Positions 1-64,000 of a stretch of 64,000 nt of DNA are shown one piece after another. Below the pieces are notes generated by a model. That model saw nothing but the letters and a program-made list of their open reading frames with translations, was not told the origin of the DNA and ran no database searches. Both the position numbers and the translations under genes were made by a program. Source of the stretch: an uncultured Chloroflexia bacterium (GTDB lineage: Bacteria; Chloroflexota; Anaerolineae; Anaerolineales; UBA11858); assembly GCA_963751575.1 (NCBI GenBank), contig CAVVUX010000003.1:292563-356562 (forward strand), in the 5' to 3' direction. Numbering within the stretch: position 1 is the first letter of the stretch; each line of letters opens with the position of its first letter.

Positions 1-273
1 TTTCCGGCACTGGATCAAAACATCATCCTGTTTGTTCTCCCAAACCTGGCGCATGACCAGGTCGCGTGAGGAAGCCGATCTGAGGATCGGTTTCCAGTTG
101 CGGCCATTCTTGGTTTTAGGATCGAGAAATGAGACCACCTGACCGAGCTGCTGTCCCCGGCTGGTTTCAACAATAACATATTCACCCTTCTTAATATCAG
201 GAATGGAGGATGCATCAAAATGATAAGTTTTTCCACCACTGTGGAATCGGATACCAACAATAAGAGCCATCAT
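1..273 (-). CDS. ricT: PSP1/YaaT (RicT) family protein, N-terminal part, runs off the window
   Basis: Own translation from ATG 273: MMALIVGIRFHSGGKTYHFD...GEYVIVETSRGQQLGQV...KPILR, the typical RicT N-terminus. Not in the ORF track. Confidence 0.85.
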   Translation of the reverse strand, partial: MMALIVGIRFHSGGKTYHFDASSIPDIKKGEYVIVETSRGQQLGQVVSFLDPKTKNGRNWKPILRSASSRDLVMRQVWENKQDDVLIQCRK

Positions 274-360
274 GTGCCTATTTTACCTTATATCCCTCAT
301 TAAACGAGAATACGGTTTCCTGATCGAAAACCGTATTTTCTGATTTTTTATATCAAGCCC

Positions 361-1424
361 TTATTTAGAGGTCTTCTTTTTGTTAATGGCTGCCATACTG
401 ATCTGGGCAGCGATTTTTTCAGTGATATCAATCAGCGCTTTGGTAACGGCTGAGTCAGGGTGAGAAAGGGCAACAGGCATTCCATTGTCTCCGCCAATCC
501 TGACCTGGGGATCAATAGGAATAGTGCCAAGAAACGGTACTTCAGTCATCTGCAGCCAGCTTTTCTCCACCACCGCTGCCAAAAATGTCCATTTTTTCAC
601 CAGCAGGGGTTTCCAGATAGCTCATGTTCTCGACCACACCAAATATTGGAATTTTCAACTCCTGGAACATATTAATTCCTCTCAGGGCATCATCGAGTGA
701 AACCTGCTGCGGCAAGCGTGACTATCACTCCACCCTGCAGTTCCAGGGTCTGGTTCACGCTGAGCTGAACATCCCCTGTTCCTGGCGGCATATCGATGAT
801 CAGATAATCGAGCTCACCCCAATCAACATCGGATATGAACTGTTTGATAGCTGTGTGAAGCATCGGCCCCCGCCAGATCAAAGCTTGCTCAGGTTTAACC
901 ATAAATCCGATTGAAATAACTTTGACGCCATGGCCTTCGCCAGGCAGGATCTTTTCATCCTTAGCACCACCGAGCTGCTTGACACCCATCATTGTAGGTA
1001 TGTTGGGACCATAAATATCAGCATCCAACAGACCAACCTTGGCCCCTTTATCTGCCAGGATGACTGCCAGGTTGACAGCAACGGTGCTTTTTCCAACCCC
1101 ACCCTTACCGGAAGCGACCGCTATAACATTCTTGATATTGGGATGGTCAGATTTCTGAGAGCCAACTGGCACTTTTGCTCCCATTTCGATCTTGATCTCA
1201 CCCACACCAGCAAGAGCCTGAACGGCTTCCAAGGCTCGATTTCGGATCTCGTCTTTAAGAGGACAAGCCGGGGTTGTGAGGTTTACTGTGAAGCTGACAT
1301 TGCTTCCGTCTACTTCAACATCCTCGATCATACCTAAACTGACCAGGTCCTTCCCGATCTCAGGATCGAGGACATTGCCAAGTACTTCCAAGACCGCTTC
1401 CCGAGTAATTGTTTTATTTGCCAT
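361..1424 (-). CDS. mrp: Mrp/NBP35 (ApbC) Fe-S cluster carrier ATPase with N-terminal DUF59 domain; two apparent indels near 715 and 545
   Basis: [34 protein letters not shown]. The C-terminal ENMS and PFLGTIPID segments continue in other frames. Confidence 0.9.
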
Positions 1425-1586
1425 GTATATCCTTCCTGGGATGATATTTCGAATATTGCGTTTCTCATTCTAACATGTTTATTCAGTGTCATTCTCAATA
1501 TAATATTAGAAGTTGAGAGTGACTGTGCCATCCCGGGGCGGTCTTGAGGAACTAGATGGTCTCTCGAACCAACGAATCAAAAAAAC

Positions 1587-1615
1587 CTGACAAGAATATC
1601 GTTTTCCTTTATAAT
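1587..1615 (+). promoter_or_regulatory. sigma70-type promoter for the GrpB gene
   Basis: CTGACA-17 nt-TATAAT. Confidence 0.5.
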
Positions 1616-1651
1616 GGAGTGGCTGATAAACCGCCAAATCTGAGCTTTATT

Positions 1652-2233
1652 ATGATTGATGACAATCAGAATTCAACAGAACAGCGAGATGTTGAGCTTG
1701 TTCCACATAATCCAGAATGGTCCGTCCAGGCTGACCAGGAAGCAAAACGCATCCTGGACAGTCTCTCATTCCCTATAATTGGCATCTATCACATCGGCAG
1801 CACTTCGGTACCAGGCCTGAAGGCCAAACCCATCCTGGATTTCGTGCTTGAAGTTGAAAACCTAGCTAACGTGATAGATAATTATGACCTTTTTGAAGGT
1901 TTGGGATATAGCAGCAAAGGAGAATTTGGGATCCCCGGGCGGCAGTTCTTCACCAGGGACACCAATGATGAGCGCACCCATCATCTTCATATCTTTGAAA
2001 AAGGCCATCCAGATATTGAGCGCCATTTGGTGTTCAGGGATTTCCTTAGAGCCAATCCGAACGCTGCCAGAGAATACGAAAAACTAAAAGAAAAACTCGC
2101 CAAACAATTTCCTAATGCCAGCGGTGATTATACGGAAGCCAAATCCGATTTTATTCTCTCCATGGACGAAGTTGCACGGTACTGGCTGGAACAGAATCGC
2201 ATTTCAAAGAATTCCACAGATAAAAAATCCTGA
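1652..2233 (+). CDS. GrpB family (nucleotidyltransferase-like) protein
   Basis: HIGSTSVPGLKAKPILD, RTHHLH, FRDFLR, YTEAKSDFI. Confidence 0.88.
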   Translation: MIDDNQNSTEQRDVELVPHNPEWSVQADQEAKRILDSLSFPIIGIYHIGSTSVPGLKAKPILDFVLEVENLANVIDNYDLFEGLGYSSKGEFGIPGRQFFTRDTNDERTHHLHIFEKGHPDIERHLVFRDFLRANPNAAREYEKLKEKLAKQFPNASGDYTEAKSDFILSMDEVARYWLEQNRISKNSTDKKS

Positions 2234-2296
2234 GACACTTCTTGTTCTCAATTGTTTTTAATAACATTCAATAACCAATTTATTACTCCAACTGAC

Positions 2297-3248
2297 ATGG
2301 AAGATCTTCCTGATTATTTTGTAAGCAGGATAACAAAAAGTCACGGCCAGGTTGGTATTGATTGGCTGAATGATTTTGCAGCTTTGAGGGATGATTTCAG
2401 AAATCGCTGGTCGTTGACTGATCCCCAACCCATAGCCGAGCTATCTTTTAATTATCTGGAATATGCTAAAACCCCTAGCGGGGTGGATGCTGTGCTCAAA
2501 ATGGGTGTTCCCAATCCGGAAATTGAAAGTGAAATTTCTACCCTGATAACTTATGCTGGCAGAGCAGCTGTCAAACTTCTCGATGGTGATCCTGCTCTCG
2601 GAGTCCTTTTGCTGGAGAGGATCCGGCCGGGTCATGATTTATTGAGCCTGAAAGATGATCAGGCCGGGGCGAGAATCGGGGGACAGCTAATGAAGAATCT
2701 CTGGCGTCCAGCACCAGAGGATCATAGCTTCCCTACAATTGGAAAATGGTGCCAGGGATTTGCCAGGTATCAGAATTATCACCCTGGCCAGTCAGGTCCT
2801 CTGCCAGCAGACCTTGGTCAGCCAGGCTGCCGGAATTGCCCGGGAGCTGCTAAGTGAGAATGTTGAACAATTTCTCCTCCACGGAGACTTGCACCACGGA
2901 AATATCCTCTTGGGCCAAGATGACCGGTGGCTGGCGATCGATCCTAAGGGTGTCGTCGGAGAAAGAGCCTGCGAGATCGCACCCCTGCTGTACAATCCGA
3001 TCCCGGATCTGATCCAGCGTCCGGACCTGGTGAAGATCATCAACGAACGCCTGGATATCCTGGCAGATTCAACTGGTCTTAATCGGGAAAGAATGCTGAT
3101 CTGGTGTTTTGTCCGCTCTGTGCTATCCTCGATCTGGTCTGTAGAAGACAGAAGTGGAAATGAATCCTACGGGTGCGATATTTGCAATACTTTTATTGAG
3201 GCTTATGAAACATGGAGACCTCCGAGGTCTATAAAACCTCCGAGGTAG
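2297..3248 (+). CDS. Aminoglycoside/hydroxyurea kinase (APH(6)-like) family protein; frameshift near 2815
   Basis: VLKMG and LLLERIRPG in the first ORF; LLHGDLHHGNIL and WLAIDPKG in the second. The 3' end runs into a palindromic repeat. Confidence 0.8.
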
Positions 3249-3330
3249 CGCTCTTCTGAGGGGTGAACGAGATTAGCGTCGAGAGAAATCAAGAGACCTC
3301 CGAGGTCGAATCGACCTCGGAGGTCTCTTG
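3216..3330. repeat. Family A palindromic units (AGACCTCCGAGGTCT), 4 copies in two doublets
   Basis: Direct doublet 3216-3248; perfect 20-bp inverted repeat 3290-3330 between convergent genes. Confidence 0.9.
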
Positions 3331-3343
3331 TCCCTAAAAAAAA

Positions 3344-5188
3344 TTACTCAACAGTCACTGATTTTGCCAGGTTGCGAGGTTGATCAACATCCAAACCGCG
3401 CAGGGCGGCTATGTGATATGCCAACAGCTGCAGCGGGATCACCGTGGTAACCGGGCTTAACATCCAGGGGGTTTCCGGAACATAAAGCACCTGATCTGCC
3501 TGGGCTTTGATCAGGTCATCTCCTTCGGTTGCAACAGCAATCACTCTTCCTCCCCGGGCTTTAGCCTGCTCTATCTGGCTGAACATCTTGTCATACCAGG
3601 GATCCCTGGGAGCGATCACCACAACAGGAAGACCAGAATCAATCAGGGCGATCGGTCCATGTTTCATCTCACCCGCTGGATAACCCTCTGCGTGAATATA
3701 TGAGATCTCCTTTAGTTTCAGGGCTCCTTCGTAAGCCGTGGGCATATTCACTCCCCGCCCCAGGTAAAGAGCATTTTGAGCTTCCAGCATACTTTCTGCA
3801 ACAAGTTTGATCTGATCCTCTTGATCCAGACAGCGGCCGGCGAGATCGGGGACCAATCGCAGATCCTCTACCAGCTGACGGCGCTTCTTTTCATCCAGAG
3901 TTCCCCTCAATTCTCCCAGCAAAATCGCCAACATATACAGATCAACCAGCGGGAGCTGTATAGGCTTTGGTCGAGGCAACGCCAATCTCAGGGCCAACCT
4001 GCATCGAAATAAATCCATCAGCAATGCGCATCGCCTGGGAACCGATTGCATTAACGATCGACCACAAGGTTGCCCCTTTCCGACGACCTTCTTCCATGGC
4101 AGCCAGTGTATCAGCGGTTTCACCGATCTGGCTGATAGCCAGGACCACCGTTTTATCATCAACTATCGGATCCTGATAGCGAAACTCAGAACCGATCTCA
4201 ACTTCAACCGGAATACGGGCAATTCGTTCGATCAAGACTTTGCCGACCATGCCAGCGTAAGATGCTGTTCCGCAGGCGATGATAAATATCTTATTGATAT
4301 CTTTGACCAACTCTCGGAGTCAGATTTAATGTCGGAAGTTGAATCGAACCGGTTTCAAAATCGACCCGTCCGGCAATGGTATCGGTCAGTGACCGAACCT
4401 GTTCGTGGATTTCCTTGTGCATGAAATGGCGGTATTCTCCCTTTTCTGCTGACACCGGATCCCAGGGAACATTATGAACCTCAGCATTCCACTTCTTCTC
4501 CATCCAGGTTCATCACTTCCAAACCCTGGCGGCTGACTACAGCCATCTGGTGGGATTCCAGAAAAACCATTTTCCGGGTATGTTCCAGGATAGCTGGAAG
4601 ATCCGAGGCAATGATACATCTCATCCTCACCTATACCAAGGACCACTCCACCGGCGTTGCCGATCCTGGCTGCGACTGATTTTATCCGGCTCATTCTTAC
4701 TCATAACCACAATACCGTGAGCGCCTTTCAGGTGGCGCAACGCCTGCTGAACAGCATCGGTAAGATTGTTCCCTGAGAGATAACGTTCCACCAGGTGGAC
4801 AATCACTTCAGTATCGGTTTCAGATTGAAATTCCGCACCTTCACTTTCGAGTTCATCACGCAAGGTTGAAAAATTCTCCACGATGCCGTTATGAACCACA
4901 ACCACATCCCCAGTCATGCCCAGATGAGGATGAGCATTGCGGGAATTGGGCTCTCCATGGGTTGCCCAGCGGGTGTGACCTATGCCAAGATTGCCTTTCA
5001 GTGGGTCATCCTGAACAAGCTGGGATAATCGTTCCAGCTTGCCGGCATCCCGCCGGATCTGGATCAGCATCATTTTCAAGGACTGCAATACCAGCGGAAT
5101 CATAACCCCGGTACTCAAGCTTTTTTAACCCATTCATGATAATGGGTGTTGCGTTTTTCGGTCCAATATAACCAACTATTCCACACAT
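3344..5188 (-). CDS. glmS: Glutamine-fructose-6-phosphate transaminase (isomerizing), split by several indels
   Basis: [65 protein letters not shown]. Confidence 0.95.
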
Positions 5189-5299
5189 AGATAATACCCT
5201 CCTGAATTACGTCAGCCCATCCACTTCTACTTCATTGACAGGCTTACCCGACCTGTATTCAACGCTCAGGCAGTTAGCAGATCAAAGCTGTTTGATATC

Positions 5300-5535
5300 C
5301 AGTCACCTAGGATGATCTTGTCCCACCGGTCACCCGGGTTTTTATCATCCTTTTTAATGTGGAGGGAAAAATCGGAGTGTGACTATCTCCGGAGGGCTTC
5401 CGCTGATGGTTCGATTTTCCCGGTCTTGTTTTCCCCCGACCGGTTAGCCTCCCTAAGGAGGAACCCTCATCCTCGTCAACTCAAGTTTGGCTGCTGATCA
5501 AATCCTATCAGCACTTTGAGTCCATGCGCTATTTT
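5300..5535 (-). ncRNA. glmS ribozyme (GlcN6P-activated) with core insertion
   Basis: Minus strand reads AGCGCATGGACT-P1-AGTTGACGAGGATGAGGGTT...ATCGAACCATCAGCGGAAGCCCTCCG, then P4 GGATGAT..ATCATCC and the AGTCAC/GTGACT pseudoknot. Lies directly upstream of glmS; predicted cleavage at 5530/5529. Confidence 0.9.
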
Positions 5536-5658
5536 CCCAGCTGTTATGCTCTCCTGTCACCTCCTTGAATACCAATCCGCGAAGGAAATCGACCAAGTCG
5601 TTCCCTCGCGGATGTTATCTTACTAAACAACCAGATAATTCTGCAAGCTACGCTTTCC

Positions 5659-6136
5659 CTACAATACAGACGCTTTAGTGATGACATCACCCTGGCGGAT
5701 GCTGTCCACTACATCCTCACCCTGGGTCACTTTTCCAAAAACAGTATGTTTGCCATCAAGATGCGGTTGGGGAAGATGAGTAATGAAAAATTGGGAACCA
5801 TTAGTATTGGGTCCCGCATTGGCCATAGAGATCACTTTTGTTTCATGTTTAAGGGGATTGCCAACCAATTCATCCTCAAAACGATAGCCCGGACCCCCGC
5901 TGCCGGTACCAGTGGGATCGCCGCCCTGGACCATAAAATTGTCAATGACTCTATGGAAAGTCAAACCATCATAAAACGACTCGCTAATCAGAAACAAGAA
6001 ATTATTAACTGTTTTGGGAGCATGTTCAGGATAAAGCTCCAACTGGATCTCACCCCGGTTGGTTTCCAGCTTAACTTGATAAACTTTACCTTCGTTCAAT
6101 GGACATTTCAGGCGAAGTATCCCATTGTTTTGCCAT
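5659..6136 (-). CDS. Cyclophilin-type peptidyl-prolyl isomerase; probable start ATG 6136 with a 1-nt indel near 6095
   Basis: [52 protein letters not shown]. Confidence 0.93.
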
Positions 6137-6263
6137 TTTTCCTCTCTTTTATATAGTCTTCTAAAATACGCCGCTATTATATCATCCCTCACAATTAGAT
6201 GTAAAAAGGCCAAATCATGGACCTAGTCCCTGGTAAAAAAAGCTGGCCAACCAGAAACAATTT

Positions 6264-6313
6264 AAACAACAACCCCTGGTGGGTACGGCATAGATCCGCC
6301 GGCCCACCAGGGG
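6264..6313 (-). terminator. Intrinsic terminator after the DUF5666-like gene
   Basis: CCCCTGGTGGG/CCCACCAGGGG stem with a U-rich tail on the minus strand. Confidence 0.6.
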
Positions 6314-6335
6314 AATATTTGGATACCAACTCTAT

Positions 6336-7700
6336 CTACAGATTGGGTTCCTCCAGTGGAATCCTGGATTCAGGTTCAAGCCGTTCAGCATCAGGGCGAA
6401 CCTCCTCTGGCCGCTGCGGACGATCTTGCTGAGGATTACCTGCAACAACGACCCGGGCGATGATCTTTCCATCCTGGTCAATATAGCCACCAAATCCTGC
6501 CCGCATACCTTTTTCCAGATCAGCAAAACTATTTACCTGTCCCCGGTAGGTGGTTTTACCATCAACGAAAACTGTCAGCACTGTGCCATCAGGTTTTTCA
6601 AGCTGGAACTTTCCAGCTCCTGGATTGACAGTCTTGATGATGCCCTGGGCTCTGATCAATTCAGGGCGTTCATCTGCTGGAGATCCAGCGGCGACCAGGC
6701 GGGCGATCAATTTTCCATCACCATCTTCTGTGGCAACTACTCCTGCCCGCATGCCTTCCTCCAAATCTCTGATTCCCTCAACCTGACCCCGATAAGTGGT
6801 ATTCTCATCGACAAAAAAGGTCATGACAGAGCCCTCAGGAGTTTCAAGGCGGAATTTTCCAGCTGCTGGATCAACTCCAACGATAATCCCCTGAGCTCGG
6901 ATCTGTTCCGGCCGGATGCCGGCGATCACCAATACAGCCAACAGCTGACCATTTTCCGTTTCTTTGGCTGCAACGCCTGCCTGCCATCCAACCTGCATTT
7001 CAGCCAGGCTTGAAAGCTGGCCCTGGTAGCGGGTCTTGTCATCCACCAGGAATCGCACTGACCTGCCATCATCAGTCTCAATCGAGAAGGTCCCCTCTTG
7101 TGGGTTGACTGAGGTAACTTCTCCCTTGACCTTCAGCAGCTCCGGCGCATCACCAGCTACTACCCCGACCGCCAGTAGACGGCCAGGACTTGCTTCAACA
7201 GCAACGACTCCAGCATGCCAGCCAACCTGCAGATCCTCCAAACCTACGAGCTGACCTCCATAACGTGTATTCTCATCCACAAAAAAGGTCATTTTCTCAC
7301 CACCTGGATTTTCGAGGGTGAATTTTCCAGCTGCCTGATTGACATCAGTGACCAAACCACGAGCCTTGATATAATCTTCCGGATCTCCAGAGATCACCAA
7401 AACTGCCCAAAGCCTTCCACCTTCTCCCTCACGGGCAGCGACGCCAACTTTCCAGCCGACTTGCAGTTCCTCGAAACTCTGGGCATCTCCGCGGTAGCGG
7501 GTGTTTTCATTCACAAAGAATGTCAGGACAGAGCCATCATCCTTTTCAACCCGGAAAATTCCTGTAGCTGAGTCAATAGAAATGACTTCCCCTCGAACCC
7601 GGATACCTTCCGGTTGATCATCTGCAGCCATGGCAACACCACTGAAGGGAACTGTCAGCACGGCGGCGATTACTAGTGCCAAGATAATTTTTTTGAACAT
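6336..7700 (-). CDS. Secreted protein with five tandem ~78-aa DUF5666-like OB-fold repeats
   Basis: Signal peptide MFKKIILALVIAAVL..AMA; five repeats of G.V..V....G.F......G....F.VD..T.Y.G.......L..G...GV. Confidence 0.8.
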   Translation of the reverse strand: MFKKIILALVIAAVLTVPFSGVAMAADDQPEGIRVRGEVISIDSATGIFRVEKDDGSVLTFFVNENTRYRGDAQSFEELQVGWKVGVAAREGEGGRLWAVLVISGDPEDYIKARGLVTDVNQAAGKFTLENPGGEKMTFFVDENTRYGGQLVGLEDLQVGWHAGVVAVEASPGRLLAVGVVAGDAPELLKVKGEVTSVNPQEGTFSIETDDGRSVRFLVDDKTRYQGQLSSLAEMQVGWQAGVAAKETENGQLLAVLVIAGIRPEQIRAQGIIVGVDPAAGKFRLETPEGSVMTFFVDENTTYRGQVEGIRDLEEGMRAGVVATEDGDGKLIARLVAAGSPADERPELIRAQGIIKTVNPGAGKFQLEKPDGTVLTVFVDGKTTYRGQVNSFADLEKGMRAGFGGYIDQDGKIIARVVVAGNPQQDRPQRPEEVRPDAERLEPESRIPLEEPNL

Positions 7701-7754
7701 TTTTCCTCCAAGAAACGGGTAGGGTTTTTTAACTTGCACTCTAATCCTAAAATC

Positions 7755-7798
7755 ACCCTGTAAAATCATCACAATCGGGATGTAAAAACCCTGTAAAA
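7755..7798 (-). promoter_or_regulatory. Phased direct repeats (TTTTACA on minus strand), candidate OmpR/PhoB-type operator
   Basis: TGTAAAA at 7759, 7781 and 7792 (22- and 11-bp spacing), upstream of a TAGGAT -10. Confidence 0.45.
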
Positions 7799-7876
7799 AA
7801 TGTCATTAAAAATAAAGATGCGGGTGATAAACACCCGCACCACTTCATTTACTTTGTTAATATGAATTGATCTAAT

Positions 7877-8521
7877 TTATTTAGCTGGAAAAACCACCTC
7901 TTCCTTGCCAGTCAATTTCTCCTGGACCAGCTCGGCAACTGTGTCAAGATGGCCTTCTTTATTCACAAAGTCAAGATCGTCTGAACGGATCTTGAGAACC
8001 GGGCAGAGATCAAAGGTATCCATCCAATCCTCATAAAAGGAATCCAGCAAAGCGAGATATTCGAGTGTAATTCCGGATTCGATCTTGCGTCCTCGTTCTT
8101 CAATTCTTTGGCGCAGGATCTTGGGGGGAGCGATCAGATAAATCAGCAAATCCGGTTCTGGTAATCCACCAGCAATCAGCTGAAAAACGCGCCGGTAAGA
8201 CAGATAATCTCTTTCAGTTAAACTTCCCTGGTCATACAGGGCACGGGCAAAGATTTCCACATCCTCATAAATGCTGCGGTCAGCAATGGCATCTTTTTTG
8301 TCCGATACAAGTTCGAGGTGCTGCTGCGCCCGGTGGCCTAAGAAATAGATCTGCAAATGGAAAGACCAGGCTGTCATGTCCTGGTAAAAATCTCCCAGGT
8401 AGGGATTGTCAATCACTGATTCGTAACCTGTCCTCCAGCCCAAGCGCTCACCCAAACGTTCAGTCAGGGATGTTTTCCCGGTACCTATATTACCAGCGAC
8501 TAAAACAAGTTTTCCCGCCAT
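7877..8521 (-). CDS. Deoxynucleoside kinase
   Basis: AGNIGTGKTS P-loop, DRSIYED, PDLLIYL, RIEERGR. Confidence 0.92.
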   Translation of the reverse strand: MAGKLVLVAGNIGTGKTSLTERLGERLGWRTGYESVIDNPYLGDFYQDMTAWSFHLQIYFLGHRAQQHLELVSDKKDAIADRSIYEDVEIFARALYDQGSLTERDYLSYRRVFQLIAGGLPEPDLLIYLIAPPKILRQRIEERGRKIESGITLEYLALLDSFYEDWMDTFDLCPVLKIRSDDLDFVNKEGHLDTVAELVQEKLTGKEEVVFPAK

Positions 8522-8569
8522 TGATCGATCTCCTCTAAGCTTGCCAACCTGTCTTGATTGTTTCTCTCA

Positions 8570-10669
8570 TCAGCGTTTTTCAACCGCTACTGCGCAGACT
8601 TTATAATCCGGAATCTTTGCCTGGGGATCTCTGGCATCCATGGTGAGAATATTAGCGGCAGCTTCCACAAAGTGGAAAGGAAGAAATACCATGCCTTCGG
8701 CGGACCTTTCTGTAACCAGGGTCTTGACCTCAATCTCTCCTCTCCTGGACCGCATCCTGACCCAGTCCCCTGAATAAATGCCAATCTTCTGGGCATCGAG
8801 AGGATGAATTTCAACCAGCGCTTCTGGATAGATATCATCAAGCTTAGACCGCCGGGTCATCGTCCCACCATGCCAGTGATACAATACCCGGCCTGTTGAG
8901 AGGATCAATGGAAACTCATCATCCGGCAGTTCCTGGGAAGGCCGGTAAGTCAATGGAGTCAAGGCACCTTTCCCGCGGGGGAAACTTTCGGCGAACAAGT
9001 ACGGTGTCCCGGGATGCTCCGGGGTCGGGCAGGGCCAGTGCACACCATCTTCCTGGGCAATCCTCTGATGCGTGATACCCTGAAAAGGAGGAGTCAATTC
9101 AGCCATCTCATCCCAAATCTGAGAGGGACTTTCAAAATCAAAACCAATACTGGATTTCACCTCCAATATTTCCTCTACCCTGTGGGCCAAATCCTGGAGA
9201 ATTTGCCAATCGGGTCGGGTCTCCCCCGGAGAATTAATCCCCGGACGAATTAACTGCACCCTCCTGTCGCTGTTGGTGAAAGTGCCGTCTTTCTCTGCAA
9301 AGCTGACAGCAGGCAGGATCACATCAGCATATTCACCGGTTTCATTCATGAATATATCCTGATAAAGGACAAACTCCAGGCTTTCCATCACATGGCGAGC
9401 ATGCAGCAGATCCGGTTCACTCATCATCGGGTTTTCACCCATCACAAAGTAACCCTTAATAGCACCTGTTTCAGCAGCATCAACCATTTCCATAGTAGTC
9501 AAACCCGGTTCAGGATCGAGTGAAGTGCCCCAGTGTTTTTCAAATTTCGCCCGGACTTCAGGGTCAGATACCAGCTGATAGCCGGGATAGACATCTGGCA
9601 GGCCCCCGCTGTCCGAACAACCCTGGACATTATTCTGGCCCCGCAGGGGATTAAGTCCTGTTCCCGGGCGGCCGATATTACCGGTCAGCAGGGCTAAGTT
9701 GGCCAGGGATATGGCATTATCAGTTCCATGGACACTCTGGCTGATACCCATGCCCCAATAGATAGCGGCTGCGCCTGCATTACCGTATAATCGGGCAGCC
9801 TGTCTGATCGTTTCAGCAGGAACTCCACAGATCTGCTCGGCATACTCCGGTGTAAATTCTTCCAGGGAAGGTATATATTCATCGAAACCCTCCACTCGTT
9901 GATCGATAAATTCCTGATCGATCAATCCTTCCTTCACGATCACATGAGCCAGGGCCTGGAACATGACAACATCCGTACCTGATTTAAGCTGTAGGTAGTA
10001 ATCAGCAAATTGTGACATTCCAATTTGCCGGGGATCGATAACAATCAATTTAGCGCCGTTCTTAACTACAGCTTCAATCAGGAATGTGCTGATCACCGGG
10101 TGGGTTTCCGAGGTGTTGGATCCGGTCACAAGCAATACCTCAAGGTCTTTCATCTCGGCAATTGAATTGGACATTGCTGAAGAACCGAGGGTGATCTGCA
10201 ATCCTGCAACAGAGGCGGCATGACAGAGACGGGAGCAATGATCCACATTATTCGTCCCCAAAACGCCCCGAACAAATTTCTGAAAAATATAGTTGTCTTC
10301 ATTGGTTGCTTTTGCAGAGCAAAAAGTTCCCAGCGCGTTACCACCATGCTCTTTGACGATCCCGGCAATTCTCTCAGCAGACAGATCCAGGGCTTCATCC
10401 CAGCTTGCCCGCCGGAAGCCGTTCAAGCCAACTGGTTTTCTTGGCAGAGTTCCCAGGTCCTTGCGGATTAAGGGGTATGTCAATCGGGAAGGATGATGCA
10501 CAAAGTCCATCCCATAACGACCTTTGGTACACAATCTCCCAAAGTTGGGAGCAACATCAAAAGGCGCATCCACCCTGGTTATGTGATTTTCCTGGATTTG
10601 CAGGTCCACCTGGCAACCTACTCCGCAGTAAGGACAGGTACTTCGAACAGTTTTCTGAGTATCTGTCAT
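8570..10669 (-). CDS. fdhF: Mo/W-bisPGD formate dehydrogenase alpha subunit (Cys form)
   Basis: CPYCGVGC...C cluster, active-site RLCH, RGQNNVQG, molybdopterin dinucleotide-binding C-terminus. Confidence 0.92.
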   Translation of the reverse strand: MTDTQKTVRSTCPYCGVGCQVDLQIQENHITRVDAPFDVAPNFGRLCTKGRYGMDFVHHPSRLTYPLIRKDLGTLPRKPVGLNGFRRASWDEALDLSAERIAGIVKEHGGNALGTFCSAKATNEDNYIFQKFVRGVLGTNNVDHCSRLCHAASVAGLQITLGSSAMSNSIAEMKDLEVLLVTGSNTSETHPVISTFLIEAVVKNGAKLIVIDPRQIGMSQFADYYLQLKSGTDVVMFQALAHVIVKEGLIDQEFIDQRVEGFDEYIPSLEEFTPEYAEQICGVPAETIRQAARLYGNAGAAAIYWGMGISQSVHGTDNAISLANLALLTGNIGRPGTGLNPLRGQNNVQGCSDSGGLPDVYPGYQLVSDPEVRAKFEKHWGTSLDPEPGLTTMEMVDAAETGAIKGYFVMGENPMMSEPDLLHARHVMESLEFVLYQDIFMNETGEYADVILPAVSFAEKDGTFTNSDRRVQLIRPGINSPGETRPDWQILQDLAHRVEEILEVKSSIGFDFESPSQIWDEMAELTPPFQGITHQRIAQEDGVHWPCPTPEHPGTPYLFAESFPRGKGALTPLTYRPSQELPDDEFPLILSTGRVLYHWHGGTMTRRSKLDDIYPEALVEIHPLDAQKIGIYSGDWVRMRSRRGEIEVKTLVTERSAEGMVFLPFHFVEAAANILTMDARDPQAKIPDYKVCAVAVEKR

Positions 10670-10671
10670 GG

Positions 10672-11376
10672 TCAGCTCCTTTTATCCTTGCGTTCCTGCC
10701 TGCGGCGGGCCCGGATCTCATCGTGCTGTAAACCTTTTTCTAATAAATATTCAGTCTTTCCCTGCAGAGCTTTGGTAGGACAAACACCCACGCAGTTGCC
10801 GCAAAAGACGCAGGTAGTGTCCGGCATCGGATTATCAAAGAATGTTGTGATCTTGCTGTCATGTCCCCTTCCTCCCAATCCCAAGGCATAGGTGAACATG
10901 ATGTCATCAGCGCAGGCTTGAACACAGCGCCAGCAAAGGATACATTGGCTGTAATCCCGGACATAAAATGGATTGTCATCCAGAACCTCGTGTTGGCGTT
11001 TTTTCGCCCCTGGAAACCGGTCTGGATCTGCCTGGTAGCGCTTCATCTGGTTCTGCAAAGCTGGTGAACGGGAAATATCGGCGCTGGCGTTGAGCATCTC
11101 CAGGATCGTTCGGCGGGAACGCACAACACGTTCGCTTTCTGTTTTCACAACCATATCCTCAGCCACGGGCGTGATGCAGGAAGGAGCTAATCTGCCCCAT
11201 CCATCGATTTCCACCACACATTGGCGGCATAATCCTTCGGCGGTAGTGGCATCATGGATGCAGATCACCGGAATGTTGATATCCAGGGACGCTGCTGCTT
11301 CCAGAACACTTGTACCTTCAGGTACCTGGCACTTTTTTCCATCAATTTCCAAGTTAATCATTTGTTTCTTAACCAT
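10672..11376 (-). CDS. FDH-associated Fe-S subunit (2Fe-2S plus 2x4Fe-4S, HoxU/NuoG N-terminus-like)
   Basis: IPVIC..GLCRQC..SC; CILCWRCVQAC; CVFCGNCVGVCP. Confidence 0.88.
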   Translation of the reverse strand: MVKKQMINLEIDGKKCQVPEGTSVLEAAASLDINIPVICIHDATTAEGLCRQCVVEIDGWGRLAPSCITPVAEDMVVKTESERVVRSRRTILEMLNASADISRSPALQNQMKRYQADPDRFPGAKKRQHEVLDDNPFYVRDYSQCILCWRCVQACADDIMFTYALGLGGRGHDSKITTFFDNPMPDTTCVFCGNCVGVCPTKALQGKTEYLLEKGLQHDEIRARRRQERKDKRS

Positions 11377-13099
11377 GTCTGCCTTCCTCAAGCCCGAAAT
11401 ATTCAGGGCAGATCTCAATTGCGCTTAATACTGCTGAACCCGCTGTCTGCCCCAAACCACACAAAGATGTGTCGGTCATGGTAGCAATAATATCCTCCAG
11501 CCGTTCGATATCACCCACCAGGGCCTGACCGCGCAAATTGCGATCCAGGATCTCTGCCTGCCGTTGAGTGCCCAGCTGGCAGGGATAACATTTGCCGCAG
11601 CTTTCATGGGCAAAAAAATGTCCCAGGCCATGAAGTACAAACTTCATGTCTACCTCTTCGTCAAAAACTACCACCGCTCCAGAACCCAGGGAGAGACCAG
11701 CTTCCTTAACTCCCTGATTTGTGAGAGTAACATCCAGATGGTCGGGGGCCACAAATTTTCCAGCGGCACCACCTAACAACACGGTCCGGAGTTCTTTGCC
11801 TCCCCTGATACCACCTGCTTTTTTATAGATCAGCTGCTCAAGTGTGATCGGTTCAGTTACTTCATAGATCCCGGGTTTTTCTACATCTCCCGAGATGCTG
11901 AACAAACGGGGACCAGTAGAACCGGAAGCCCCCATTTTTTTGTATTCATCAGCTCCAATCTTAGCTATCAAGGCCACATTGGCAAGGGTTTCGACATTGT
12001 TGATCACAGTGGGCTGATTAAACAAACCGTGAGTGGTTGGGAAAGGAGGTTTTACACGGGGAAATCCTCGTTTGCCTTCTATTGATTCAAACAGAGCGGT
12101 TTCTTCTCCACAGATATATGCTCCAGCACCACTGCGCAGTTCAATATCAAAATCAAATCCACTGCCAAGGATATTCTTTCCAAGGAAACCATCCTGGGCT
12201 GCTGTCTTCAGGGCCTGGAGAATCACCTGATGGGAGTGTGTGTATTCGCCCCTGATATAGAGGTAACCTTTGCCAGCACCAATTGCATAAGCAGCAATGA
12301 TCATGCCCTCGATGATTGTGAATGGATCTCCCTCGATCAAAGCTCGATCCTTAAAGGTGCCAGGTTCTGATTCATCTTCGTTGCAAACCAGATATTTTGG
12401 AAACCGGTCAACTTCAGCACAGCCGCTCCACTTTAAACCGGTCGGAAAACCTGCCCCTCCCCGACCAGTCAGTTCGGCATCTGTAATCATCTGGATCACC
12501 TGATCTTCAGGCATCGCTAAAACTTTACGAAGACCATCAAATCCGCCCGCTTTCTGGAATTCTGCGGTACTTAACGGGTCGATCTTTCCTACCCGTGCCA
12601 TCAGATGCAGGTCTTCCCCGTATATCGCTGATTGAGGATGTCCAACCGGATTGAAGATCGTTTCCAGGGTTGCTTCCCCAACCATGTCATCCCCTACCAA
12701 AACACCAGGAGCGTGATCACACAAACCGAGGCATTCCACTTCTTCTATAATATAGCGGCCATCTACGGTAGCTTCACCAACTCCAACTCCCAAATGCTGG
12801 CACAGCTCTGCAACCAGATCACCACTGCCCTGAGAGGCGCAGGATGGCGTGGTGCAAACACGGATGGAAGTTTCAGCCCGGGGTTCACTTGATAACATGG
12901 AATAAAATTCGATCACACCATAAAGGTCCGCCAGGGGAACATTTAGGGAATCACTGATTGCTTGCGCGGCTTCCCTGGGAATATAGTCATAAATCTGCTG
13001 GGTTTTCAGCAGTGCTGGAAGCAGCATAGTTCTGCCTCGCGAGCCGTTATCTTCCAGGTAATCAATTAATTGTGAGGAAAGAGAGAAATCACTTCCCAT
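11369..13099 (-). CDS. NuoE-NuoF fusion (HoxF-like NAD(P)H/FMN diaphorase subunit)
   Basis: CTTPSC..CLGLC 2Fe-2S motif; GRGGAGFPTG, EPGTFKDR, YICGEETAL, ESCGKCYPC. Confidence 0.9.
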   Translation of the reverse strand: MGSDFSLSSQLIDYLEDNGSRGRTMLLPALLKTQQIYDYIPREAAQAISDSLNVPLADLYGVIEFYSMLSSEPRAETSIRVCTTPSCASQGSGDLVAELCQHLGVGVGEATVDGRYIIEEVECLGLCDHAPGVLVGDDMVGEATLETIFNPVGHPQSAIYGEDLHLMARVGKIDPLSTAEFQKAGGFDGLRKVLAMPEDQVIQMITDAELTGRGGAGFPTGLKWSGCAEVDRFPKYLVCNEDESEPGTFKDRALIEGDPFTIIEGMIIAAYAIGAGKGYLYIRGEYTHSHQVILQALKTAAQDGFLGKNILGSGFDFDIELRSGAGAYICGEETALFESIEGKRGFPRVKPPFPTTHGLFNQPTVINNVETLANVALIAKIGADEYKKMGASGSTGPRLFSISGDVEKPGIYEVTEPITLEQLIYKKAGGIRGGKELRTVLLGGAAGKFVAPDHLDVTLTNQGVKEAGLSLGSGAVVVFDEEVDMKFVLHGLGHFFAHESCGKCYPCQLGTQRQAEILDRNLRGQALVGDIERLEDIIATMTDTSLCGLGQTAGSAVLSAIEICPEYFGLEEGRHG

Positions 13100-13302
13100 T
13101 GGATCTCCTTTAAGAATCTGGTAGAACACTGGCACATAAAATGATCTGGATCTGATGATAGAGAGATATGTGACAGATTATATCAAGAGCAGGGACACAT
13201 TTTTGAAAGTTTGGAAATATTCTAAGAAATTCATCATAATCTTATCTGGTTCAGAACACCAGATTATTAAAGGATCCAGGGGCCAATCAATTTTCATTGA
13301 TT

Positions 13303-13335
13303 AAAACAAAAAAGGCTGCCTTTTCAGCAGCCTTT
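13303..13335 (-). terminator. Intrinsic terminator after the S1-domain gene
   Basis: AAAGGCTGC/GCAGCCTTT stem with a T-tract on the minus strand. Confidence 0.65.
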
Positions 13336-13362
13336 CTGAATTTCTTTATAGCAATCAAGGGA

Positions 13363-14032
13363 TTATTTTTCCAGCTCAGAGATCATATCAGCCAGCTCAG
13401 TATTCTCGCTGTTCGATTCCATGGCTTTACGGATTGCCGCTTCAAAAGCAGTTGGGGTTTCTTCCCTTTTCTCATCTTCGTCATCCTTAAAGTTGATCGA
13501 GTCCAGGGGTGGATCCTCGAGTGCTTTCATGGATAATTTAATTTGCTTTTTCCGGCGGTTGACTTTGAGGACTTTGACATTCACCTCGTCACCTTTCTGG
13601 ACCATATCAGCTGGAGTTCGCACATAACCGTGAGCCATTTCACTGATATGAACCAATCCAGGCCGTTCAGCTTCAATATCCACAAAAACACCGTACTTTT
13701 CAATCCGGGTAACAGTACCCACCAGCTCCAGATCGGGACGGATCTCAGACCAATCCATACCCAGTGGTTCCAGCATGGTCAGCTCGATCTTTTTATTTTC
13801 AGCATCAGCCCGTTGAATCCAGACCTCTACTTCTTGACCTACTTTGAGCACATCCGCTACTCTGGTCACGGATCCTTTTTGGATCTTCGAAATATGAATT
13901 AAACCCGGTACACCGACACCGACATCAACAATCGCACCCGCCAGGGAAGTCTTTCAAGACCTTTCCCGCAACCTTCATTTTAGGTTCCAAGTCTTCAATT
14001 GTTTCAGGCGTCTTCAAATCTTCATTCGCCAT
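13363..14032 (-). CDS. Two-S1-domain RNA-binding protein; one extra base near 13953
   Basis: MANEDLK..KMKVAGKV then GAIVDVGVGVPGLIHIS and GVFVDIEAERPGLVHISEM; span is 3n+1. Confidence 0.85.
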
Positions 14033-14126
14033 AAAACACTCTCCAAATACACTTCTTTTTCAACAAGCGTCAATTATACCGTTCGTATCTGCCCTTGTCA
14101 AAGCATATCTGGGAATATTTGGTTTG

Positions 14127-17100
14127 TTAATAAGCTGTCAATCCGACCAGAACAGCAAGCAGTTTATTGACCCATTCCTGATCATTCAAATTCAAAGCGA
14201 GCCAAACTGAAGATTCACCAAAACGAACTTTAGTTTCAAATTCCCACGGCTGCGGCAGAGCTTTTCCTTCAGGATAGCCGAGGTTGATCTTGCCGGATTC
14301 GACAGTAATACTTTCCACTCCAGCACTTTCTGCGAGCAGCTTCAATTCCAACTGGATCAGGAGGTTCTGGACCGGTTCGGGTAAAGGACCAAAACGATCA
14401 ATAAATTCTCCCCTCAACTCCTCAATCTCACGGGGCTGCAGGATGGATGCTGCCCTTCGATAGAGGCTAAGCCGCACAGATCGATCTGGAATGTAATCAT
14501 CAGGGATGCCTACCGGCAGGGGAAGATCAATATTAACCAGCGGTCGTAAGATCTGGAATGGCAGCTGATCTTCACTGGCAGGACCCACGTGATCTTTTTT
14601 AAGACCTTGAACAGCATCAGCCAGCAGCCTGGTATAAAGATGAAAACCAACCGCGGCGATATACCCTGATTGGCGTGTTCCCAGGATATCTCCCGAGCCG
14701 CGAATTTCCAGATCCCTCATTGCTATCGAGTATCCTGAACCTAGATCTGTGTGCTCTGCAATAGTTTCCAGGCGAAGCCTGCCTTCGATCGTGGGTGTTC
14801 CACCTCTATCCTGGAAGAAATATGCATACGCTCGCTGGGCACCACGCCCGACCCTACCCCGCAGCTGATAAAGCTGGGAGAGGCCAAATATATCTGCCCG
14901 ATCGACGATCAGGGTATTGGCATTGGGTATATCGAGTCCGGATTCAATGATCGAGGTAGATAAAAGCACATCAAGTTCGCCCTGGGTGAACTGGTGCATG
15001 CGCTCCTCCAACTCTTTTTCAGGCATCTGTCCGTGAGCGATTCCAATCCTGGCCTCCGGGACAAGTCTGGTCAAGTGAGCCTTGACAGCCTCGATGGTTT
15101 TGACCCTGTTATGGACAAAGAAAACCTGGCCGCCGCGTTCCATTTCTCTCCAGATCGCCTTCTGGATTAATTCCGGATCATAACTGCTGACATGGGTGAC
15201 CACCGGCAAACGCTCCTCGGGGGGAGTATTAATTCGAGATATATCCCGCACTCCAGTAAGAGCCATATACATAGTGCGGGGAATTGGAGTCGCTGTTAAT
15301 GTCAATACATCTATATCTGCTCGTTTGGATTTGATCTGTTCCTTATGAGACACACCAAAGCGCTGTTCTTCATCTACGATCATCAATCCCAGGTCATGAA
15401 AGATCACATCCCGTGAGAGCAACCGGTGAGTACCGATCACGATATCCACCGAGCCTTTGATCAAACCTGAAAGAATGGCGGATTGCTGCTTCGGGGTCCG
15501 GTAGCGGGAAAGCATCCGCACTTCCACGGGGAAACCGCCCATCCGCTCCTGAAAAGTATCAAAATGCTGTTGGGCAAGAATAGTCGTAGGCACAAGGACG
15601 GCGACTTGTTTTCCATCCATGACTGCTTTAAAGGCTGCCCTGACAGCGATCTCTGTCTTGCCGTAGCCAACGTCTCCGCAGATCAGACGGTCCATAGGTT
15701 TGGCCTGTTCCATATCGGCTTTGACCTGGGAGATTACATGAAGCTGATCGTCTGTTTCAATATAGGGAAAACTGGCTTCCAATTCTTGCTGCCAGGCTGT
15801 ATCTGCCTTAAAGGCAAACCCACTTACTGTTTGCCTGCGCGCATATAGATCCAGCAGGTCCTGAGCTACCTGGACAACTTCTTTTTTAACCCGATCCTTG
15901 GTTGATCCCCAATGGCCGCCGCCTAGACGGCTGACCGTGGGATCATGATGGTCTGGACCTACATATCGAGTAAGCCTATCCGCCTGGGCCACTGGCACGT
16001 AAAGATAATCACCCTCTGCATATTCCACTGCGAGGTATTCACCTTCGGTGCCTTCCAATTCCCGCAGGGCCAGCCCGGCGTAGCGGCCTATCCCGTGGTC
16101 CATATGGACCACCCAGTCATCCTGCTCAAAATCGCTGTAATTAATCTCAGGGGCCTGGGCCCGGTGCACCGGCCGGCGGCGGGGTTGAATTCGACGCCAG
16201 CCAAAAACCTCTCCATCACTGAATAAATGGAGTGGATTTTCATCATCTGAGGTTAAAACCCAACCTCCATCCAGACTTCCTTTAATGTAGGTTGGTTTCG
16301 TTTCAAGTTGAGAACGCTCGCTCCAGATTTCTTCCAGCCGGGCAGACTGGCGTGAGATAACAACCACCCCGGCATCATTTAGGAGCAGATCTTCGAGGTG
16401 ATTGGTGAATAACTTCAGTTCACCGGCAAACCGTTCATTGGGAGTGAAGTATGCGCCTAATCCGGCAGCAGACTCTTCTCCCGCTCGATTTTGAAGGCCG
16501 GTTGGCCCAAGGCTAATGGTAGAAAATTCAGCCAAAGCCAAAGCAAGATCTTTCCAAACAAGATACGGAGCTGGAAAGTCTGCCGGGATCAACAGATTCT
16601 TCTGGTAACCTGTTCTCAGAGATTCAGCCTGGATGTGGATTTCCTGGGCTGTATCACGGATTAAATCCTCATTATCCAGGAAGATCAGAGTATTGCTGGG
16701 TAGATAAGAGAGCAAAGTCGCTTCTTCTGAGTGTAATGATCCCAGATGATATTCAGTCTTCGCGATCCCTGTATTTTCTTCCAACAGGTCCAGAGGGAGC
16801 AGGAACTCCCGGGCAGGAGTAAGCTGGATCTGCTGAATCTTCTCAATCGTGCGCTGGTTCTCTGGATCAAAGCGCCTCAACATTTCGATCTCATCACCCA
16901 AGAACTCCAGCCGGGCCGGGAAACGGTCACCAGGAGGCCAGACATCAAGAATCCCGCCCCGCCGGGCAAAACCTCCCGGTGAAGTAACGATCGGGGTCGA
17001 TTCATATCCTGCTCTGATCCATTCTGCAGCCAACATGTATGGAGAATACTTCTCTCCAACTTTTATTCGACGGGAAGCTTTCAAAAATTCCCGCCGAGGT

Positions 17101-17516
17101 AGAGTACGCGTCATTACTGCCCGGATCGGGGCAATGATCAGTGGAGGAAGCTGATCCGGCAGGTTACCCGGGACCATCCCGGCTGCCAGCTGCGAAAGGA
17201 TCAGCAAGCGATCACGCCTTGTTTTTCGGGTCCAGGCCACTCTTTCATAAAATAGGGGATCTGGCTCTGGAAAAAAAGAGAACCCGGACTCGGGATGCCA
17301 GAATTGCCATTCATCTTCCAGCACAAGGGCGCGATCCGTCTTATCGGTTATCAGCAGGATCGGCTGGTTGAGAGTCTGTCTGAGTCCAGCCAGGACAGGC
17401 GGCCGCACAGCCCGGGGTAACCCGGAATAGATTGATTTAGTGCCGGAGCGAATCTCCGCTGCCAGTTCCTGAAAAGCCGGCAAGCGGGTAATAAGTTGGA
17501 GGATCTCTGCCTGCAT
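14127..17516 (-). CDS. mfd: Transcription-repair coupling factor
   Basis: [11 protein letters not shown] CarD domain, [30 protein letters not shown]-terminus. Confidence 0.97.
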
Positions 17517-17520
17517 AGGA

Positions 17521-18114
17521 TTATTTGGATTGATTCTGGTTATAAATGGTCATGGCCTGATCGAGGCCTTGATCGATGAAGCACAGCACAGCATCGGAAG
17601 CAGTATCCAGCACAAATGGCAAAACCTGTTGTTCGGCTGCGGAAAAATTTTGGAGGACATAATCACTGACTTCCATCCTCCCTGGTGGACGGTCAATGCC
17701 AACTCGCAAGCGTGGAAATGATTTTGTTCCCAACTGCTTAATGATCGATCTTACTCCTCTCTGGCCAGCATCCCCGCCATCTGGCCTTAACCTTACATTC
17801 TCGAAGGGCAGATCGACATCATCATAGATCACCAGCACATTTTTAAGGGGAAGTTTATAAAAACGGATGAAGGATGAAATTGCCTGACCGGAGAGGTTCA
17901 TGTATGACTGGGGTTTGATCAGGATCAGGCGTTGATCATGATACCGAACTGCAGTCATCAAAGCGTTCATTTTCACTTTCTGGAACGAGGTTTCCAGCTT
18001 CTCAGCCAGCTTGTCCACGACCATAAATCCAACATTATGCCGGTTAGCGGCGTATTCCCGGCCAGGATTTCCCAGCCCCGCGATCAAATAGGGGGTTGAT
18101 TTTTTGAAGATCAT
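17521..18114 (-). CDS. pth: Peptidyl-tRNA hydrolase
   Basis: GLGNPG..Y..NRHNVGF, KPQSYMNLSG, RLRVGI. Confidence 0.95.
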   Translation of the reverse strand: MIFKKSTPYLIAGLGNPGREYAANRHNVGFMVVDKLAEKLETSFQKVKMNALMTAVRYHDQRLILIKPQSYMNLSGQAISSFIRFYKLPLKNVLVIYDDVDLPFENVRLRPDGGDAGQRGVRSIIKQLGTKSFPRLRVGIDRPPGRMEVSDYVLQNFSAAEQQVLPFVLDTASDAVLCFIDQGLDQAMTIYNQNQSK

Positions 18115-18115
18115 T

Positions 18116-18778
18116 TTATTTATCAGGACGATATTTAATAAACCAGTAAATACCCCCGGTTAAAAAGACCAGGGCTACAAAAATACCACTGCCAAGCAGT
18201 GCTCGGGCGAAGCCATCCGATTTTATCACAACTGGATTGACCGGCAGAGCCGAGGGAGTATTTACCAGAATATCTTCTGTGCTAGTTTCTGGGGAGGTTG
18301 TAGGAGATTGACCAGGCGACCCATTCTCAGCTGCTGTCACAGGAGTGGAGGTTTCCACCGGACTGTAATTGCGGATCCTCAAGTTTGGGATCAATTCAAA
18401 AATTGCCCCGGCGTTCTGGTACTCAGCCACGACGCGAACATCATAGTCCCCATCAGTAATTTGGGTAGTATCCCAATTTACTATAAAATTTGCCTGGGAG
18501 CTGTCAGAGGACTCAGGGACAATATCTGCGATGAAGAACCAGGTGGGATCCTTAGATCCAGAATAGCTGAACGAGATCTTTCCCCCACTAAAGCCTTCTC
18601 CCCGGATCTTTCCCTCAATTGTTACAATTCCTTGCAGAGGCAGACCCTGGCGAGGACTCTGAATCAAGATTGAGGGAGCAATCGTCGCTTGAGCCGGGGG
18701 CGCGGATTGTGCGTTTTTAACTCCACTCAAGATGAAGAGAACGATGATAAACAGGGAAATCCAGCCAATTTTTCTCAC
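18116..18778 (-). CDS. Exported protein with Ig-like domain, S/T/P linker and C-terminal membrane anchor
   Basis: Signal peptide, WDTTQITDGDY motif, C-terminal TM helix. Confidence 0.65.
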   Translation of the reverse strand: MRKIGWISLFIIVLFILSGVKNAQSAPPAQATIAPSILIQSPRQGLPLQGIVTIEGKIRGEGFSGGKISFSYSGSKDPTWFFIADIVPESSDSSQANFIVNWDTTQITDGDYDVRVVAEYQNAGAIFELIPNLRIRNYSPVETSTPVTAAENGSPGQSPTTSPETSTEDILVNTPSALPVNPVVIKSDGFARALLGSGIFVALVFLTGGIYWFIKYRPDK

Positions 18779-18893
18779 AGAATTTATTTTACTCTATTTG
18801 GTATTCTCAGTGCCAGCCGTCGACCCTTTGTTTTAAATCTGACTCCTGTGCCCTTCCCATTTTTCAAGGTACAATTTTTAGGATCAGCACAAA

Positions 18894-20934
18894 GTGGAGT
18901 ATCGGCGATCCAAATCTAGGGATGACACGGGAGACACTGGAATGACTAAATCCGGATTTGAGCTGCAGTTCGAAAAAAATCCCTGGCAGTGTTTGATCAT
19001 CAGGAAAGGTGAGATCATATTTCAGTTGATGACTGATTATCAATTGATCTCGGAATCCATCCAGGGGGAAACCTACCATTTCCAATTCAATCAGCAAAGT
19101 CTCCAGCTGACTGTCAAGAAGTCGGTAATTTCATTTGAATGGGAGGGGCAGAATCTCAGCAATCAGATCCATTTAACTGGTTATTGGTACGGTGGTGGAG
19201 AGCTGATCAATCAGCCGCTGACCTGGAACGAAACCATGTTCCCCATGACCGAATTCTTCACCAGTGATAATGGACTGACCGGATTGTCAACAGTTCTCTC
19301 CCCAATCTGGCTCAGTAGTCTGGGGATAGGATTGATCGTCAACAGCCCCTTCTCGATTGGGATCAATCAACCACCTGAAAAATACCTTAATCGGCAGCAT
19401 GGCTTTTCGCCGGATCTGATCCCATTTAAGGATCGCCCGTTCCGTGATTTAAAGGGAGAAGGTGACAGGATGATCAGTCTGGTTGCCGACGACCTTGAGT
19501 TCGAGATCCTGATCGAAGACGATATTGTCAGCTGCCATCGAGCGCTGGTAAAAAAAATCGGGGTCCCGAAAAAAACCCCGCCCCTGGAATTGATGGGAGC
19601 ACCAATCTGGACCACCTGGGCCCGCTACAAGGACAAGATTGACCAGGACTCAGTTCTCGAGTTTGCCCGAGAGATCCAAACGAACAGTTATCCATATCAC
19701 GTGCTGGAGATTGATGACCGCTGGCAGACTCAATACGGCGACCTGGAATTCGATCCAGTTAAATTTCCTGACCCCAAAGAAATGATCCGGCAGCTGCATG
19801 AGATGGGTTTTAAGGTAACTGTCTGGGTTGTGCCTTTTTTCCATCCCCAATCTGCTGCCGGCAAGGAAGCTGCTCAAAAAGGCTACCTGGTAAAAATTCA
19901 AACCGGAGAGCCCTATCATGTCAAGTGGTGGCAGGGTTGGGGGTTTCTGCTCGATGTCACCAACCCGGATGCCCTGGCCTGGTATAAAAACAGGCTGGAT
20001 TCGTTCAAGGAAGAATTGGATCTGGATGGCTATAAATTTGATGCCGGGGAAGCCAAGTATTGCCCGAAAGAGGGAATCCTCAGTGAATCTCTGGATTCTC
20101 AGAATGACTATACCCGTCTCTATGTGAAATGGATTTCGGAAAACTTTTCCTTCTCTGAGGTGCGCTCAGGTTGGATGAACCAGACTGCCCCGATCTACTT
20201 CCGGTTGTGGGATCTGTGGAGTGTCTGGGGTTATGACAATGGTTTAAGATCGATAATTCCCTCCATGCTGGCCATGTCACTCACCGGATATCCTTTTGTG
20301 TTCCCTGACATGATTGGCGGAAATGCATATTTCACATTCCCGAAGAATCGAGTTATGAACTGGATCTTGCAGAAGATCGTCATTCCCCTCATGGAAAGAA
20401 GTGTTAAAAACAAATCGGAATATCCAGAGGAGGAAACCCTGAGCATGGGTGACGTGCCGGCCTGGATCGAAAAATCCACCCATTTTGGCTACCCTACGCC
20501 AGAATTGATGGTGCGCTGGGCCCAGGCCAATGTTTTCCTGGGAGTGATGCAGTTCAGCCTGGCCCCCTGGGATTTTGGAGAGCAATGCAACCAGTACTGC
20601 AGGGAAGCTGCCGAACTGCACCTGGATTATCTGCCAACTCTGCACAAATATGCCCGCCAGGCCCTTGATTAATGGAGAGCCGATCATACGACCTGTATTT
20701 TGGCTGGCACCCAATGATGAGGAAGCCCTCATATGTGGCGACCAGTTCCTGGTGGGGGATGAGATCCTGGTGGCACCCATCCTGCATTCCAAACAGATCA
20801 GCAGGAAGATCTATTTTCCCCCCGGGGTCTGGCAGGATCCAGGATCGGGAGAATCTTTCACAGGTCCTCAAAATCTTGAAAATTATCCAGCTCCACTCAG
20901 TAAACTTCCCTTTTTTATTCGTCAAACAGGATAA
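18894..20934 (+). CDS. Glycoside hydrolase family 31 (MYORG/NET37-like); one extra base near 20670
   Basis: PIWTTW, EIDDRW, KFDAGE nucleophile, PDMIGGN acid/base. The C-terminal PIIRP..DQFLVG..LVAPI is in the shifted frame. Confidence 0.88.
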
Positions 20935-20983
20935 ATTCAGATAGATAGAAATAAACTGCTAATCAATTACCCTAAGAAAAGGA

Positions 20984-22330
20984 ATGGACATGGCTGAGGA
21001 TACGGGAAACGCACTTTCATCAGAAAAAACCGTGCAGACTGAAAAAAGCCGCTGGCGGACCATGATCGCCTTAGCTTTTGGGTATTTTGTAGACCAGGGA
21101 GAAGCTCAGGCCATGTCGGTTTTATTCCCGACATTGAGGGCTCTCTGGGGTTTAAGTTTTGCGGATCTGGGCCTGGTTGGTACCATACGGAATTTACTCC
21201 AATCGGTGAGTGCTCCATTCTGGGGATTCATCGCCGATAAATTTCCCCGCAAGAATGTGATCGTTTTTGGCACCGGTGTGTGGGGGATCTGGACCCTCGG
21301 TGTAGGATTCACCCAAACATTTGGCCAACTGCTGTGGATCAGGGCCATTTCAGGCATCGGTCTGGGATGCCTGATGCCGGCTACTTTTTCTTTGATGTCA
21401 GATACTTTTCCCCCCCATAAAAGAGGTCGGGCTTTGGGACTGATGGAAGGTATCGGCACCCTGGGGATCGTGGTCAGTGTGGTGGGTCTGGGTTTCCTGG
21501 CGTCTCCCGACCTATGGCGCTGGGGATTCATTTTGCTGGGAGCGTTCAGTATGCTCTCGGGTCTGGTGATCTGGTTTTTGGTAGAGGAACCAGTCAGGGG
21601 AGCAGCAGAACCGGAATTAGAAGGCAAAATCACGGCTGAGATCGCCTCCCAGTACAAGGTAAAAGCCAGGGATATGCTCGATGTCTTAAAAATACCTACG
21701 ATCTGGGTCGCGATTGGCCAGGGGTTGACAGGATCGATGCCTTGGGTGGTGATGGGATTATTTTTCATCACCTGGATGGTCGAAACCCTGGGTGTTACTG
21801 AGGATCAGGCTGGAATCGCCTTTGCAAGCATTGTCATCGGGGTAGGTCTGAGCAATATTATTGGTGGATTCCTGGGAGATTGGGCTGAATCGATCAATCC
21901 CAAATACGGCCGGACAATGGTCGGTCAATTCTCAGTCTTCAGCGGCGTTCCGTTGACCTGGATCCTGTTTTCCCAGACAGAGAGTTGGTCATTAACCGCG
22001 ATCGTGGGGCTGTGCTTTTTTACTGCCCTGCTGATCGGCTGGTCCGGCAAGGGAGCCAAGGAACCCATGATGCAAGGAGCAGTACCTCCAGAATTGAGGT
22101 CAACAGCGTTTGCGATGACAACATTCATTGAAAGCGGGTTTGCTGCCCTGGTTGCATTTTTTGCCGGGACCCTAGCAGACAGGATTGGCCTGACTCAGGC
22201 AATGATCTGGACCATTCCAGTTCCCTGGATCTTGTGCGGCCTGATCTACAGCCTGTTCTACTGGGCCTATCCCAGGGATTCAAAACTGCTGCGAGCTCAG
22301 ATGGCTGAACGAGCAAAGGAAATTGGCTAG
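20984..22330 (+). CDS. MFS transporter
   Basis: About 12 hydrophobic helices, GFIADKFPRK motif A. Confidence 0.88.
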   Translation: MDMAEDTGNALSSEKTVQTEKSRWRTMIALAFGYFVDQGEAQAMSVLFPTLRALWGLSFADLGLVGTIRNLLQSVSAPFWGFIADKFPRKNVIVFGTGVWGIWTLGVGFTQTFGQLLWIRAISGIGLGCLMPATFSLMSDTFPPHKRGRALGLMEGIGTLGIVVSVVGLGFLASPDLWRWGFILLGAFSMLSGLVIWFLVEEPVRGAAEPELEGKITAEIASQYKVKARDMLDVLKIPTIWVAIGQGLTGSMPWVVMGLFFITWMVETLGVTEDQAGIAFASIVIGVGLSNIIGGFLGDWAESINPKYGRTMVGQFSVFSGVPLTWILFSQTESWSLTAIVGLCFFTALLIGWSGKGAKEPMMQGAVPPELRSTAFAMTTFIESGFAALVAFFAGTLADRIGLTQAMIWTIPVPWILCGLIYSLFYWAYPRDSKLLRAQMAERAKEIG

Positions 22331-22560
22331 ATAGAATCTGGAGGCGATTTCTGAAATAGTTCTGATATTAACAGGGTGGTCTGCGTGTAATAAGTTCCAT
22401 CGGCTTCGCTCAGGACAGGAAGCTCGACCACCTCCCGGTACTGACATTGCGATCCAGCGATAGTTAGCTCGGCGATCTCCCACTTCTTCGAGATCCATTC
22501 GTCGGGTATTTTAAAATCGTACTCAGGATAAACCTCAAATACAAACAACCCAATCTTCAT
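22327..22560 (-). CDS. Small hypothetical protein
   Basis: 77-aa ORF co-oriented with the upstream minus-strand run. Confidence 0.4.
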   Translation of the reverse strand: MKIGLFVFEVYPEYDFKIPDEWISKKWEIAELTIAGSQCQYREVVELPVLSEADGTYYTQTTLLISELFQKSPPDSI

Positions 22561-22569
22561 TTCAACTTG

Positions 22570-22986
22570 TCATTTTCTATCGCTAACTATTACCCCAGGG
22601 CACAGCGCCAGGAGTTTCCCACTATTCAATCTATATTGGTCCCAGAACGGGAAGGTCCGGCATTGGCTGGGCCTGGCATCATAAACCAGGCAGCGGTTAT
22701 TGTAGGGGTCAAATAGAGCACAATGATACTCCCCATCACGCAGCCGCTCCTGGAGCGAAAGTCGGCCATAAGCTGCCCTGACATATTCATTGGCAAAGGC
22801 ATCCGGATCGAGATTCATAATCCCGGCCATCCCGACCAGTTCATCTTCCGTGATCCAGACGTAGCCGCCCCAGCGGCAGCATTGACCCTGGCAGGTCAAG
22901 CAGGCGGATTGATTGAATGTGAAAGGGTAAGGATCGGTCATGTTTTGGTCGTTAACTGCGAGCGATAAGTGTTTGATCGAGGTCAA
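22570..22986 (-). CDS. YkgJ-family cysteine-cluster protein
   Basis: CLTCQGQCC...C..F....C.VY.ARPSQCRTFPFW...CPG. Confidence 0.85.
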   Translation of the reverse strand: MTSIKHLSLAVNDQNMTDPYPFTFNQSACLTCQGQCCRWGGYVWITEDELVGMAGIMNLDPDAFANEYVRAAYGRLSLQERLRDGEYHCALFDPYNNRCLVYDARPSQCRTFPFWDQYRLNSGKLLALCPGVIVSDRK

Positions 22987-22989
22987 TTA

Positions 22990-23598
22990 TCAGGTTTTTC
23001 GCCTGAAAAAATAAGCAGAGATCCAGTAGCAGATCAGGGTCAAGATACCGGCGGCGACTAAATCCAGGACAGCATGCTGTTTGGTAAAGAGGGTTGACAG
23101 GATCACGATAACCGCGATTGAGATCCATAAGATCCTCTGTTTCGGAAGCCAATCAATCCAGAAGATGGTAATGATCAGGGTTGTATAAGTATGTCCGCTG
23201 GGCAGGGCATTATAAGGCTGGTCATTGCCATAGATAAACTTAATCAACTGACTTAAATAGTCTCCACCAATGATTTCTGGCCGTTCCACATAAGTTGGGA
23301 AAATAATATATATCAGATAACTGGTCAAAATCGTTAACCCCAAGCAGGCTGAAAAATGCAGGAATCGCTCATATTCCATTTTAATTGCAGCCCAGATTAG
23401 AGCCGCTATCCACCAGAAAATGCTTAGTAAATAGGGGATGGCCCAGATGGGTGCCAGGATGATCCTGGAATCGATCGCCAGATAGGTCGTTATACCTCCT
23501 GCCATGTTTCGGTTGATCGGAAAATAGATCAGCTGCAAAATGGTCAGGAAAAACAGGATGGCAACCCTGATCCTAGCTTGGCGAGGGATTGTTTTCAT
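22990..23598 (-). CDS. PAP2/AUR1-like membrane phosphoesterase
   Basis: NALPSGH and STLFTKQH..LD; multi-TM. Confidence 0.8.
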   Translation of the reverse strand: MKTIPRQARIRVAILFFLTILQLIYFPINRNMAGGITTYLAIDSRIILAPIWAIPYLLSIFWWIAALIWAAIKMEYERFLHFSACLGLTILTSYLIYIIFPTYVERPEIIGGDYLSQLIKFIYGNDQPYNALPSGHTYTTLIITIFWIDWLPKQRILWISIAVIVILSTLFTKQHAVLDLVAAGILTLICYWISAYFFRRKT

Positions 23599-23723
23599 GG
23601 TATTTCCTTGTCTTGAACTGGTTGGGGGACTATTAATTCATCGTCCATCTCGTCCGCGGCTCCGAACAAGGCCATATTCTTAGCTCCCCAGCCCGGCAGC
23701 CAGCTTAATCAGCAGGCAGCAGA

Positions 23724-24350
23724 TTAGCGTGCCTTGGATTTTACCCTTAAGGTGGCAACCTGAAAATAAAGAGGGGCATCTTTCTCAAGATTTTGCCGTT
23801 CAAACTTTTCAACCTCAAACTCGCGGGAAGCCATTTGACACATTTGATCATCAGTCAGCAGGGAAAAAAACCGCTTGGGATCGTGATAGTCATCCTGATA
23901 CACGCCTTCCCTAGACTCACCTCCATACTGGCCCCAGAAGAATAATCCACCAGGGACCAGGATTTGCGAGATCCTGGTCAGGACTCCAGGCAGATCTTGG
24001 GAAGGGATGTGAAGCAGGGAGCTGAACGCCACAGCACAGTCATAGTCCCGCGAGAGATCATCCAGGTCCAACAAGTTCATCTCAAGGCACTCGAGTCCCT
24101 TTTCCCGGCATTTTTCGACGTGAGCAGGTGATAGGTCAATACAGGTAACAGCAAGACCCTGGTCCTGGAAGAATTGAGCATGAACGCCTGTTCCCGCGCC
24201 TAGATCAATTAGGGTGGATTTTCCTTCCAGTTCGATCAATTCAAAAAATTTCCAGCGCAAATCCACCTTCCACTCCGCAACCTCGAAATTATCCCTCTCT
24301 TCAGCATTGCGATCATAGGCCAGGATCAGATTCTGAGTTATGTTGTCCAT
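23724..24350 (-). CDS. Class I SAM-dependent methyltransferase
   Basis: LIDLGAGTG, IDLS, LVPGGLF. Confidence 0.88.
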   Translation of the reverse strand: MDNITQNLILAYDRNAEERDNFEVAEWKVDLRWKFFELIELEGKSTLIDLGAGTGVHAQFFQDQGLAVTCIDLSPAHVEKCREKGLECLEMNLLDLDDLSRDYDCAVAFSSLLHIPSQDLPGVLTRISQILVPGGLFFWGQYGGESREGVYQDDYHDPKRFFSLLTDDQMCQMASREFEVEKFERQNLEKDAPLYFQVATLRVKSKAR

Positions 24351-24466
24351 CTGAATATTGTTCCTTGTTGATCAGTTTTTCCTATTTGGCTCGAGCAGGT
24401 CGTCTTGTTCCTCTGGCAATCACTCCCGTGATCATGATTGAGATTCTGGCTGGAGCTTGAGCAGCT

Positions 24467-25696
24467 TTAGCTGATATTTTTCTTTGCTCCTTTTGGTATT
24501 TTTAGCTTCCAAAAAGCCAGACAACTTAATCCAAGACAGCCAATAGCGGTAATCAGAAAAGGTGTTCCCGGACTAAAACGGTCCCAGAGCAAACCACCGA
24601 GATAGGGTGCTGGTAGAGAAAAGAGTCCCCGGCTGGTCGAGGTTAAACCAAAAGCGATCCCGCGCTGTTCTGCAGGTACCGTTTTCGAGATCAGAGACTT
24701 GGAGGCTGGCACGGCCAGGCCGATCATAAAGGGATGGATCAAAGCAGAGGGGATCAACCCTAAAAAATTGCGGGCGAGCAGAGGTGTGGCAAAGAAGAAA
24801 GCTAACAAGAAGTGAGCTAAACCTAATCCCACATTCTCTCCTTTTTTATCAACCCAAGATCCAAGGGGAATAGTTACCAGCAGGGCAACTAAGGAACCTA
24901 TCATCGGTATAAAACCGATTTGCTCGATGCTTACTCCAACAACATCTTCAAAATAAAGAAATTGAAATGAATTGGATAGACCTACAAAAATATCATTCGC
25001 ATGATCGATAATGAACATCCAGGTGAATAATCCACCTGCAAGTAACAGGCTGAAGATCAAACCAATACTTTTTCCAAATGGCTTCGGAGTGTTCTTGACC
25101 TGATCTAAGTCGATTTTCTGATCAGGTCTCCTCTCTAAAACAGCCAAGACGATTGTGCCAAAAATGAAAAGTAAGGCGGCGGCCAGGATCATCATTCTAA
25201 ATCCAAATCTGGCCACTAGCAATCCGGCCAGGGGAAATTTGACAAGGTTTACCGCATTTCGGAGGTTAAGTTGAACAGCGTAGACCTTGGCCCTGTTTTC
25301 ATCAGCGGTGTGATCAGCTATATAGGCTGCAAAACTTGGTCCTCCCAGTGCCCAACCAATTCCAATTAAGGAAAAAACCAGGATCATCCACTGCCACTGA
25401 TCGACAAAGATCATCACAGCAAAGGAAAACAGCTTCAGGAGATTCCCCCAGGTGATAGTCTTTATCCTCCCAAACTGGTCTGAGAGCCACCCGCCAATGA
25501 TATTCAGAGCAAGCGGAACCACATCTGACAGTGAATAGATTAATCCGATTTCTACGACACTGGCTCCCAAATCGCTCATAAACAAGGGAAGGAACAAAAT
25601 GTACATATCCGAGAAATTGATCAGCATTTCTCCTGCCAGAAACAAACGCAAAGATGGAGTAAGAATAGAGCTTAGAGCTTTTTCCTTATTCTCCAT
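24467..25696 (-). CDS. MFS transporter
   Basis: GGWLSDQFGR motif A; about 12 TM. Confidence 0.88.
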   Translation of the reverse strand: MENKEKALSSILTPSLRLFLAGEMLINFSDMYILFLPLFMSDLGASVVEIGLIYSLSDVVPLALNIIGGWLSDQFGRIKTITWGNLLKLFSFAVMIFVDQWQWMILVFSLIGIGWALGGPSFAAYIADHTADENRAKVYAVQLNLRNAVNLVKFPLAGLLVARFGFRMMILAAALLFIFGTIVLAVLERRPDQKIDLDQVKNTPKPFGKSIGLIFSLLLAGGLFTWMFIIDHANDIFVGLSNSFQFLYFEDVVGVSIEQIGFIPMIGSLVALLVTIPLGSWVDKKGENVGLGLAHFLLAFFFATPLLARNFLGLIPSALIHPFMIGLAVPASKSLISKTVPAEQRGIAFGLTSTSRGLFSLPAPYLGGLLWDRFSPGTPFLITAIGCLGLSCLAFWKLKIPKGAKKNIS

Positions 25697-26246
25697 TATC
25701 TAAGATCCCTTTCTGAGGTTTGCTTCCTGCATTTGTGCTCTGGTAAGTCAACTATCGGACAAAAACAAAAACTGCCTTCGGGGGGTTTTTGAGAGTCAAA
25801 CTCAATTGAGATCAAGAAATATCTAATTAAACAAGCAAGGTTTTGATGATATTGTCAGTGTAACATATCCCAGACCTGACGTTATTGGGTGATCATTTTT
25901 GCAGGAGAAACAGCAAGGAGATTTTGATGAGGCAGGAATCAGACCCATCAACCGAAAACAGAAGTTGGAAGACCGTGCACCAGGTTGGGATTTCCAGATC
26001 GTTATCAAAAACTGCTCAATCCACGAACCCAGCTTTTTTTTGACATTGACAGCTGCTGGTATGCCACTCAGGCTCAGATTGCTATCTGACAGTAAAATTC
26101 AAACCTTTCAGATGCATTTATCAAACCGGGCTCTGCCTAATAATTCCCCAATTAAGAATTACGTAAGGTGCCTCTGCCTAATTTATTTACAACCTAAATT
26201 ATGGTAATATCAAGATTGTATTGTTGTACACCAAGGAGAACGCATT

Positions 26247-26621
26247 ATGGTTGGATCAAGAGCTGAAGAAATGGTCAAGCGTTTGCGGGAAATGCAGAAC
26301 GCCACACCAGAAATCGAAGCTTCAGCGGTCGTTTCAGTCGACGGACTGACCATCGCCTCAGCCCTTCCCAGCAATGTGGAAGAGGACCGGGTCTCGGCCA
26401 TGTCGGCAGCCATGCTCAGCCTCGGAGAACGCATTGCGGTTGAACTCAACCGGGGTAAGCTGGACCAGGTCTATATCCATGGGGATGACGGATATGTGAT
26501 CCTCTCTGCGATTGGAACCGAAGCGGTACTTACAGCCCTGGCCAGGGAAAAGGCCAAACTGGGATTGGTTTTCCTCGAAATGCGGCGGGCCGCAGACGAT
26601 CTCAGTAAATTGATCGACTGA
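26247..26621 (+). CDS. Roadblock/LC7 (MglB-like) protein
   Basis: AVVSVDGL.IAS, RVSAMSAAMLSLGER, AKLGLVF. Confidence 0.9.
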   Translation: MVGSRAEEMVKRLREMQNATPEIEASAVVSVDGLTIASALPSNVEEDRVSAMSAAMLSLGERIAVELNRGKLDQVYIHGDDGYVILSAIGTEAVLTALAREKAKLGLVFLEMRRAADDLSKLID

Positions 26622-26710
26622 TGAATACTGGAGCACAAACACACACTCACTAAAGAACGGGGAGGGTTGATATCAGACCCTCCCCTCTTCACTTAAAAGG
26701 GCAAAATTAA

Positions 26711-28339
<1,629 letters not shown>

Positions 28340-28343
28340 TACA

Positions 28344-28376
28344 AGGGATCCGGTCCCTTTAAGGGACCGGATCCCT
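28344..28376. repeat. Family B palindromic doublet AGGGATCCGGTCCCT-TTA-AGGGACCGGATCCCT
   Basis: Identical 33-mer at 62031; arm-swapped copy at 60615. Confidence 0.9.
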
Positions 28377-28396
28377 ATTTTAATCAGCCCTGATAG

Positions 28397-29731
<1,335 letters not shown>

Positions 29732-29857
29732 GGGTCTGACTGGAACCAGAAATCGATCAAATATAAAGGAAATGGTTTCCTGTAAGCCAGGGATACTCAG
29801 CATCCGTGCAGAATCCCCTTTACTTGATTTACTGGGAAAATAATCACCTAAACACAA

Positions 29858-29890
29858 AGGACACGGTTACCCTTTAGGCAACCGTGTCCA
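29858..29890. terminator. Hairpin between convergent eno and zinc-ribbon genes (related hairpin near 40303-40340)
   Basis: GGACACGGTTACC/GGCAACCGTGTCC inverted repeat flanked by A and T runs. Confidence 0.6.
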
Positions 29891-29916
29891 ATTTTTTTAA
29901 TTTTCTGCTGTTAACT

Positions 29917-30549
29917 TTAGAGCTGATCGATCAAATCCTCATCAGATAAGTCTTCCAGCTCATCTATATCTGCGGCAGCAAAATCAATCTCTTCAGTCTG
30001 AGTTTCGTCCCTCACGTCAGCGAGGGTTTCAATATCTTCCAGAGCAAAATCTGCGTCCTCAATCTTCAGGGATCGCGTGGCCTGGTTGAAGGTCAGATCC
30101 TCAATGCGTTTGCCTGGTTCCGGAGTTCCACAGAAAGGACAGAGACTCCAGGGTAATTTCATCAAATTTCCACAGTTGTGGCAGTTCTTACGAAGTTTGG
30201 TATAGCAATTGGGACAAACAAGCCAATCTTCAGAGGTATGCCGGCCGCAGCCGGGACAGGCTGTCCGTTCCTCGATCGCCTGCAGCAAAGCTTCCTCCTC
30301 AAGCATGTGCTGGTAATCATCTTCCAGGGTCCTGGCGGGTCGCAGGATCAAATACACCACAATGCCAGGTAGGAATAATACGGCAACCAGCAAAACTGCC
30401 AGGATCCTCACCAGGGGATCTTTCACCCTGGACCGAATGTCCCGGTAAGTCCAGAGGATCAAACTCAACCAGAGAGCTGCCAGGAATGCCCCCCCCCAGG
30501 CGGCAAGGATCAGCATGAAATTGTTCAATGAAGATGGATCAAAGTTCAT
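29917..30549 (-). CDS. Membrane protein with double zinc-ribbon and acidic tail
   Basis: Two TM helices, four CxxC (CPGC, CPNC, CHNC, CPFC). Confidence 0.8.
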   Translation of the reverse strand: MNFDPSSLNNFMLILAAWGGAFLAALWLSLILWTYRDIRSRVKDPLVRILAVLLVAVLFLPGIVVYLILRPARTLEDDYQHMLEEEALLQAIEERTACPGCGRHTSEDWLVCPNCYTKLRKNCHNCGNLMKLPWSLCPFCGTPEPGKRIEDLTFNQATRSLKIEDADFALEDIETLADVRDETQTEEIDFAAADIDELEDLSDEDLIDQL

Positions 30550-30844
30550 TTTTTTTCTCCTCGCTAAAAATTATACCCTTTTTTCATTTGGTGGAAAATT
30601 CAGCCACCCCCTTGCTGGGAGCAGGGCATTCATATATAAAGATGGCAGGGATTTGTGATATGGGACCAGGGGGAGAACACCGGATAAAATAATTCGAATC
30701 AAGATAGAGGACCGCTCTCCCAAAACCATGACCACTAGAGCTGGCCATCCTGCGAGAATCCGGGAAGATCGATCCAAAGCCCCTCAACCTGGGAGCTGTT
30801 TCTCAACCCAGTCGGTCCTGGAGGGTGAGTCAAAGGGGGTATCA

Positions 30845-31552
30845 ATGAAAGAAACGGAATCCGGGTACGGAATTATGGATCTAGATCAAAGCGAACGGCC
30901 CCGCGAGAGATTGGCAAAAATGGGTGCCCAGGTGTTGAGCACAGCCGAGCTTCTGGCAGTACTTTTGAGGGTTGGTGTAGAGGGAGAAAATGCCGTTCAG
31001 CTGGGTCAGCGCTTGCTGAAAGATTTTAATGGGCTGATCGGCCTGCAAAAAGCAACTTACACAGAGATTTGCAGTCAACACGGGATCGGGAAAGCCAAGG
31101 CTGCCCAGATTAAAGCTGCCATCGACCTCGGACGACGTTTAGCCATCAAAACTGAGGAGGATCGGATTATCGTGCACAGCCCGGAAGATGCTGCTGACCT
31201 GGTCCAGTACGAAATGAGTTCCCTGGAACAGGAACAGCTGCGGGTGCTGTTATTAAACACTCGAAATCATATCCTCGGGGTCAGGACCATCTATCAGGGT
31301 TCGCTCAATAGTTCTCAGGTCAGGGTGGGTGAGCTTTTCCGTCCTGCAATCAGGGAGAATGCCGCTGCTATCATCGTAGTCCACAACCACCCCAGCGGGG
31401 ATCCTTCTCCCAGCCCCGATGATGTGGCTATTACCAAAGCTATTATTAATGCCGGAAAATTACTGGATATCCAGGTTCTGGATCACCTGATCATCGGCCA
31501 GGGCCGATTCATTTCCCTTAATAGGAGAGGATTGGGGTTTTCGGAATCCTAG
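30845..31552 (+). CDS. radC: RadC family JAB-domain protein
   Basis: ERPRERL, ELLAVLL, HNHPSGDPSPSPDD, LDHLII. Confidence 0.93.
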   Translation: MKETESGYGIMDLDQSERPRERLAKMGAQVLSTAELLAVLLRVGVEGENAVQLGQRLLKDFNGLIGLQKATYTEICSQHGIGKAKAAQIKAAIDLGRRLAIKTEEDRIIVHSPEDAADLVQYEMSSLEQEQLRVLLLNTRNHILGVRTIYQGSLNSSQVRVGELFRPAIRENAAAIIVVHNHPSGDPSPSPDDVAITKAIINAGKLLDIQVLDHLIIGQGRFISLNRRGLGFSES

Positions 31553-31836
31553 ATGGTTCCGCGGATATAAAACTTTTCAAATTCGCCGCTGGCATCCTGC
31601 AGATCTGTTTTGACCTGGTCGACTGCAGATGACCGCGAGCCTTTTTCTAACTTCTGGACTAATTCCTTAAGAAGATCCAGCTCTCCTTCAGACACAACTT
31701 CAACCGAACCATCCCTGCGGTTTCTGACCCAACCAACAAGTCCAAGATCTACAGCAGTACCCATTACGAAGTAGCGGAACCCAACTCCCTGGACCCGGCC
31801 AATAACCCGGGCATGCAAACGGTGCTTATTCGCCAT
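31549..31836 (-). CDS. acyP: Acylphosphatase
   Basis: GRVQGVGFR, GWVRNRRDGSVE. Confidence 0.93.
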   Translation of the reverse strand: MANKHRLHARVIGRVQGVGFRYFVMGTAVDLGLVGWVRNRRDGSVEVVSEGELDLLKELVQKLEKGSRSSAVDQVKTDLQDASGEFEKFYIRGTI

Positions 31837-33112
31837 CAGCGTCCATTCTGAAATCAAATTCTTCAGTAAGGGGATCGACCTCTATCCTGGCCGCGAGATC
31901 TTCTTCGTCTGTCTGCCAGTCCCCAAGTTCAGGATCTTCCCGCTTCCTGGATAAGATGAACAAGACCAAGCCAGCAATCGCTGAAATTAGGACTGCAACC
32001 AAAATGTAAATTACCAGCATTATCTTTCCCCCGCCAAATGTCGCCCGCTGCCATTCCTGATCGAGATCCGCAAGGGTGATTCCCAGGGCAGATTCAACAC
32101 CGCGTTCACAGCTCACTCCCTGGTCATAAGCAAAAATCAAAGCCTGAATGGCTGGTAAACCATACTGGCTGTGTAAATAGTCCACCAGGGAATCCGCCTG
32201 GGCATAGGATAACAGAGCCAGGTCGGGGTCTACTGGAAAAGCCTGGCAGATATGGGCTATGGGAATCAGGTCATTGCCTGATGAAGCTTTATCCAAAATA
32301 AGGTCATACTCCGGCAGGCTGTAAGCTTCCATGTGCGAGGCCAATCCCTCACTGAACCAGGCCGGAAGGTATTCATATTCCACACCCATAAAACGGTAAA
32401 GATAGATATGAGTCAACTCGTGCGGGATCAAACGCTGGATCTCAAGTGGTTGATCAACTGCCGGGGGTAAGGCAACCACCACAGATCCCCTGGCAGGGTC
32501 AGTATGTCCGCCGACCCAATTTTGTCCGATGCTGGTCAAGGTGGTTTGCAGATCATCTTCAGATCCATAAATAAAGATTGTGATCGGCTGGTTATCCGGC
32601 GGCTGCTGAAGCAGTTCGAGGATTTTTTCCTGCCCAGCTACCGCAGCATCAAGGACCTCCTGGGCTAACACTATCTCTCCCTCGTACCAGTAAATCTTGA
32701 AGGGATCCTCATTCAATTCCTGCCAGTTAAAACGGTTATCCAGGTATGTGAATTGATAAGATGGTGAATCCACAACAATGCCATCAGAAAGGGTAAATTG
32801 ATAAGAATAACTTACGTTGGCAAAGGCAGGAAGAGGACGCTGGGAGAGGTCATAGGTAAACGAGCCTTCGCCCTCACTGCTATAAGAAACCGCTCCGACG
32901 AATGTTGGCACTCCGGATGCCTGGATAAAAAGAGTTAGACTTTCCACCCTGGAAGAACTGTTAAAGTCGATCTGGAATGCCAATTCTTCCCCAAACTCAT
33001 ACTCCAATCCCTGGGAGATGACCTCAACCGGGTTTTGAGCCTGTGCGCTCGTCAAGGTTGAACTTAATCCAAAGACTATCAGAACCAGGTTAAGCAAAAT
33101 TGTTTTTTTCAT
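31826..33112 (-). CDS. Exported gluzincin (peptidase MA-like) with C-terminal TM anchor
   Basis: Signal peptide, HELTH..WFSEGLA, C-terminal hydrophobic helix. Confidence 0.8.
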   Translation of the reverse strand: MKKTILLNLVLIVFGLSSTLTSAQAQNPVEVISQGLEYEFGEELAFQIDFNSSSRVESLTLFIQASGVPTFVGAVSYSSEGEGSFTYDLSQRPLPAFANVSYSYQFTLSDGIVVDSPSYQFTYLDNRFNWQELNEDPFKIYWYEGEIVLAQEVLDAAVAGQEKILELLQQPPDNQPITIFIYGSEDDLQTTLTSIGQNWVGGHTDPARGSVVVALPPAVDQPLEIQRLIPHELTHIYLYRFMGVEYEYLPAWFSEGLASHMEAYSLPEYDLILDKASSGNDLIPIAHICQAFPVDPDLALLSYAQADSLVDYLHSQYGLPAIQALIFAYDQGVSCERGVESALGITLADLDQEWQRATFGGGKIMLVIYILVAVLISAIAGLVLFILSRKREDPELGDWQTDEEDLAARIEVDPLTEEFDFRMDADGE

Positions 33113-33159
33113 GGCCAGTTTATTCAGGTGTGCTGCTCTGAGACGTGAGGATAACCGGA

Positions 33160-34248
33160 TCATTCCATCCAGTAATCATCATCAAGATCGAAATCTTCCA
33201 AACCAATGTCATCATCGTCAAAATCATCGTCTTCGTAACCATCCTGCTGATAATCATAATCATCGAGGATCAAATCATCATCATCGTCCAATGGAAGATC
33301 GAATAATGCGAGGTCTACCCCATCCTCAAGAAAATCCAACCGCTCCAACGCACTTTGTATGAGGTCAGCTTCGTCATCAGTTATTTCATCATCCAACAAT
33401 CCCTGCAAAGCCGGGCCAGCATCTTCACCACCAATCTGCGACAGGGCCAGGATAGCTGCTTCCCGGATGGCGGGAAGATCATCGAGGAGATCAAGAATAA
33501 TCGGGAGGGCATCTTCCAGAGTCAATTCCCCACACGCTCGAACAGCTTCAAGGCGCACTCGGGGTGAGGTGTGATCCAGCCGATCGCAGACCATTTCGCC
33601 ATACTCTATATCGAGGGACCGACCCATCGCAAATATTGCACTTGCGATCCAATCTTCATCATCACTCTCATAAGCCAGGAGTATATGATCCCTGACCTCA
33701 TCGCGGGAGGAAAAACTAATAGCCTCTAGAGCCCGCCGGCGAATATCATCAGGTTCGCTGCTCTTCAGGATAGCGAATAATTTATCTTCGATCTTCTTCT
33801 TGAGTTTGGCGCTGATCTTATCCAGTTCTCCGCGATAAATATATTTTCCCAGGATCGAGGTCGTGACAGCCCTGAGATCGACTGATTCTTCCTTCTCCAA
33901 AACATCAAGGAAATAAGGGATCAGGTCATCTGTATCAAAGACTTCAATTGCCCTGGTAGTGAAAAAGCGAACCTGTTCATCCTCATCCTTCAAAGCCAGG
34001 CGGTAAACACCTTCGAATGATAACAGGGTGTTATCATCTGTGAGCACCTCCAGATCCTCAATTAAAGCCCGGCGGCGCACGATCATAATATCCCCCCAGA
34101 TCCTGGCTAAAGATGCAAGGTTTTCCTGACTGATGTCTGAGAGACGGTACAGGTAAAGAGGATCCAGGATCTGATCCTCATCCAGCAAGGCTGTCAGCAC
34201 CTCGTCAAAGGGCAGTTCATCCAGGGGGGAAAATAGGGGATCTTCCAT
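33160..34248 (-). CDS. HEAT-repeat protein with acidic C-terminus
   Basis: Repeats of VR..A..ALG; Asp-rich tail. Confidence 0.8.
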   Translation of the reverse strand: MEDPLFSPLDELPFDEVLTALLDEDQILDPLYLYRLSDISQENLASLARIWGDIMIVRRRALIEDLEVLTDDNTLLSFEGVYRLALKDEDEQVRFFTTRAIEVFDTDDLIPYFLDVLEKEESVDLRAVTTSILGKYIYRGELDKISAKLKKKIEDKLFAILKSSEPDDIRRRALEAISFSSRDEVRDHILLAYESDDEDWIASAIFAMGRSLDIEYGEMVCDRLDHTSPRVRLEAVRACGELTLEDALPIILDLLDDLPAIREAAILALSQIGGEDAGPALQGLLDDEITDDEADLIQSALERLDFLEDGVDLALFDLPLDDDDDLILDDYDYQQDGYEDDDFDDDDIGLEDFDLDDDYWME

Positions 34249-35303
34249 CAGGGTAGCTGTACTGGTGATGTAAAGTCGAGAATATTAAAATAGATTAATA
34301 AAACTATAACACTGATAAAGCCCACTGCGTTAACCACATTTTGGACATTCTGGGAAACACGCCTGCCGATGATCAGCTCTGGTAGGACAAACAAGATCCT
34401 GCCTCCATCCAGGGCAGGAATAGGGAGCAAGTTTAGCACGCCCAGAGAGACAGTGATAGAAACCAGGAAAAGCATCACATTGATCTGGGATGATGTCCCC
34501 GGCAACAGCTCTCCATCTTTGGCTCCGGAGTAGATATCATACATGCCCTTGTATCCAACCGGCCGCCCAGATGCTTCGCCTGTGCCGCGGATCATTTGCC
34601 CCGGCAGTTTCATAACGGCTATACTGTGCTGACCCGTGGCAGAAAAGGCCAGAGGCAGGGATTGCAACCAGTTGAGTTCCATGACCGGACTGGTCATCAG
34701 GATCCCTATCGCCCCTTCGTCTTCAGGTGGATTTTCACGTGGAATCAGCTGGATCTGCTGCACGATTCCTTCCCGATCAAATTCAATTGTAATTTCTTCT
34801 CCCAGGTTGGCGTAAATTTCTGCCCGCAGGACATCATAGCTATTTGCCTCGACGTCATTGACAGTCAGGATCGTATCCCCAGAAACTAATCCAGCTTCTG
34901 AGGCAGGTGAATTTGCGACGACACTCTCAATTTGGATCACACTGGTATCTGGCATACCTAACTGGCTGAAAATAATTCCATAAATGACAACAGCGGCCAA
35001 CAGGTTCATGGCTGGTCCTGCGAGATAGACACCAATGCGTACAAGTGGCTTGGAATCAGCCAATCCACCTTTTACTTCCGGTTGTGATTCACCAAGCGGT
35101 TTCACAAAACCACCGAGTGGGATCATGTTAAGGGTATATTCTGTTCCCCGAAACTCAAACAACTTGGCAATGCGGGGAGGGAAACCAATACCAAATTCTT
35201 CCACTGGAACACCAAACAGCAGGCAGGCCAGAAAGTGACCCACCTCGTGCAGGATGATCATGGAAGCCAAGACAGCGATAAATTGAATTAAGGTTAGTAA
35301 CAT
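34248..35303 (-). CDS. rseP: RIP metalloprotease RseP (M50, PDZ)
   Basis: HEVGH, AGPAMN, PDZ SPASEAGL, NLLPIPALDGG. Confidence 0.93.
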   Translation of the reverse strand: MLLTLIQFIAVLASMIILHEVGHFLACLLFGVPVEEFGIGFPPRIAKLFEFRGTEYTLNMIPLGGFVKPLGESQPEVKGGLADSKPLVRIGVYLAGPAMNLLAAVVIYGIIFSQLGMPDTSVIQIESVVANSPASEAGLVSGDTILTVNDVEANSYDVLRAEIYANLGEEITIEFDREGIVQQIQLIPRENPPEDEGAIGILMTSPVMELNWLQSLPLAFSATGQHSIAVMKLPGQMIRGTGEASGRPVGYKGMYDIYSGAKDGELLPGTSSQINVMLFLVSITVSLGVLNLLPIPALDGGRILFVLPELIIGRRVSQNVQNVVNAVGFISVIVLLIYFNILDFTSPVQLP

Positions 35304-35361
35304 AGTTTTTCCAGCCTAGTATAAGTCTACCTTTAAATTTTACAGCCTGCTAAGTTGAAGA

Positions 35362-36354
35362 TTATACCCCAGAGAGCTCTGGATCGAGAATCCAGGCAGC
35401 TCCCCCAGGAGTGCATTCTAAGATAGATTTTACATTACCCAAGGATCCTAATTTCCGTTTTACCCGCTCGAGATCCTCTGCAGGGCAAATCAAGTGAACA
35501 TTGGGGCCAGCGTCGATCGTAAAACAAACTTGCAGTCCCTCCCGGCGCCATTGCTGAACCGCGATCATGATCTCAATCGTGCCGGGCTGCCAGTAATAGA
35601 GAGGGGGATCAGAAGTCATCATCACGCTGTGCATCAGATTGCAATCCTGCTCAACAATTTCCGCAAATACCTGAAAATCTTTTTCAAGCAAAGCTTTGCG
35701 GCAAATATCCAAGCGCCTGGGTGTGTCGACGACTCGGGCCCGTTGCAGAGGACTGCTGTCTGCCAATCGGTGGCCATCTGATGACACTACCTTTTTGTGT
35801 TCCTGGCTGATCAGCAAAACAAGATCCACCAGATCCCAGTGGTCAGGTCTGGCAATCGAAAAGGCATGGGAGGATTCTCCAGCGGGATCCCATTCCACAA
35901 AACCCGCCGGGATGGAGCGGCTGGCAGATCCTGATCCAGTCCGAGCGATCTGGGAGAGGGTTTTTTCAGGAAGTTCAAGACCAAGAGAAGTCGCTGCTGC
36001 CAATGTCAAGGCTGCAAATGCCGAGGCGGAGGAAGCTATTCCTGTCCCTGTGGGGAAACTGTTCGTACTGACCACCCTGGCAAAAGTTTTCACCCGGGCC
36101 AGATTTCTGAACCGGTCTAAACAATATCTGACCCTCTCAAGTGCCGGGCCATCTGCGATCTGGCCGTTCAGCAGCAAGGAATCTTCTGTTAAATCAGTAT
36201 CAAAACTGACTGTTGTGCGTGTTTCGAGAGGAGCCAGGTTCATGGACAGGGAACCATTCGCAGGAAGCCTTAAATCATCGTCCCTGTTCCCCCAGTACTT
36301 GATAAAAGCGATATTAGGATGAGCGGCAGCTGATGCAGTTGAAATCATAGTCAT
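35362..36354 (-). CDS. mvaD: MvaD-family GHMP decarboxylase, probably mevalonate-5-phosphate decarboxylase
   Basis: NIAFIKYWG, GIASSASAFAA, GSGSASRS, TIDAGPNVH. Confidence 0.9.
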   Translation of the reverse strand: MTMISTASAAAHPNIAFIKYWGNRDDDLRLPANGSLSMNLAPLETRTTVSFDTDLTEDSLLLNGQIADGPALERVRYCLDRFRNLARVKTFARVVSTNSFPTGTGIASSASAFAALTLAAATSLGLELPEKTLSQIARTGSGSASRSIPAGFVEWDPAGESSHAFSIARPDHWDLVDLVLLISQEHKKVVSSDGHRLADSSPLQRARVVDTPRRLDICRKALLEKDFQVFAEIVEQDCNLMHSVMMTSDPPLYYWQPGTIEIMIAVQQWRREGLQVCFTIDAGPNVHLICPAEDLERVKRKLGSLGNVKSILECTPGGAAWILDPELSGV

Positions 36355-36370
36355 CTCAAATATAATTGAC

Positions 36371-37132
36371 CTAGTTTCCCGGGAGGATCATGGTCGGGAA
36401 ATAACAATAAGCTGTTCCCTGCCAATTCTGGTAAAAGGCAAGTGGAGTGGTGCCTGTGAGTAAGATATGGCCAGCAAAACCTTCCAGGAAGCGCTGCATG
36501 AGTTCATTTTGGGAAGACAAAGGTAGCTGGTTGCAGAGCTCCAGGATGAATAATGCCTGGTTATTCTGGGTGACCAGGCGGTTCTCAACAGTAAAGGACA
36601 AACCTGCCAAGCCGATGCTGTTCAGTGAATGATATTCGGGGCTGATCTCCTTCATAATCTGGCCGATCTCATCCAGGGATGCATAGTCCACCAGCAGCAG
36701 CTGGTGCCAGCTCAGGTTCCTGTCAGTAAGAATAGTTATAAACTGACTGGAAAGCTGTCCGGTGTCCTCAAACCAGAACGCTCCGCGCAAATTGAGGTCC
36801 CGCTGCACTCCATCCTCGGCCTGCGAGGGAAAGATCGGGAAAAATAACCTGGATCCAGATCCATCGCCAATCCGGCTCAACCAGACTCCTTCCAGCAATG
36901 GATTCAAGTTCGAAAGATCGTCGACCAGGATGATCAAAGTAAAGGGATCAATTGGTAGTGGTGCAGAAGTCCCTTCCCTGATCAGGACTTGTCCACTGGT
37001 CGATTGAAAACGTTCCGCTGGGTTCTGACCGTCAGAAAACAACAGCTGGCTGGACCTGATTCCCAGAAACAGGAACAAGCTGAAAAAAACAGTAAAAATG
37101 ACCAACAGCAGCTTTGATTTCATATTTAGCAA
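36371..37132 (-). CDS. Hypothetical protein with N-terminal membrane anchor
   Basis: 253-aa ORF, hydrophobic N-terminus, first gene of the mvaD-rseP run. Confidence 0.6.
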   Translation of the reverse strand: MLNMKSKLLLVIFTVFFSLFLFLGIRSSQLLFSDGQNPAERFQSTSGQVLIREGTSAPLPIDPFTLIILVDDLSNLNPLLEGVWLSRIGDGSGSRLFFPIFPSQAEDGVQRDLNLRGAFWFEDTGQLSSQFITILTDRNLSWHQLLLVDYASLDEIGQIMKEISPEYHSLNSIGLAGLSFTVENRLVTQNNQALFILELCNQLPLSSQNELMQRFLEGFAGHILLTGTTPLAFYQNWQGTAYCYFPTMILPGN

Positions 37133-37818
37133 TTTTCAAGCGAAAAACCCGGCTGAATATCCAATTTCTGCCAGTTAGTAATTGTTCTCGCTCTCTGTTT
37201 AGAATCATACCATTAGATGTTTGGGATTTAATCCCGTTAGCTTTGAAGTTAGCTTGAATCGTTATCTACCAAACAGCACAAGAATATAATGACTTCCTGA
37301 TCCAAAAAAAAATATAGTTTCTCGATAATTCTAATTTTAGAAACATTTTTATCTACCTACAGCCCAGGTAGACCTGATCTCATCAAGGCTGAAGCAGTCT
37401 CGGCAACCAACACAGGATCAACCGCAACTTAATAAATACCTTCAGCCGATACACCTGAATTAAACGGGGATCCACCTCACCCAATATCAACCAAACAACT
37501 TTTGAGCCAATCATTGAAGTTGAAATTTGGAGGAGTGAAATTGTCCTAAGGGAGATGACAATTTTTAACCCCGGGTGAGGTACAGCATTGAACTCATAAC
37601 GATTATCTATCTCGCTCCAATCAATCATCGATTTTCGATCCCTGGGATTGGTGATGCAAATTATTCTAATCCTGCTATTGTTCCCAAACTCATGAGCATA
37701 TCCAGACCTTCCACCTAACAGTTTTATTAGGAGGAAACATTATGATGATACTTTCCTCTATAATGAAATTGATATCCATGAGTTTTAATCAAAATCTGTA
37801 TTCAATCGAGGAGGAACG

Positions 37819-40023
37819 ATGAATAGATTTTTCCGGTCGCTATTATATATCGTTACAATCTCAGCAGTAATGCTGATGAGCATTATGGGCCCTACCACGG
37901 TCTACGCAGACGGAGGGACGTCTAATGACCCAGTTGTTACAGAACCCCCTGATGAAACAACTGATGAGACTTCAGCTGAAAACAGCGAAGTATACCCTCC
38001 CCCTGAAGAAACAACTGAAGGCCAATCTTCAGATCAGACACCCCCAGTAGAAGCCGTACCCGTTGAGGATCCCGTGGAAGTACTTGAGATCCTGGAACAG
38101 GTCCCTGATGGAACAGATCTGGTGGTAGTCAATGATGAGGGTGAACTTGAACCGCTTGCCAGCGAAGAGGCAGCTAAGATCCTGGTAGACGGGGACCCGA
38201 TCTGGTGTCCTGAAGGCCAAGTGCCAGTCGCCAGTACTAACGGTTGCACACCGAGCTACACCACGTTTGGAGATCTGGTCACAGAACTCGATAACAATGC
38301 TACTACCTACACTGGAAATGGCGTGATCTGGGTAGCGGCAAGTTATAACGGAAATGATGATAGCGCGATCATCTTTGATGGTGCCCCTGGAATCCTGGAT
38401 AATCTAGGTGACATATCTGTTCTTGGTGGCTGGAGCGGTATCAGCGGCAGCACCAGTATCGATCCTAATACTCCCTCTACCCTTGATGAACACCTTCACT
38501 TCATAAACTGGAATGGTTCTATTTCGATTTCAAACCTGGATATTACTAATGCTCCAGGAAACTATTCGATATACATTCGTACTGATGGAGATATCACGCT
38601 AAATAACCTTTCTGTGAGCGGGAGTGAAAACGCAGCTGGAGCTAATGTGGACAACTGCCAGACAGATCCCTGTACAGGAAGTGGTGATATCGTGGTGGTC
38701 AACAGTGAATTCAATAATAATCCTGTTAACGGCACAACGATCCGCAGCGCTGGTGAGGTCACTATTGAGAATGTTACCGCTGATAATAATGGAAGAGATG
38801 GAATTAACGTGCAAGCCGAAGCGGATGTCTCTCTTAAAGAAATAACCACAACAAATAACACCCAAGACGGTATTCAGGTAACTGATGTCGGAGGAAATCT
38901 AACACTCAAGGAAGTTGATTCAAGCAATAACGGCGCAAATGGCGTGTTTATAGAGGATGTCTTAGGAGATGTCACAGGATCCAAAATCACATCAAACGAG
39001 AATACCCTTGATGGAATCAGTATTAGTACAACCAGGGGAAATGTCAGCTTATCATCCAGCACCGCCAATGACAGTACTTCCGGAGATGGTGTGCAAATTC
39101 ATAATACGGATGGAAATGTCAAATTAAATGATGTCACTACAAATAACAACAACCAGAATGGTATTGAAATCTTCAACGTTGATGGCAGCCTGGGCTTAAA
39201 GTGTGTACAGACATCTGAAAATGACGGTGATGGGATCTTCATCCAGGTCGATCACGACTTTTATCTTAAGTGCAGCCAGTCCACGGATAATGGCAGTGAC
39301 GGCGTAGAAATTGTCGATGCCCCCACAGCCCAGCTGCTCAGTTTCACCGCTGCCGGTAACACCGGTCTGGATATCAACTATGATTCTAACTTCACTACAG
39401 TAACCACAAAAACGGTGGACTGCAATCCTGATAAGGAAAGCTCTCCACCAAAAGGAAACATTAAAGAGAAAAGGCCGTTTACCAAACTGTACTGCCTGCC
39501 AGGAGAGATCAAGGTCGCGTTGTACGATACCTACGGCGACAAGATCGAGTTCAAGAACTTGTGCGGGTACGAGGCCGGGGTCTTTGACCCGAGCTCGTGG
39601 ACCTACCCTGAAACGATTCCCGGTGCTGGAAATGATTACATCACCTCTCTTCAAAACAAGATGCTGGATGAGATCCCCAACCTGGTACTGAACACCGAAT
39701 TCGGCCTGGCCGGAATTTTGGCCCAGATCCTGGATGAGCTGCCATTTATGCTCCCTGATGGATTTTCCTATGCCTCAGCTTTCTTTACCGCCGTGCTGGA
39801 TGAGGGAGAGTATCTCGATCCCCTGCCAGAGGATTCCGATCTGACTGTCCGCTTCCGGGTTCCGGGATGGCTGGATCCGGGTGAAGAACTGACCATCTTG
39901 TGGTGGGACGGACTGGATTGGGTCGATCTGGGTGGCGAGTACTCCGAGGACGGATACTATTTCCAGGTCACCACCGCTGAAACCGGAGTCTTTGTGCTGG
40001 CAGTCCAGAAAAATGACTCCTAA
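37819..40023 (+). CDS. Large secreted right-handed parallel beta-helix repeat protein
   Basis: Signal peptide (VYA), acidic linker, about ten N..(N/D)G(I/V).I repeats of ~24 aa, C-terminal beta domain; RBS GAGGAGG. Confidence 0.85.
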   Translation: MNRFFRSLLYIVTISAVMLMSIMGPTTVYADGGTSNDPVVTEPPDETTDETSAENSEVYPPPEETTEGQSSDQTPPVEAVPVEDPVEVLEILEQVPDGTDLVVVNDEGELEPLASEEAAKILVDGDPIWCPEGQVPVASTNGCTPSYTTFGDLVTELDNNATTYTGNGVIWVAASYNGNDDSAIIFDGAPGILDNLGDISVLGGWSGISGSTSIDPNTPSTLDEHLHFINWNGSISISNLDITNAPGNYSIYIRTDGDITLNNLSVSGSENAAGANVDNCQTDPCTGSGDIVVVNSEFNNNPVNGTTIRSAGEVTIENVTADNNGRDGINVQAEADVSLKEITTTNNTQDGIQVTDVGGNLTLKEVDSSNNGANGVFIEDVLGDVTGSKITSNENTLDGISISTTRGNVSLSSSTANDSTSGDGVQIHNTDGNVKLNDVTTNNNNQNGIEIFNVDGSLGLKCVQTSENDGDGIFIQVDHDFYLKCSQSTDNGSDGVEIVDAPTAQLLSFTAAGNTGLDINYDSNFTTVTTKTVDCNPDKESSPPKGNIKEKRPFTKLYCLPGEIKVALYDTYGDKIEFKNLCGYEAGVFDPSSWTYPETIPGAGNDYITSLQNKMLDEIPNLVLNTEFGLAGILAQILDELPFMLPDGFSYASAFFTAVLDEGEYLDPLPEDSDLTVRFRVPGWLDPGEELTILWWDGLDWVDLGGEYSEDGYYFQVTTAETGVFVLAVQKNDS

Positions 40024-40039
40024 CTGATGATTTTCAAGT

Positions 40040-40072
40040 AAAACGGCGCTCCAAATTTGGAGCGCCGTTTTT
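40040..40072. terminator. Bidirectional intrinsic terminator
   Basis: AAAACGGCGCTCCAA/TTGGAGCGCCGTTTT. Confidence 0.8.
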
Positions 40073-40343
40073 AGATCCTGTCGATTTCAAATCAACCTGT
40101 ATATTCCTCAATCCATCTGTATTACCCTACAAATCCTTTCCAGGATTTAGCCCTGGTAGAGATAACATAATCTCTGTAGAAATTTTCTGTGCTTAAATAA
40201 GATTTTCTCCTGTAAACACGATCTTATTAATCATCTTGTTTTCGACAGTCATTTTCAAGACGGGGAAAACTAGCCAGTGACTTCTGTCAATTTAACAATA
40301 AAAAGGACAAAGTTCCCAGCAGGGAAACCATGTCCTTTTCTTT

Positions 40344-40574
40344 TTATTTGATTATTTTCAGATTTTCTAGGTACACAAAAACATTTAAGAGTCCCAGCAA
40401 AATTCCCAGGGGAAATCCGATCAAGGACCAGGCCAGGTAGGGAATTGCTTCCTGGCGCGTTTCCCAGGATTCTCTGATCTGGGGCAGGATTTCCCGCACC
40501 AGCTGGGATTCATCCATGACTTTGATATGGAAATTCCACCAGTTATATTCAATCCGTTCAAGGACTGCTTTCAT
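40344..40574 (-). CDS. Small membrane protein (76 aa)
   Basis: GGAGGAG RBS before ATG 40574; C-terminal TM helix. Confidence 0.6.
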   Translation of the reverse strand: MKAVLERIEYNWWNFHIKVMDESQLVREILPQIRESWETRQEAIPYLAWSLIGFPLGILLGLLNVFVYLENLKIIK

Positions 40575-40587
40575 TGTACTCCTCCCC

Positions 40588-40813
40588 CTATTTTGAGGTG
40601 GAGATCTTTTTGATCTTCCCGTTTTCATCCGCAACCGCCCGCACAATGCGGTTGATTGATTTTCCACCCGGACCAGAGACTTTTTTCTGATAGACCAGCA
40701 GCGTATCGCTGGAGTTATCCCCTTCCCGGGGTGTGATCTTGGGTTTGACACCCTTGAGATCCGGGTGTTTCTGTAAACTTCGCTGAGATATGATCAATCA
40801 TTTTTGCTTTCAT
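40588..40813 (-). CDS. Small basic hypothetical protein; probable indel near the N-terminus
   Basis: GGAGGAG RBS before ATG 40813; KHPDLKGVKP..RIVRAVADENGKIKKISTSK. Confidence 0.55.
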
Positions 40814-40830
40814 GGTCTGCTCCTCCCACC

Positions 40831-42027
40831 TCAACTCCCAAAGGAGATATTGGCATAAGCCCGGCGGCGCATGAAGGCCGGCACATCCAGGGGATCGCGG
40901 TTGACTTCAACCTGCTCGGTAGAACTTCTTTCAATTCTTGCTGGACTGCAGGTTTCTGGTGCGTGGTATCCTGGCAGTCTGCCGGGGATCTCTTGATTCC
41001 CTCGCAAAGGAGCTGAAAACATCATCAAAGGTGGTAGCACCCAGGCCGGTGATGATCAGGTTGACCTGCACCTGGCCCTTCGAGTGGCTGTTCTGGGTCG
41101 TACCAAAGATCAGCTCAGCATCGGGAGGAATTTGCTCCTGCAGATAAGTCAGAGCCTGGCCGATATCCATCAAGGGTCAGATCAGTTCCGGAGGTGAAGT
41201 TCACGATCAAACCCGATGCGTTGGCCAGGGAAATATCTTCCAGCAGCGGGTGATAAAGTGCTTGTTTGACTAGCGTTGAGCAGCTTTATGTTCTGGCCAG
41301 CGGCCTGACCGATGCTCATCAGTGCTCCACCACCCAGCTTCATGACTCGTTCAATGTGGGCAAAATCGACATTGATTTGTCCGGGTTCAGTGATCAGTTC
41401 GGTTATGCTTTGCACTGCCTGGCGCAAAACATCATCCGCCAGGTGGAATGCCTCAGACAGGGTGGCTTTTTCAGATACGGTCTGGAGCAGCCTTTCATTC
41501 GGGATGGTGATCAACGTATTGACATGAGGTTGCAGTTTTGCCAGATCCCTCTGACAGCATTCTTCTGGCGGCCACCAACTTCAAATCCAAAAGGTTTAGT
41601 AACCACAGCTATGGTAATAATGCCCATTTCCTGGGCAACCTGGGCTGCAATCGGAATCGATCCCGTACCGGTTCCCCCACCCATACCAGCAGTCAGGAAG
41701 ACCATATCAGCTCCTTCAAGTGCCATGGCAATATCACCTTTGCTTTCCAGGGCTGCGGCTTCACCGACACTGGGGATCACCACCGGCACCCAGTCCGCGG
41801 GTCAGTTGCGGACCCAGCTGAAGTTTAACGGGCGCCTGGCTGAAAGCCATGGCCTGGCGATCGGTGTTGGCAATAATAAAATCGACCCCGGATCAATCCA
41901 AAATGGATCATACGGTCAACGGCATTGCTTCCTCCACCACCCAGTCCCATAACTTTAATGACAGGCATATAAGGGGGTTCTCTTCCCATTCTCTTAGTCG
42001 CTGATCTAAAATATGCTCGTTAAACAT
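40831..42027 (-). CDS. ftsZ: FtsZ homolog, split by several indels; T7 loop reads NVDFAH
   Basis: [41 protein letters not shown]-terminal [10 protein letters not shown]. Confidence 0.9.
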
Positions 42028-42084
42028 GATGGTTTCTCCTCTGCTCAAAACCCGGTACATCGGGCAATTTGTCAATTTCTTCCG

Positions 42085-43334
42085 TTAGATTGCTGCCAAT
42101 AATGATGCAATTTTTGTACCATCTCCCTCAATCCGCCGGACCAGGCAGCCCTGGTTGCGAAGTTGGGTGAGATCCTTCTCAGAAAAATGTTCTTCACCAC
42201 CAACCACAGTGACTTCTTTGGCCTGGAAGGCTTCTTCCAGGGAAAATCCTACTGTGGGACGGTGGCTTCTTGATAAAAGATCGGGTGACATTCAAATGCC
42301 AGTCAGCTACACCCCACTCAAAGCTGGGCAGCAGCAGATAATGGGAGATCTGAAAATCTGCCGTCTATATGCTTTGGTCTCAGGTTTGGATCCAGCTTTC
42401 AAGGAAAGCATCCACAATCGGTTTGGCTTACTCCTTCCGGACTGTACCAGCGGTGTTCTGCAGCACAGCAATCCTCACTTCCTGTCAAGCTGAAGATGCT
42501 CCCCCAATCACCTCTTCCGGCAGCGGCTCCAGACCCTCAACTTGCTGGCGGGCTATCAGGCGGGCGCCTTGATCAGGTATTCTGCAAGTTCCTGACCTTC
42601 CGGGGCAGGTCCCCGAACACCAAGCAGCAAGATCGGCAGTTTCTTTTCCAGGATAGTTTCTGAAAGAGTCAGATACCATTCAGCAATCCGGAACCCCAGC
42701 TGATCCTGGGAATGTTTCCGGGGTGCAGATAAGGCTGTGATTCGGGCCAGCTTTGCGGTCCACCAGCACCCCAGGAACAGGTCCCGACCGTTAATCCAGC
42801 ATAGGCAGAAAGGATCAGACGATCTTGAAGCGGCTTGGACGCCCGACGTTTAATCCCGTCCAGGGCAGCCCCGCAAGAAAGTCGTATCCCAATAATCTCC
42901 ACCCGGTTCGAGCGGAGGAAATACTGGCACCAAGCCAACGGCGACAGCTGCTTCTGCCAGAGGTAAAAAGCCGTCCAGAAAACGTTCAGTTAGATCCGAT
43001 TGAGCCCAGGCTTCTGCATCCCCAGCTTTCCTGCTGATTGGGGCGGTCAAATAAGACCAGGTACTTGACACCCCAGCGTTGGTAATTTTCAAAGAGCAGG
43101 ATCATTTCCTCGACAGAAGGATAGATCCCGGGGAGTGATCCTGAAAATGCAGCACCGGTTCGATCCTTCCATTCTTAAGGGCGGTATGAATCCTTCCGGA
43201 ATAGCCCGATTGGTTGGAGCATTAAGCACGATCCAGGAGGCATCCAGTTCTTTCAGGCGCGGCAGCCAGGTCGCCAGGTCCTTTTCTGAATAATGATCGC
43301 TGTCCATTCGATAGTGAAAACCAACTTTTTCCAT
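42085..43334 (-). CDS. Hypothetical protein (possibly glycoside-hydrolase-like barrel), split by several indels
   Basis: Coherent fragments across frames: MEKVGFHY..WLPRL, PVFPPLEPGGDYWD, HRPTVGFSLEEA..VRRIEGDG. Confidence 0.55.
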
Positions 43335-43454
43335 AGCTCAAATCTCTTTCTGATCGGTTGTTGAGTACACCCTTAGATGCAAGGTTTATGCCAGCTGTCC
43401 AGTCATTTTGCGGGCAAATGGGAGGAAAAAAGTTCAGGTGCTATAATGCGAAAG

Positions 43455-44362
43455 ATGAAGAAAATCCTGCTCACCGGCGCAACTGGTTTTATCGGCAAAG
43501 CCCTCACCCGCCATTTCTTCGGAAACCGATTATCAGTCTGAAGGTGCTAATCCAGCCCAACTGGAAAATCTCCTGACCTACCCCGGGGCATTCCGGTTGA
43601 AGCAGCTGTCTCTGGATTAAATGATCCCCGAGGATTACGGGCTGCCCTGGTAGGTGTGGATATTGTCTATCACCTGGCCAGCCAGGAAGCCTTGGGGGCG
43701 AGGGGAAATTTACTGGAAACCGACATCCAGGGCACTAAAAATCTGGTGGAAGCAGCCGAAGAATCTGGTGTGGAGCGCTTCTTTTATCTCAGCCATTTGG
43801 GAGCGGATCGAGCATCAGCCTATCCGCTGATGACTGCCAAGGCCATCGCTGAGGACCACATCCAAAAAAGCAGTCTGGATTACACCATCCTGCGGACAGG
43901 CATCGTCTTATGGACCCAATGACCGGTTTACCGTTCCCCTGGCCCGGCTGATGCGCCGCATCCCCCTCGTTTTTCCCCTGCCGGATCAGGGTGACACCCT
44001 GCTGCAGCCTCTCTGGATCGAGGACCTGGCCAATATCCTGACCTGGTCGCTTGACAATGAAAAAACCAAAAGGGAAATTTTTGAAATGGGCGGCCCGGAG
44101 CAGCTCAGCTTCAGGGATATCGTTATCTCAATGGCAGATGTGATGGAACATCCACCGTTATCACCTCTCACTCAGCACATCATTGATCCGCATCGGTACG
44201 ATATTTGCCGATTATCTATCCCTGAAAATACCCACCAATGTCTTCTGGCTGGATTATTTAGCCACCAATCGAACCTGCTCCCTGACCACAGTTCCCCATG
44301 TCTTTAATTTACTGCCAAGTCATTTTTCAAAAAGAATTGAATATCTCAGACCAGAAATCTGA
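43455..44362 (+). CDS. NAD(P)-dependent epimerase/SDR (NDUFA9-like), with indels
   Basis: KILLTGATGFIG, VYHLAS, AKAIAE, LQPLWIEDLA, GGPE. Confidence 0.8.
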
Positions 44363-44383
44363 AATTTGAAGCAGGATATCGCC

Positions 44384-45013
44384 ATGACCCTATACGATGT
44401 CAGCCTGACCATCTCGGAAGAATTACCCACCTGGCCCGGTGATCCCCCAATAGAAATAAAGAAGATCAGCCAGATAGAAAACGGTGATCTGGTGAATGTC
44501 ACCCATCTATCAGCTCCGGTTCATATGGGAACTCACGTGGATGCCCCGGACCATTTCCTGGGTAATGGAAAAACAGTGGATGACATTCCACTGGAGTACC
44601 TGGTGGGACCTGCCCGGGTCGTGGAAGTCAGCTCACAGAATCTGATCAGCCTGAAAGACCTGGAGGACTTACATATTCCCGAGAGTACCAGAAGATTATT
44701 ATTTAAAACTGCGAATTCAAAATTGTGGCAGGATAATAACCAGATCTTTCAAAAGGATTTTGTGGCCCTGGGTTCAGCAGCGGCAGCCCGGCTGGTTGAG
44801 CTCGGCATTCAGGTCGTTGGTGTGGATTATCTCTCCGTAGCGGCTTTCGATGAACCTGTTCCTACCCATAAGATTTTGCTCGAAGCCGGGGTTCTGATCA
44901 TAGAGGGGTTGGATCTTTCCCGGGTCGCGGCCGGTGAATATCAACTATATTGCTTGCCGTTAAAGATTGCCGGAAGCGATGGGGCACCTGCCCGGGTTTT
45001 GCTCGAAAAATAA
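44384..45013 (+). CDS. Cyclase family (KynB-like formamidase)
   Basis: HMGTHVDAPDHF, GVDYLS, PLKIAGSDGAPAR. Confidence 0.9.
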   Translation: MTLYDVSLTISEELPTWPGDPPIEIKKISQIENGDLVNVTHLSAPVHMGTHVDAPDHFLGNGKTVDDIPLEYLVGPARVVEVSSQNLISLKDLEDLHIPESTRRLLFKTANSKLWQDNNQIFQKDFVALGSAAAARLVELGIQVVGVDYLSVAAFDEPVPTHKILLEAGVLIIEGLDLSRVAAGEYQLYCLPLKIAGSDGAPARVLLEK

Positions 45014-45081
45014 GCAGGCAAACCATGCTATGAGGTTGGTCGATACTATTTTTACTATAATAAGATGAAGCCAAGGAGGTT

Positions 45082-45732
45082 ATGATGGCCAAACATACAA
45101 GTTTTGGGATGCTGCTTTGCATGGTGATATTCGTGCTTATCAGCTGTGCTCCAGCTCCCGATGCACCACAGGAACTAGCACCGGTTGATTTAGAGGCAGC
45201 GCAAGATGCTGGCCTGGAGGAATCCCCCCCTCCAGCGGCAGAAGAAACAGGAGATGATGCTAGTGAGGATGCTGAAGGAGGACCAGCCATGCAGATGAGT
45301 TTAACCAGCCCAGCTTTCAATGATGGAGAAGCCATTCCAACACAATACAGCTGTGACGGGGATGATCTATCCCCTGATCTGGATTGGTTTGGCATCCCCG
45401 AAGGTACGATCAGCCTGGCTTTGATCATGGATGATCCTGACGCGCCGGTCGGCACCTGGATCCATTGGGTGCTGTACAACCTGCCGGCGGATATGCCGGG
45501 TTTACGGGCGGGCATTTCAGGAGCAGGTGTAGATGGAACCAACAGCTGGGGCACTACAGGATACGGTGGCCCCTGCCCTCCCGGAGGCACTCACCGCTAT
45601 TTCTTCAAACTCTATGCCCTTGACCTCATGCTTGACCTGGATGCTGGAGCCAGTAAATCTGATCTACTGGATGCGATAGAAGGCCATGTGTTGGGCCAGG
45701 CCGAACTGATGGGCACATATGCACGCGAGTAA
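45082..45732 (+). CDS. YbhB/YbcL (PEBP) family lipoprotein
   Basis: Lipobox LISC; DPDAP, HWVLYN, GPCPP, HRYFFKLYALD. Confidence 0.9.
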   Translation: MMAKHTSFGMLLCMVIFVLISCAPAPDAPQELAPVDLEAAQDAGLEESPPPAAEETGDDASEDAEGGPAMQMSLTSPAFNDGEAIPTQYSCDGDDLSPDLDWFGIPEGTISLALIMDDPDAPVGTWIHWVLYNLPADMPGLRAGISGAGVDGTNSWGTTGYGGPCPPGGTHRYFFKLYALDLMLDLDAGASKSDLLDAIEGHVLGQAELMGTYARE

Positions 45733-45853
45733 CACACGGATGCTTTCCCTAGTCGCCCAGCGAGGGAATCGGCATCCGGCACAGAAGCGGCAAATGGCAT
45801 TTGTCCAAGTTTCCGTTTACATCAGCTAAAAACATTTGCCAATGACAGTTAAG

Positions 45854-45890
45854 GAAGTGGTTTCCCTGCAGGAAACCACTTCTTATTTTG
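45854..45890 (+). terminator. Intrinsic terminator
   Basis: GAAGTGGTTTCC/GGAAACCACTTC plus TTATTTT. Confidence 0.7.
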
Positions 45891-45939
45891 ATAGAATTGT
45901 GTTATACTGGGGGGGAGTATATAAACCAAGGATCATAGC

Positions 45940-46146
45940 ATGCCTTTATACGAATATTCCTGCCAAAATTGCGGTGAAAGCTTTGATAAAATTGTGCGTT
46001 TTTCAGAAGCGGACCAGATCCCGGAATGTCCTCATTGCGGAACACAAGAGACCCAGAAGAAGATCTCGGCCGGGGCGGTGATCGGCACTTCATCCGGGCG
46101 AGCCAGCTCATCACCAGCCAGATCAGCTTCCAGCCCGTTCACCTGA
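45940..46146 (+). CDS. FmdB-family zinc-ribbon protein
   Basis: MPLYEYSCQNCG..CPHCG. Confidence 0.88.
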   Translation: MPLYEYSCQNCGESFDKIVRFSEADQIPECPHCGTQETQKKISAGAVIGTSSGRASSSPARSASSPFT

Positions 46147-46186
46147 GCTAATTGTTAATTCAGCCGTGCGCTGGAGTCAAGCAACG

Positions 46187-46465
46187 ATGAAAATTGAGAA
46201 TACCAAATCGAAGGATTTATTGATCAATCGGCTGCGCAGGATTGAAGGCCAAGTCCGGGGTTTGCAGACCATGCTGGATGAGGAGCGCGACTGCCGGGAG
46301 ATCATGCAGCAGCTTTCTGCGGTTTCCTCAGCTGTAAAATCCACCAGCCGCAGGTTTTTTGAGGATTATGCGGTGCTCTGCCTGGCAGATATGAGTGAGA
46401 CCAATCCTGATGCCAACCAGCAGCTGCTGCAGGAGATGATCTCCTTGCTGGATAAAACCCCCTGA
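46187..46465 (+). CDS. CsoR/RcnR-family metal-sensitive repressor
   Basis: NRLRRIEGQVRG, C.EI.QQLSAV. Confidence 0.88.
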   Translation: MKIENTKSKDLLINRLRRIEGQVRGLQTMLDEERDCREIMQQLSAVSSAVKSTSRRFFEDYAVLCLADMSETNPDANQQLLQEMISLLDKTP

Positions 46466-46473
46466 TGCCAGTG

Positions 46474-46506
46474 AGACCTCGGAGGTCGTTTCGACCTCCG
46501 AGGTCT
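46474..46506. repeat. Family A palindromic doublet
   Basis: AGACCTCGGAGGTCG-TTT-CGACCTCCGAGGTCT. Confidence 0.9.
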
Positions 46507-46547
46507 TTTCTTTTGCCAGGCCGGGTGCTATAATTTTGCCAGATTTT

Positions 46548-46621
<74 letters not shown>

Positions 46622-46634
46622 CAAACAAAACATG

Positions 46635-46665
46635 ACCGCTTTTCATCCTGAAGAGCGGTTTTTTT
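46635..46665 (+). terminator. tRNA terminator
   Basis: ACCGCTTTT/AAGAGCGGT plus T-tract. Confidence 0.7.
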
Positions 46666-46768
46666 GTATAATGGAACTAAATATATAGCAGTCCTAAGAA
46701 ACCTATACCTAGAGGTTAGCCCGCTTTTTCAGAAGCAGTCACTAATTACATAGATTCCGGGAGCTACT

Positions 46769-47560
46769 ATGACCAACTCCAACCCAACCAACCAGCGTAG
46801 ATGGTTATATCCAGTTATCTACCTAGTGCTCTTTATCATTAGTATGCTGCCGTTATTTACGCAAAAGCCCTATCTTCCCCAAAATACCCAGGATGTGATA
46901 ATCAGCTTGCTGCGAGTGGCTGTTACGCCCTACGCGGTTTTTGCTCCTCTCTTCCATGTTGCCACACTGCTGATAGTTGCCTTGATCTATTTCAAACCAG
47001 GCAAGCTTGGCCGCCTGGTCGCCGGATATATGGGGCTGAACTATCTGATCATTGCTGCCGTTCAATCTATGGGTCGGACTGATGAGTACGGTTTTGTGGT
47101 GCATACCGGCGGATTGATCGCCTATCTCATCCTTGGAATAACATGGTTGGTGGTGGCAGCGAAAAACGACTTATCACCATCATTCAAACGACTTAATCTG
47201 CCAGAATATGGCTTATTGCTTCTTGCTGTGCTCGCTTTTTGGGGACCTTATATGACGGTCAGGACAACTGTCCAGCCGAGTTTTGACCCTCTTTTGTTGT
47301 TGACATCACCGGATTATGGAATGTCTTTTTGTCTTACAACGCCGGTATTTCTTCTGGGGTTGATTTTGTTCTATCCTTCGGTGAATCGATTTGCCTACCG
47401 TATTACTGCCTTCAATGGCCTCATATACGGCCTGTTCAACATGACGCACTGGTTCAATCCTGACACACGCTGGATGGGGTTCTTGCATCTGCCATTATTG
47501 ATATTGTCCATCTATGCGCTCGCATTGCCGAGATTCACCAAAACCCCTCAAATTGACTAA
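46769..47560 (+). CDS. Hypothetical multi-pass membrane protein
   Basis: About 7-8 hydrophobic helices. Confidence 0.75.
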   Translation: MTNSNPTNQRRWLYPVIYLVLFIISMLPLFTQKPYLPQNTQDVIISLLRVAVTPYAVFAPLFHVATLLIVALIYFKPGKLGRLVAGYMGLNYLIIAAVQSMGRTDEYGFVVHTGGLIAYLILGITWLVVAAKNDLSPSFKRLNLPEYGLLLLAVLAFWGPYMTVRTTVQPSFDPLLLLTSPDYGMSFCLTTPVFLLGLILFYPSVNRFAYRITAFNGLIYGLFNMTHWFNPDTRWMGFLHLPLLILSIYALALPRFTKTPQID

Positions 47561-47795
47561 CCACACCTGGCTGGCACCAGGCACCTGCTGCGCACATTGC
47601 AGTTATCAAGAAGCAGGAAACCGATCAAGACCTACAAGGCGTTTCGGCAACCTGAACTGCCAAGACAACTGTCGAATTGCGACCTGGAATTAACTGGATC
47701 AGGCGGATTCCATTCAAATGATGCTTCTTAAACCCAAAAACATCAGCGGAGAAATAAAGGACCTGATCCTAGTCTAAACAAAAGGGAGAAATTCA

Positions 47796-48206
47796 ATGGA
47801 AATGAGTGCCGCAGAAAAAATCCGCTATGGCAATGAGGAGCTGTTAGTCAAGGGAAACCTGGCTGCTATAGGAGAGGTCTTTGCAGCCGATTATGTCGTC
47901 CACGCCGGCGGGAAAGATTATCACGGGCATAAATTCATTCAACAATTCACCAAATTGCTGCGTTCTGCGGTTTCTGATCTTAGGGTCGTGGCTGTGGATA
48001 TTCTGATCCAGGCAGATACAACAATCGCCTGGCAAAGGACCCTGACCGGCAAACATGTTGGTAACATGCAAGGAGCTCTACCATCGGGACAGATATTGAC
48101 GTGGAGAGACCTGGTCATCTCCCGGTTCGAAGACGGGAAGATTGTTGAAGAGTGGAATGTTTCTGAATTGGCAGGAGAAATGTTGTCAAAACCACCCCTG
48201 AAATGA
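47796..48206 (+). CDS. SnoaL-like ester cyclase (NTF2 fold)
   Basis: FAADYVVH, TGKH.G...G..PSG, RFEDGKIVEEW. Confidence 0.85.
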   Translation: MEMSAAEKIRYGNEELLVKGNLAAIGEVFAADYVVHAGGKDYHGHKFIQQFTKLLRSAVSDLRVVAVDILIQADTTIAWQRTLTGKHVGNMQGALPSGQILTWRDLVISRFEDGKIVEEWNVSELAGEMLSKPPLK

Positions 48207-48408
48207 ATCTGGATTCCCAGCAGCATATATAAATGGAAAATCCCATTCAGGTTATCTTACATCCAGTTAGAACTCAATCCACTATAGTACAATATTATCC
48301 TTCAAACCAATCAATGAAGATCGATTTCAATTAATTCTGGACTAGACAGGTATTTTTTCAGGATTTAAAACGGGCTTCTTCCCGGAAAATTACTAGTGGA
48401 GAAAATTT

Positions 48409-49572
48409 ATGGGAAACAAATCTACAACACAGAAACTGATCTATCTCAGCCTGACAGTTTTAATCTTATTGTCCTGTGCCGTCTTTCCTTCCCGGGCAGG
48501 TGATGATCCTGTCCAGCCTGATACAAGCACAGTGGCTCCCCCTCCAACACAAACACCGATCCCAGCTACAAATACAGCCCTGCCCCCAACGCTGACGCCC
48601 ACTCCCCTGCCGGTAATAATCGATCCGTTCAATGTACCCGCGATTTCAATCTGGCAGGAATATTTTATTCCCGGAGACAGCGTCCGATCAGTAGCGATCT
48701 CTCCCAACAGTCAGCTGCTGGCTGCAGGAACTGGTTCAAATCTTGACAGTCCTGATCAAAAACTGCGCCTTTGGGAACTGCCAACCGGTGTCTTGATTGC
48801 CGAATCAGAAAAGCTGAACACAATAATCTGGGACACCGCCTTTTCACCGGATGGATCTCTGCTTGCAGTGGGGTTGAACTATCCCATTCTTCAAATCCGC
48901 AAAGCTGAAGACCTTTCCCTGGTGGATACGCTCGAGGTGGCAGGGGCAGTAAACAGCCTGGCGTTCTCCCCAGATGGACAATCGCTGGCAACTGGTGTGT
49001 CAACCAGTCCAGATGGAATGGTATACATCTGGGATTTTCAAAGCCTTCAACTCAGAATGAAATTCTGGGCTCATCCCTATAGTGTTCCCAGCCTGGATTA
49101 TTCTCCCAACGGAACCTTGCTGGCTACCGGCGCTACTGATCGGGCAGTCAAGGTCTGGGACAGTCAAACCGGAGGGCTGCTCCAAACCCTTACCCTTCCT
49201 GGCCAGGGAACGGCGGTCAAGTTCTCCCCGGATGGATCCCTGCTGGCGGCAGGATTTTGTGCCGAATCGGTCAACCTGGTTTGTCAAAAAGGCAGCGCAT
49301 ATCTTTGGAATACCTCTACCTGGCAGATCGTTCTGACTTTGGACGGTCCCACAGACTGGGTAGAAAGTGTAGCATTTTCGCCTGATGGGAAGATCCTGGT
49401 CGGATCCAGCCGGAATGGGTTTATATATTTATGGCGAGTGAGTGACGGGACCGTCTTGCGAGCCCTTTCAGGACACGGATCAGGTGTCGAAACTGTAGCT
49501 TTCTCCTCGGATGGCAGCCTGATTGCCTCTGGATCCAATGAAAGTTTAATCCTGTGGGGAATTGCCCCCTGA
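48409..49572 (+). CDS. WD40 beta-propeller lipoprotein with P/T-rich linker
   Basis: Lipobox LLSC; seven V.S.AFSPDG..LA repeats. Confidence 0.9.
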   Translation: MGNKSTTQKLIYLSLTVLILLSCAVFPSRAGDDPVQPDTSTVAPPPTQTPIPATNTALPPTLTPTPLPVIIDPFNVPAISIWQEYFIPGDSVRSVAISPNSQLLAAGTGSNLDSPDQKLRLWELPTGVLIAESEKLNTIIWDTAFSPDGSLLAVGLNYPILQIRKAEDLSLVDTLEVAGAVNSLAFSPDGQSLATGVSTSPDGMVYIWDFQSLQLRMKFWAHPYSVPSLDYSPNGTLLATGATDRAVKVWDSQTGGLLQTLTLPGQGTAVKFSPDGSLLAAGFCAESVNLVCQKGSAYLWNTSTWQIVLTLDGPTDWVESVAFSPDGKILVGSSRNGFIYLWRVSDGTVLRALSGHGSGVETVAFSSDGSLIASGSNESLILWGIAP

Positions 49573-49701
49573 GGACTATTTATAGACAGGGATTGATTGA
49601 TCAGGTAAGAAATATGTTCCTACTCCAGCTCCAATCAAAGGCATAAAACAAGATGGGAATTCAAATTCCCATCTTGTTGCCAGGCAGCAATCTTGAAGAC
49701 G

Positions 49702-49944
49702 ATGACACCCAAACATAATGAACACATCGTATATCACAAGGCAGGCTCGATCAGGGCTAAAGGCCAAAAGGTTGATGGTATTCTGACGGGATTCTGGGAA
49801 TGGTTCCGCCTGGATGGAACCATCATGAGGTCCGGATATTTTGAAAATGGAGAGCAGGTCGGCGAATGGATCACTTATGACAGGAACGGTGAGGTCTATA
49901 AGATTACGCACATGAAGATATCCAGTAAAAAAGATTCAAAATAG
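49702..49944 (+). CDS. Small MORN-like/YwqK-type repeat protein
   Basis: G.WEWFRLDG..MRSGYFENGEQVGEW.TYD. Confidence 0.7.
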   Translation: MTPKHNEHIVYHKAGSIRAKGQKVDGILTGFWEWFRLDGTIMRSGYFENGEQVGEWITYDRNGEVYKITHMKISSKKDSK

Positions 49945-50037
49945 AGATCATAACTCTTCTACTACCTGCTCTGGCAAGTAAAATGGAGGAAGGGGTAAGA
50001 GAATTTACAAACCCAGAACTGACAGGAAACACAGACC

Positions 50038-50409
50038 ATGGCAACCGGCTCTAACAAACCACAAACCATAGATGAGTATATCCGCCAATTTCCGGCTGAT
50101 ATCCAGGACATATTGGAACGGGTCAGATCGATCATCCGCAGCGAAGCTCCGCAGGCTGTTGAAGCTATCAAGTATGGGATTCCGACCTTTGTCTTATCCA
50201 AGAACCTGGTCCATTTTGGAGCTTTCCAGAACCATCTTGGATTCTATCCAACACCCTCTGGTATTGAAGAATTCCAGGAAGCCCTGTCACACTATCAGGG
50301 AGGCAAAGGATCCGTACAATTTCCTTACGATCAACCCCTTCCGGATGATCTGATCAGGCGAATTGTCCGGTACAAGGTTGAAGAATTCCGCCGGCAAAAG
50401 GGTGGATAA
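50038..50409 (+). CDS. DUF1801 (YdhG-like) protein
   Basis: TIDEYI, EAIKYGIPTF, HLGFYP, KGSVQFP. Confidence 0.88.
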   Translation: MATGSNKPQTIDEYIRQFPADIQDILERVRSIIRSEAPQAVEAIKYGIPTFVLSKNLVHFGAFQNHLGFYPTPSGIEEFQEALSHYQGGKGSVQFPYDQPLPDDLIRRIVRYKVEEFRRQKGG

Positions 50410-50649
50410 GAGCAGCGGCATCTGAGCTGGACTAATTACAACATCCCCGTCCGAAAGATCACAATTAGTCTCAGCTTGTGCTCTTTACAACCTTAAATAC
50501 GTCCTTCACAATCAACTTAATATCTAGCTTATAATGAATATTAGATGTGACGTGGAAGTGATGGATCGCTATTCCGGACTAAATCTATCTTTACTTATAT
50601 TCCAATAAAGATTTCCACCAAACGACCAGCAATCAAAAAAGGATCGATC

Positions 50650-51030
50650 ATGGAAGAAAATCAGGAGACAAAAACAGGCATGTTCAGGCAGTCATCATCT
50701 TTGTGGATGGGTTTGATCTTCATCATCGGGGGAATTTTCCTGCTGCTGAACCAGTTGGATATTATTCCCTTCGAACTTAATTGGTGGGCGCTGTTCATAT
50801 TAATGCCGGCTTCTGGCTTCCTGAGCGGAGCCTATAATCGCTTCCGGTCCCAAAATAATCAGCTCTCGACGGACGTTATGTTTCAGGGCCTGATAGGGTT
50901 GTTTTTGGTCTTCCTCTCAATCAGCTTGCTGGTTGGAGCCGCCTGGAATATCAATTGGAACCTGTTCTGGCCGATCATACTCATTCTGGTTGGCCTTGGC
51001 ATGCTGCTCGGCCGGGATCAAAAAGAATAA
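50650..51030 (+). CDS. LiaF/LiaI-like small membrane protein
   Basis: GLIFIIGG.FLLL, WWALFIL, FWPIILILVG. Confidence 0.7.
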   Translation: MEENQETKTGMFRQSSSLWMGLIFIIGGIFLLLNQLDIIPFELNWWALFILMPASGFLSGAYNRFRSQNNQLSTDVMFQGLIGLFLVFLSISLLVGAAWNINWNLFWPIILILVGLGMLLGRDQKE

Positions 51031-51304
51031 TTTGACCAGGTTTGATTTATTTAATACCGATCCAAGCTTCCAGCAAGAACTATTCATCGGTAAGTGGAGG
51101 ACCCTCCGGTAAAGCTGTCACCGGATCCGCACTGATCAAATCCCGGTCCTTAAATATTGACCTCAACCCTGCCAAATGCTTCCCGTTAGTAAACGGCGAC
51201 GGGTATATTTCTGTTTACGAGATTATCCCCGCACTGAAACCATGATCAACTGACAACAGCTGCTCAGAAAACCACTAAATAAAATAATTCAAAGGGAGAT
51301 CTGT

Positions 51305-51676
51305 ATGGAACTCGGTGCCTTTTCAATCAGCCTGGCAGTCAAGAATATAGCTGCCTCAAAAGAATTTTATGAAAAGCTTGGATTTAAAGAGGTAGGTGGA
51401 GATGCGGCCCAGAATTGGCTGATCCTCAGGAACGGGGATCACACTATCGGACTCTTCCAGGGTATGTTTGATAAGAATTCTCTAACTTTTAACCCGGGCT
51501 GGGACAAGAATGCCCAAAATCTGGACAGCTTTACTGACGTCCGTGATCTGCAACGCGAATTAAAATCCAGGGGTGTTGAGCTGTTATCCGAAGCTGACGA
51601 AACCTCAACCGGACCGGCCAGCCTGATCATTCTCGATCCAGATGGAAATCCGATCATGATCGACCAGCATGTCTAG
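51305..51676 (+). CDS. VOC/glyoxalase family protein
   Basis: [25 protein letters not shown]. Confidence 0.88.
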
Positions 51677-51986
51677 TATTGGATGCCTGATCAGCATCTT
51701 TGGTGAGGTAAAGGTGACAGGGAATTCGAAGGAAGACGTGGGTGGTTTGGACAAACAATAGGCATCTAAAAGGATCTCGGTAGTTTGATCGATCAGCTCC
51801 GCTTCTGATCCTCCCTCGAGCATGCCAGCCCCAGGTCCACCGAAGACACACATGCAGGACCTTATATCATAAGCGATTAAGAACTTCTTCTGATAAAAAA
51901 AATGATAGTATCCATATAGAGGAAATAATCTCACCATCCATTCGGACCACTTTTATCTATAATTTGCAGTCCGCAGGAGTAACCAT

Positions 51987-53570
51987 ATGAAGATCTATCA
52001 CGGCAAAATTATCACGATCGACGACCATGACAACGTCTTTCAGTACCTTGTTGAAGATCAGGGAAGGATACTCTACACGGGAGACCTGCTCCCGGAAGAA
52101 TTTACCAACGGGTTTCCAATAGTGGAATTGGGTGATCAGGTTCTTCTGCCCGCCTTTGGGGATGGACATCTGCATTTTTCGAACTGGGCCTTGATCGCTG
52201 CTTCCTACTTTGATGTCCGGGAAGCAAAAAACATCCCGCAGATCCAGGACCAGATCCGGGAATTCATGGCCGAAAACCAGAGTTTAAAAGCAGTGATCGC
52301 CTTTGGTGTCAGCAAACACAGTGTGATTGAAAAACGTTTGATCACCAGGCAGGAGCTGGACCAGGCCTGCCCTGAGATCCCCCTGATCATCGTTTGTTAT
52401 GATGGACATTCTGCTGTTTTCAATACCCGGATGCAGGAGAAATTCCCAGCTGAAGTTTCCGGTCTGACAGGCTATGATGGCGAAAAAGGCCATCTCCATC
52501 ATGAAGCCTATTTCGAAGGCACAGATTTTGCTACCTCACTCGTCCCTCCTCTGGATCTAGTCAGCAGTATCATCGCAGGTTACGACCTGCTGGCCAAGAA
52601 CGGTGTGGGATTGATTCATGCTACAGAAGGGATTGGTTTTCCCAACGATCTCGACATCACGCTGGTCAGCCTGGTTGCCAAAGCCAGGACGCAGAAAAAT
52701 AAATTCCAAACCAGGTTGTTCTTTCAAACCATGGATGTGGAAAAAGCCCAAAAACGTAATTTGCCCCGCATTGGCGGCTGTTTCGAGACCGCCCTGGATG
52801 GATGTTTTGGAGCACTTGACGCTGCCTTACTCGAACCTTACAGCAATGACCCGACCAACAAAGGGATCCTGTTCCAATCCGAAGAGCAGGTAATCAATTT
52901 CACCAAAAAAGCCAACCGCGCTGGGCTGCAGATCGAGATGCATGCCATTGGTGACGCAGCAGTATCAAGAGCGGTTAAAGCCATTCGCCTGGCCCTGGAA
53001 GACTTCCCGCGGGAAGATCACCGCCACACGATCATCCATGCCTGCCTGATACACCCGGAAGACCTGAAAACGATCGCGCAGCTGAACATTGGGATCACGG
53101 TCCAACCGGGTTTCCTGGTCAGCCCCCTCGAGCCGGTGGATTATTTGCATCAGATCCTCGGTGATCGCATTTATGCCAGCTCGCCGCTGAAATCGATCCG
53201 AGACGCTGGAATCCACCTCAGCGGTGGTTCTGACGCCCCGGTGACCCACCCCGATCCGATCGAAGGAATTTACGGCGCTTGCAACCATCCCTACGACCCA
53301 AAACAATCCCTTTCAATCATGGATGCCCTGAGAATGTACACCTACGAAATCGCCTGGACAAGTTTTGATGAGAAAGAAAGGGGCAGCCTCGAACAGGGAA
53401 AAATTGCCGATATGGTAATCTTGAACCAGAACCCATTAGCCCTGGACCCAAGAGACTTGCGATCGTTGAGTGTTGAAAAGTTGTATTTAGCGGGAGATGA
53501 GTATCAACCTGGCCTGGGCTTGCCAGGAATGCTGTGGAACAGCCTCGTGGGCAGCAGGCTTAAAATATAA
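51987..53570 (+). CDS. Amidohydrolase 3 (YtcJ-like)
   Basis: DGHLH, HAIGD, IIHA, GSDAP, GKIAD. Confidence 0.88.
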   Translation: MKIYHGKIITIDDHDNVFQYLVEDQGRILYTGDLLPEEFTNGFPIVELGDQVLLPAFGDGHLHFSNWALIAASYFDVREAKNIPQIQDQIREFMAENQSLKAVIAFGVSKHSVIEKRLITRQELDQACPEIPLIIVCYDGHSAVFNTRMQEKFPAEVSGLTGYDGEKGHLHHEAYFEGTDFATSLVPPLDLVSSIIAGYDLLAKNGVGLIHATEGIGFPNDLDITLVSLVAKARTQKNKFQTRLFFQTMDVEKAQKRNLPRIGGCFETALDGCFGALDAALLEPYSNDPTNKGILFQSEEQVINFTKKANRAGLQIEMHAIGDAAVSRAVKAIRLALEDFPREDHRHTIIHACLIHPEDLKTIAQLNIGITVQPGFLVSPLEPVDYLHQILGDRIYASSPLKSIRDAGIHLSGGSDAPVTHPDPIEGIYGACNHPYDPKQSLSIMDALRMYTYEIAWTSFDEKERGSLEQGKIADMVILNQNPLALDPRDLRSLSVEKLYLAGDEYQPGLGLPGMLWNSLVGSRLKI

Positions 53571-53713
53571 GATCCAATTCCGTGACTGAGGTCATAAAAT
53601 GAAATCTATCCATCAGACACATTGGGTATGTCTTCGCCAAAGCTGGTGATCTAATTATTGAGTGTGGTACGAAAAGCTATCCATTTTATCGGTTTCAACT
53701 TGAGAGGTGTAAT

Positions 53714-54280
53714 TTGAATAAAACCCTGTATGTCAGCCTGGCAGTGCTGTTTGCCTTCCTCGTGGCGGGATGTGCATCTCCGCCTCAGCCTGCTCCCGAA
53801 TCATCCCTGATTGGATCAACCGCTCCAGATTTCAGCCTCGACAACACTCTTGGCGGCAAAACCGCCCTTTCGGATTACGACGGGACGCCCGTCCTGCTTT
53901 TTTTCCATATGGCGGTGGGTTGACCGCCCTGCATGGAGCAGATCGTTGATCTGCAAAACAGCCCTGATTTTCAAGCCCTTGATGTCCAGTTGATCAGCAT
54001 TGCTCGCGATACAATCGCTGAGATGGCCCCGGAATCTGCTACACTGGGAATTACCAGCGTTCCTGTTCTTTCTGATCCTGACCTGGCGGTATCCGCGAAG
54101 TATGATGTCCTGCAGTGGGCCATAGATAATGGAGAGCCCAGCCATACCTTTGTCCTGGTTGACAAAGGCGGAAAGATAGCCTGGATCAAGGATTACGGCG
54201 CGCCAGACAATCCCAACCGGACCATGTATGTTGAGGTTGGCGAACTGGTAAATTTTGTCAAAGCAAATCTTGGGAATTGA
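53714..54280 (+). CDS. AhpC/TSA-redoxin family lipoprotein; candidate selenoprotein (UGA at 53921 read as Sec, UPPC motif)
   Basis: ORFs 53714-53923 and 53933-54280 share a frame: APDFSL..LLFFHMAVG-TGA-PPCMEQ..LISI..VLSD..TFVLVDKGGKI; lipobox VAGC. Confidence 0.8.
53924..53955 (+). promoter_or_regulatory. Candidate bacterial SECIS hairpin
   Basis: GCAGATC-GTT-GATCTGC stem (53938-53954) with a G-first apical loop 21 nt after UGA. Confidence 0.6.
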
Positions 54281-54392
54281 TATTAAACTGGTCTATCAGC
54301 CAGGGAGTAAACAAGGCCTTAAGATAATCCCTGGCTCTCTCCAATTTGATGTCCGGTTATGTCGATTATCAGTTTTGTGAAGGAATTTATCT

Positions 54393-54791
54393 ATGGCGGT
54401 GAATGGATTACGAGTTGCAGTGACAGCTGTTAACTTTGAGATGGTCAGAACTTTCTATCGGGATGGGTTGGGCTTAGATCCGGGAGATCTCTGGGAGGAA
54501 GACGGGGCTCAGGGGCAAATGTTTTTTGCCGGAATGGCAACCTTAGAAATATTTGACCCCCAATATGCAGAACATGTCGACACGCTTGAAGTAGGTGAAA
54601 GGGTCAGCGGCCAAATCCGCTTTGCTTTTGAAGTTCCTGATCTAAAAAATGCCATTGCGAGAGCGCTGGAGTTTGGCGGCACCCTGGTCGCCGAAGCAAA
54701 AATGACTCCCTGGGGAGATCTCAATGCCCGTGTCCAGTCCCCGGACGGAATGCAGATTACCCTTTATCAGACCAGCGGCAGCCAGGACTAG
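54393..54791 (+). CDS. VOC/glyoxalase family protein
   Basis: FYRDGLGL, RFAFEV.D, TPWG..NARV.SPDG. Confidence 0.85.
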   Translation: MAVNGLRVAVTAVNFEMVRTFYRDGLGLDPGDLWEEDGAQGQMFFAGMATLEIFDPQYAEHVDTLEVGERVSGQIRFAFEVPDLKNAIARALEFGGTLVAEAKMTPWGDLNARVQSPDGMQITLYQTSGSQD

Positions 54792-54869
54792 CACAAACCA
54801 TTTAATGCAATGTAACAGATTAATCTGAAGGACATTATTGCCCAGAGTCGGTTACATATAGGAGGTGGT

Positions 54870-55235
54870 ATGAGTTCCCTGGAAAAATATTTACAATATA
54901 ACGGTGGGTTTTCTTTATTAAGTGGTTCACTTCTTCTGCTGTTTTCCGAATTTTTTGCTAACATCTTCGGCCTGACAGATGGTCTTCCTTTTCAGGTGGT
55001 CGGTGGAGGGTTGCTGGCTTTTGGAGCCTTTGTTTTCTTTGTATCACAAAGACAGCTTGGAAACACAAGACTGATACAGGTCATCACCGCCCTGGATGCT
55101 TTCTGGGTGCTGGGATCACTAGGCATTGTGGTCTTCCAATTGTTTAATCTCAACGCGATCGGCTACCTGTTGATCACTCTGATCATGGTGATCATCGCAA
55201 TTTTTGCGGTCAATCAATACCGGTTAAATAAATAG
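54870..55235 (+). CDS. Hypothetical 4-TM membrane protein
   Basis: Strong RBS AGGAGGT; four hydrophobic helices. Confidence 0.7.
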   Translation: MSSLEKYLQYNGGFSLLSGSLLLLFSEFFANIFGLTDGLPFQVVGGGLLAFGAFVFFVSQRQLGNTRLIQVITALDAFWVLGSLGIVVFQLFNLNAIGYLLITLIMVIIAIFAVNQYRLNK

Positions 55236-55248
55236 AGTAAATCAGAAA

Positions 55249-55827
55249 TTGATGGGAACTGTAATTCTGGGCTTTCTTGCGCTAATTATCCTGGCCATAT
55301 CCATCTCGTGGACCATCCCACGGGGTGCTCCCTGGGTACCAACATCAATGAAGATGGTCCATAAAATGCTCAAACTGGCTGAACTTAAACCCGGTGAGCT
55401 GGTCTACGACCTGGGCTGCGGGGATGGACGTTTCATGATCGCAGCCGCTCTAACCTATCAGGCCAGGGCGGTTGGAATCGAGCTGGACCCACTTCGTTAC
55501 CTTTGGTGCCAGATCATGATCACAGTCCTGGGTTTGCGAGATGTGGTCCAGGTAATATACGGCGATTTTTTCAAGGTAGATCTGAGTGAAGCTGATCTAG
55601 TCACATGCTTCCTGCTGCCAGAAACAAATAAAAAGTTGGAAGCAAAACTTTTGCGGGAACTGCGTCCTGGAACACGAGTAGTATCAAATACATTCCTGTT
55701 TAACCAGGTCCCTCCAGAAAAAAGGGACGGTAAGGCTCTGCTCTATTTGTTTTCCAGGGATAATACCCAGGCTGAATTCATCAAAAAACAACTCAAGCTG
55801 TCAGCACAGCAAGATCCATCAGGGTAA
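55249..55827 (+). CDS. SAM-dependent methyltransferase with N-terminal membrane anchor
   Basis: APWVPT, YDLGCGDGR, LRPGTRVVS. Confidence 0.85.
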   Translation: MMGTVILGFLALIILAISISWTIPRGAPWVPTSMKMVHKMLKLAELKPGELVYDLGCGDGRFMIAAALTYQARAVGIELDPLRYLWCQIMITVLGLRDVVQVIYGDFFKVDLSEADLVTCFLLPETNKKLEAKLLRELRPGTRVVSNTFLFNQVPPEKRDGKALLYLFSRDNTQAEFIKKQLKLSAQQDPSG

Positions 55828-55868
55828 AATTCATACCACACCAAAATCTAAAACGTAACGAGGGATGA

Positions 55869-56375
55869 TTGACTATGCAATCTGGAAACAGACAAATAAG
55901 TTATGAAATCAAAATCCCAGCAGCTGTTGCTGACGTTTGGAGGGCCTGGACCACCGAAGACGGTGTCAGAAGCTTTTTCGCCCTGAACAGCAAGATCGAT
56001 CTTAGACCCGGCGGCGCATACGAAATGTACTTCAATCAGGACGCACCTAAAGGTGAAAAGGGTGGAGAAGGCATGATCATCCTCGCTGTCCAACCTCAGA
56101 AGATGTTATCTTTCACCTGGAACGCACCTCCTGAGCTGGCAGAAGTGCGAGGAGAAATGACCCATGTCACCGTGCGATTCACGGATATCAAGAGCGACGA
56201 AACCCTGGTCAGCCTCCAGCATGACGGATGGGGAGAGGGCGGAGAATGGGACAAGGCTTTTGATTATTTCATCTCCGCCTGGGGAGATGTTGTCTTACCG
56301 CGGCTGAAACTCAGCTTTGAAGAAGGGCCAATCGATTGGGAGAATCCACCACCAATCGGAAAAAGAGCCAGGTAA
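55869..56375 (+). CDS. SRPBCC/AHSA1 domain protein
   Basis: VWRAWT, DLRPGG.Y, LSFTW. Confidence 0.85.
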   Translation: MTMQSGNRQISYEIKIPAAVADVWRAWTTEDGVRSFFALNSKIDLRPGGAYEMYFNQDAPKGEKGGEGMIILAVQPQKMLSFTWNAPPELAEVRGEMTHVTVRFTDIKSDETLVSLQHDGWGEGGEWDKAFDYFISAWGDVVLPRLKLSFEEGPIDWENPPPIGKRAR

Positions 56376-56428
56376 GAGACTTTCGGTGAGATTATTTCGA
56401 CCTGCTAACCCTTCAGTATCTCTGGTAT

Positions 56429-57046
56429 TTGCTCTTCATGGAAAACAAACCTGCTGACGATCTCAATCCAATTCGGTTATTTCTGATCCTTATTTTGGCG
56501 GCGACTATGTTCATGCTGACCGCCTGTTCACCAGTCCTGGATCAATTAATAAGTGAAGAAAAAAATCAGCCCATTCCCGGGTTACCAACAGCCATCGATC
56601 TTGAGGTTCTTATAACAGCTCCAGCCCCGGATAATACCGAACAGGTGACAATTGTAAACGAGAGCTTGGCGGCCGATGTTGTATCGGTGGCAATTTCAGG
56701 CTCACCTAATGCCTATCAATTTTCAACAACCATCTCCAGCCCGGATACAGGCTGCCTGCAGTACGCCGATTGGTGGGAGGTTATCACCGAGGATGGCAGG
56801 CTGCTTTACCGACGAATCTTACTGCACAGCCACGTCACAGAGCAGCCCTTTACCCGCTCCGGGGGACCAATTGAGATCGATCCGGATACCATTGTTATCA
56901 TTAGAGCTCATCTGAATCCAGCTGGATATGGTGGGCAGGCGCTGAGAGGATCCCCCCAGGCAGGGTTTGAACTGCACAAATTGGAGCCCGGGTTTGCGGC
57001 TGATTTGGAAATATCATCGCCCCTACCTGCTGGTTGTGATTTTTAG
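56429..57046 (+). CDS. Hypothetical lipoprotein with His-rich putative metal site
   Basis: Lipobox LTAC; DTGC.QYADWWEV..R.LLHSH..EQPFTRS..RAH. Confidence 0.7.
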   Translation: MLFMENKPADDLNPIRLFLILILAATMFMLTACSPVLDQLISEEKNQPIPGLPTAIDLEVLITAPAPDNTEQVTIVNESLAADVVSVAISGSPNAYQFSTTISSPDTGCLQYADWWEVITEDGRLLYRRILLHSHVTEQPFTRSGGPIEIDPDTIVIIRAHLNPAGYGGQALRGSPQAGFELHKLEPGFAADLEISSPLPAGCDF

Positions 57047-57088
57047 ACCAGAGTGATTTCCCCCACCCGCAATTTGATCAGCCAAATC

Positions 57089-58027
57089 TCAAACTTTTAG
57101 AACCTCTCCCCTCTTGATCTGGAAGCGGTCAAAATCCCGGGCAACATAAACCATAGGAAATATCTCCTGGGCTTCCTCCAGGATCTGATCCGCCCTGTAG
57201 CGGCGGGATATGTGGGTCAGGATTAATGTTCCTACCCCGGCCAGTCGGGCCAGCTCCCCCGCTTGTTTTGCTGTCAGGTGACCAAATTGTTCTGCCAGGT
57301 CCTTTTCTCCTTCCAGATATGTTGCTTCAATCACCAGGACGTCTGCATCCCTGACTATTTCCAGCAGGTTATCGGTCCGTCCTGCATCACCTACATGCAC
57401 CAGCTTTAATCCCTTCTGTTCTACACCCAGTACCATCTCTGGATCGATCACACGTCCATCTGGTAGTGTCACAGATTTGCCATTCACCAACTCACCCCTC
57501 CAAGGGCCAGGTGGGATCTTTAATACATCGGCCTTTTCAGCCAAGAAAGGCCTGCGGTCGAGTTCTTTAAATACAAAGCCAAAACAATCGGGAGTTCTAT
57601 GATAGACGGGAAAGGAGCTGACAGTAAAATCATCCTCTTCAAATACCAGACCGGATTCCAGCGGCTGAAATGTAATTTCCACCGGGGGGTAATTCCCCTT
57701 CAATACCACACCAAAGATCAAGTCCTTGATGCGATCCAGGGCAGAGTTTCCGCCGGCGATGAGGATCTTGTCCATCGCTTCCCAGCGGACAAAAGTGGAA
57801 ATCAAACCACCTAAACCCAGGATATGATCAAGGTGACCGTGCGTGATCAGGATCCGGTTCAGACGTTTAAAACCCAAACCGGAGCTCAAGAGCTGGCGCT
57901 GAGTCCCCTCCCCGGCGTCAATTAGAAAACGGTGCTCCCCCCGCAGAACCACCTGGGATGTCAGACCCCGATGCACAGAGGGGGCAGAAGCGCTGGTCCC
58001 TAAAAAGACAATTTCAAACACAATCAA
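57089..58027 (-). CDS. rnz: Ribonuclease Z
   Basis: FLGTS, DAGEGTQ, THGHLDH, flexible arm GPW..L..G, EATY, HISRRY. Confidence 0.93.
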   Translation of the reverse strand: MIVFEIVFLGTSASAPSVHRGLTSQVVLRGEHRFLIDAGEGTQRQLLSSGLGFKRLNRILITHGHLDHILGLGGLISTFVRWEAMDKILIAGGNSALDRIKDLIFGVVLKGNYPPVEITFQPLESGLVFEEDDFTVSSFPVYHRTPDCFGFVFKELDRRPFLAEKADVLKIPPGPWRGELVNGKSVTLPDGRVIDPEMVLGVEQKGLKLVHVGDAGRTDNLLEIVRDADVLVIEATYLEGEKDLAEQFGHLTAKQAGELARLAGVGTLILTHISRRYRADQILEEAQEIFPMVYVARDFDRFQIKRGEVLKV

Positions 58028-58076
58028 TTCCTTCTGATAATCAATACCAGTTTTATTTTACCGCAAGTTCAGGATA

Positions 58077-58198
58077 AGACCTCCGAGGTCTGTGAGACCT
58101 CGGAGGTCGTCACTATTATTGGGGTCTGAGAGTTGTTTATGCCGTTGATAATCCTGGTAGGGAGGGGACCTCGGAGGTTAAAGTGATCTCGGAGGTCG
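58077..58198. repeat. Family A palindromic units, 4 copies in two doublets
   Basis: Inverted doublet 58077-58109; degenerate direct doublet 58166-58198; between divergent rnz and ftsK. Confidence 0.88.
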
Positions 58199-58280
58199 CC
58201 TTTTTTTACACCCGCCAAGCTGGGAAAATCCCGATTCACAATCATGCTATAATTCGGAAAGACCCCTGGGGACAGAAACC

Positions 58281-60530
58281 ATGGCAAAATCCACAAAAAA
58301 AACATCTTCAAAATCAAAGACTAAAAGCAAATCCAGCTCATCCAGTCAATCTGTTTTAAGTCCATCACCGGAACGTAATCTGACCCTGAGCGGATTGCTT
58401 TTGACCGGTTTGGGCGTGGTTTCTGCTTTGGGATTGTTCTCCAGCCAAAGCACCAAATTTCTGGCTGTCGTTAAAGACTTGCTTCAAAAGGGATTTGGTT
58501 GGGGCGCATATTTACTGCCCCTCCTGCTTCTGGCAGCCGGAATGTTGATACTGCTTCGCAATCTGGAGAGCGCGCCCAAATTATCGCCAGAACAATCGGT
58601 CGGTATCGGCCTGCTCTACCTGGCGGGAGTAACCACTTTGCAATATTTTACTTTTCCGATTGACTTCCAAGCATCGAAACTGGTAGCTAACGCTGGTCTT
58701 GGTGGAGGATATCTGGGAGCTCTGATCATGGCTCCCCTGCAATCAGCTTTTGGAATCGCGGGGACTGCCATCGCGCTCTTCGCCTGGATCCTGCTTAGCC
58801 TATCTCTAACCCTAGTGATACCTGTTCTGGACCTGTTCAGGTGGGTGCCAGGATTCCTGCAATCTCTTAAGACTCTCTCTTTGAAGTTATTCCCTGCCAG
58901 AGAAAAACCTCTTCCGCCCTTCGAAACACGGACCCGGATGCCGATCCCCGACCTCAAACCGGAACCAAAAACTGACCCTGGACCAGATAGCAAACCTGCC
59001 GCGTCACAATCGCTCTTTCATGACCCCATCCCGGATCTGAACTGGGTCTTGCCCAGCATCCCGGATATCCTCAATATCGGAATAGATGTCGAACCCGATG
59101 AGGAATTTGATAAGCACCAGGCTGCCGTAATCGAGGAAACCCTCGAATCCTTTGGAGCGCCGGGAACGGTGGTTGAAATCAACCGTGGTCCCACAGTCAC
59201 TCAATTTGGGATTGAGCCGGATTTCGTTGATGTCCGAGGACAAAAGCGCAGGGTGCGGGTCAGCAAAATCACCAGTCTGGCAGATGATCTGGCCCTTTCC
59301 CTGGCTGCCAGACGAATCCGCATGGAAGCTCCGGTACCAGGAAAAGGTTATATTGGTGTGGAGGTCCCCAATGAAGAAATATCGCTGGTAGCTTTGCGAG
59401 ATGCCATACAAAGCCCGGGTTTCAAAAAAATGAAAAGCCCGCTGCGATTCGCTCTTGGACGTGATGTTTCAGGGGCTGCTTTTGCTGCGGACCTGGCTGA
59501 TATGCCGCATCTGCTGATCGCCGGTACTACCGGGTCTGGAAAATCAGTCTGTGTCAACGCTTTAATCTCCTGCTTTCTGCTGCACAATACACCAGATGAC
59601 CTGCGGATGATCATGGTCGATCCGAAGCGGGTGGAATTATCAGGATATGACGGCATCCCTCACCTGCTCGCTCCTGTGGTTGTCGACCTGGAAAGAGTGG
59701 TAGGAGTCCTGCAGTGGGTTTCGCGAGAAATGGATCAGCGCTACCACAAATTTTCTGAAGCTGGTGCCCGCCATATCATCGACTATAATCAAAAAATACT
59801 CCGCCAAAATGGCAAGAAACTGCCCTACCTGGTCGTGATCATCGACGAATTGGCGGACCTGATGATGCTGGCACCAACAGAAACTGAACGGGCTATTACC
59901 CGGCTGGCTCAGCTGGCGCGAGCCACCGGCATCCACCTGATCATCTCAACCCAGCGCCCCTCCACCAATGTAGTTACCGGCCTTATCAAAGCCAATTTCC
60001 CGGCCCGGATCGCCTTTGCCACCGCCTCCGGCGTCGACAGCCGGGTGATCCTAGATCAACCCGGAGCAGAAACACTGCTGGGACGGGGGGATATGCTTTT
60101 CCAGGCTCCAGACGCTGCCGCCCCTGTTCGACTGCAGGGTGTTTATGTTTCTGATCCAGAAATAGATAAACTGGTCAGATACTGGCGCTTCCTGGCAGCC
60201 CAAATTAAGGGACCGCTTCCCGGATCAAGCATTTCTGGTGAACCTGATGCCAGGATGCCGAGCATTCCCCTCAAACAGAAAGAAATGTTTGAAGATATGA
60301 GCGAAGTACAGGAGCGGGATCCGCTGTGGGACGAGGCAGTCCAGATGGTCCGCGATGAAGACCGGGCGTCAATCTCGATGCTCCAGCGCCGGTTGAGGAT
60401 CGGTTATACCCGGGCAGCCCGTTTAATAGAAGCTATGGCCGCTGAGGGTATCGTTGGTCCAGCCAAGGATGGTCCCCAGCCCCGGCAGGTGCTAGACCAC
60501 AACCCAGAAGACCCCACCAGCAAAGAATGA
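58281..60530 (+). CDS. ftsK: DNA translocase FtsK/SpoIIIE
   Basis: N-terminal TMs, PHLLIAGTTGSGKS, DELADLM, gamma domain LQRRLRIGY.RAARL. Confidence 0.96.
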   Translation: MAKSTKKTSSKSKTKSKSSSSSQSVLSPSPERNLTLSGLLLTGLGVVSALGLFSSQSTKFLAVVKDLLQKGFGWGAYLLPLLLLAAGMLILLRNLESAPKLSPEQSVGIGLLYLAGVTTLQYFTFPIDFQASKLVANAGLGGGYLGALIMAPLQSAFGIAGTAIALFAWILLSLSLTLVIPVLDLFRWVPGFLQSLKTLSLKLFPAREKPLPPFETRTRMPIPDLKPEPKTDPGPDSKPAASQSLFHDPIPDLNWVLPSIPDILNIGIDVEPDEEFDKHQAAVIEETLESFGAPGTVVEINRGPTVTQFGIEPDFVDVRGQKRRVRVSKITSLADDLALSLAARRIRMEAPVPGKGYIGVEVPNEEISLVALRDAIQSPGFKKMKSPLRFALGRDVSGAAFAADLADMPHLLIAGTTGSGKSVCVNALISCFLLHNTPDDLRMIMVDPKRVELSGYDGIPHLLAPVVVDLERVVGVLQWVSREMDQRYHKFSEAGARHIIDYNQKILRQNGKKLPYLVVIIDELADLMMLAPTETERAITRLAQLARATGIHLIISTQRPSTNVVTGLIKANFPARIAFATASGVDSRVILDQPGAETLLGRGDMLFQAPDAAAPVRLQGVYVSDPEIDKLVRYWRFLAAQIKGPLPGSSISGEPDARMPSIPLKQKEMFEDMSEVQERDPLWDEAVQMVRDEDRASISMLQRRLRIGYTRAARLIEAMAAEGIVGPAKDGPQPRQVLDHNPEDPTSKE

Positions 60531-60614
60531 TTGCGTGAGGGATTGGATCCCTTGCCATTAAATCAATGCTCTCACCCTTTAGTTTGAGGGTGATTTGTTT
60601 GATTATTGTTTTTA

Positions 60615-60647
60615 AGGGACCGGATCCCTTAAAGGGATCCGGTCCCT
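60615..60647. repeat. Family B palindromic doublet (arms swapped)
   Basis: AGGGACCGGATCCCT-TAA-AGGGATCCGGTCCCT. Confidence 0.9.
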
Positions 60648-60670
60648 CGACAATGTTATAATGGGTTAAT

Positions 60671-62023
60671 ATGAAAAAACCTCTCTCCAGGGCCTGGTTC
60701 TGGCTGCTGATTCCGATCTTGATCCTGCTGACCGCCCTGCTCTACCAGATCCCGTTCGTAAATCAACGTCTTGACTGGCGGATCGATGAACTGAAAACGC
60801 GTTTGATTTACGCCATTAACCCTCCTGACGAAGCAGTTTTTATTCCTGTTGGCGAGACAGCGCCATCCACACCACCAATAGTTGCTGTCCCAGTTACCCC
60901 AACACCAACGCCGGATCCATCAGCTGTTGATCCTACACAGGATACGCCTCAAATCACCGCCACTCCCTTACCAGAACAAGTTATCCTGGATGGAGTAGTT
61001 TATGTGAACCAGAGCGAACGGTGGAACTACTGCGGACCTGCCAACCTGACTATGGCGCTGAATTTTTGGGGCTGGCCCGGGAACAGGGATGATGTCGCCC
61101 GAATCGTAAAACCCGGCATCAATGATCCAAGCCTTGACTTCATCCAGCAGGGGCGTTTAGACAAGAATGTGATGCCCTCTGAGCTGATCGGGTTTGTGGC
61201 CGAGCAGACCGACTTCAACATTGTTGCCCGCTACGGAGGTGACCTGGACCTGATCAAAAGCTTGATCGCCAGGGGTTTCCCGGTCCTGGTCGAAAAAGGC
61301 TACTATGAAGCGGATTACACCGGCAAGGTAGCCTGGCTGGGGCATTATGTTTTTACGACAGGTTACGATGACGCTGCAGGAGAATTCATCATCCAGGACA
61401 GCAACATATTAAAGGGGAATACAGCTGCAGACCATCAGAATAAACGGATTGACTACGAGACTTTTCTAGAGGGCTGGCGCTCATTCAATTACCTGCTGAT
61501 GGTCGTTTATCCACCAGGCAGACAAGATGAGGTGTTGGAGATACTGGGTGATTGGGCAGATCCCTCCTGGGCTTATCAACATGCCCTGGAAATTGCGGAA
61601 GAAGAGATCCTGTCCATGTCAGGAGTGAACGCTTTCTTTGCCTGGTTTAACAAAGGGACCAGCCTGGTCAAGCAGGAGCATTATCTGGATGCCGGAGATG
61701 CCTTCGACACAGCTTACCGGATCTACTCCGAACTGGCCGATGACGATGCAGTCCGACCCTACCGGATTACCTGGTATCAGACCTGGCCCTATATGGCTTA
61801 TTATTTCAGCGGACGCTACCAGGACGTGATCAACCTGGCCAATTTCACGCTGGAGACTATCTCTGAACCTGTCCTGGAAGAGACTCTTTACTGGAGGGGT
61901 CTGGCCCATTACGCCCTGGGAAACAAAGCTCAGGCAAAACAGGATCTATATAATTCTGTCTGGCTGAATCCGAATTTTGAAGCCGGTTTGATCCAGATCA
62001 GCAATCTCATATTTGATGATTGA
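60671..62023 (+). CDS. Membrane-anchored C39-like (papain-fold) peptidase with C-terminal TPRs
   Basis: Q....NYCGPANL, HY...GYD, QDS triad; P/T linker; TPR-like helices. Confidence 0.8.
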   Translation: MKKPLSRAWFWLLIPILILLTALLYQIPFVNQRLDWRIDELKTRLIYAINPPDEAVFIPVGETAPSTPPIVAVPVTPTPTPDPSAVDPTQDTPQITATPLPEQVILDGVVYVNQSERWNYCGPANLTMALNFWGWPGNRDDVARIVKPGINDPSLDFIQQGRLDKNVMPSELIGFVAEQTDFNIVARYGGDLDLIKSLIARGFPVLVEKGYYEADYTGKVAWLGHYVFTTGYDDAAGEFIIQDSNILKGNTAADHQNKRIDYETFLEGWRSFNYLLMVVYPPGRQDEVLEILGDWADPSWAYQHALEIAEEEILSMSGVNAFFAWFNKGTSLVKQEHYLDAGDAFDTAYRIYSELADDDAVRPYRITWYQTWPYMAYYFSGRYQDVINLANFTLETISEPVLEETLYWRGLAHYALGNKAQAKQDLYNSVWLNPNFEAGLIQISNLIFDD

Positions 62024-62030
62024 GCTAAAG

Positions 62031-62063
62031 AGGGATCCGGTCCCTTTAAGGGACCGGATCCCT
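62031..62063. repeat. Family B palindromic doublet
   Basis: Identical to 28344-28376. Confidence 0.9.
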
Positions 62064-62077
62064 CCTTACTAACAACT

Positions 62078-63334
62078 ATGCCCAAAATCCTCCATTTCGC
62101 TGACGCCCACATAGACATCAGCAATTACGGCCGCCGGGATCCAGCGACCGGACTGCCGATCCGCATCTTGGATTTTCTTTCTTCGCTGGATGAAATTGTC
62201 AATACAGCCGTAGACGAAAAAGTTGATTGTGTCCTGTTTGCCGGTGATGCCTACAAAGACCAGAATCCCGCGCCAACATTTCAGCGGGAATGGGGCAAAC
62301 GGATCATGCGTCTCAGCCAGGCTGGCATCCCAACCCTGCTGCTGGTTGGCAATCATGATATCTCTCCATCGGTTGGCAGAGCGCACGCGTTGACAGAGTT
62401 CAACACCCTCCAGGTTCCTCATATTAAAACCATCGATCAGGCCGTGTTCCTCTCAAGCGCAGAGCTGAACAGTCTCTGCCCAGATGGAAAAAGTCTTGAT
62501 CTGCAAGTTATTGCCCTGCCCTGGATCTCCAGGACAGGGATGGCTACTACCCTGGACATGCAAACCAGGGATCTTGACCTCCTTTATCAGGAAATGGAGA
62601 AGAAGATCTCCGACGATGTCAACAGCTGGCTGGAGAATGCTGATCCTGACCTGCCCGTGGTGCTGGCTGCTCATGCTTCAGTTGAGGGAGCTACCTACGG
62701 CGGGGAAAGATCTGTCAGCCTGGGAAGGGACCTGATCCTGCCCGGCAGACTGCTCAAAGATTCCCGGCTTGATTACACGGCCCTGGGTCATATCCATAAA
62801 CGCCAGGATCTCAATCCGGGCAAACATCCCCCGGTCGTTTATCCAGGATCGATCGAAAGGGTGGATTTTGGAGAGGCGATGGACGAAAAATTCTTCCTGA
62901 TTGCCAACGTCCAGAAGGGAAATACACAGCTGGACTGGCGCCAGCTGAAGAATATTCGTCATTTTGAGGATATTCATTTGGTCTTGTCATCCAAGGACGA
63001 GATCACAGACCAGGTCAGCCAGGTCCTGCCTGATCAAACGGTGATCCAGGATTCTATTTTACGGTTGGTATTAAGCTACCCCCGGGCTTGGGAACCTCTT
63101 ATTGATGAAGCAGCAATCAACGAAATTGTTAAAGACGCATTTGAGTTCCATTTAATCAAACAGCCCCAAACTGAGCCCCGGATCCGCCTTCCCAAAGACC
63201 GCGTGATCGGCTCCCTATCCGCTGAGGAACTGCTGGAACAATACTGGATAGTCAGCCAGACCCCACCTGATGAGATCAAGGATCTCAAACGCCTGGCCGG
63301 GGAGATCATCCATCCCGAAACCGACCCCGAATAG
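62078..63334 (+). CDS. sbcD: Exonuclease SbcCD subunit D (Mre11-like)
   Basis: HFADAH, AGD, GNHD, ALGHIH, YPGS. Confidence 0.92.
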   Translation: MPKILHFADAHIDISNYGRRDPATGLPIRILDFLSSLDEIVNTAVDEKVDCVLFAGDAYKDQNPAPTFQREWGKRIMRLSQAGIPTLLLVGNHDISPSVGRAHALTEFNTLQVPHIKTIDQAVFLSSAELNSLCPDGKSLDLQVIALPWISRTGMATTLDMQTRDLDLLYQEMEKKISDDVNSWLENADPDLPVVLAAHASVEGATYGGERSVSLGRDLILPGRLLKDSRLDYTALGHIHKRQDLNPGKHPPVVYPGSIERVDFGEAMDEKFFLIANVQKGNTQLDWRQLKNIRHFEDIHLVLSSKDEITDQVSQVLPDQTVIQDSILRLVLSYPRAWEPLIDEAAINEIVKDAFEFHLIKQPQTEPRIRLPKDRVIGSLSAEELLEQYWIVSQTPPDEIKDLKRLAGEIIHPETDPE

Positions 63335-64000
63335 ATGATGCCAGATGTCTCCATCTTGCTTCCCTGCTTTAATGCCTCGGCAACCCTCGAAGAGGCTTTA
63401 GCAACCCTGGCCGATCAAACTTACCTTGATTTTGAAGTTGTGTGTGTCAATGATGGATCAACAGACGATACCGCCGCGATCCTGGAAGCCTGGCATCGGC
63501 GCGATCCAAGATTTGTAGTCCTCCACATCAATCACCAGGGCATTGCCGCAGCTGCCAATCAGGGGCTGGAACGATGCCGAGCACCGATCATCGTCCGCAT
63601 GGATTCGGATGACCGCTGCCATCCTGAGCGTGTCGCCCTGCAAAGGCAGCACCTCCTGGATCATCCGGATCTGGCTGTGGTCAGTTCCCTTGTGACAGGA
63701 TTTCCAGCTGACCAAATCGGTGAAGGTTTTAATCTTTATTTTCAATGGTTGAATTCTCTCCTAACGCACGAAGATATATCTCGGGAAATCTTCGTGGAGA
63801 GTCCAATCGCCAATCCCAGCGCGGCTTACCGCAGATCCTGGGTGGAGCAGGTTGGCGGCTACCAGGACCACGGCTGGCCAGAGGATTATGATCTCTGGCT
63901 CCGACTCTACCTTGCGGGTGCCAAATTTGAAAAGATACCGAGAGTGCTGCTGGAATGGCGGGAGCATCCCGACCGCTTGACCCATCTGGATTCAAGGTAC
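63335..64000 (+). CDS. Glycosyltransferase family 2, runs off the window
   Basis: Own translation: MMPDVSILLPCFN..VNDGSTDDT..RMDSDD..EDYDLWLR. Not in the ORF track. Confidence 0.9.
   Translation, partial: MMPDVSILLPCFNASATLEEALATLADQTYLDFEVVCVNDGSTDDTAAILEAWHRRDPRFVVLHINHQGIAAAANQGLERCRAPIIVRMDSDDRCHPERVALQRQHLLDHPDLAVVSSLVTGFPADQIGEGFNLYFQWLNSLLTHEDISREIFVESPIANPSAAYRRSWVEQVGGYQDHGWPEDYDLWLRLYLAGAKFEKIPRVLLEWREHPDRLTHLDSRY

Follow-up and report, generated by a model that had tools for sequence, protein, structure and literature searches.

A predicted exported selenoprotein of the Prx-like UxxC class, called as two reading frames in Anaerolineae

Introduction

When two open reading frames share one frame and only a TGA and three further codons lie between them, the question is whether that TGA ends a gene or is translated. 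Such a pair is found at 53714-54280 of the 64-kb stretch of DNA analyzed here (the window). The original prediction took it for a single exported lipoprotein redoxin of AhpC/TSA type, in which the TGA encodes selenocysteine (Sec) as the leading residue of a UxxC motif and a SECIS-like hairpin lies just downstream. A class of this kind has been described since 2004-2005: UxxC 'Prx-like thiol:disulfide oxidoreductase' selenoproteins ('Prx-like 1', PF00578), as defined in the accessible text of PMC1088965 and PMC13188914, have been predicted in Geobacter, Syntrophus, Desulfotalea and marine metagenomes (PMC1088965, PMC2398784, PMC1794560, PMC13188914). These four papers describe the UxxC Prx-like selenoproteins whose existence the prediction took as established.

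Reading frame and gene structure

Frame reading of the window showed that the ORF opened by TTG 53714 is closed by the TGA at 53921-53923, which is followed by CCG CCC TGC and then by ATG 53933, the frame being unchanged up to the TGA at 54278-54280. Reading ORF 53714-53920, the TGA and ORF 53924-54277 as one gives a complete protein of 188 residues, as predicted, with ...FFHMAVG-U-PPC-MEQ... across the junction (Table 1). The Shine-Dalgarno-like sequence lies 4 nt upstream of the TTG; on reading the sequence, no Shine-Dalgarno or comparable motif was found upstream of ATG 53933. The UGA at 54278 should terminate translation, no SECIS-like hairpin being found there.

Table 1. Positions of the features of the candidate selenoprotein gene in the window.
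Feature	Position	Strand	Basis and remarks
Shine-Dalgarno-like GAGAGGTG	53702..53709	+	Sequence reading
TTG start, signal peptide and lipobox L-V-A-G-C	53714..53773	+	Cys20 codon at 53771-53773; the open frame has no earlier start codon than this TTG
Whole candidate selenoprotein gene	53714..54280	+	188 codons including predicted UGA-Sec70; stop TGA 54278-54280; AF2 pLDDT 92.3, thioredoxin/Prx fold
Possible lower stem enclosing the UGA	53917-53922 with 53959-53964	+	MFE fold of the window sequence; weakly supported
In-frame TGA, predicted Sec70, residue 1 of U-P-P-C	53921..53923	+	Column conservation and predicted helix; directly before helix 71-81
TGC, Cys73, predicted resolving cysteine of UxxC	53930..53932	+	Aligned with the peroxidatic Cys of peroxiredoxins (5enu, 4kw6)
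SECIS-like hairpin GCAGAUC-GUU-GAUCUGC	53938..53954	+	7 bp, or 6 bp with 5-nt loop CGUUG; paired and covarying in relatives
His144 codon, family-specific and near-invariant	54143..54145	+	Takes the position of the active-site Arg in peroxiredoxins; aligned to R of YRG in Prx-1 4kw6

Public gene calls treat the locus differently: 118 of the 120 best database proteins are C-terminal fragments of 109-117 residues that start from Met74, and N-terminal fragments ending in ...FFHMAVG are also in the database (P0163, P0262).

The assembly does contain broken genes. ParA (364-1424), APH (2252-3245), GlmS (3347-5118) and GH31 (18894-20931) are each split across frames, whereas both halves of the present gene stay in one frame, in agreement with the earlier statement that this region is free of the indels seen elsewhere. 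A screen for further selenoprotein genes, which required a TGA flanked by open frame on either side and a Cys or Thr at a distance of three residues, gave 13 candidates in the window, all judged by eye to be out-of-frame or antisense noise. The Mo-pterin oxidoreductase ORF at 8573-10669 is uninterrupted, and the Fe-S ORF upstream of it does not gain a Sec, because its closing TGA is in a different frame.

Fold, family and active site

The read-through protein matches Pfam AhpC-TSA (PF00578; E 2e-22, 79.9 bits against a gathering cut-off of 26) over residues 33-157, and the domain therefore spans the TGA. A Redoxin match was also obtained (E 2e-16), and PF00578 is matched by all 81 family members. 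Together with the AF2 model, which predicts a thioredoxin/Prx fold, this upholds the AhpC/TSA assignment. Foldseek searches returned peroxiredoxins as top matches, along with AhpE, Bcp, the pneumococcal surface lipoprotein thioredoxin Etrx2 (2yp6) and ResA. In the model the predicted Sec70 stands at the start of its helix and is aligned with the first Cys of the Etrx2 motif WCGPC, which places the TGA at position 1 of UxxC (U70-P-P-C73) as proposed. No NCBIfam model reaches its cut-off (best, 38 bits against 261; ResA, 31.1 against 170; TlpA, 16 against 230; PrxU, 18 against 270), so function was assigned from fold and motif.

Such a fold would also suit a selenoprotein that acts as a surface peroxidase, reducing hydroperoxides in the manner of a peroxiredoxin, rather than as a thiol:disulfide reductase. 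The best Pfam family and the top Foldseek matches point that way, as does the alignment of Cys73 with the peroxidatic Cys; selenols react fast with peroxides, and a catalase-peroxidase gene lies next door at one related locus. The peroxiredoxin signature PxxxTxxC is lost, however: in the alignment to 5enu and 4kw6 its Pro is replaced by Met66 and its Thr by Sec70, the Cys being kept as Cys73, and in the alignment to Prx-1 4kw6 the active-site Arg has given way to His144. A UxxC at the N-terminus of a helix is the thioredoxin arrangement, and the NCBIfam peroxiredoxin models score far under their cut-offs. We therefore consider a surface peroxidase unlikely.

We instead favor a thiol:disulfide oxidoreductase, and the active site has features of its own. 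Pro142 (51/52) aligns with the Pro of Etrx2, with Ser143-His144 inserted before Thr145 in the sequence alignment. The clade is recognizable by its lipoprotein signal, the FHMAVG-U-PPC-M motif, the near-invariant His144 and a KDYGAPDNP block.

Export signal

The N-terminus, LNKTLYVSLAVLFAFLVAGC, carries the lipobox VAGC with Cys20 (LVAGC being residues 16-20), as predicted, and the signal is kept in relatives. The pattern [LVIMFAT][ASTVIGLC][GAS]C is present in 46 of 55 N-termini, and seven more have a variant with a Cys after the hydrophobic stretch, bringing those with signal peptide and Cys to 53/55; of the other two, one is truncated where its contig stops and the other is without a lipobox Cys. 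The locus had been called a surface-anchored Sec oxidoreductase in an unusual location. The conserved lipoprotein signal supports the anchoring, but 'unusual' was an overstatement, as predicted bacterial selenoprotein families in the accessible text of PMC2398784 and PMC13188914 already include DsbA-like, DsbG-like and thiol:disulfide interchange proteins, and DsbA-like and VKOR-thioredoxin candidates with an in-frame TGA lie beside some relatives of the present gene.

Conservation of the UGA column

Fifty-eight related genomic loci were found, 54 of which cover the TGA column. All 54 have TGA at the Sec70 position, at 41-84% identity, in Chloroflexota, Desulfuromonadales-type Thermodesulfobacteriota and Actinomycetota, and coding conservation is strong on either side up to the codon itself (...FFHMAVG and PPCMQQIVDL...). 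Beyond these loci, Cys occupies the column in all 28 of the more distant full-length relatives (30-47% identity) and in P0002, a Cys form with CSPC. P0124, which ranked second in the exhaustive search (4320 residues, 32 stretches), was set aside as a spurious match, being a repetitive surface protein that has no CxxC. The search for homologs with Cys or TGA at this column, suggested along with the original prediction, therefore returned both, and the column is invariant over 81 aligned sequences when U is written as C. The second Cys, Cys73, is present in 52/52 Sec forms and 27/28 Cys forms, and the same counts hold for His144. Judged from these sequences, the in-frame TGA is under selection.

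A Cys form occurs once among the best 120 database clusters and the genomes have TGA in 54/54 cases, so that the clade almost always uses Sec; this near-obligate use suggests a catalytic advantage of selenium outside the cell. In the gene tree the Desulfuromonadales members (8 rows) are nested within the Chloroflexota clade.

The SECIS-like hairpin

The hairpin (GCAGATC, GTT, GATCTGC in the DNA) has a stem that begins 14 nt past the TGA and a loop G at 21 nt. This position and the small G-containing loop fit the bacterial SECIS as described in the accessible part of PMC1088965, a stem-loop just downstream of the UGA with a small apical loop with G. Its stability alone is not beyond chance (z -0.75, with 37 of 200 shuffles folding at least as well; z -0.89 in a second run).

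Among relatives the stem is paired in 98.1% of cells over 54 distinct sequences (from 55 genes), and RNAalifold found the same stem in their alignment. At the pair 53941/53951, 31 sequences have A-U and 23 have G-C; G-U, mismatches and intermediates are not seen. The two nucleotides of this pair are the third position of a Gln codon and the first position of a Leu codon, and both changes are synonymous. Two further stem pairs covary, giving three pairs with compensatory changes in all. None of 500 shuffles matched the observed pairing or covariation score, and slid controls were 24-41% paired against 87.6%. On the gene tree the 53941/53951 pair switched between A-U and G-C at least six times, one of these within the window gene itself; on well-supported branches only two independent switches can be counted, a number with which a sign test cannot reach significance. 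The hairpin that the original prediction described, 7 bp with a G-first loop, is thus present, conserved and covarying, while the fold of the single sequence is no better than that of shuffled ones. It is because of the comparative evidence (54/54 loci and hairpin covariation), and not because of hairpin stability alone, that we regard the TGA as more than chance. The stem offers a clean natural case of a bacterial SECIS that has to satisfy coding and structure at once, with compensatory synonymous changes and with a Cys-form sister clade available for comparison.

Residues I77 V78 D79 L80, for which the hairpin codes, are much more conserved in Sec than in Cys forms: V78 is found in 52/52 against 7/28, and L80 in 52/52 against 15/28. 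The apical loop is GUN among relatives, and conservation of its G-U is confounded with protein conservation because these nucleotides belong to the invariant Val78 codon. A lower stem that would enclose the UGA is paired in only 75.3% of cells across relatives, its outermost pair being mostly broken, and is absent from the RNAalifold consensus. Rfam gave no family for the hairpin; the window yielded only tRNA and glmS at the gathering threshold, and three matches in a permissive scan of 53850-54050 were all at chance level.

How the UGA is read

From the sequence comparisons, 53714-54280 is very probably a genuine selenoprotein gene. Three other accounts of the UGA were weighed against this one.

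Read-through might instead insert Trp or Cys from a near-cognate tRNA, or follow some other recoding, with the hairpin serving only as a stimulator. UGA-C is a weak termination context, and C follows the UGA in at least 90% of genes. One database protein, P0055, has W at the Sec70 column, most simply explained by a gene caller that translated TGA as Trp; the Cys found there in the 28 distant relatives and P0002 fits a Sec/Cys pair and not Trp. Sec machinery was not seen in the window, where comparison of 76 ORFs with Pfam and a tRNA scan gave no selA, selB, selD or tRNA-Sec, bearing out the earlier statement that no sel genes are present. The only tRNA in these 64 kb of a contig of about 1.05 Mb is a tRNA-Val, and a tRNA scan of the flanks of the 58 related loci found no tRNA-Sec. 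General UGA read-through fits poorly with 16 of 45 Pfam-supported window ORFs, the present gene among these, using TGA as their normal stop. Further, the hairpin is placed and looped as in the bacterial SECIS described in the available text of PMC1088965, and related genomes have neighboring genes with TGA for a catalytic Cys in families listed as selenoproteins, e.g., DsbA-like. Taken together, we find read-through without Sec very improbable.

Termination at the UGA could yield two products, a 69-residue lipopeptide and a 115-residue cytoplasmic protein from ATG 53933. Gene callers do report the 115-residue ORF in 118 of the 120 best database clusters, and some termination is expected at any Sec UGA, where SelB and RF2 compete. 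Neither piece would be a complete fold, though, since the junction falls inside both the Pfam domain and the confidently predicted AF2 structure, and the C-terminal piece would have neither redox motif nor export signal. Five of 52 genes have Leu (CTN) at codon 74 and three have Val, so that independent initiation of the downstream half is not possible in all of them; the ATG has no Shine-Dalgarno motif before it, and the covariation of the hairpin would be left without a role. We give this reading slightly less credence still.

A pseudogene, arising from a recent nonsense mutation or from a mistake in the reads or the assembly, as suggested by the frame-breaking errors in ParA, APH, GlmS and GH31, has a negligible chance of being correct and is effectively refuted by the conservation seen among these sequences, as those defects are frameshifts whereas here TGA alone interrupts an intact frame, the identical TGA recurs in 54/54 independent genomes, and protein-level conservation is strong on both flanks up to the codon.

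Proposed product

The reading we prefer is that a single gene encodes a Sec-containing, lipid-anchored, extracytoplasmic thiol:disulfide oxidoreductase, which we consider probable. For this product we infer Sec insertion, lipidation, the direction of electron flow and the type of substrate as follows. Translation would begin at TTG 53714, and the UGA would be recoded to Sec through recruitment by the hairpin of SelB carrying Sec-tRNASec. The lipobox suggests that the precursor is exported, lipidated at Cys20 and cleaved, leaving a thioredoxin/peroxiredoxin-fold domain of about 169 residues at the outer face of the cytoplasmic membrane. There Sec70, at the N-terminus of helix 71-81, would be the attacking nucleophile and Cys73 would resolve the intermediate as a selenenylsulfide, in chemistry presumably of thioredoxin (UxxC) and not peroxiredoxin type. 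The likely job would be the reduction of oxidised cysteines or of partner enzymes outside the cytoplasm, as for ResA, TlpA and Etrx.

Comparison with known systems

The gene is a further and fairly ordinary member of the already described UxxC Prx-like selenoprotein class, and current understanding is not overturned, because that class is an established predicted family. By the descriptions in the accessible literature, it has in common with those proteins PF00578, UxxC in place of TxxC/TxxU, a SECIS hairpin just past the UGA and occurrence in Desulfuromonadales. The present clade differs from these published descriptions in being centred on Anaerolineae and in its lipoprotein signal, own motifs and near-exclusive use of Sec. 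Anaerolineae are not named in the searched text of the 2026 selenoproteome papers, and the literature searched has no mention of an Anaerolineae lipoprotein clade; the supplements of the selenoproteome papers or BSepDB may already list it. What the locus adds is a widespread Anaerolineae gene, also found in Desulfuromonadales and some Actinomycetota, that is systematically mis-called: public sets hold a 115-residue 'redoxin domain-containing protein' fragment in place of the predicted 188-residue exported selenoprotein.

Of the solved structures, those of Etrx1/Etrx2 of Streptococcus pneumoniae (2yp6, 4hqz) come closest in sequence (E 3e-7) and were also matched by Foldseek. These are surface-exposed thioredoxin-family lipoproteins with MsrAB2 as redox partner, according to the available text of PMC3914529. 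They sit at the outer face of the membrane and their CxxC aligns with the UxxC here, but Etrx has Cys (WCGPC) and a cis-Pro-Thr loop, whereas in our protein Ser-His144 is inserted between Pro142 and Thr145. Unlike the pairing of Etrx with MsrAB2, no msrAB gene occurs among 98 immediate neighbors of the redoxin genes. ResA, TlpA and CcmG likewise are extracytoplasmic, membrane-tethered thioredoxin folds with CxxC at a helix N-terminus, and ResA structures were matched; they differ in having Cys where Sec is predicted here, and no cytochrome-c maturation or CcdA genes adjoin the present one. With peroxiredoxins, including PrxU (TxxU), the fold is common and Cys73 stands at the peroxidatic Cys position, but the Sec here is at the Thr and not the Cys position, and the active-site Pro and Arg are absent.

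Sco proteins (SCO1/SenC) resemble the predicted product in their Prx-like thioredoxin fold, two active-site chalcogens with a conserved downstream His, and extracytoplasmic, membrane-tethered location, and the copper-gene neighborhood at 12/55 loci is a further parallel. The Sco His is a copper ligand, and the Sco motif spacing is CxxxC, in contrast to the CxxC-type spacing (UxxC) here. Among 81 family members, 49 gave weak SCO1-SenC matches at E<=1, the best of them at 5e-5; Sco membership finds no support in Pfam, the window protein scoring 12.6 bits (E 0.13) against a PF02630 cut-off of 22.8.

Genomic neighborhoods and a possible copper link

No conserved operon was found around the related genes, the most frequent neighbor family being a LuxR-type response regulator (10/55 loci), and no CcdA/DsbD, MsrAB or Sco gene is among the 98 immediate neighbors. 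Copper-homeostasis genes (CopA-type ATPase, multicopper oxidase or CsoR) lie within 6 kb at 12/55 loci. At L003 the order is csoR, redoxin, LTXXQ-like lipoprotein, copA and cytochrome c, all on one strand, and the LTXXQ-like lipoprotein and copA are also common to L007, L010 and L013. A Met/Gly-rich small membrane protein is encoded directly downstream at seven loci, and a CopZ zinc-finger protein adjoins the redoxin at one.

Other redox genes near the relatives, candidates for further exported selenoproteins, have an in-frame TGA at a catalytic-Cys position. They encode a DsbA-like protein at L019, VKOR-thioredoxin at L022 (from the cultured Pelovirga terrestris) and at L053, and a DUF411 protein at L006. 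At L005, the redoxin gene adjoins the catalase-peroxidase gene mentioned above.

A link to copper stress is probable in a subset of lineages, and the recurrent copper-homeostasis neighbors give a testable lead to the substrate. More speculatively, and we think it doubtful, the protein could be a copper-stress selenoprotein whose Sec70, Cys73 and His144, with His65, Met66 and Met74 near, bind Cu(I) in the manner of Sco or keep copper-attacked extracytoplasmic thiols reduced. It might then be part of an undescribed 'extracytoplasmic selenoproteome' of Anaerolineae and Desulfuromonadales, together with the Sec DsbA, the VKOR-thioredoxin fusion and the DUF411/CopG-like protein. The window itself encodes a CsoR-family repressor at 46166-46462, 7.5 kb from the redoxin gene, which is its only copper-homeostasis gene of such kind.

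Two predicted ORFs form one redoxin gene

The two predicted ORFs share one frame and, as originally predicted, encode one protein. The read-through product has 188 residues (LNKTLYVSLAVLFAFLVAGC...PVLLFFHMAVG-U-PPC-MEQIVDLQNS...), with the TGA at the first position of the redox motif, G-U-PPC (Sec70). Pfam analysis of the read-through translation gave a single AhpC/TSA domain (E 2e-22, residues 33-157) crossing the TGA, and the 115-residue piece by itself matched only the second half of the AhpC/TSA model. The TTG is the earliest start codon in the open frame and has GAGAGGTG upstream; nothing comparable was seen upstream of the ATG of the second ORF. A terminator-like hairpin with a T-run (GACGGGACGCCCGTC CTGCTTTTTT) lies about 25 nt upstream of the Sec codon. 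The stretch codes for ...DGTPVLLFF..., and the hairpin probably arises as a side effect of this peptide's conservation.

Features of the redoxin gene, the window and related loci (positions without a locus prefix are in the window)
Feature	Position	Strand	Remark
Redoxin gene, read through	53714-54280	+	188 codons
First ORF	TTG 53714 to TGA 53921-53923	+	sequence read
Second ORF	ATG 53933, 115 codons, to TGA 54278-54280	+	same frame; preceded by CCG CCC TGC
Terminator-like hairpin, T-run	53879-53896	+	in coding sequence
Hairpin GCAGATC-GTT-GATCTGC	53938-53954	+	stem 14 nt, loop G 21 nt after TGA
CsoR-family repressor	46166-46462	+	7.5 kb upstream of redoxin gene
tRNA-Val	46548-46622
ParA/Mrp-like gene	364-1424	-	split
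Aminoglycoside-kinase-like gene	2252-3245	+	split
GlmS gene	3347-5118	-	split
glmS ribozyme	5298-5541	-	Rfam RF00234, 45.6 bits
NuoF-like, 2Fe-2S/4Fe-4S and molybdopterin-oxidoreductase ORFs	8573-13135	-	in a row
Stop of Fe-S ORF	TGA 10672-10674
GH31 gene	18894-20931	+	split
csoR to cytochrome c	L003:9317-15253		one strand
Small downstream membrane protein	L001:5382-5726	+	example among seven loci
DsbA-like protein	L019:4391-5239	-	FGDFQ-U-PYC; Thioredoxin_4 (E 3e-34) spans TGA
VKOR-thioredoxin fusion	L022:3388-4344	-	FYGTFW-U-PAC; TGA at catalytic-Cys position
VKOR-thioredoxin fusion	L053:12275-13267	+	FYGTFW-U-PAC; TGA at catalytic-Cys position
DUF411/CopG-type lipoprotein	L006:1705-2346	-	YKSPT-U-GCC; TGA at catalytic-Cys position

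The TGA is conserved and pairs with Cys in distant relatives

A protein search returned 558 relatives. The expected mis-annotation as a split gene was plain among the best 120, where 118 were C-terminal pieces of 109-117 residues starting at the equivalent of Met74; gene callers have thus truncated more than 100 sequence clusters at the same point. Only P0002 and P0055 among these 120 were full-length: P0002 has CSPC, and P0055 has W at the Sec site, the simplest explanation being a gene call that used a code table with TGA=Trp. Correcting the annotation of this widespread gene is one of the main gains of the analysis.

We scanned one genome per species with peptide patterns from the C-terminal half, which are blind to the TGA, and found 58 related loci (L001-L058). 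TGA stood at the redox-motif codon in all 54 loci whose match extends to the motif; L047, L055, L056 and L058, partial matches ending short of it, are outside this count. TGA is an ordinary stop in the window, ending 16 of 45 Pfam-supported ORFs including the redoxin gene itself. An assembly error as the source of the TGA is therefore excluded, although the window has frameshifted genes elsewhere.

Searching 1.84 billion representatives exhaustively yielded 2962 relatives, and 31 sequences were drawn from the best 150 of these. All 28 full-length members of this sample (30-47% identity) had Cys in the U column, and 27 had the second Cys (for example EGIGCGGCW and EGLTCQPCW). The check proposed originally, for homologs with Cys or TGA at this column, thus came out positive, and an 81-sequence alignment in which U is written as C showed no variation there.

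Selection acts on the hairpin at the RNA level

The predicted 7-bp hairpin with a GTT loop is present, the 21 nt given for it being the distance from the TGA to the loop G, and it matches the bacterial SECIS description in PMC1088965. Its single-sequence folding was unremarkable (z = -0.75; 37/200 shuffles folded as well). Across 55 genes, which gave a gap-free alignment of the 72 nt surrounding the TGA, the RNAalifold consensus reproduced this stem with 6 pairs and a 5-nt loop, and 98.1% of cells were paired in its 7-bp version. Of the distinct sequences, 31 had A-U and 23 had G-C at the fourth pair, and neither G-U nor a mismatch occurred there; the fifth was A-U in 50 and G-C in 4, and the first G-C in 47, C-G in 3, A-U in 1 and unpaired in 3. 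The bases that meet in the fourth pair are the wobble position of the Gln76 codon (CAA/CAG) and the first position of the Leu80 codon (TTG/CTG), and since both changes are synonymous, their coupling is explained only by RNA pairing. No shuffle (0/500) matched the observed pairing or covariation, and moving the partner by 1-3 columns lowered pairing from 87.6% to 24-41%.

On a maximum-likelihood protein tree the fourth pair switched at least 6 times, and the window gene, with G-C, was placed among A-U relatives; a formal sign test is powerless here because well-supported branches force only 2 switches. Residues I77 V78 D79 L80, encoded by the stem and loop, were near-invariant in TGA forms and variable in Cys forms (V78 in 52/52 versus 7/28; L80 in 52/52 versus 15/28), which is what double coding plus structural constraint predicts. 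The invariant loop G-U is confounded as evidence, as the same bases form the Val78 codon, and a lower stem enclosing the UGA (75% paired) is weakly supported. Taken together, these data show selection on the hairpin as an RNA structure, and the case offers a textbook-quality example of SECIS covariation.

Fold, active site and export

An AlphaFold2 model built on the 81-sequence alignment (pLDDT 92.3, pTM 0.84) had a thioredoxin/peroxiredoxin fold, with Sec70 directly preceding helix 71-81. No NCBIfam model reached its cut-off for the protein. The main functional rival to a thiol:disulfide reductase is a peroxidase at the cell surface, and the top Foldseek matches in the PDB were peroxiredoxins, AhpE and Bcp (E about 3e-11, TM about 0.68), with the "pneumococcal exposed lipoprotein thioredoxin" Etrx2 (2yp6) at rank 19 and ResA at rank 45. 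In the alignment with peroxiredoxins the peroxidatic Cys corresponds to Cys73, and the Thr of TxxC, the Pro and the active-site Arg are replaced by Sec70, Met66 and His144; the peroxiredoxin signature is thus absent and the thioredoxin-type UxxC kept. By sequence the closest solved relative was Etrx2 (E 3e-7), whose WCGPC aligned with G-U-PPC, so that Sec70 occupies the place of the attacking Cys.

The N-terminal lipobox was borne out, with the signal peptide and lipobox Cys conserved: the pattern was present in 46/55 N-termini, and 7 more had an equivalently placed Cys following the hydrophobic stretch. One of the remaining two was cut by the contig end and one had no visible lipobox Cys. Distant Cys forms, judged by eye, mostly had a longer N-terminal hydrophobic stretch resembling a membrane anchor. 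Fold, UxxC alignment and lipobox signal together predict that the redoxin is most likely an extracytoplasmic, membrane-tethered thiol:disulfide reductase, whose catalytic cycle would run via a Sec70-Cys73 selenenylsulfide.

A known selenoprotein kind in Chloroflexota and beyond

UxxC "Prx-like" selenoproteins were, as stated originally, already established, and the redoxin belongs to this well-documented PF00578 kind. The Sargasso Sea set contained 22 thioredoxin-like UxxC sequences (PMC1088965), the GOS set lists "Prx-like 1, pfam00578, UxxC" with 225 selenoproteins and 2740 Cys homologs (PMC2398784), a published table gives a "Prx-like thiol:disulfide oxidoreductase" in Geobacter, Syntrophus and Desulfotalea (PMC1794560), and a 2026 review calls it "predicted with high confidence" (PMC13188914). 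The present clade (lipoprotein, GUPPC, His144, Anaerolineae-centred) was not found in the article texts searched, and we do not claim it to be uncatalogued; "Anaerolinea" was absent from the two 2026 selenoproteome papers. The original observation is confirmed and its interpretation supported: we hold it very likely that this is a real selenoprotein gene, and consider it probable that the product acts as a thiol:disulfide oxidoreductase outside the cytoplasm.

Carriers were mostly Anaerolineae and other Chloroflexota (36/52 tree rows), with 3 Actinomycetota. Eight Desulfuromonadales-type genomes (L020, L022-L025, L027, L029, L053; Pelovirga, Desulfuromusa, Geobacteraceae and one bin labelled Desulfopila) formed a clade (support 99) nested inside the Chloroflexota copies, which suggests that the TGA-plus-SECIS gene passed horizontally between phyla. 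Contigs L002 and L008, both from one bin labelled Nitrosomonadaceae, were also nested among Chloroflexota, probably through mis-binning.

Sec machinery and neighboring TGA redox genes

The reported absence of sel genes from the window held: SelA, SelB and SelD families had no match among its 76 ORFs, and a tRNA search of the 64 kb gave tRNA-Val only, without tRNA-Sec. Nor was tRNA-Sec found in the flanks of the 58 related loci. Indirect support for Sec machinery comes from some of these loci, which carry further genes whose catalytic-Cys codon is replaced precisely by an in-frame TGA, 3-8 kb from the redoxin relative and with Pfam domains confirmed on read-through translations. The genes in L019, L022, L053 and L006 are candidates for further exported selenoproteins; published lists of predicted selenoproteins already include DsbA-like proteins (PMC2398784). 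In both VKOR genes a 7-bp hairpin, its loop AGUU/AGGU, started 13 nt after the UGA, a geometry as in the redoxin gene.

Genomic neighborhood

No neighbor was universal, the commonest family being a LuxR-type response regulator (10/55 loci), and CcdA/DsbD, MsrAB and Sco were absent among 98 immediate neighbors. A CopA-type P-type ATPase with HMA domain, a multicopper oxidase or a CsoR-family repressor lay within 6 kb in 12/55 loci; the chance rate for a random 12-kb stretch is about 1%, a rough estimate, and the loci are phylogenetically non-independent. The order in L003 was csoR, redoxin, LTXXQ-like lipoprotein, copA(HMA) and cytochrome c, the lipoprotein and copA being common to L003, L007, L010 and L013. 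The group also included L033, L017, L023, L024 and L053; its Desulfuromonadales loci had multicopper oxidase and cytochrome c as neighbors. A CopZ zinc-finger protein adjoins the redoxin gene in one locus. In seven loci (L001, L004, L006, L016, L019, L021, L026) a small membrane protein lay directly downstream (109-170 residues, Met/Gly-rich (MMGYGMMG...), C-terminal zinc-ribbon-like CPxCS...CPYCS); it had no Pfam match and may be a metal-binding partner. We regard the copper link as a lead and not a result, with a copper-stress role as its testable form.

In the window the redoxin gene neighbors an amidohydrolase, syntenic with L001, and a glyoxalase-family protein. The sole copper-type gene there is the CsoR-family repressor, which adjoins tRNA-Val and two ORFs without Pfam matches.

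Other features of the window

The NuoF-like, Fe-S and molybdopterin-oxidoreductase ORFs have a formate-dehydrogenase-like arrangement. The Mo-pterin ORF starts 2 nt out of frame with the Fe-S ORF, so the junction is either a further indel or a boundary between two separate genes; no in-frame TGA interrupts the 699-residue catalytic ORF, which is therefore not a Sec enzyme. Each of the ParA/Mrp-like, kinase-like, GlmS and GH31 genes is broken into overlapping or adjacent ORFs that differ in frame, which looks like assembly indel errors rather than biology. The glmS ribozyme lies upstream of the apparently frameshifted glmS.
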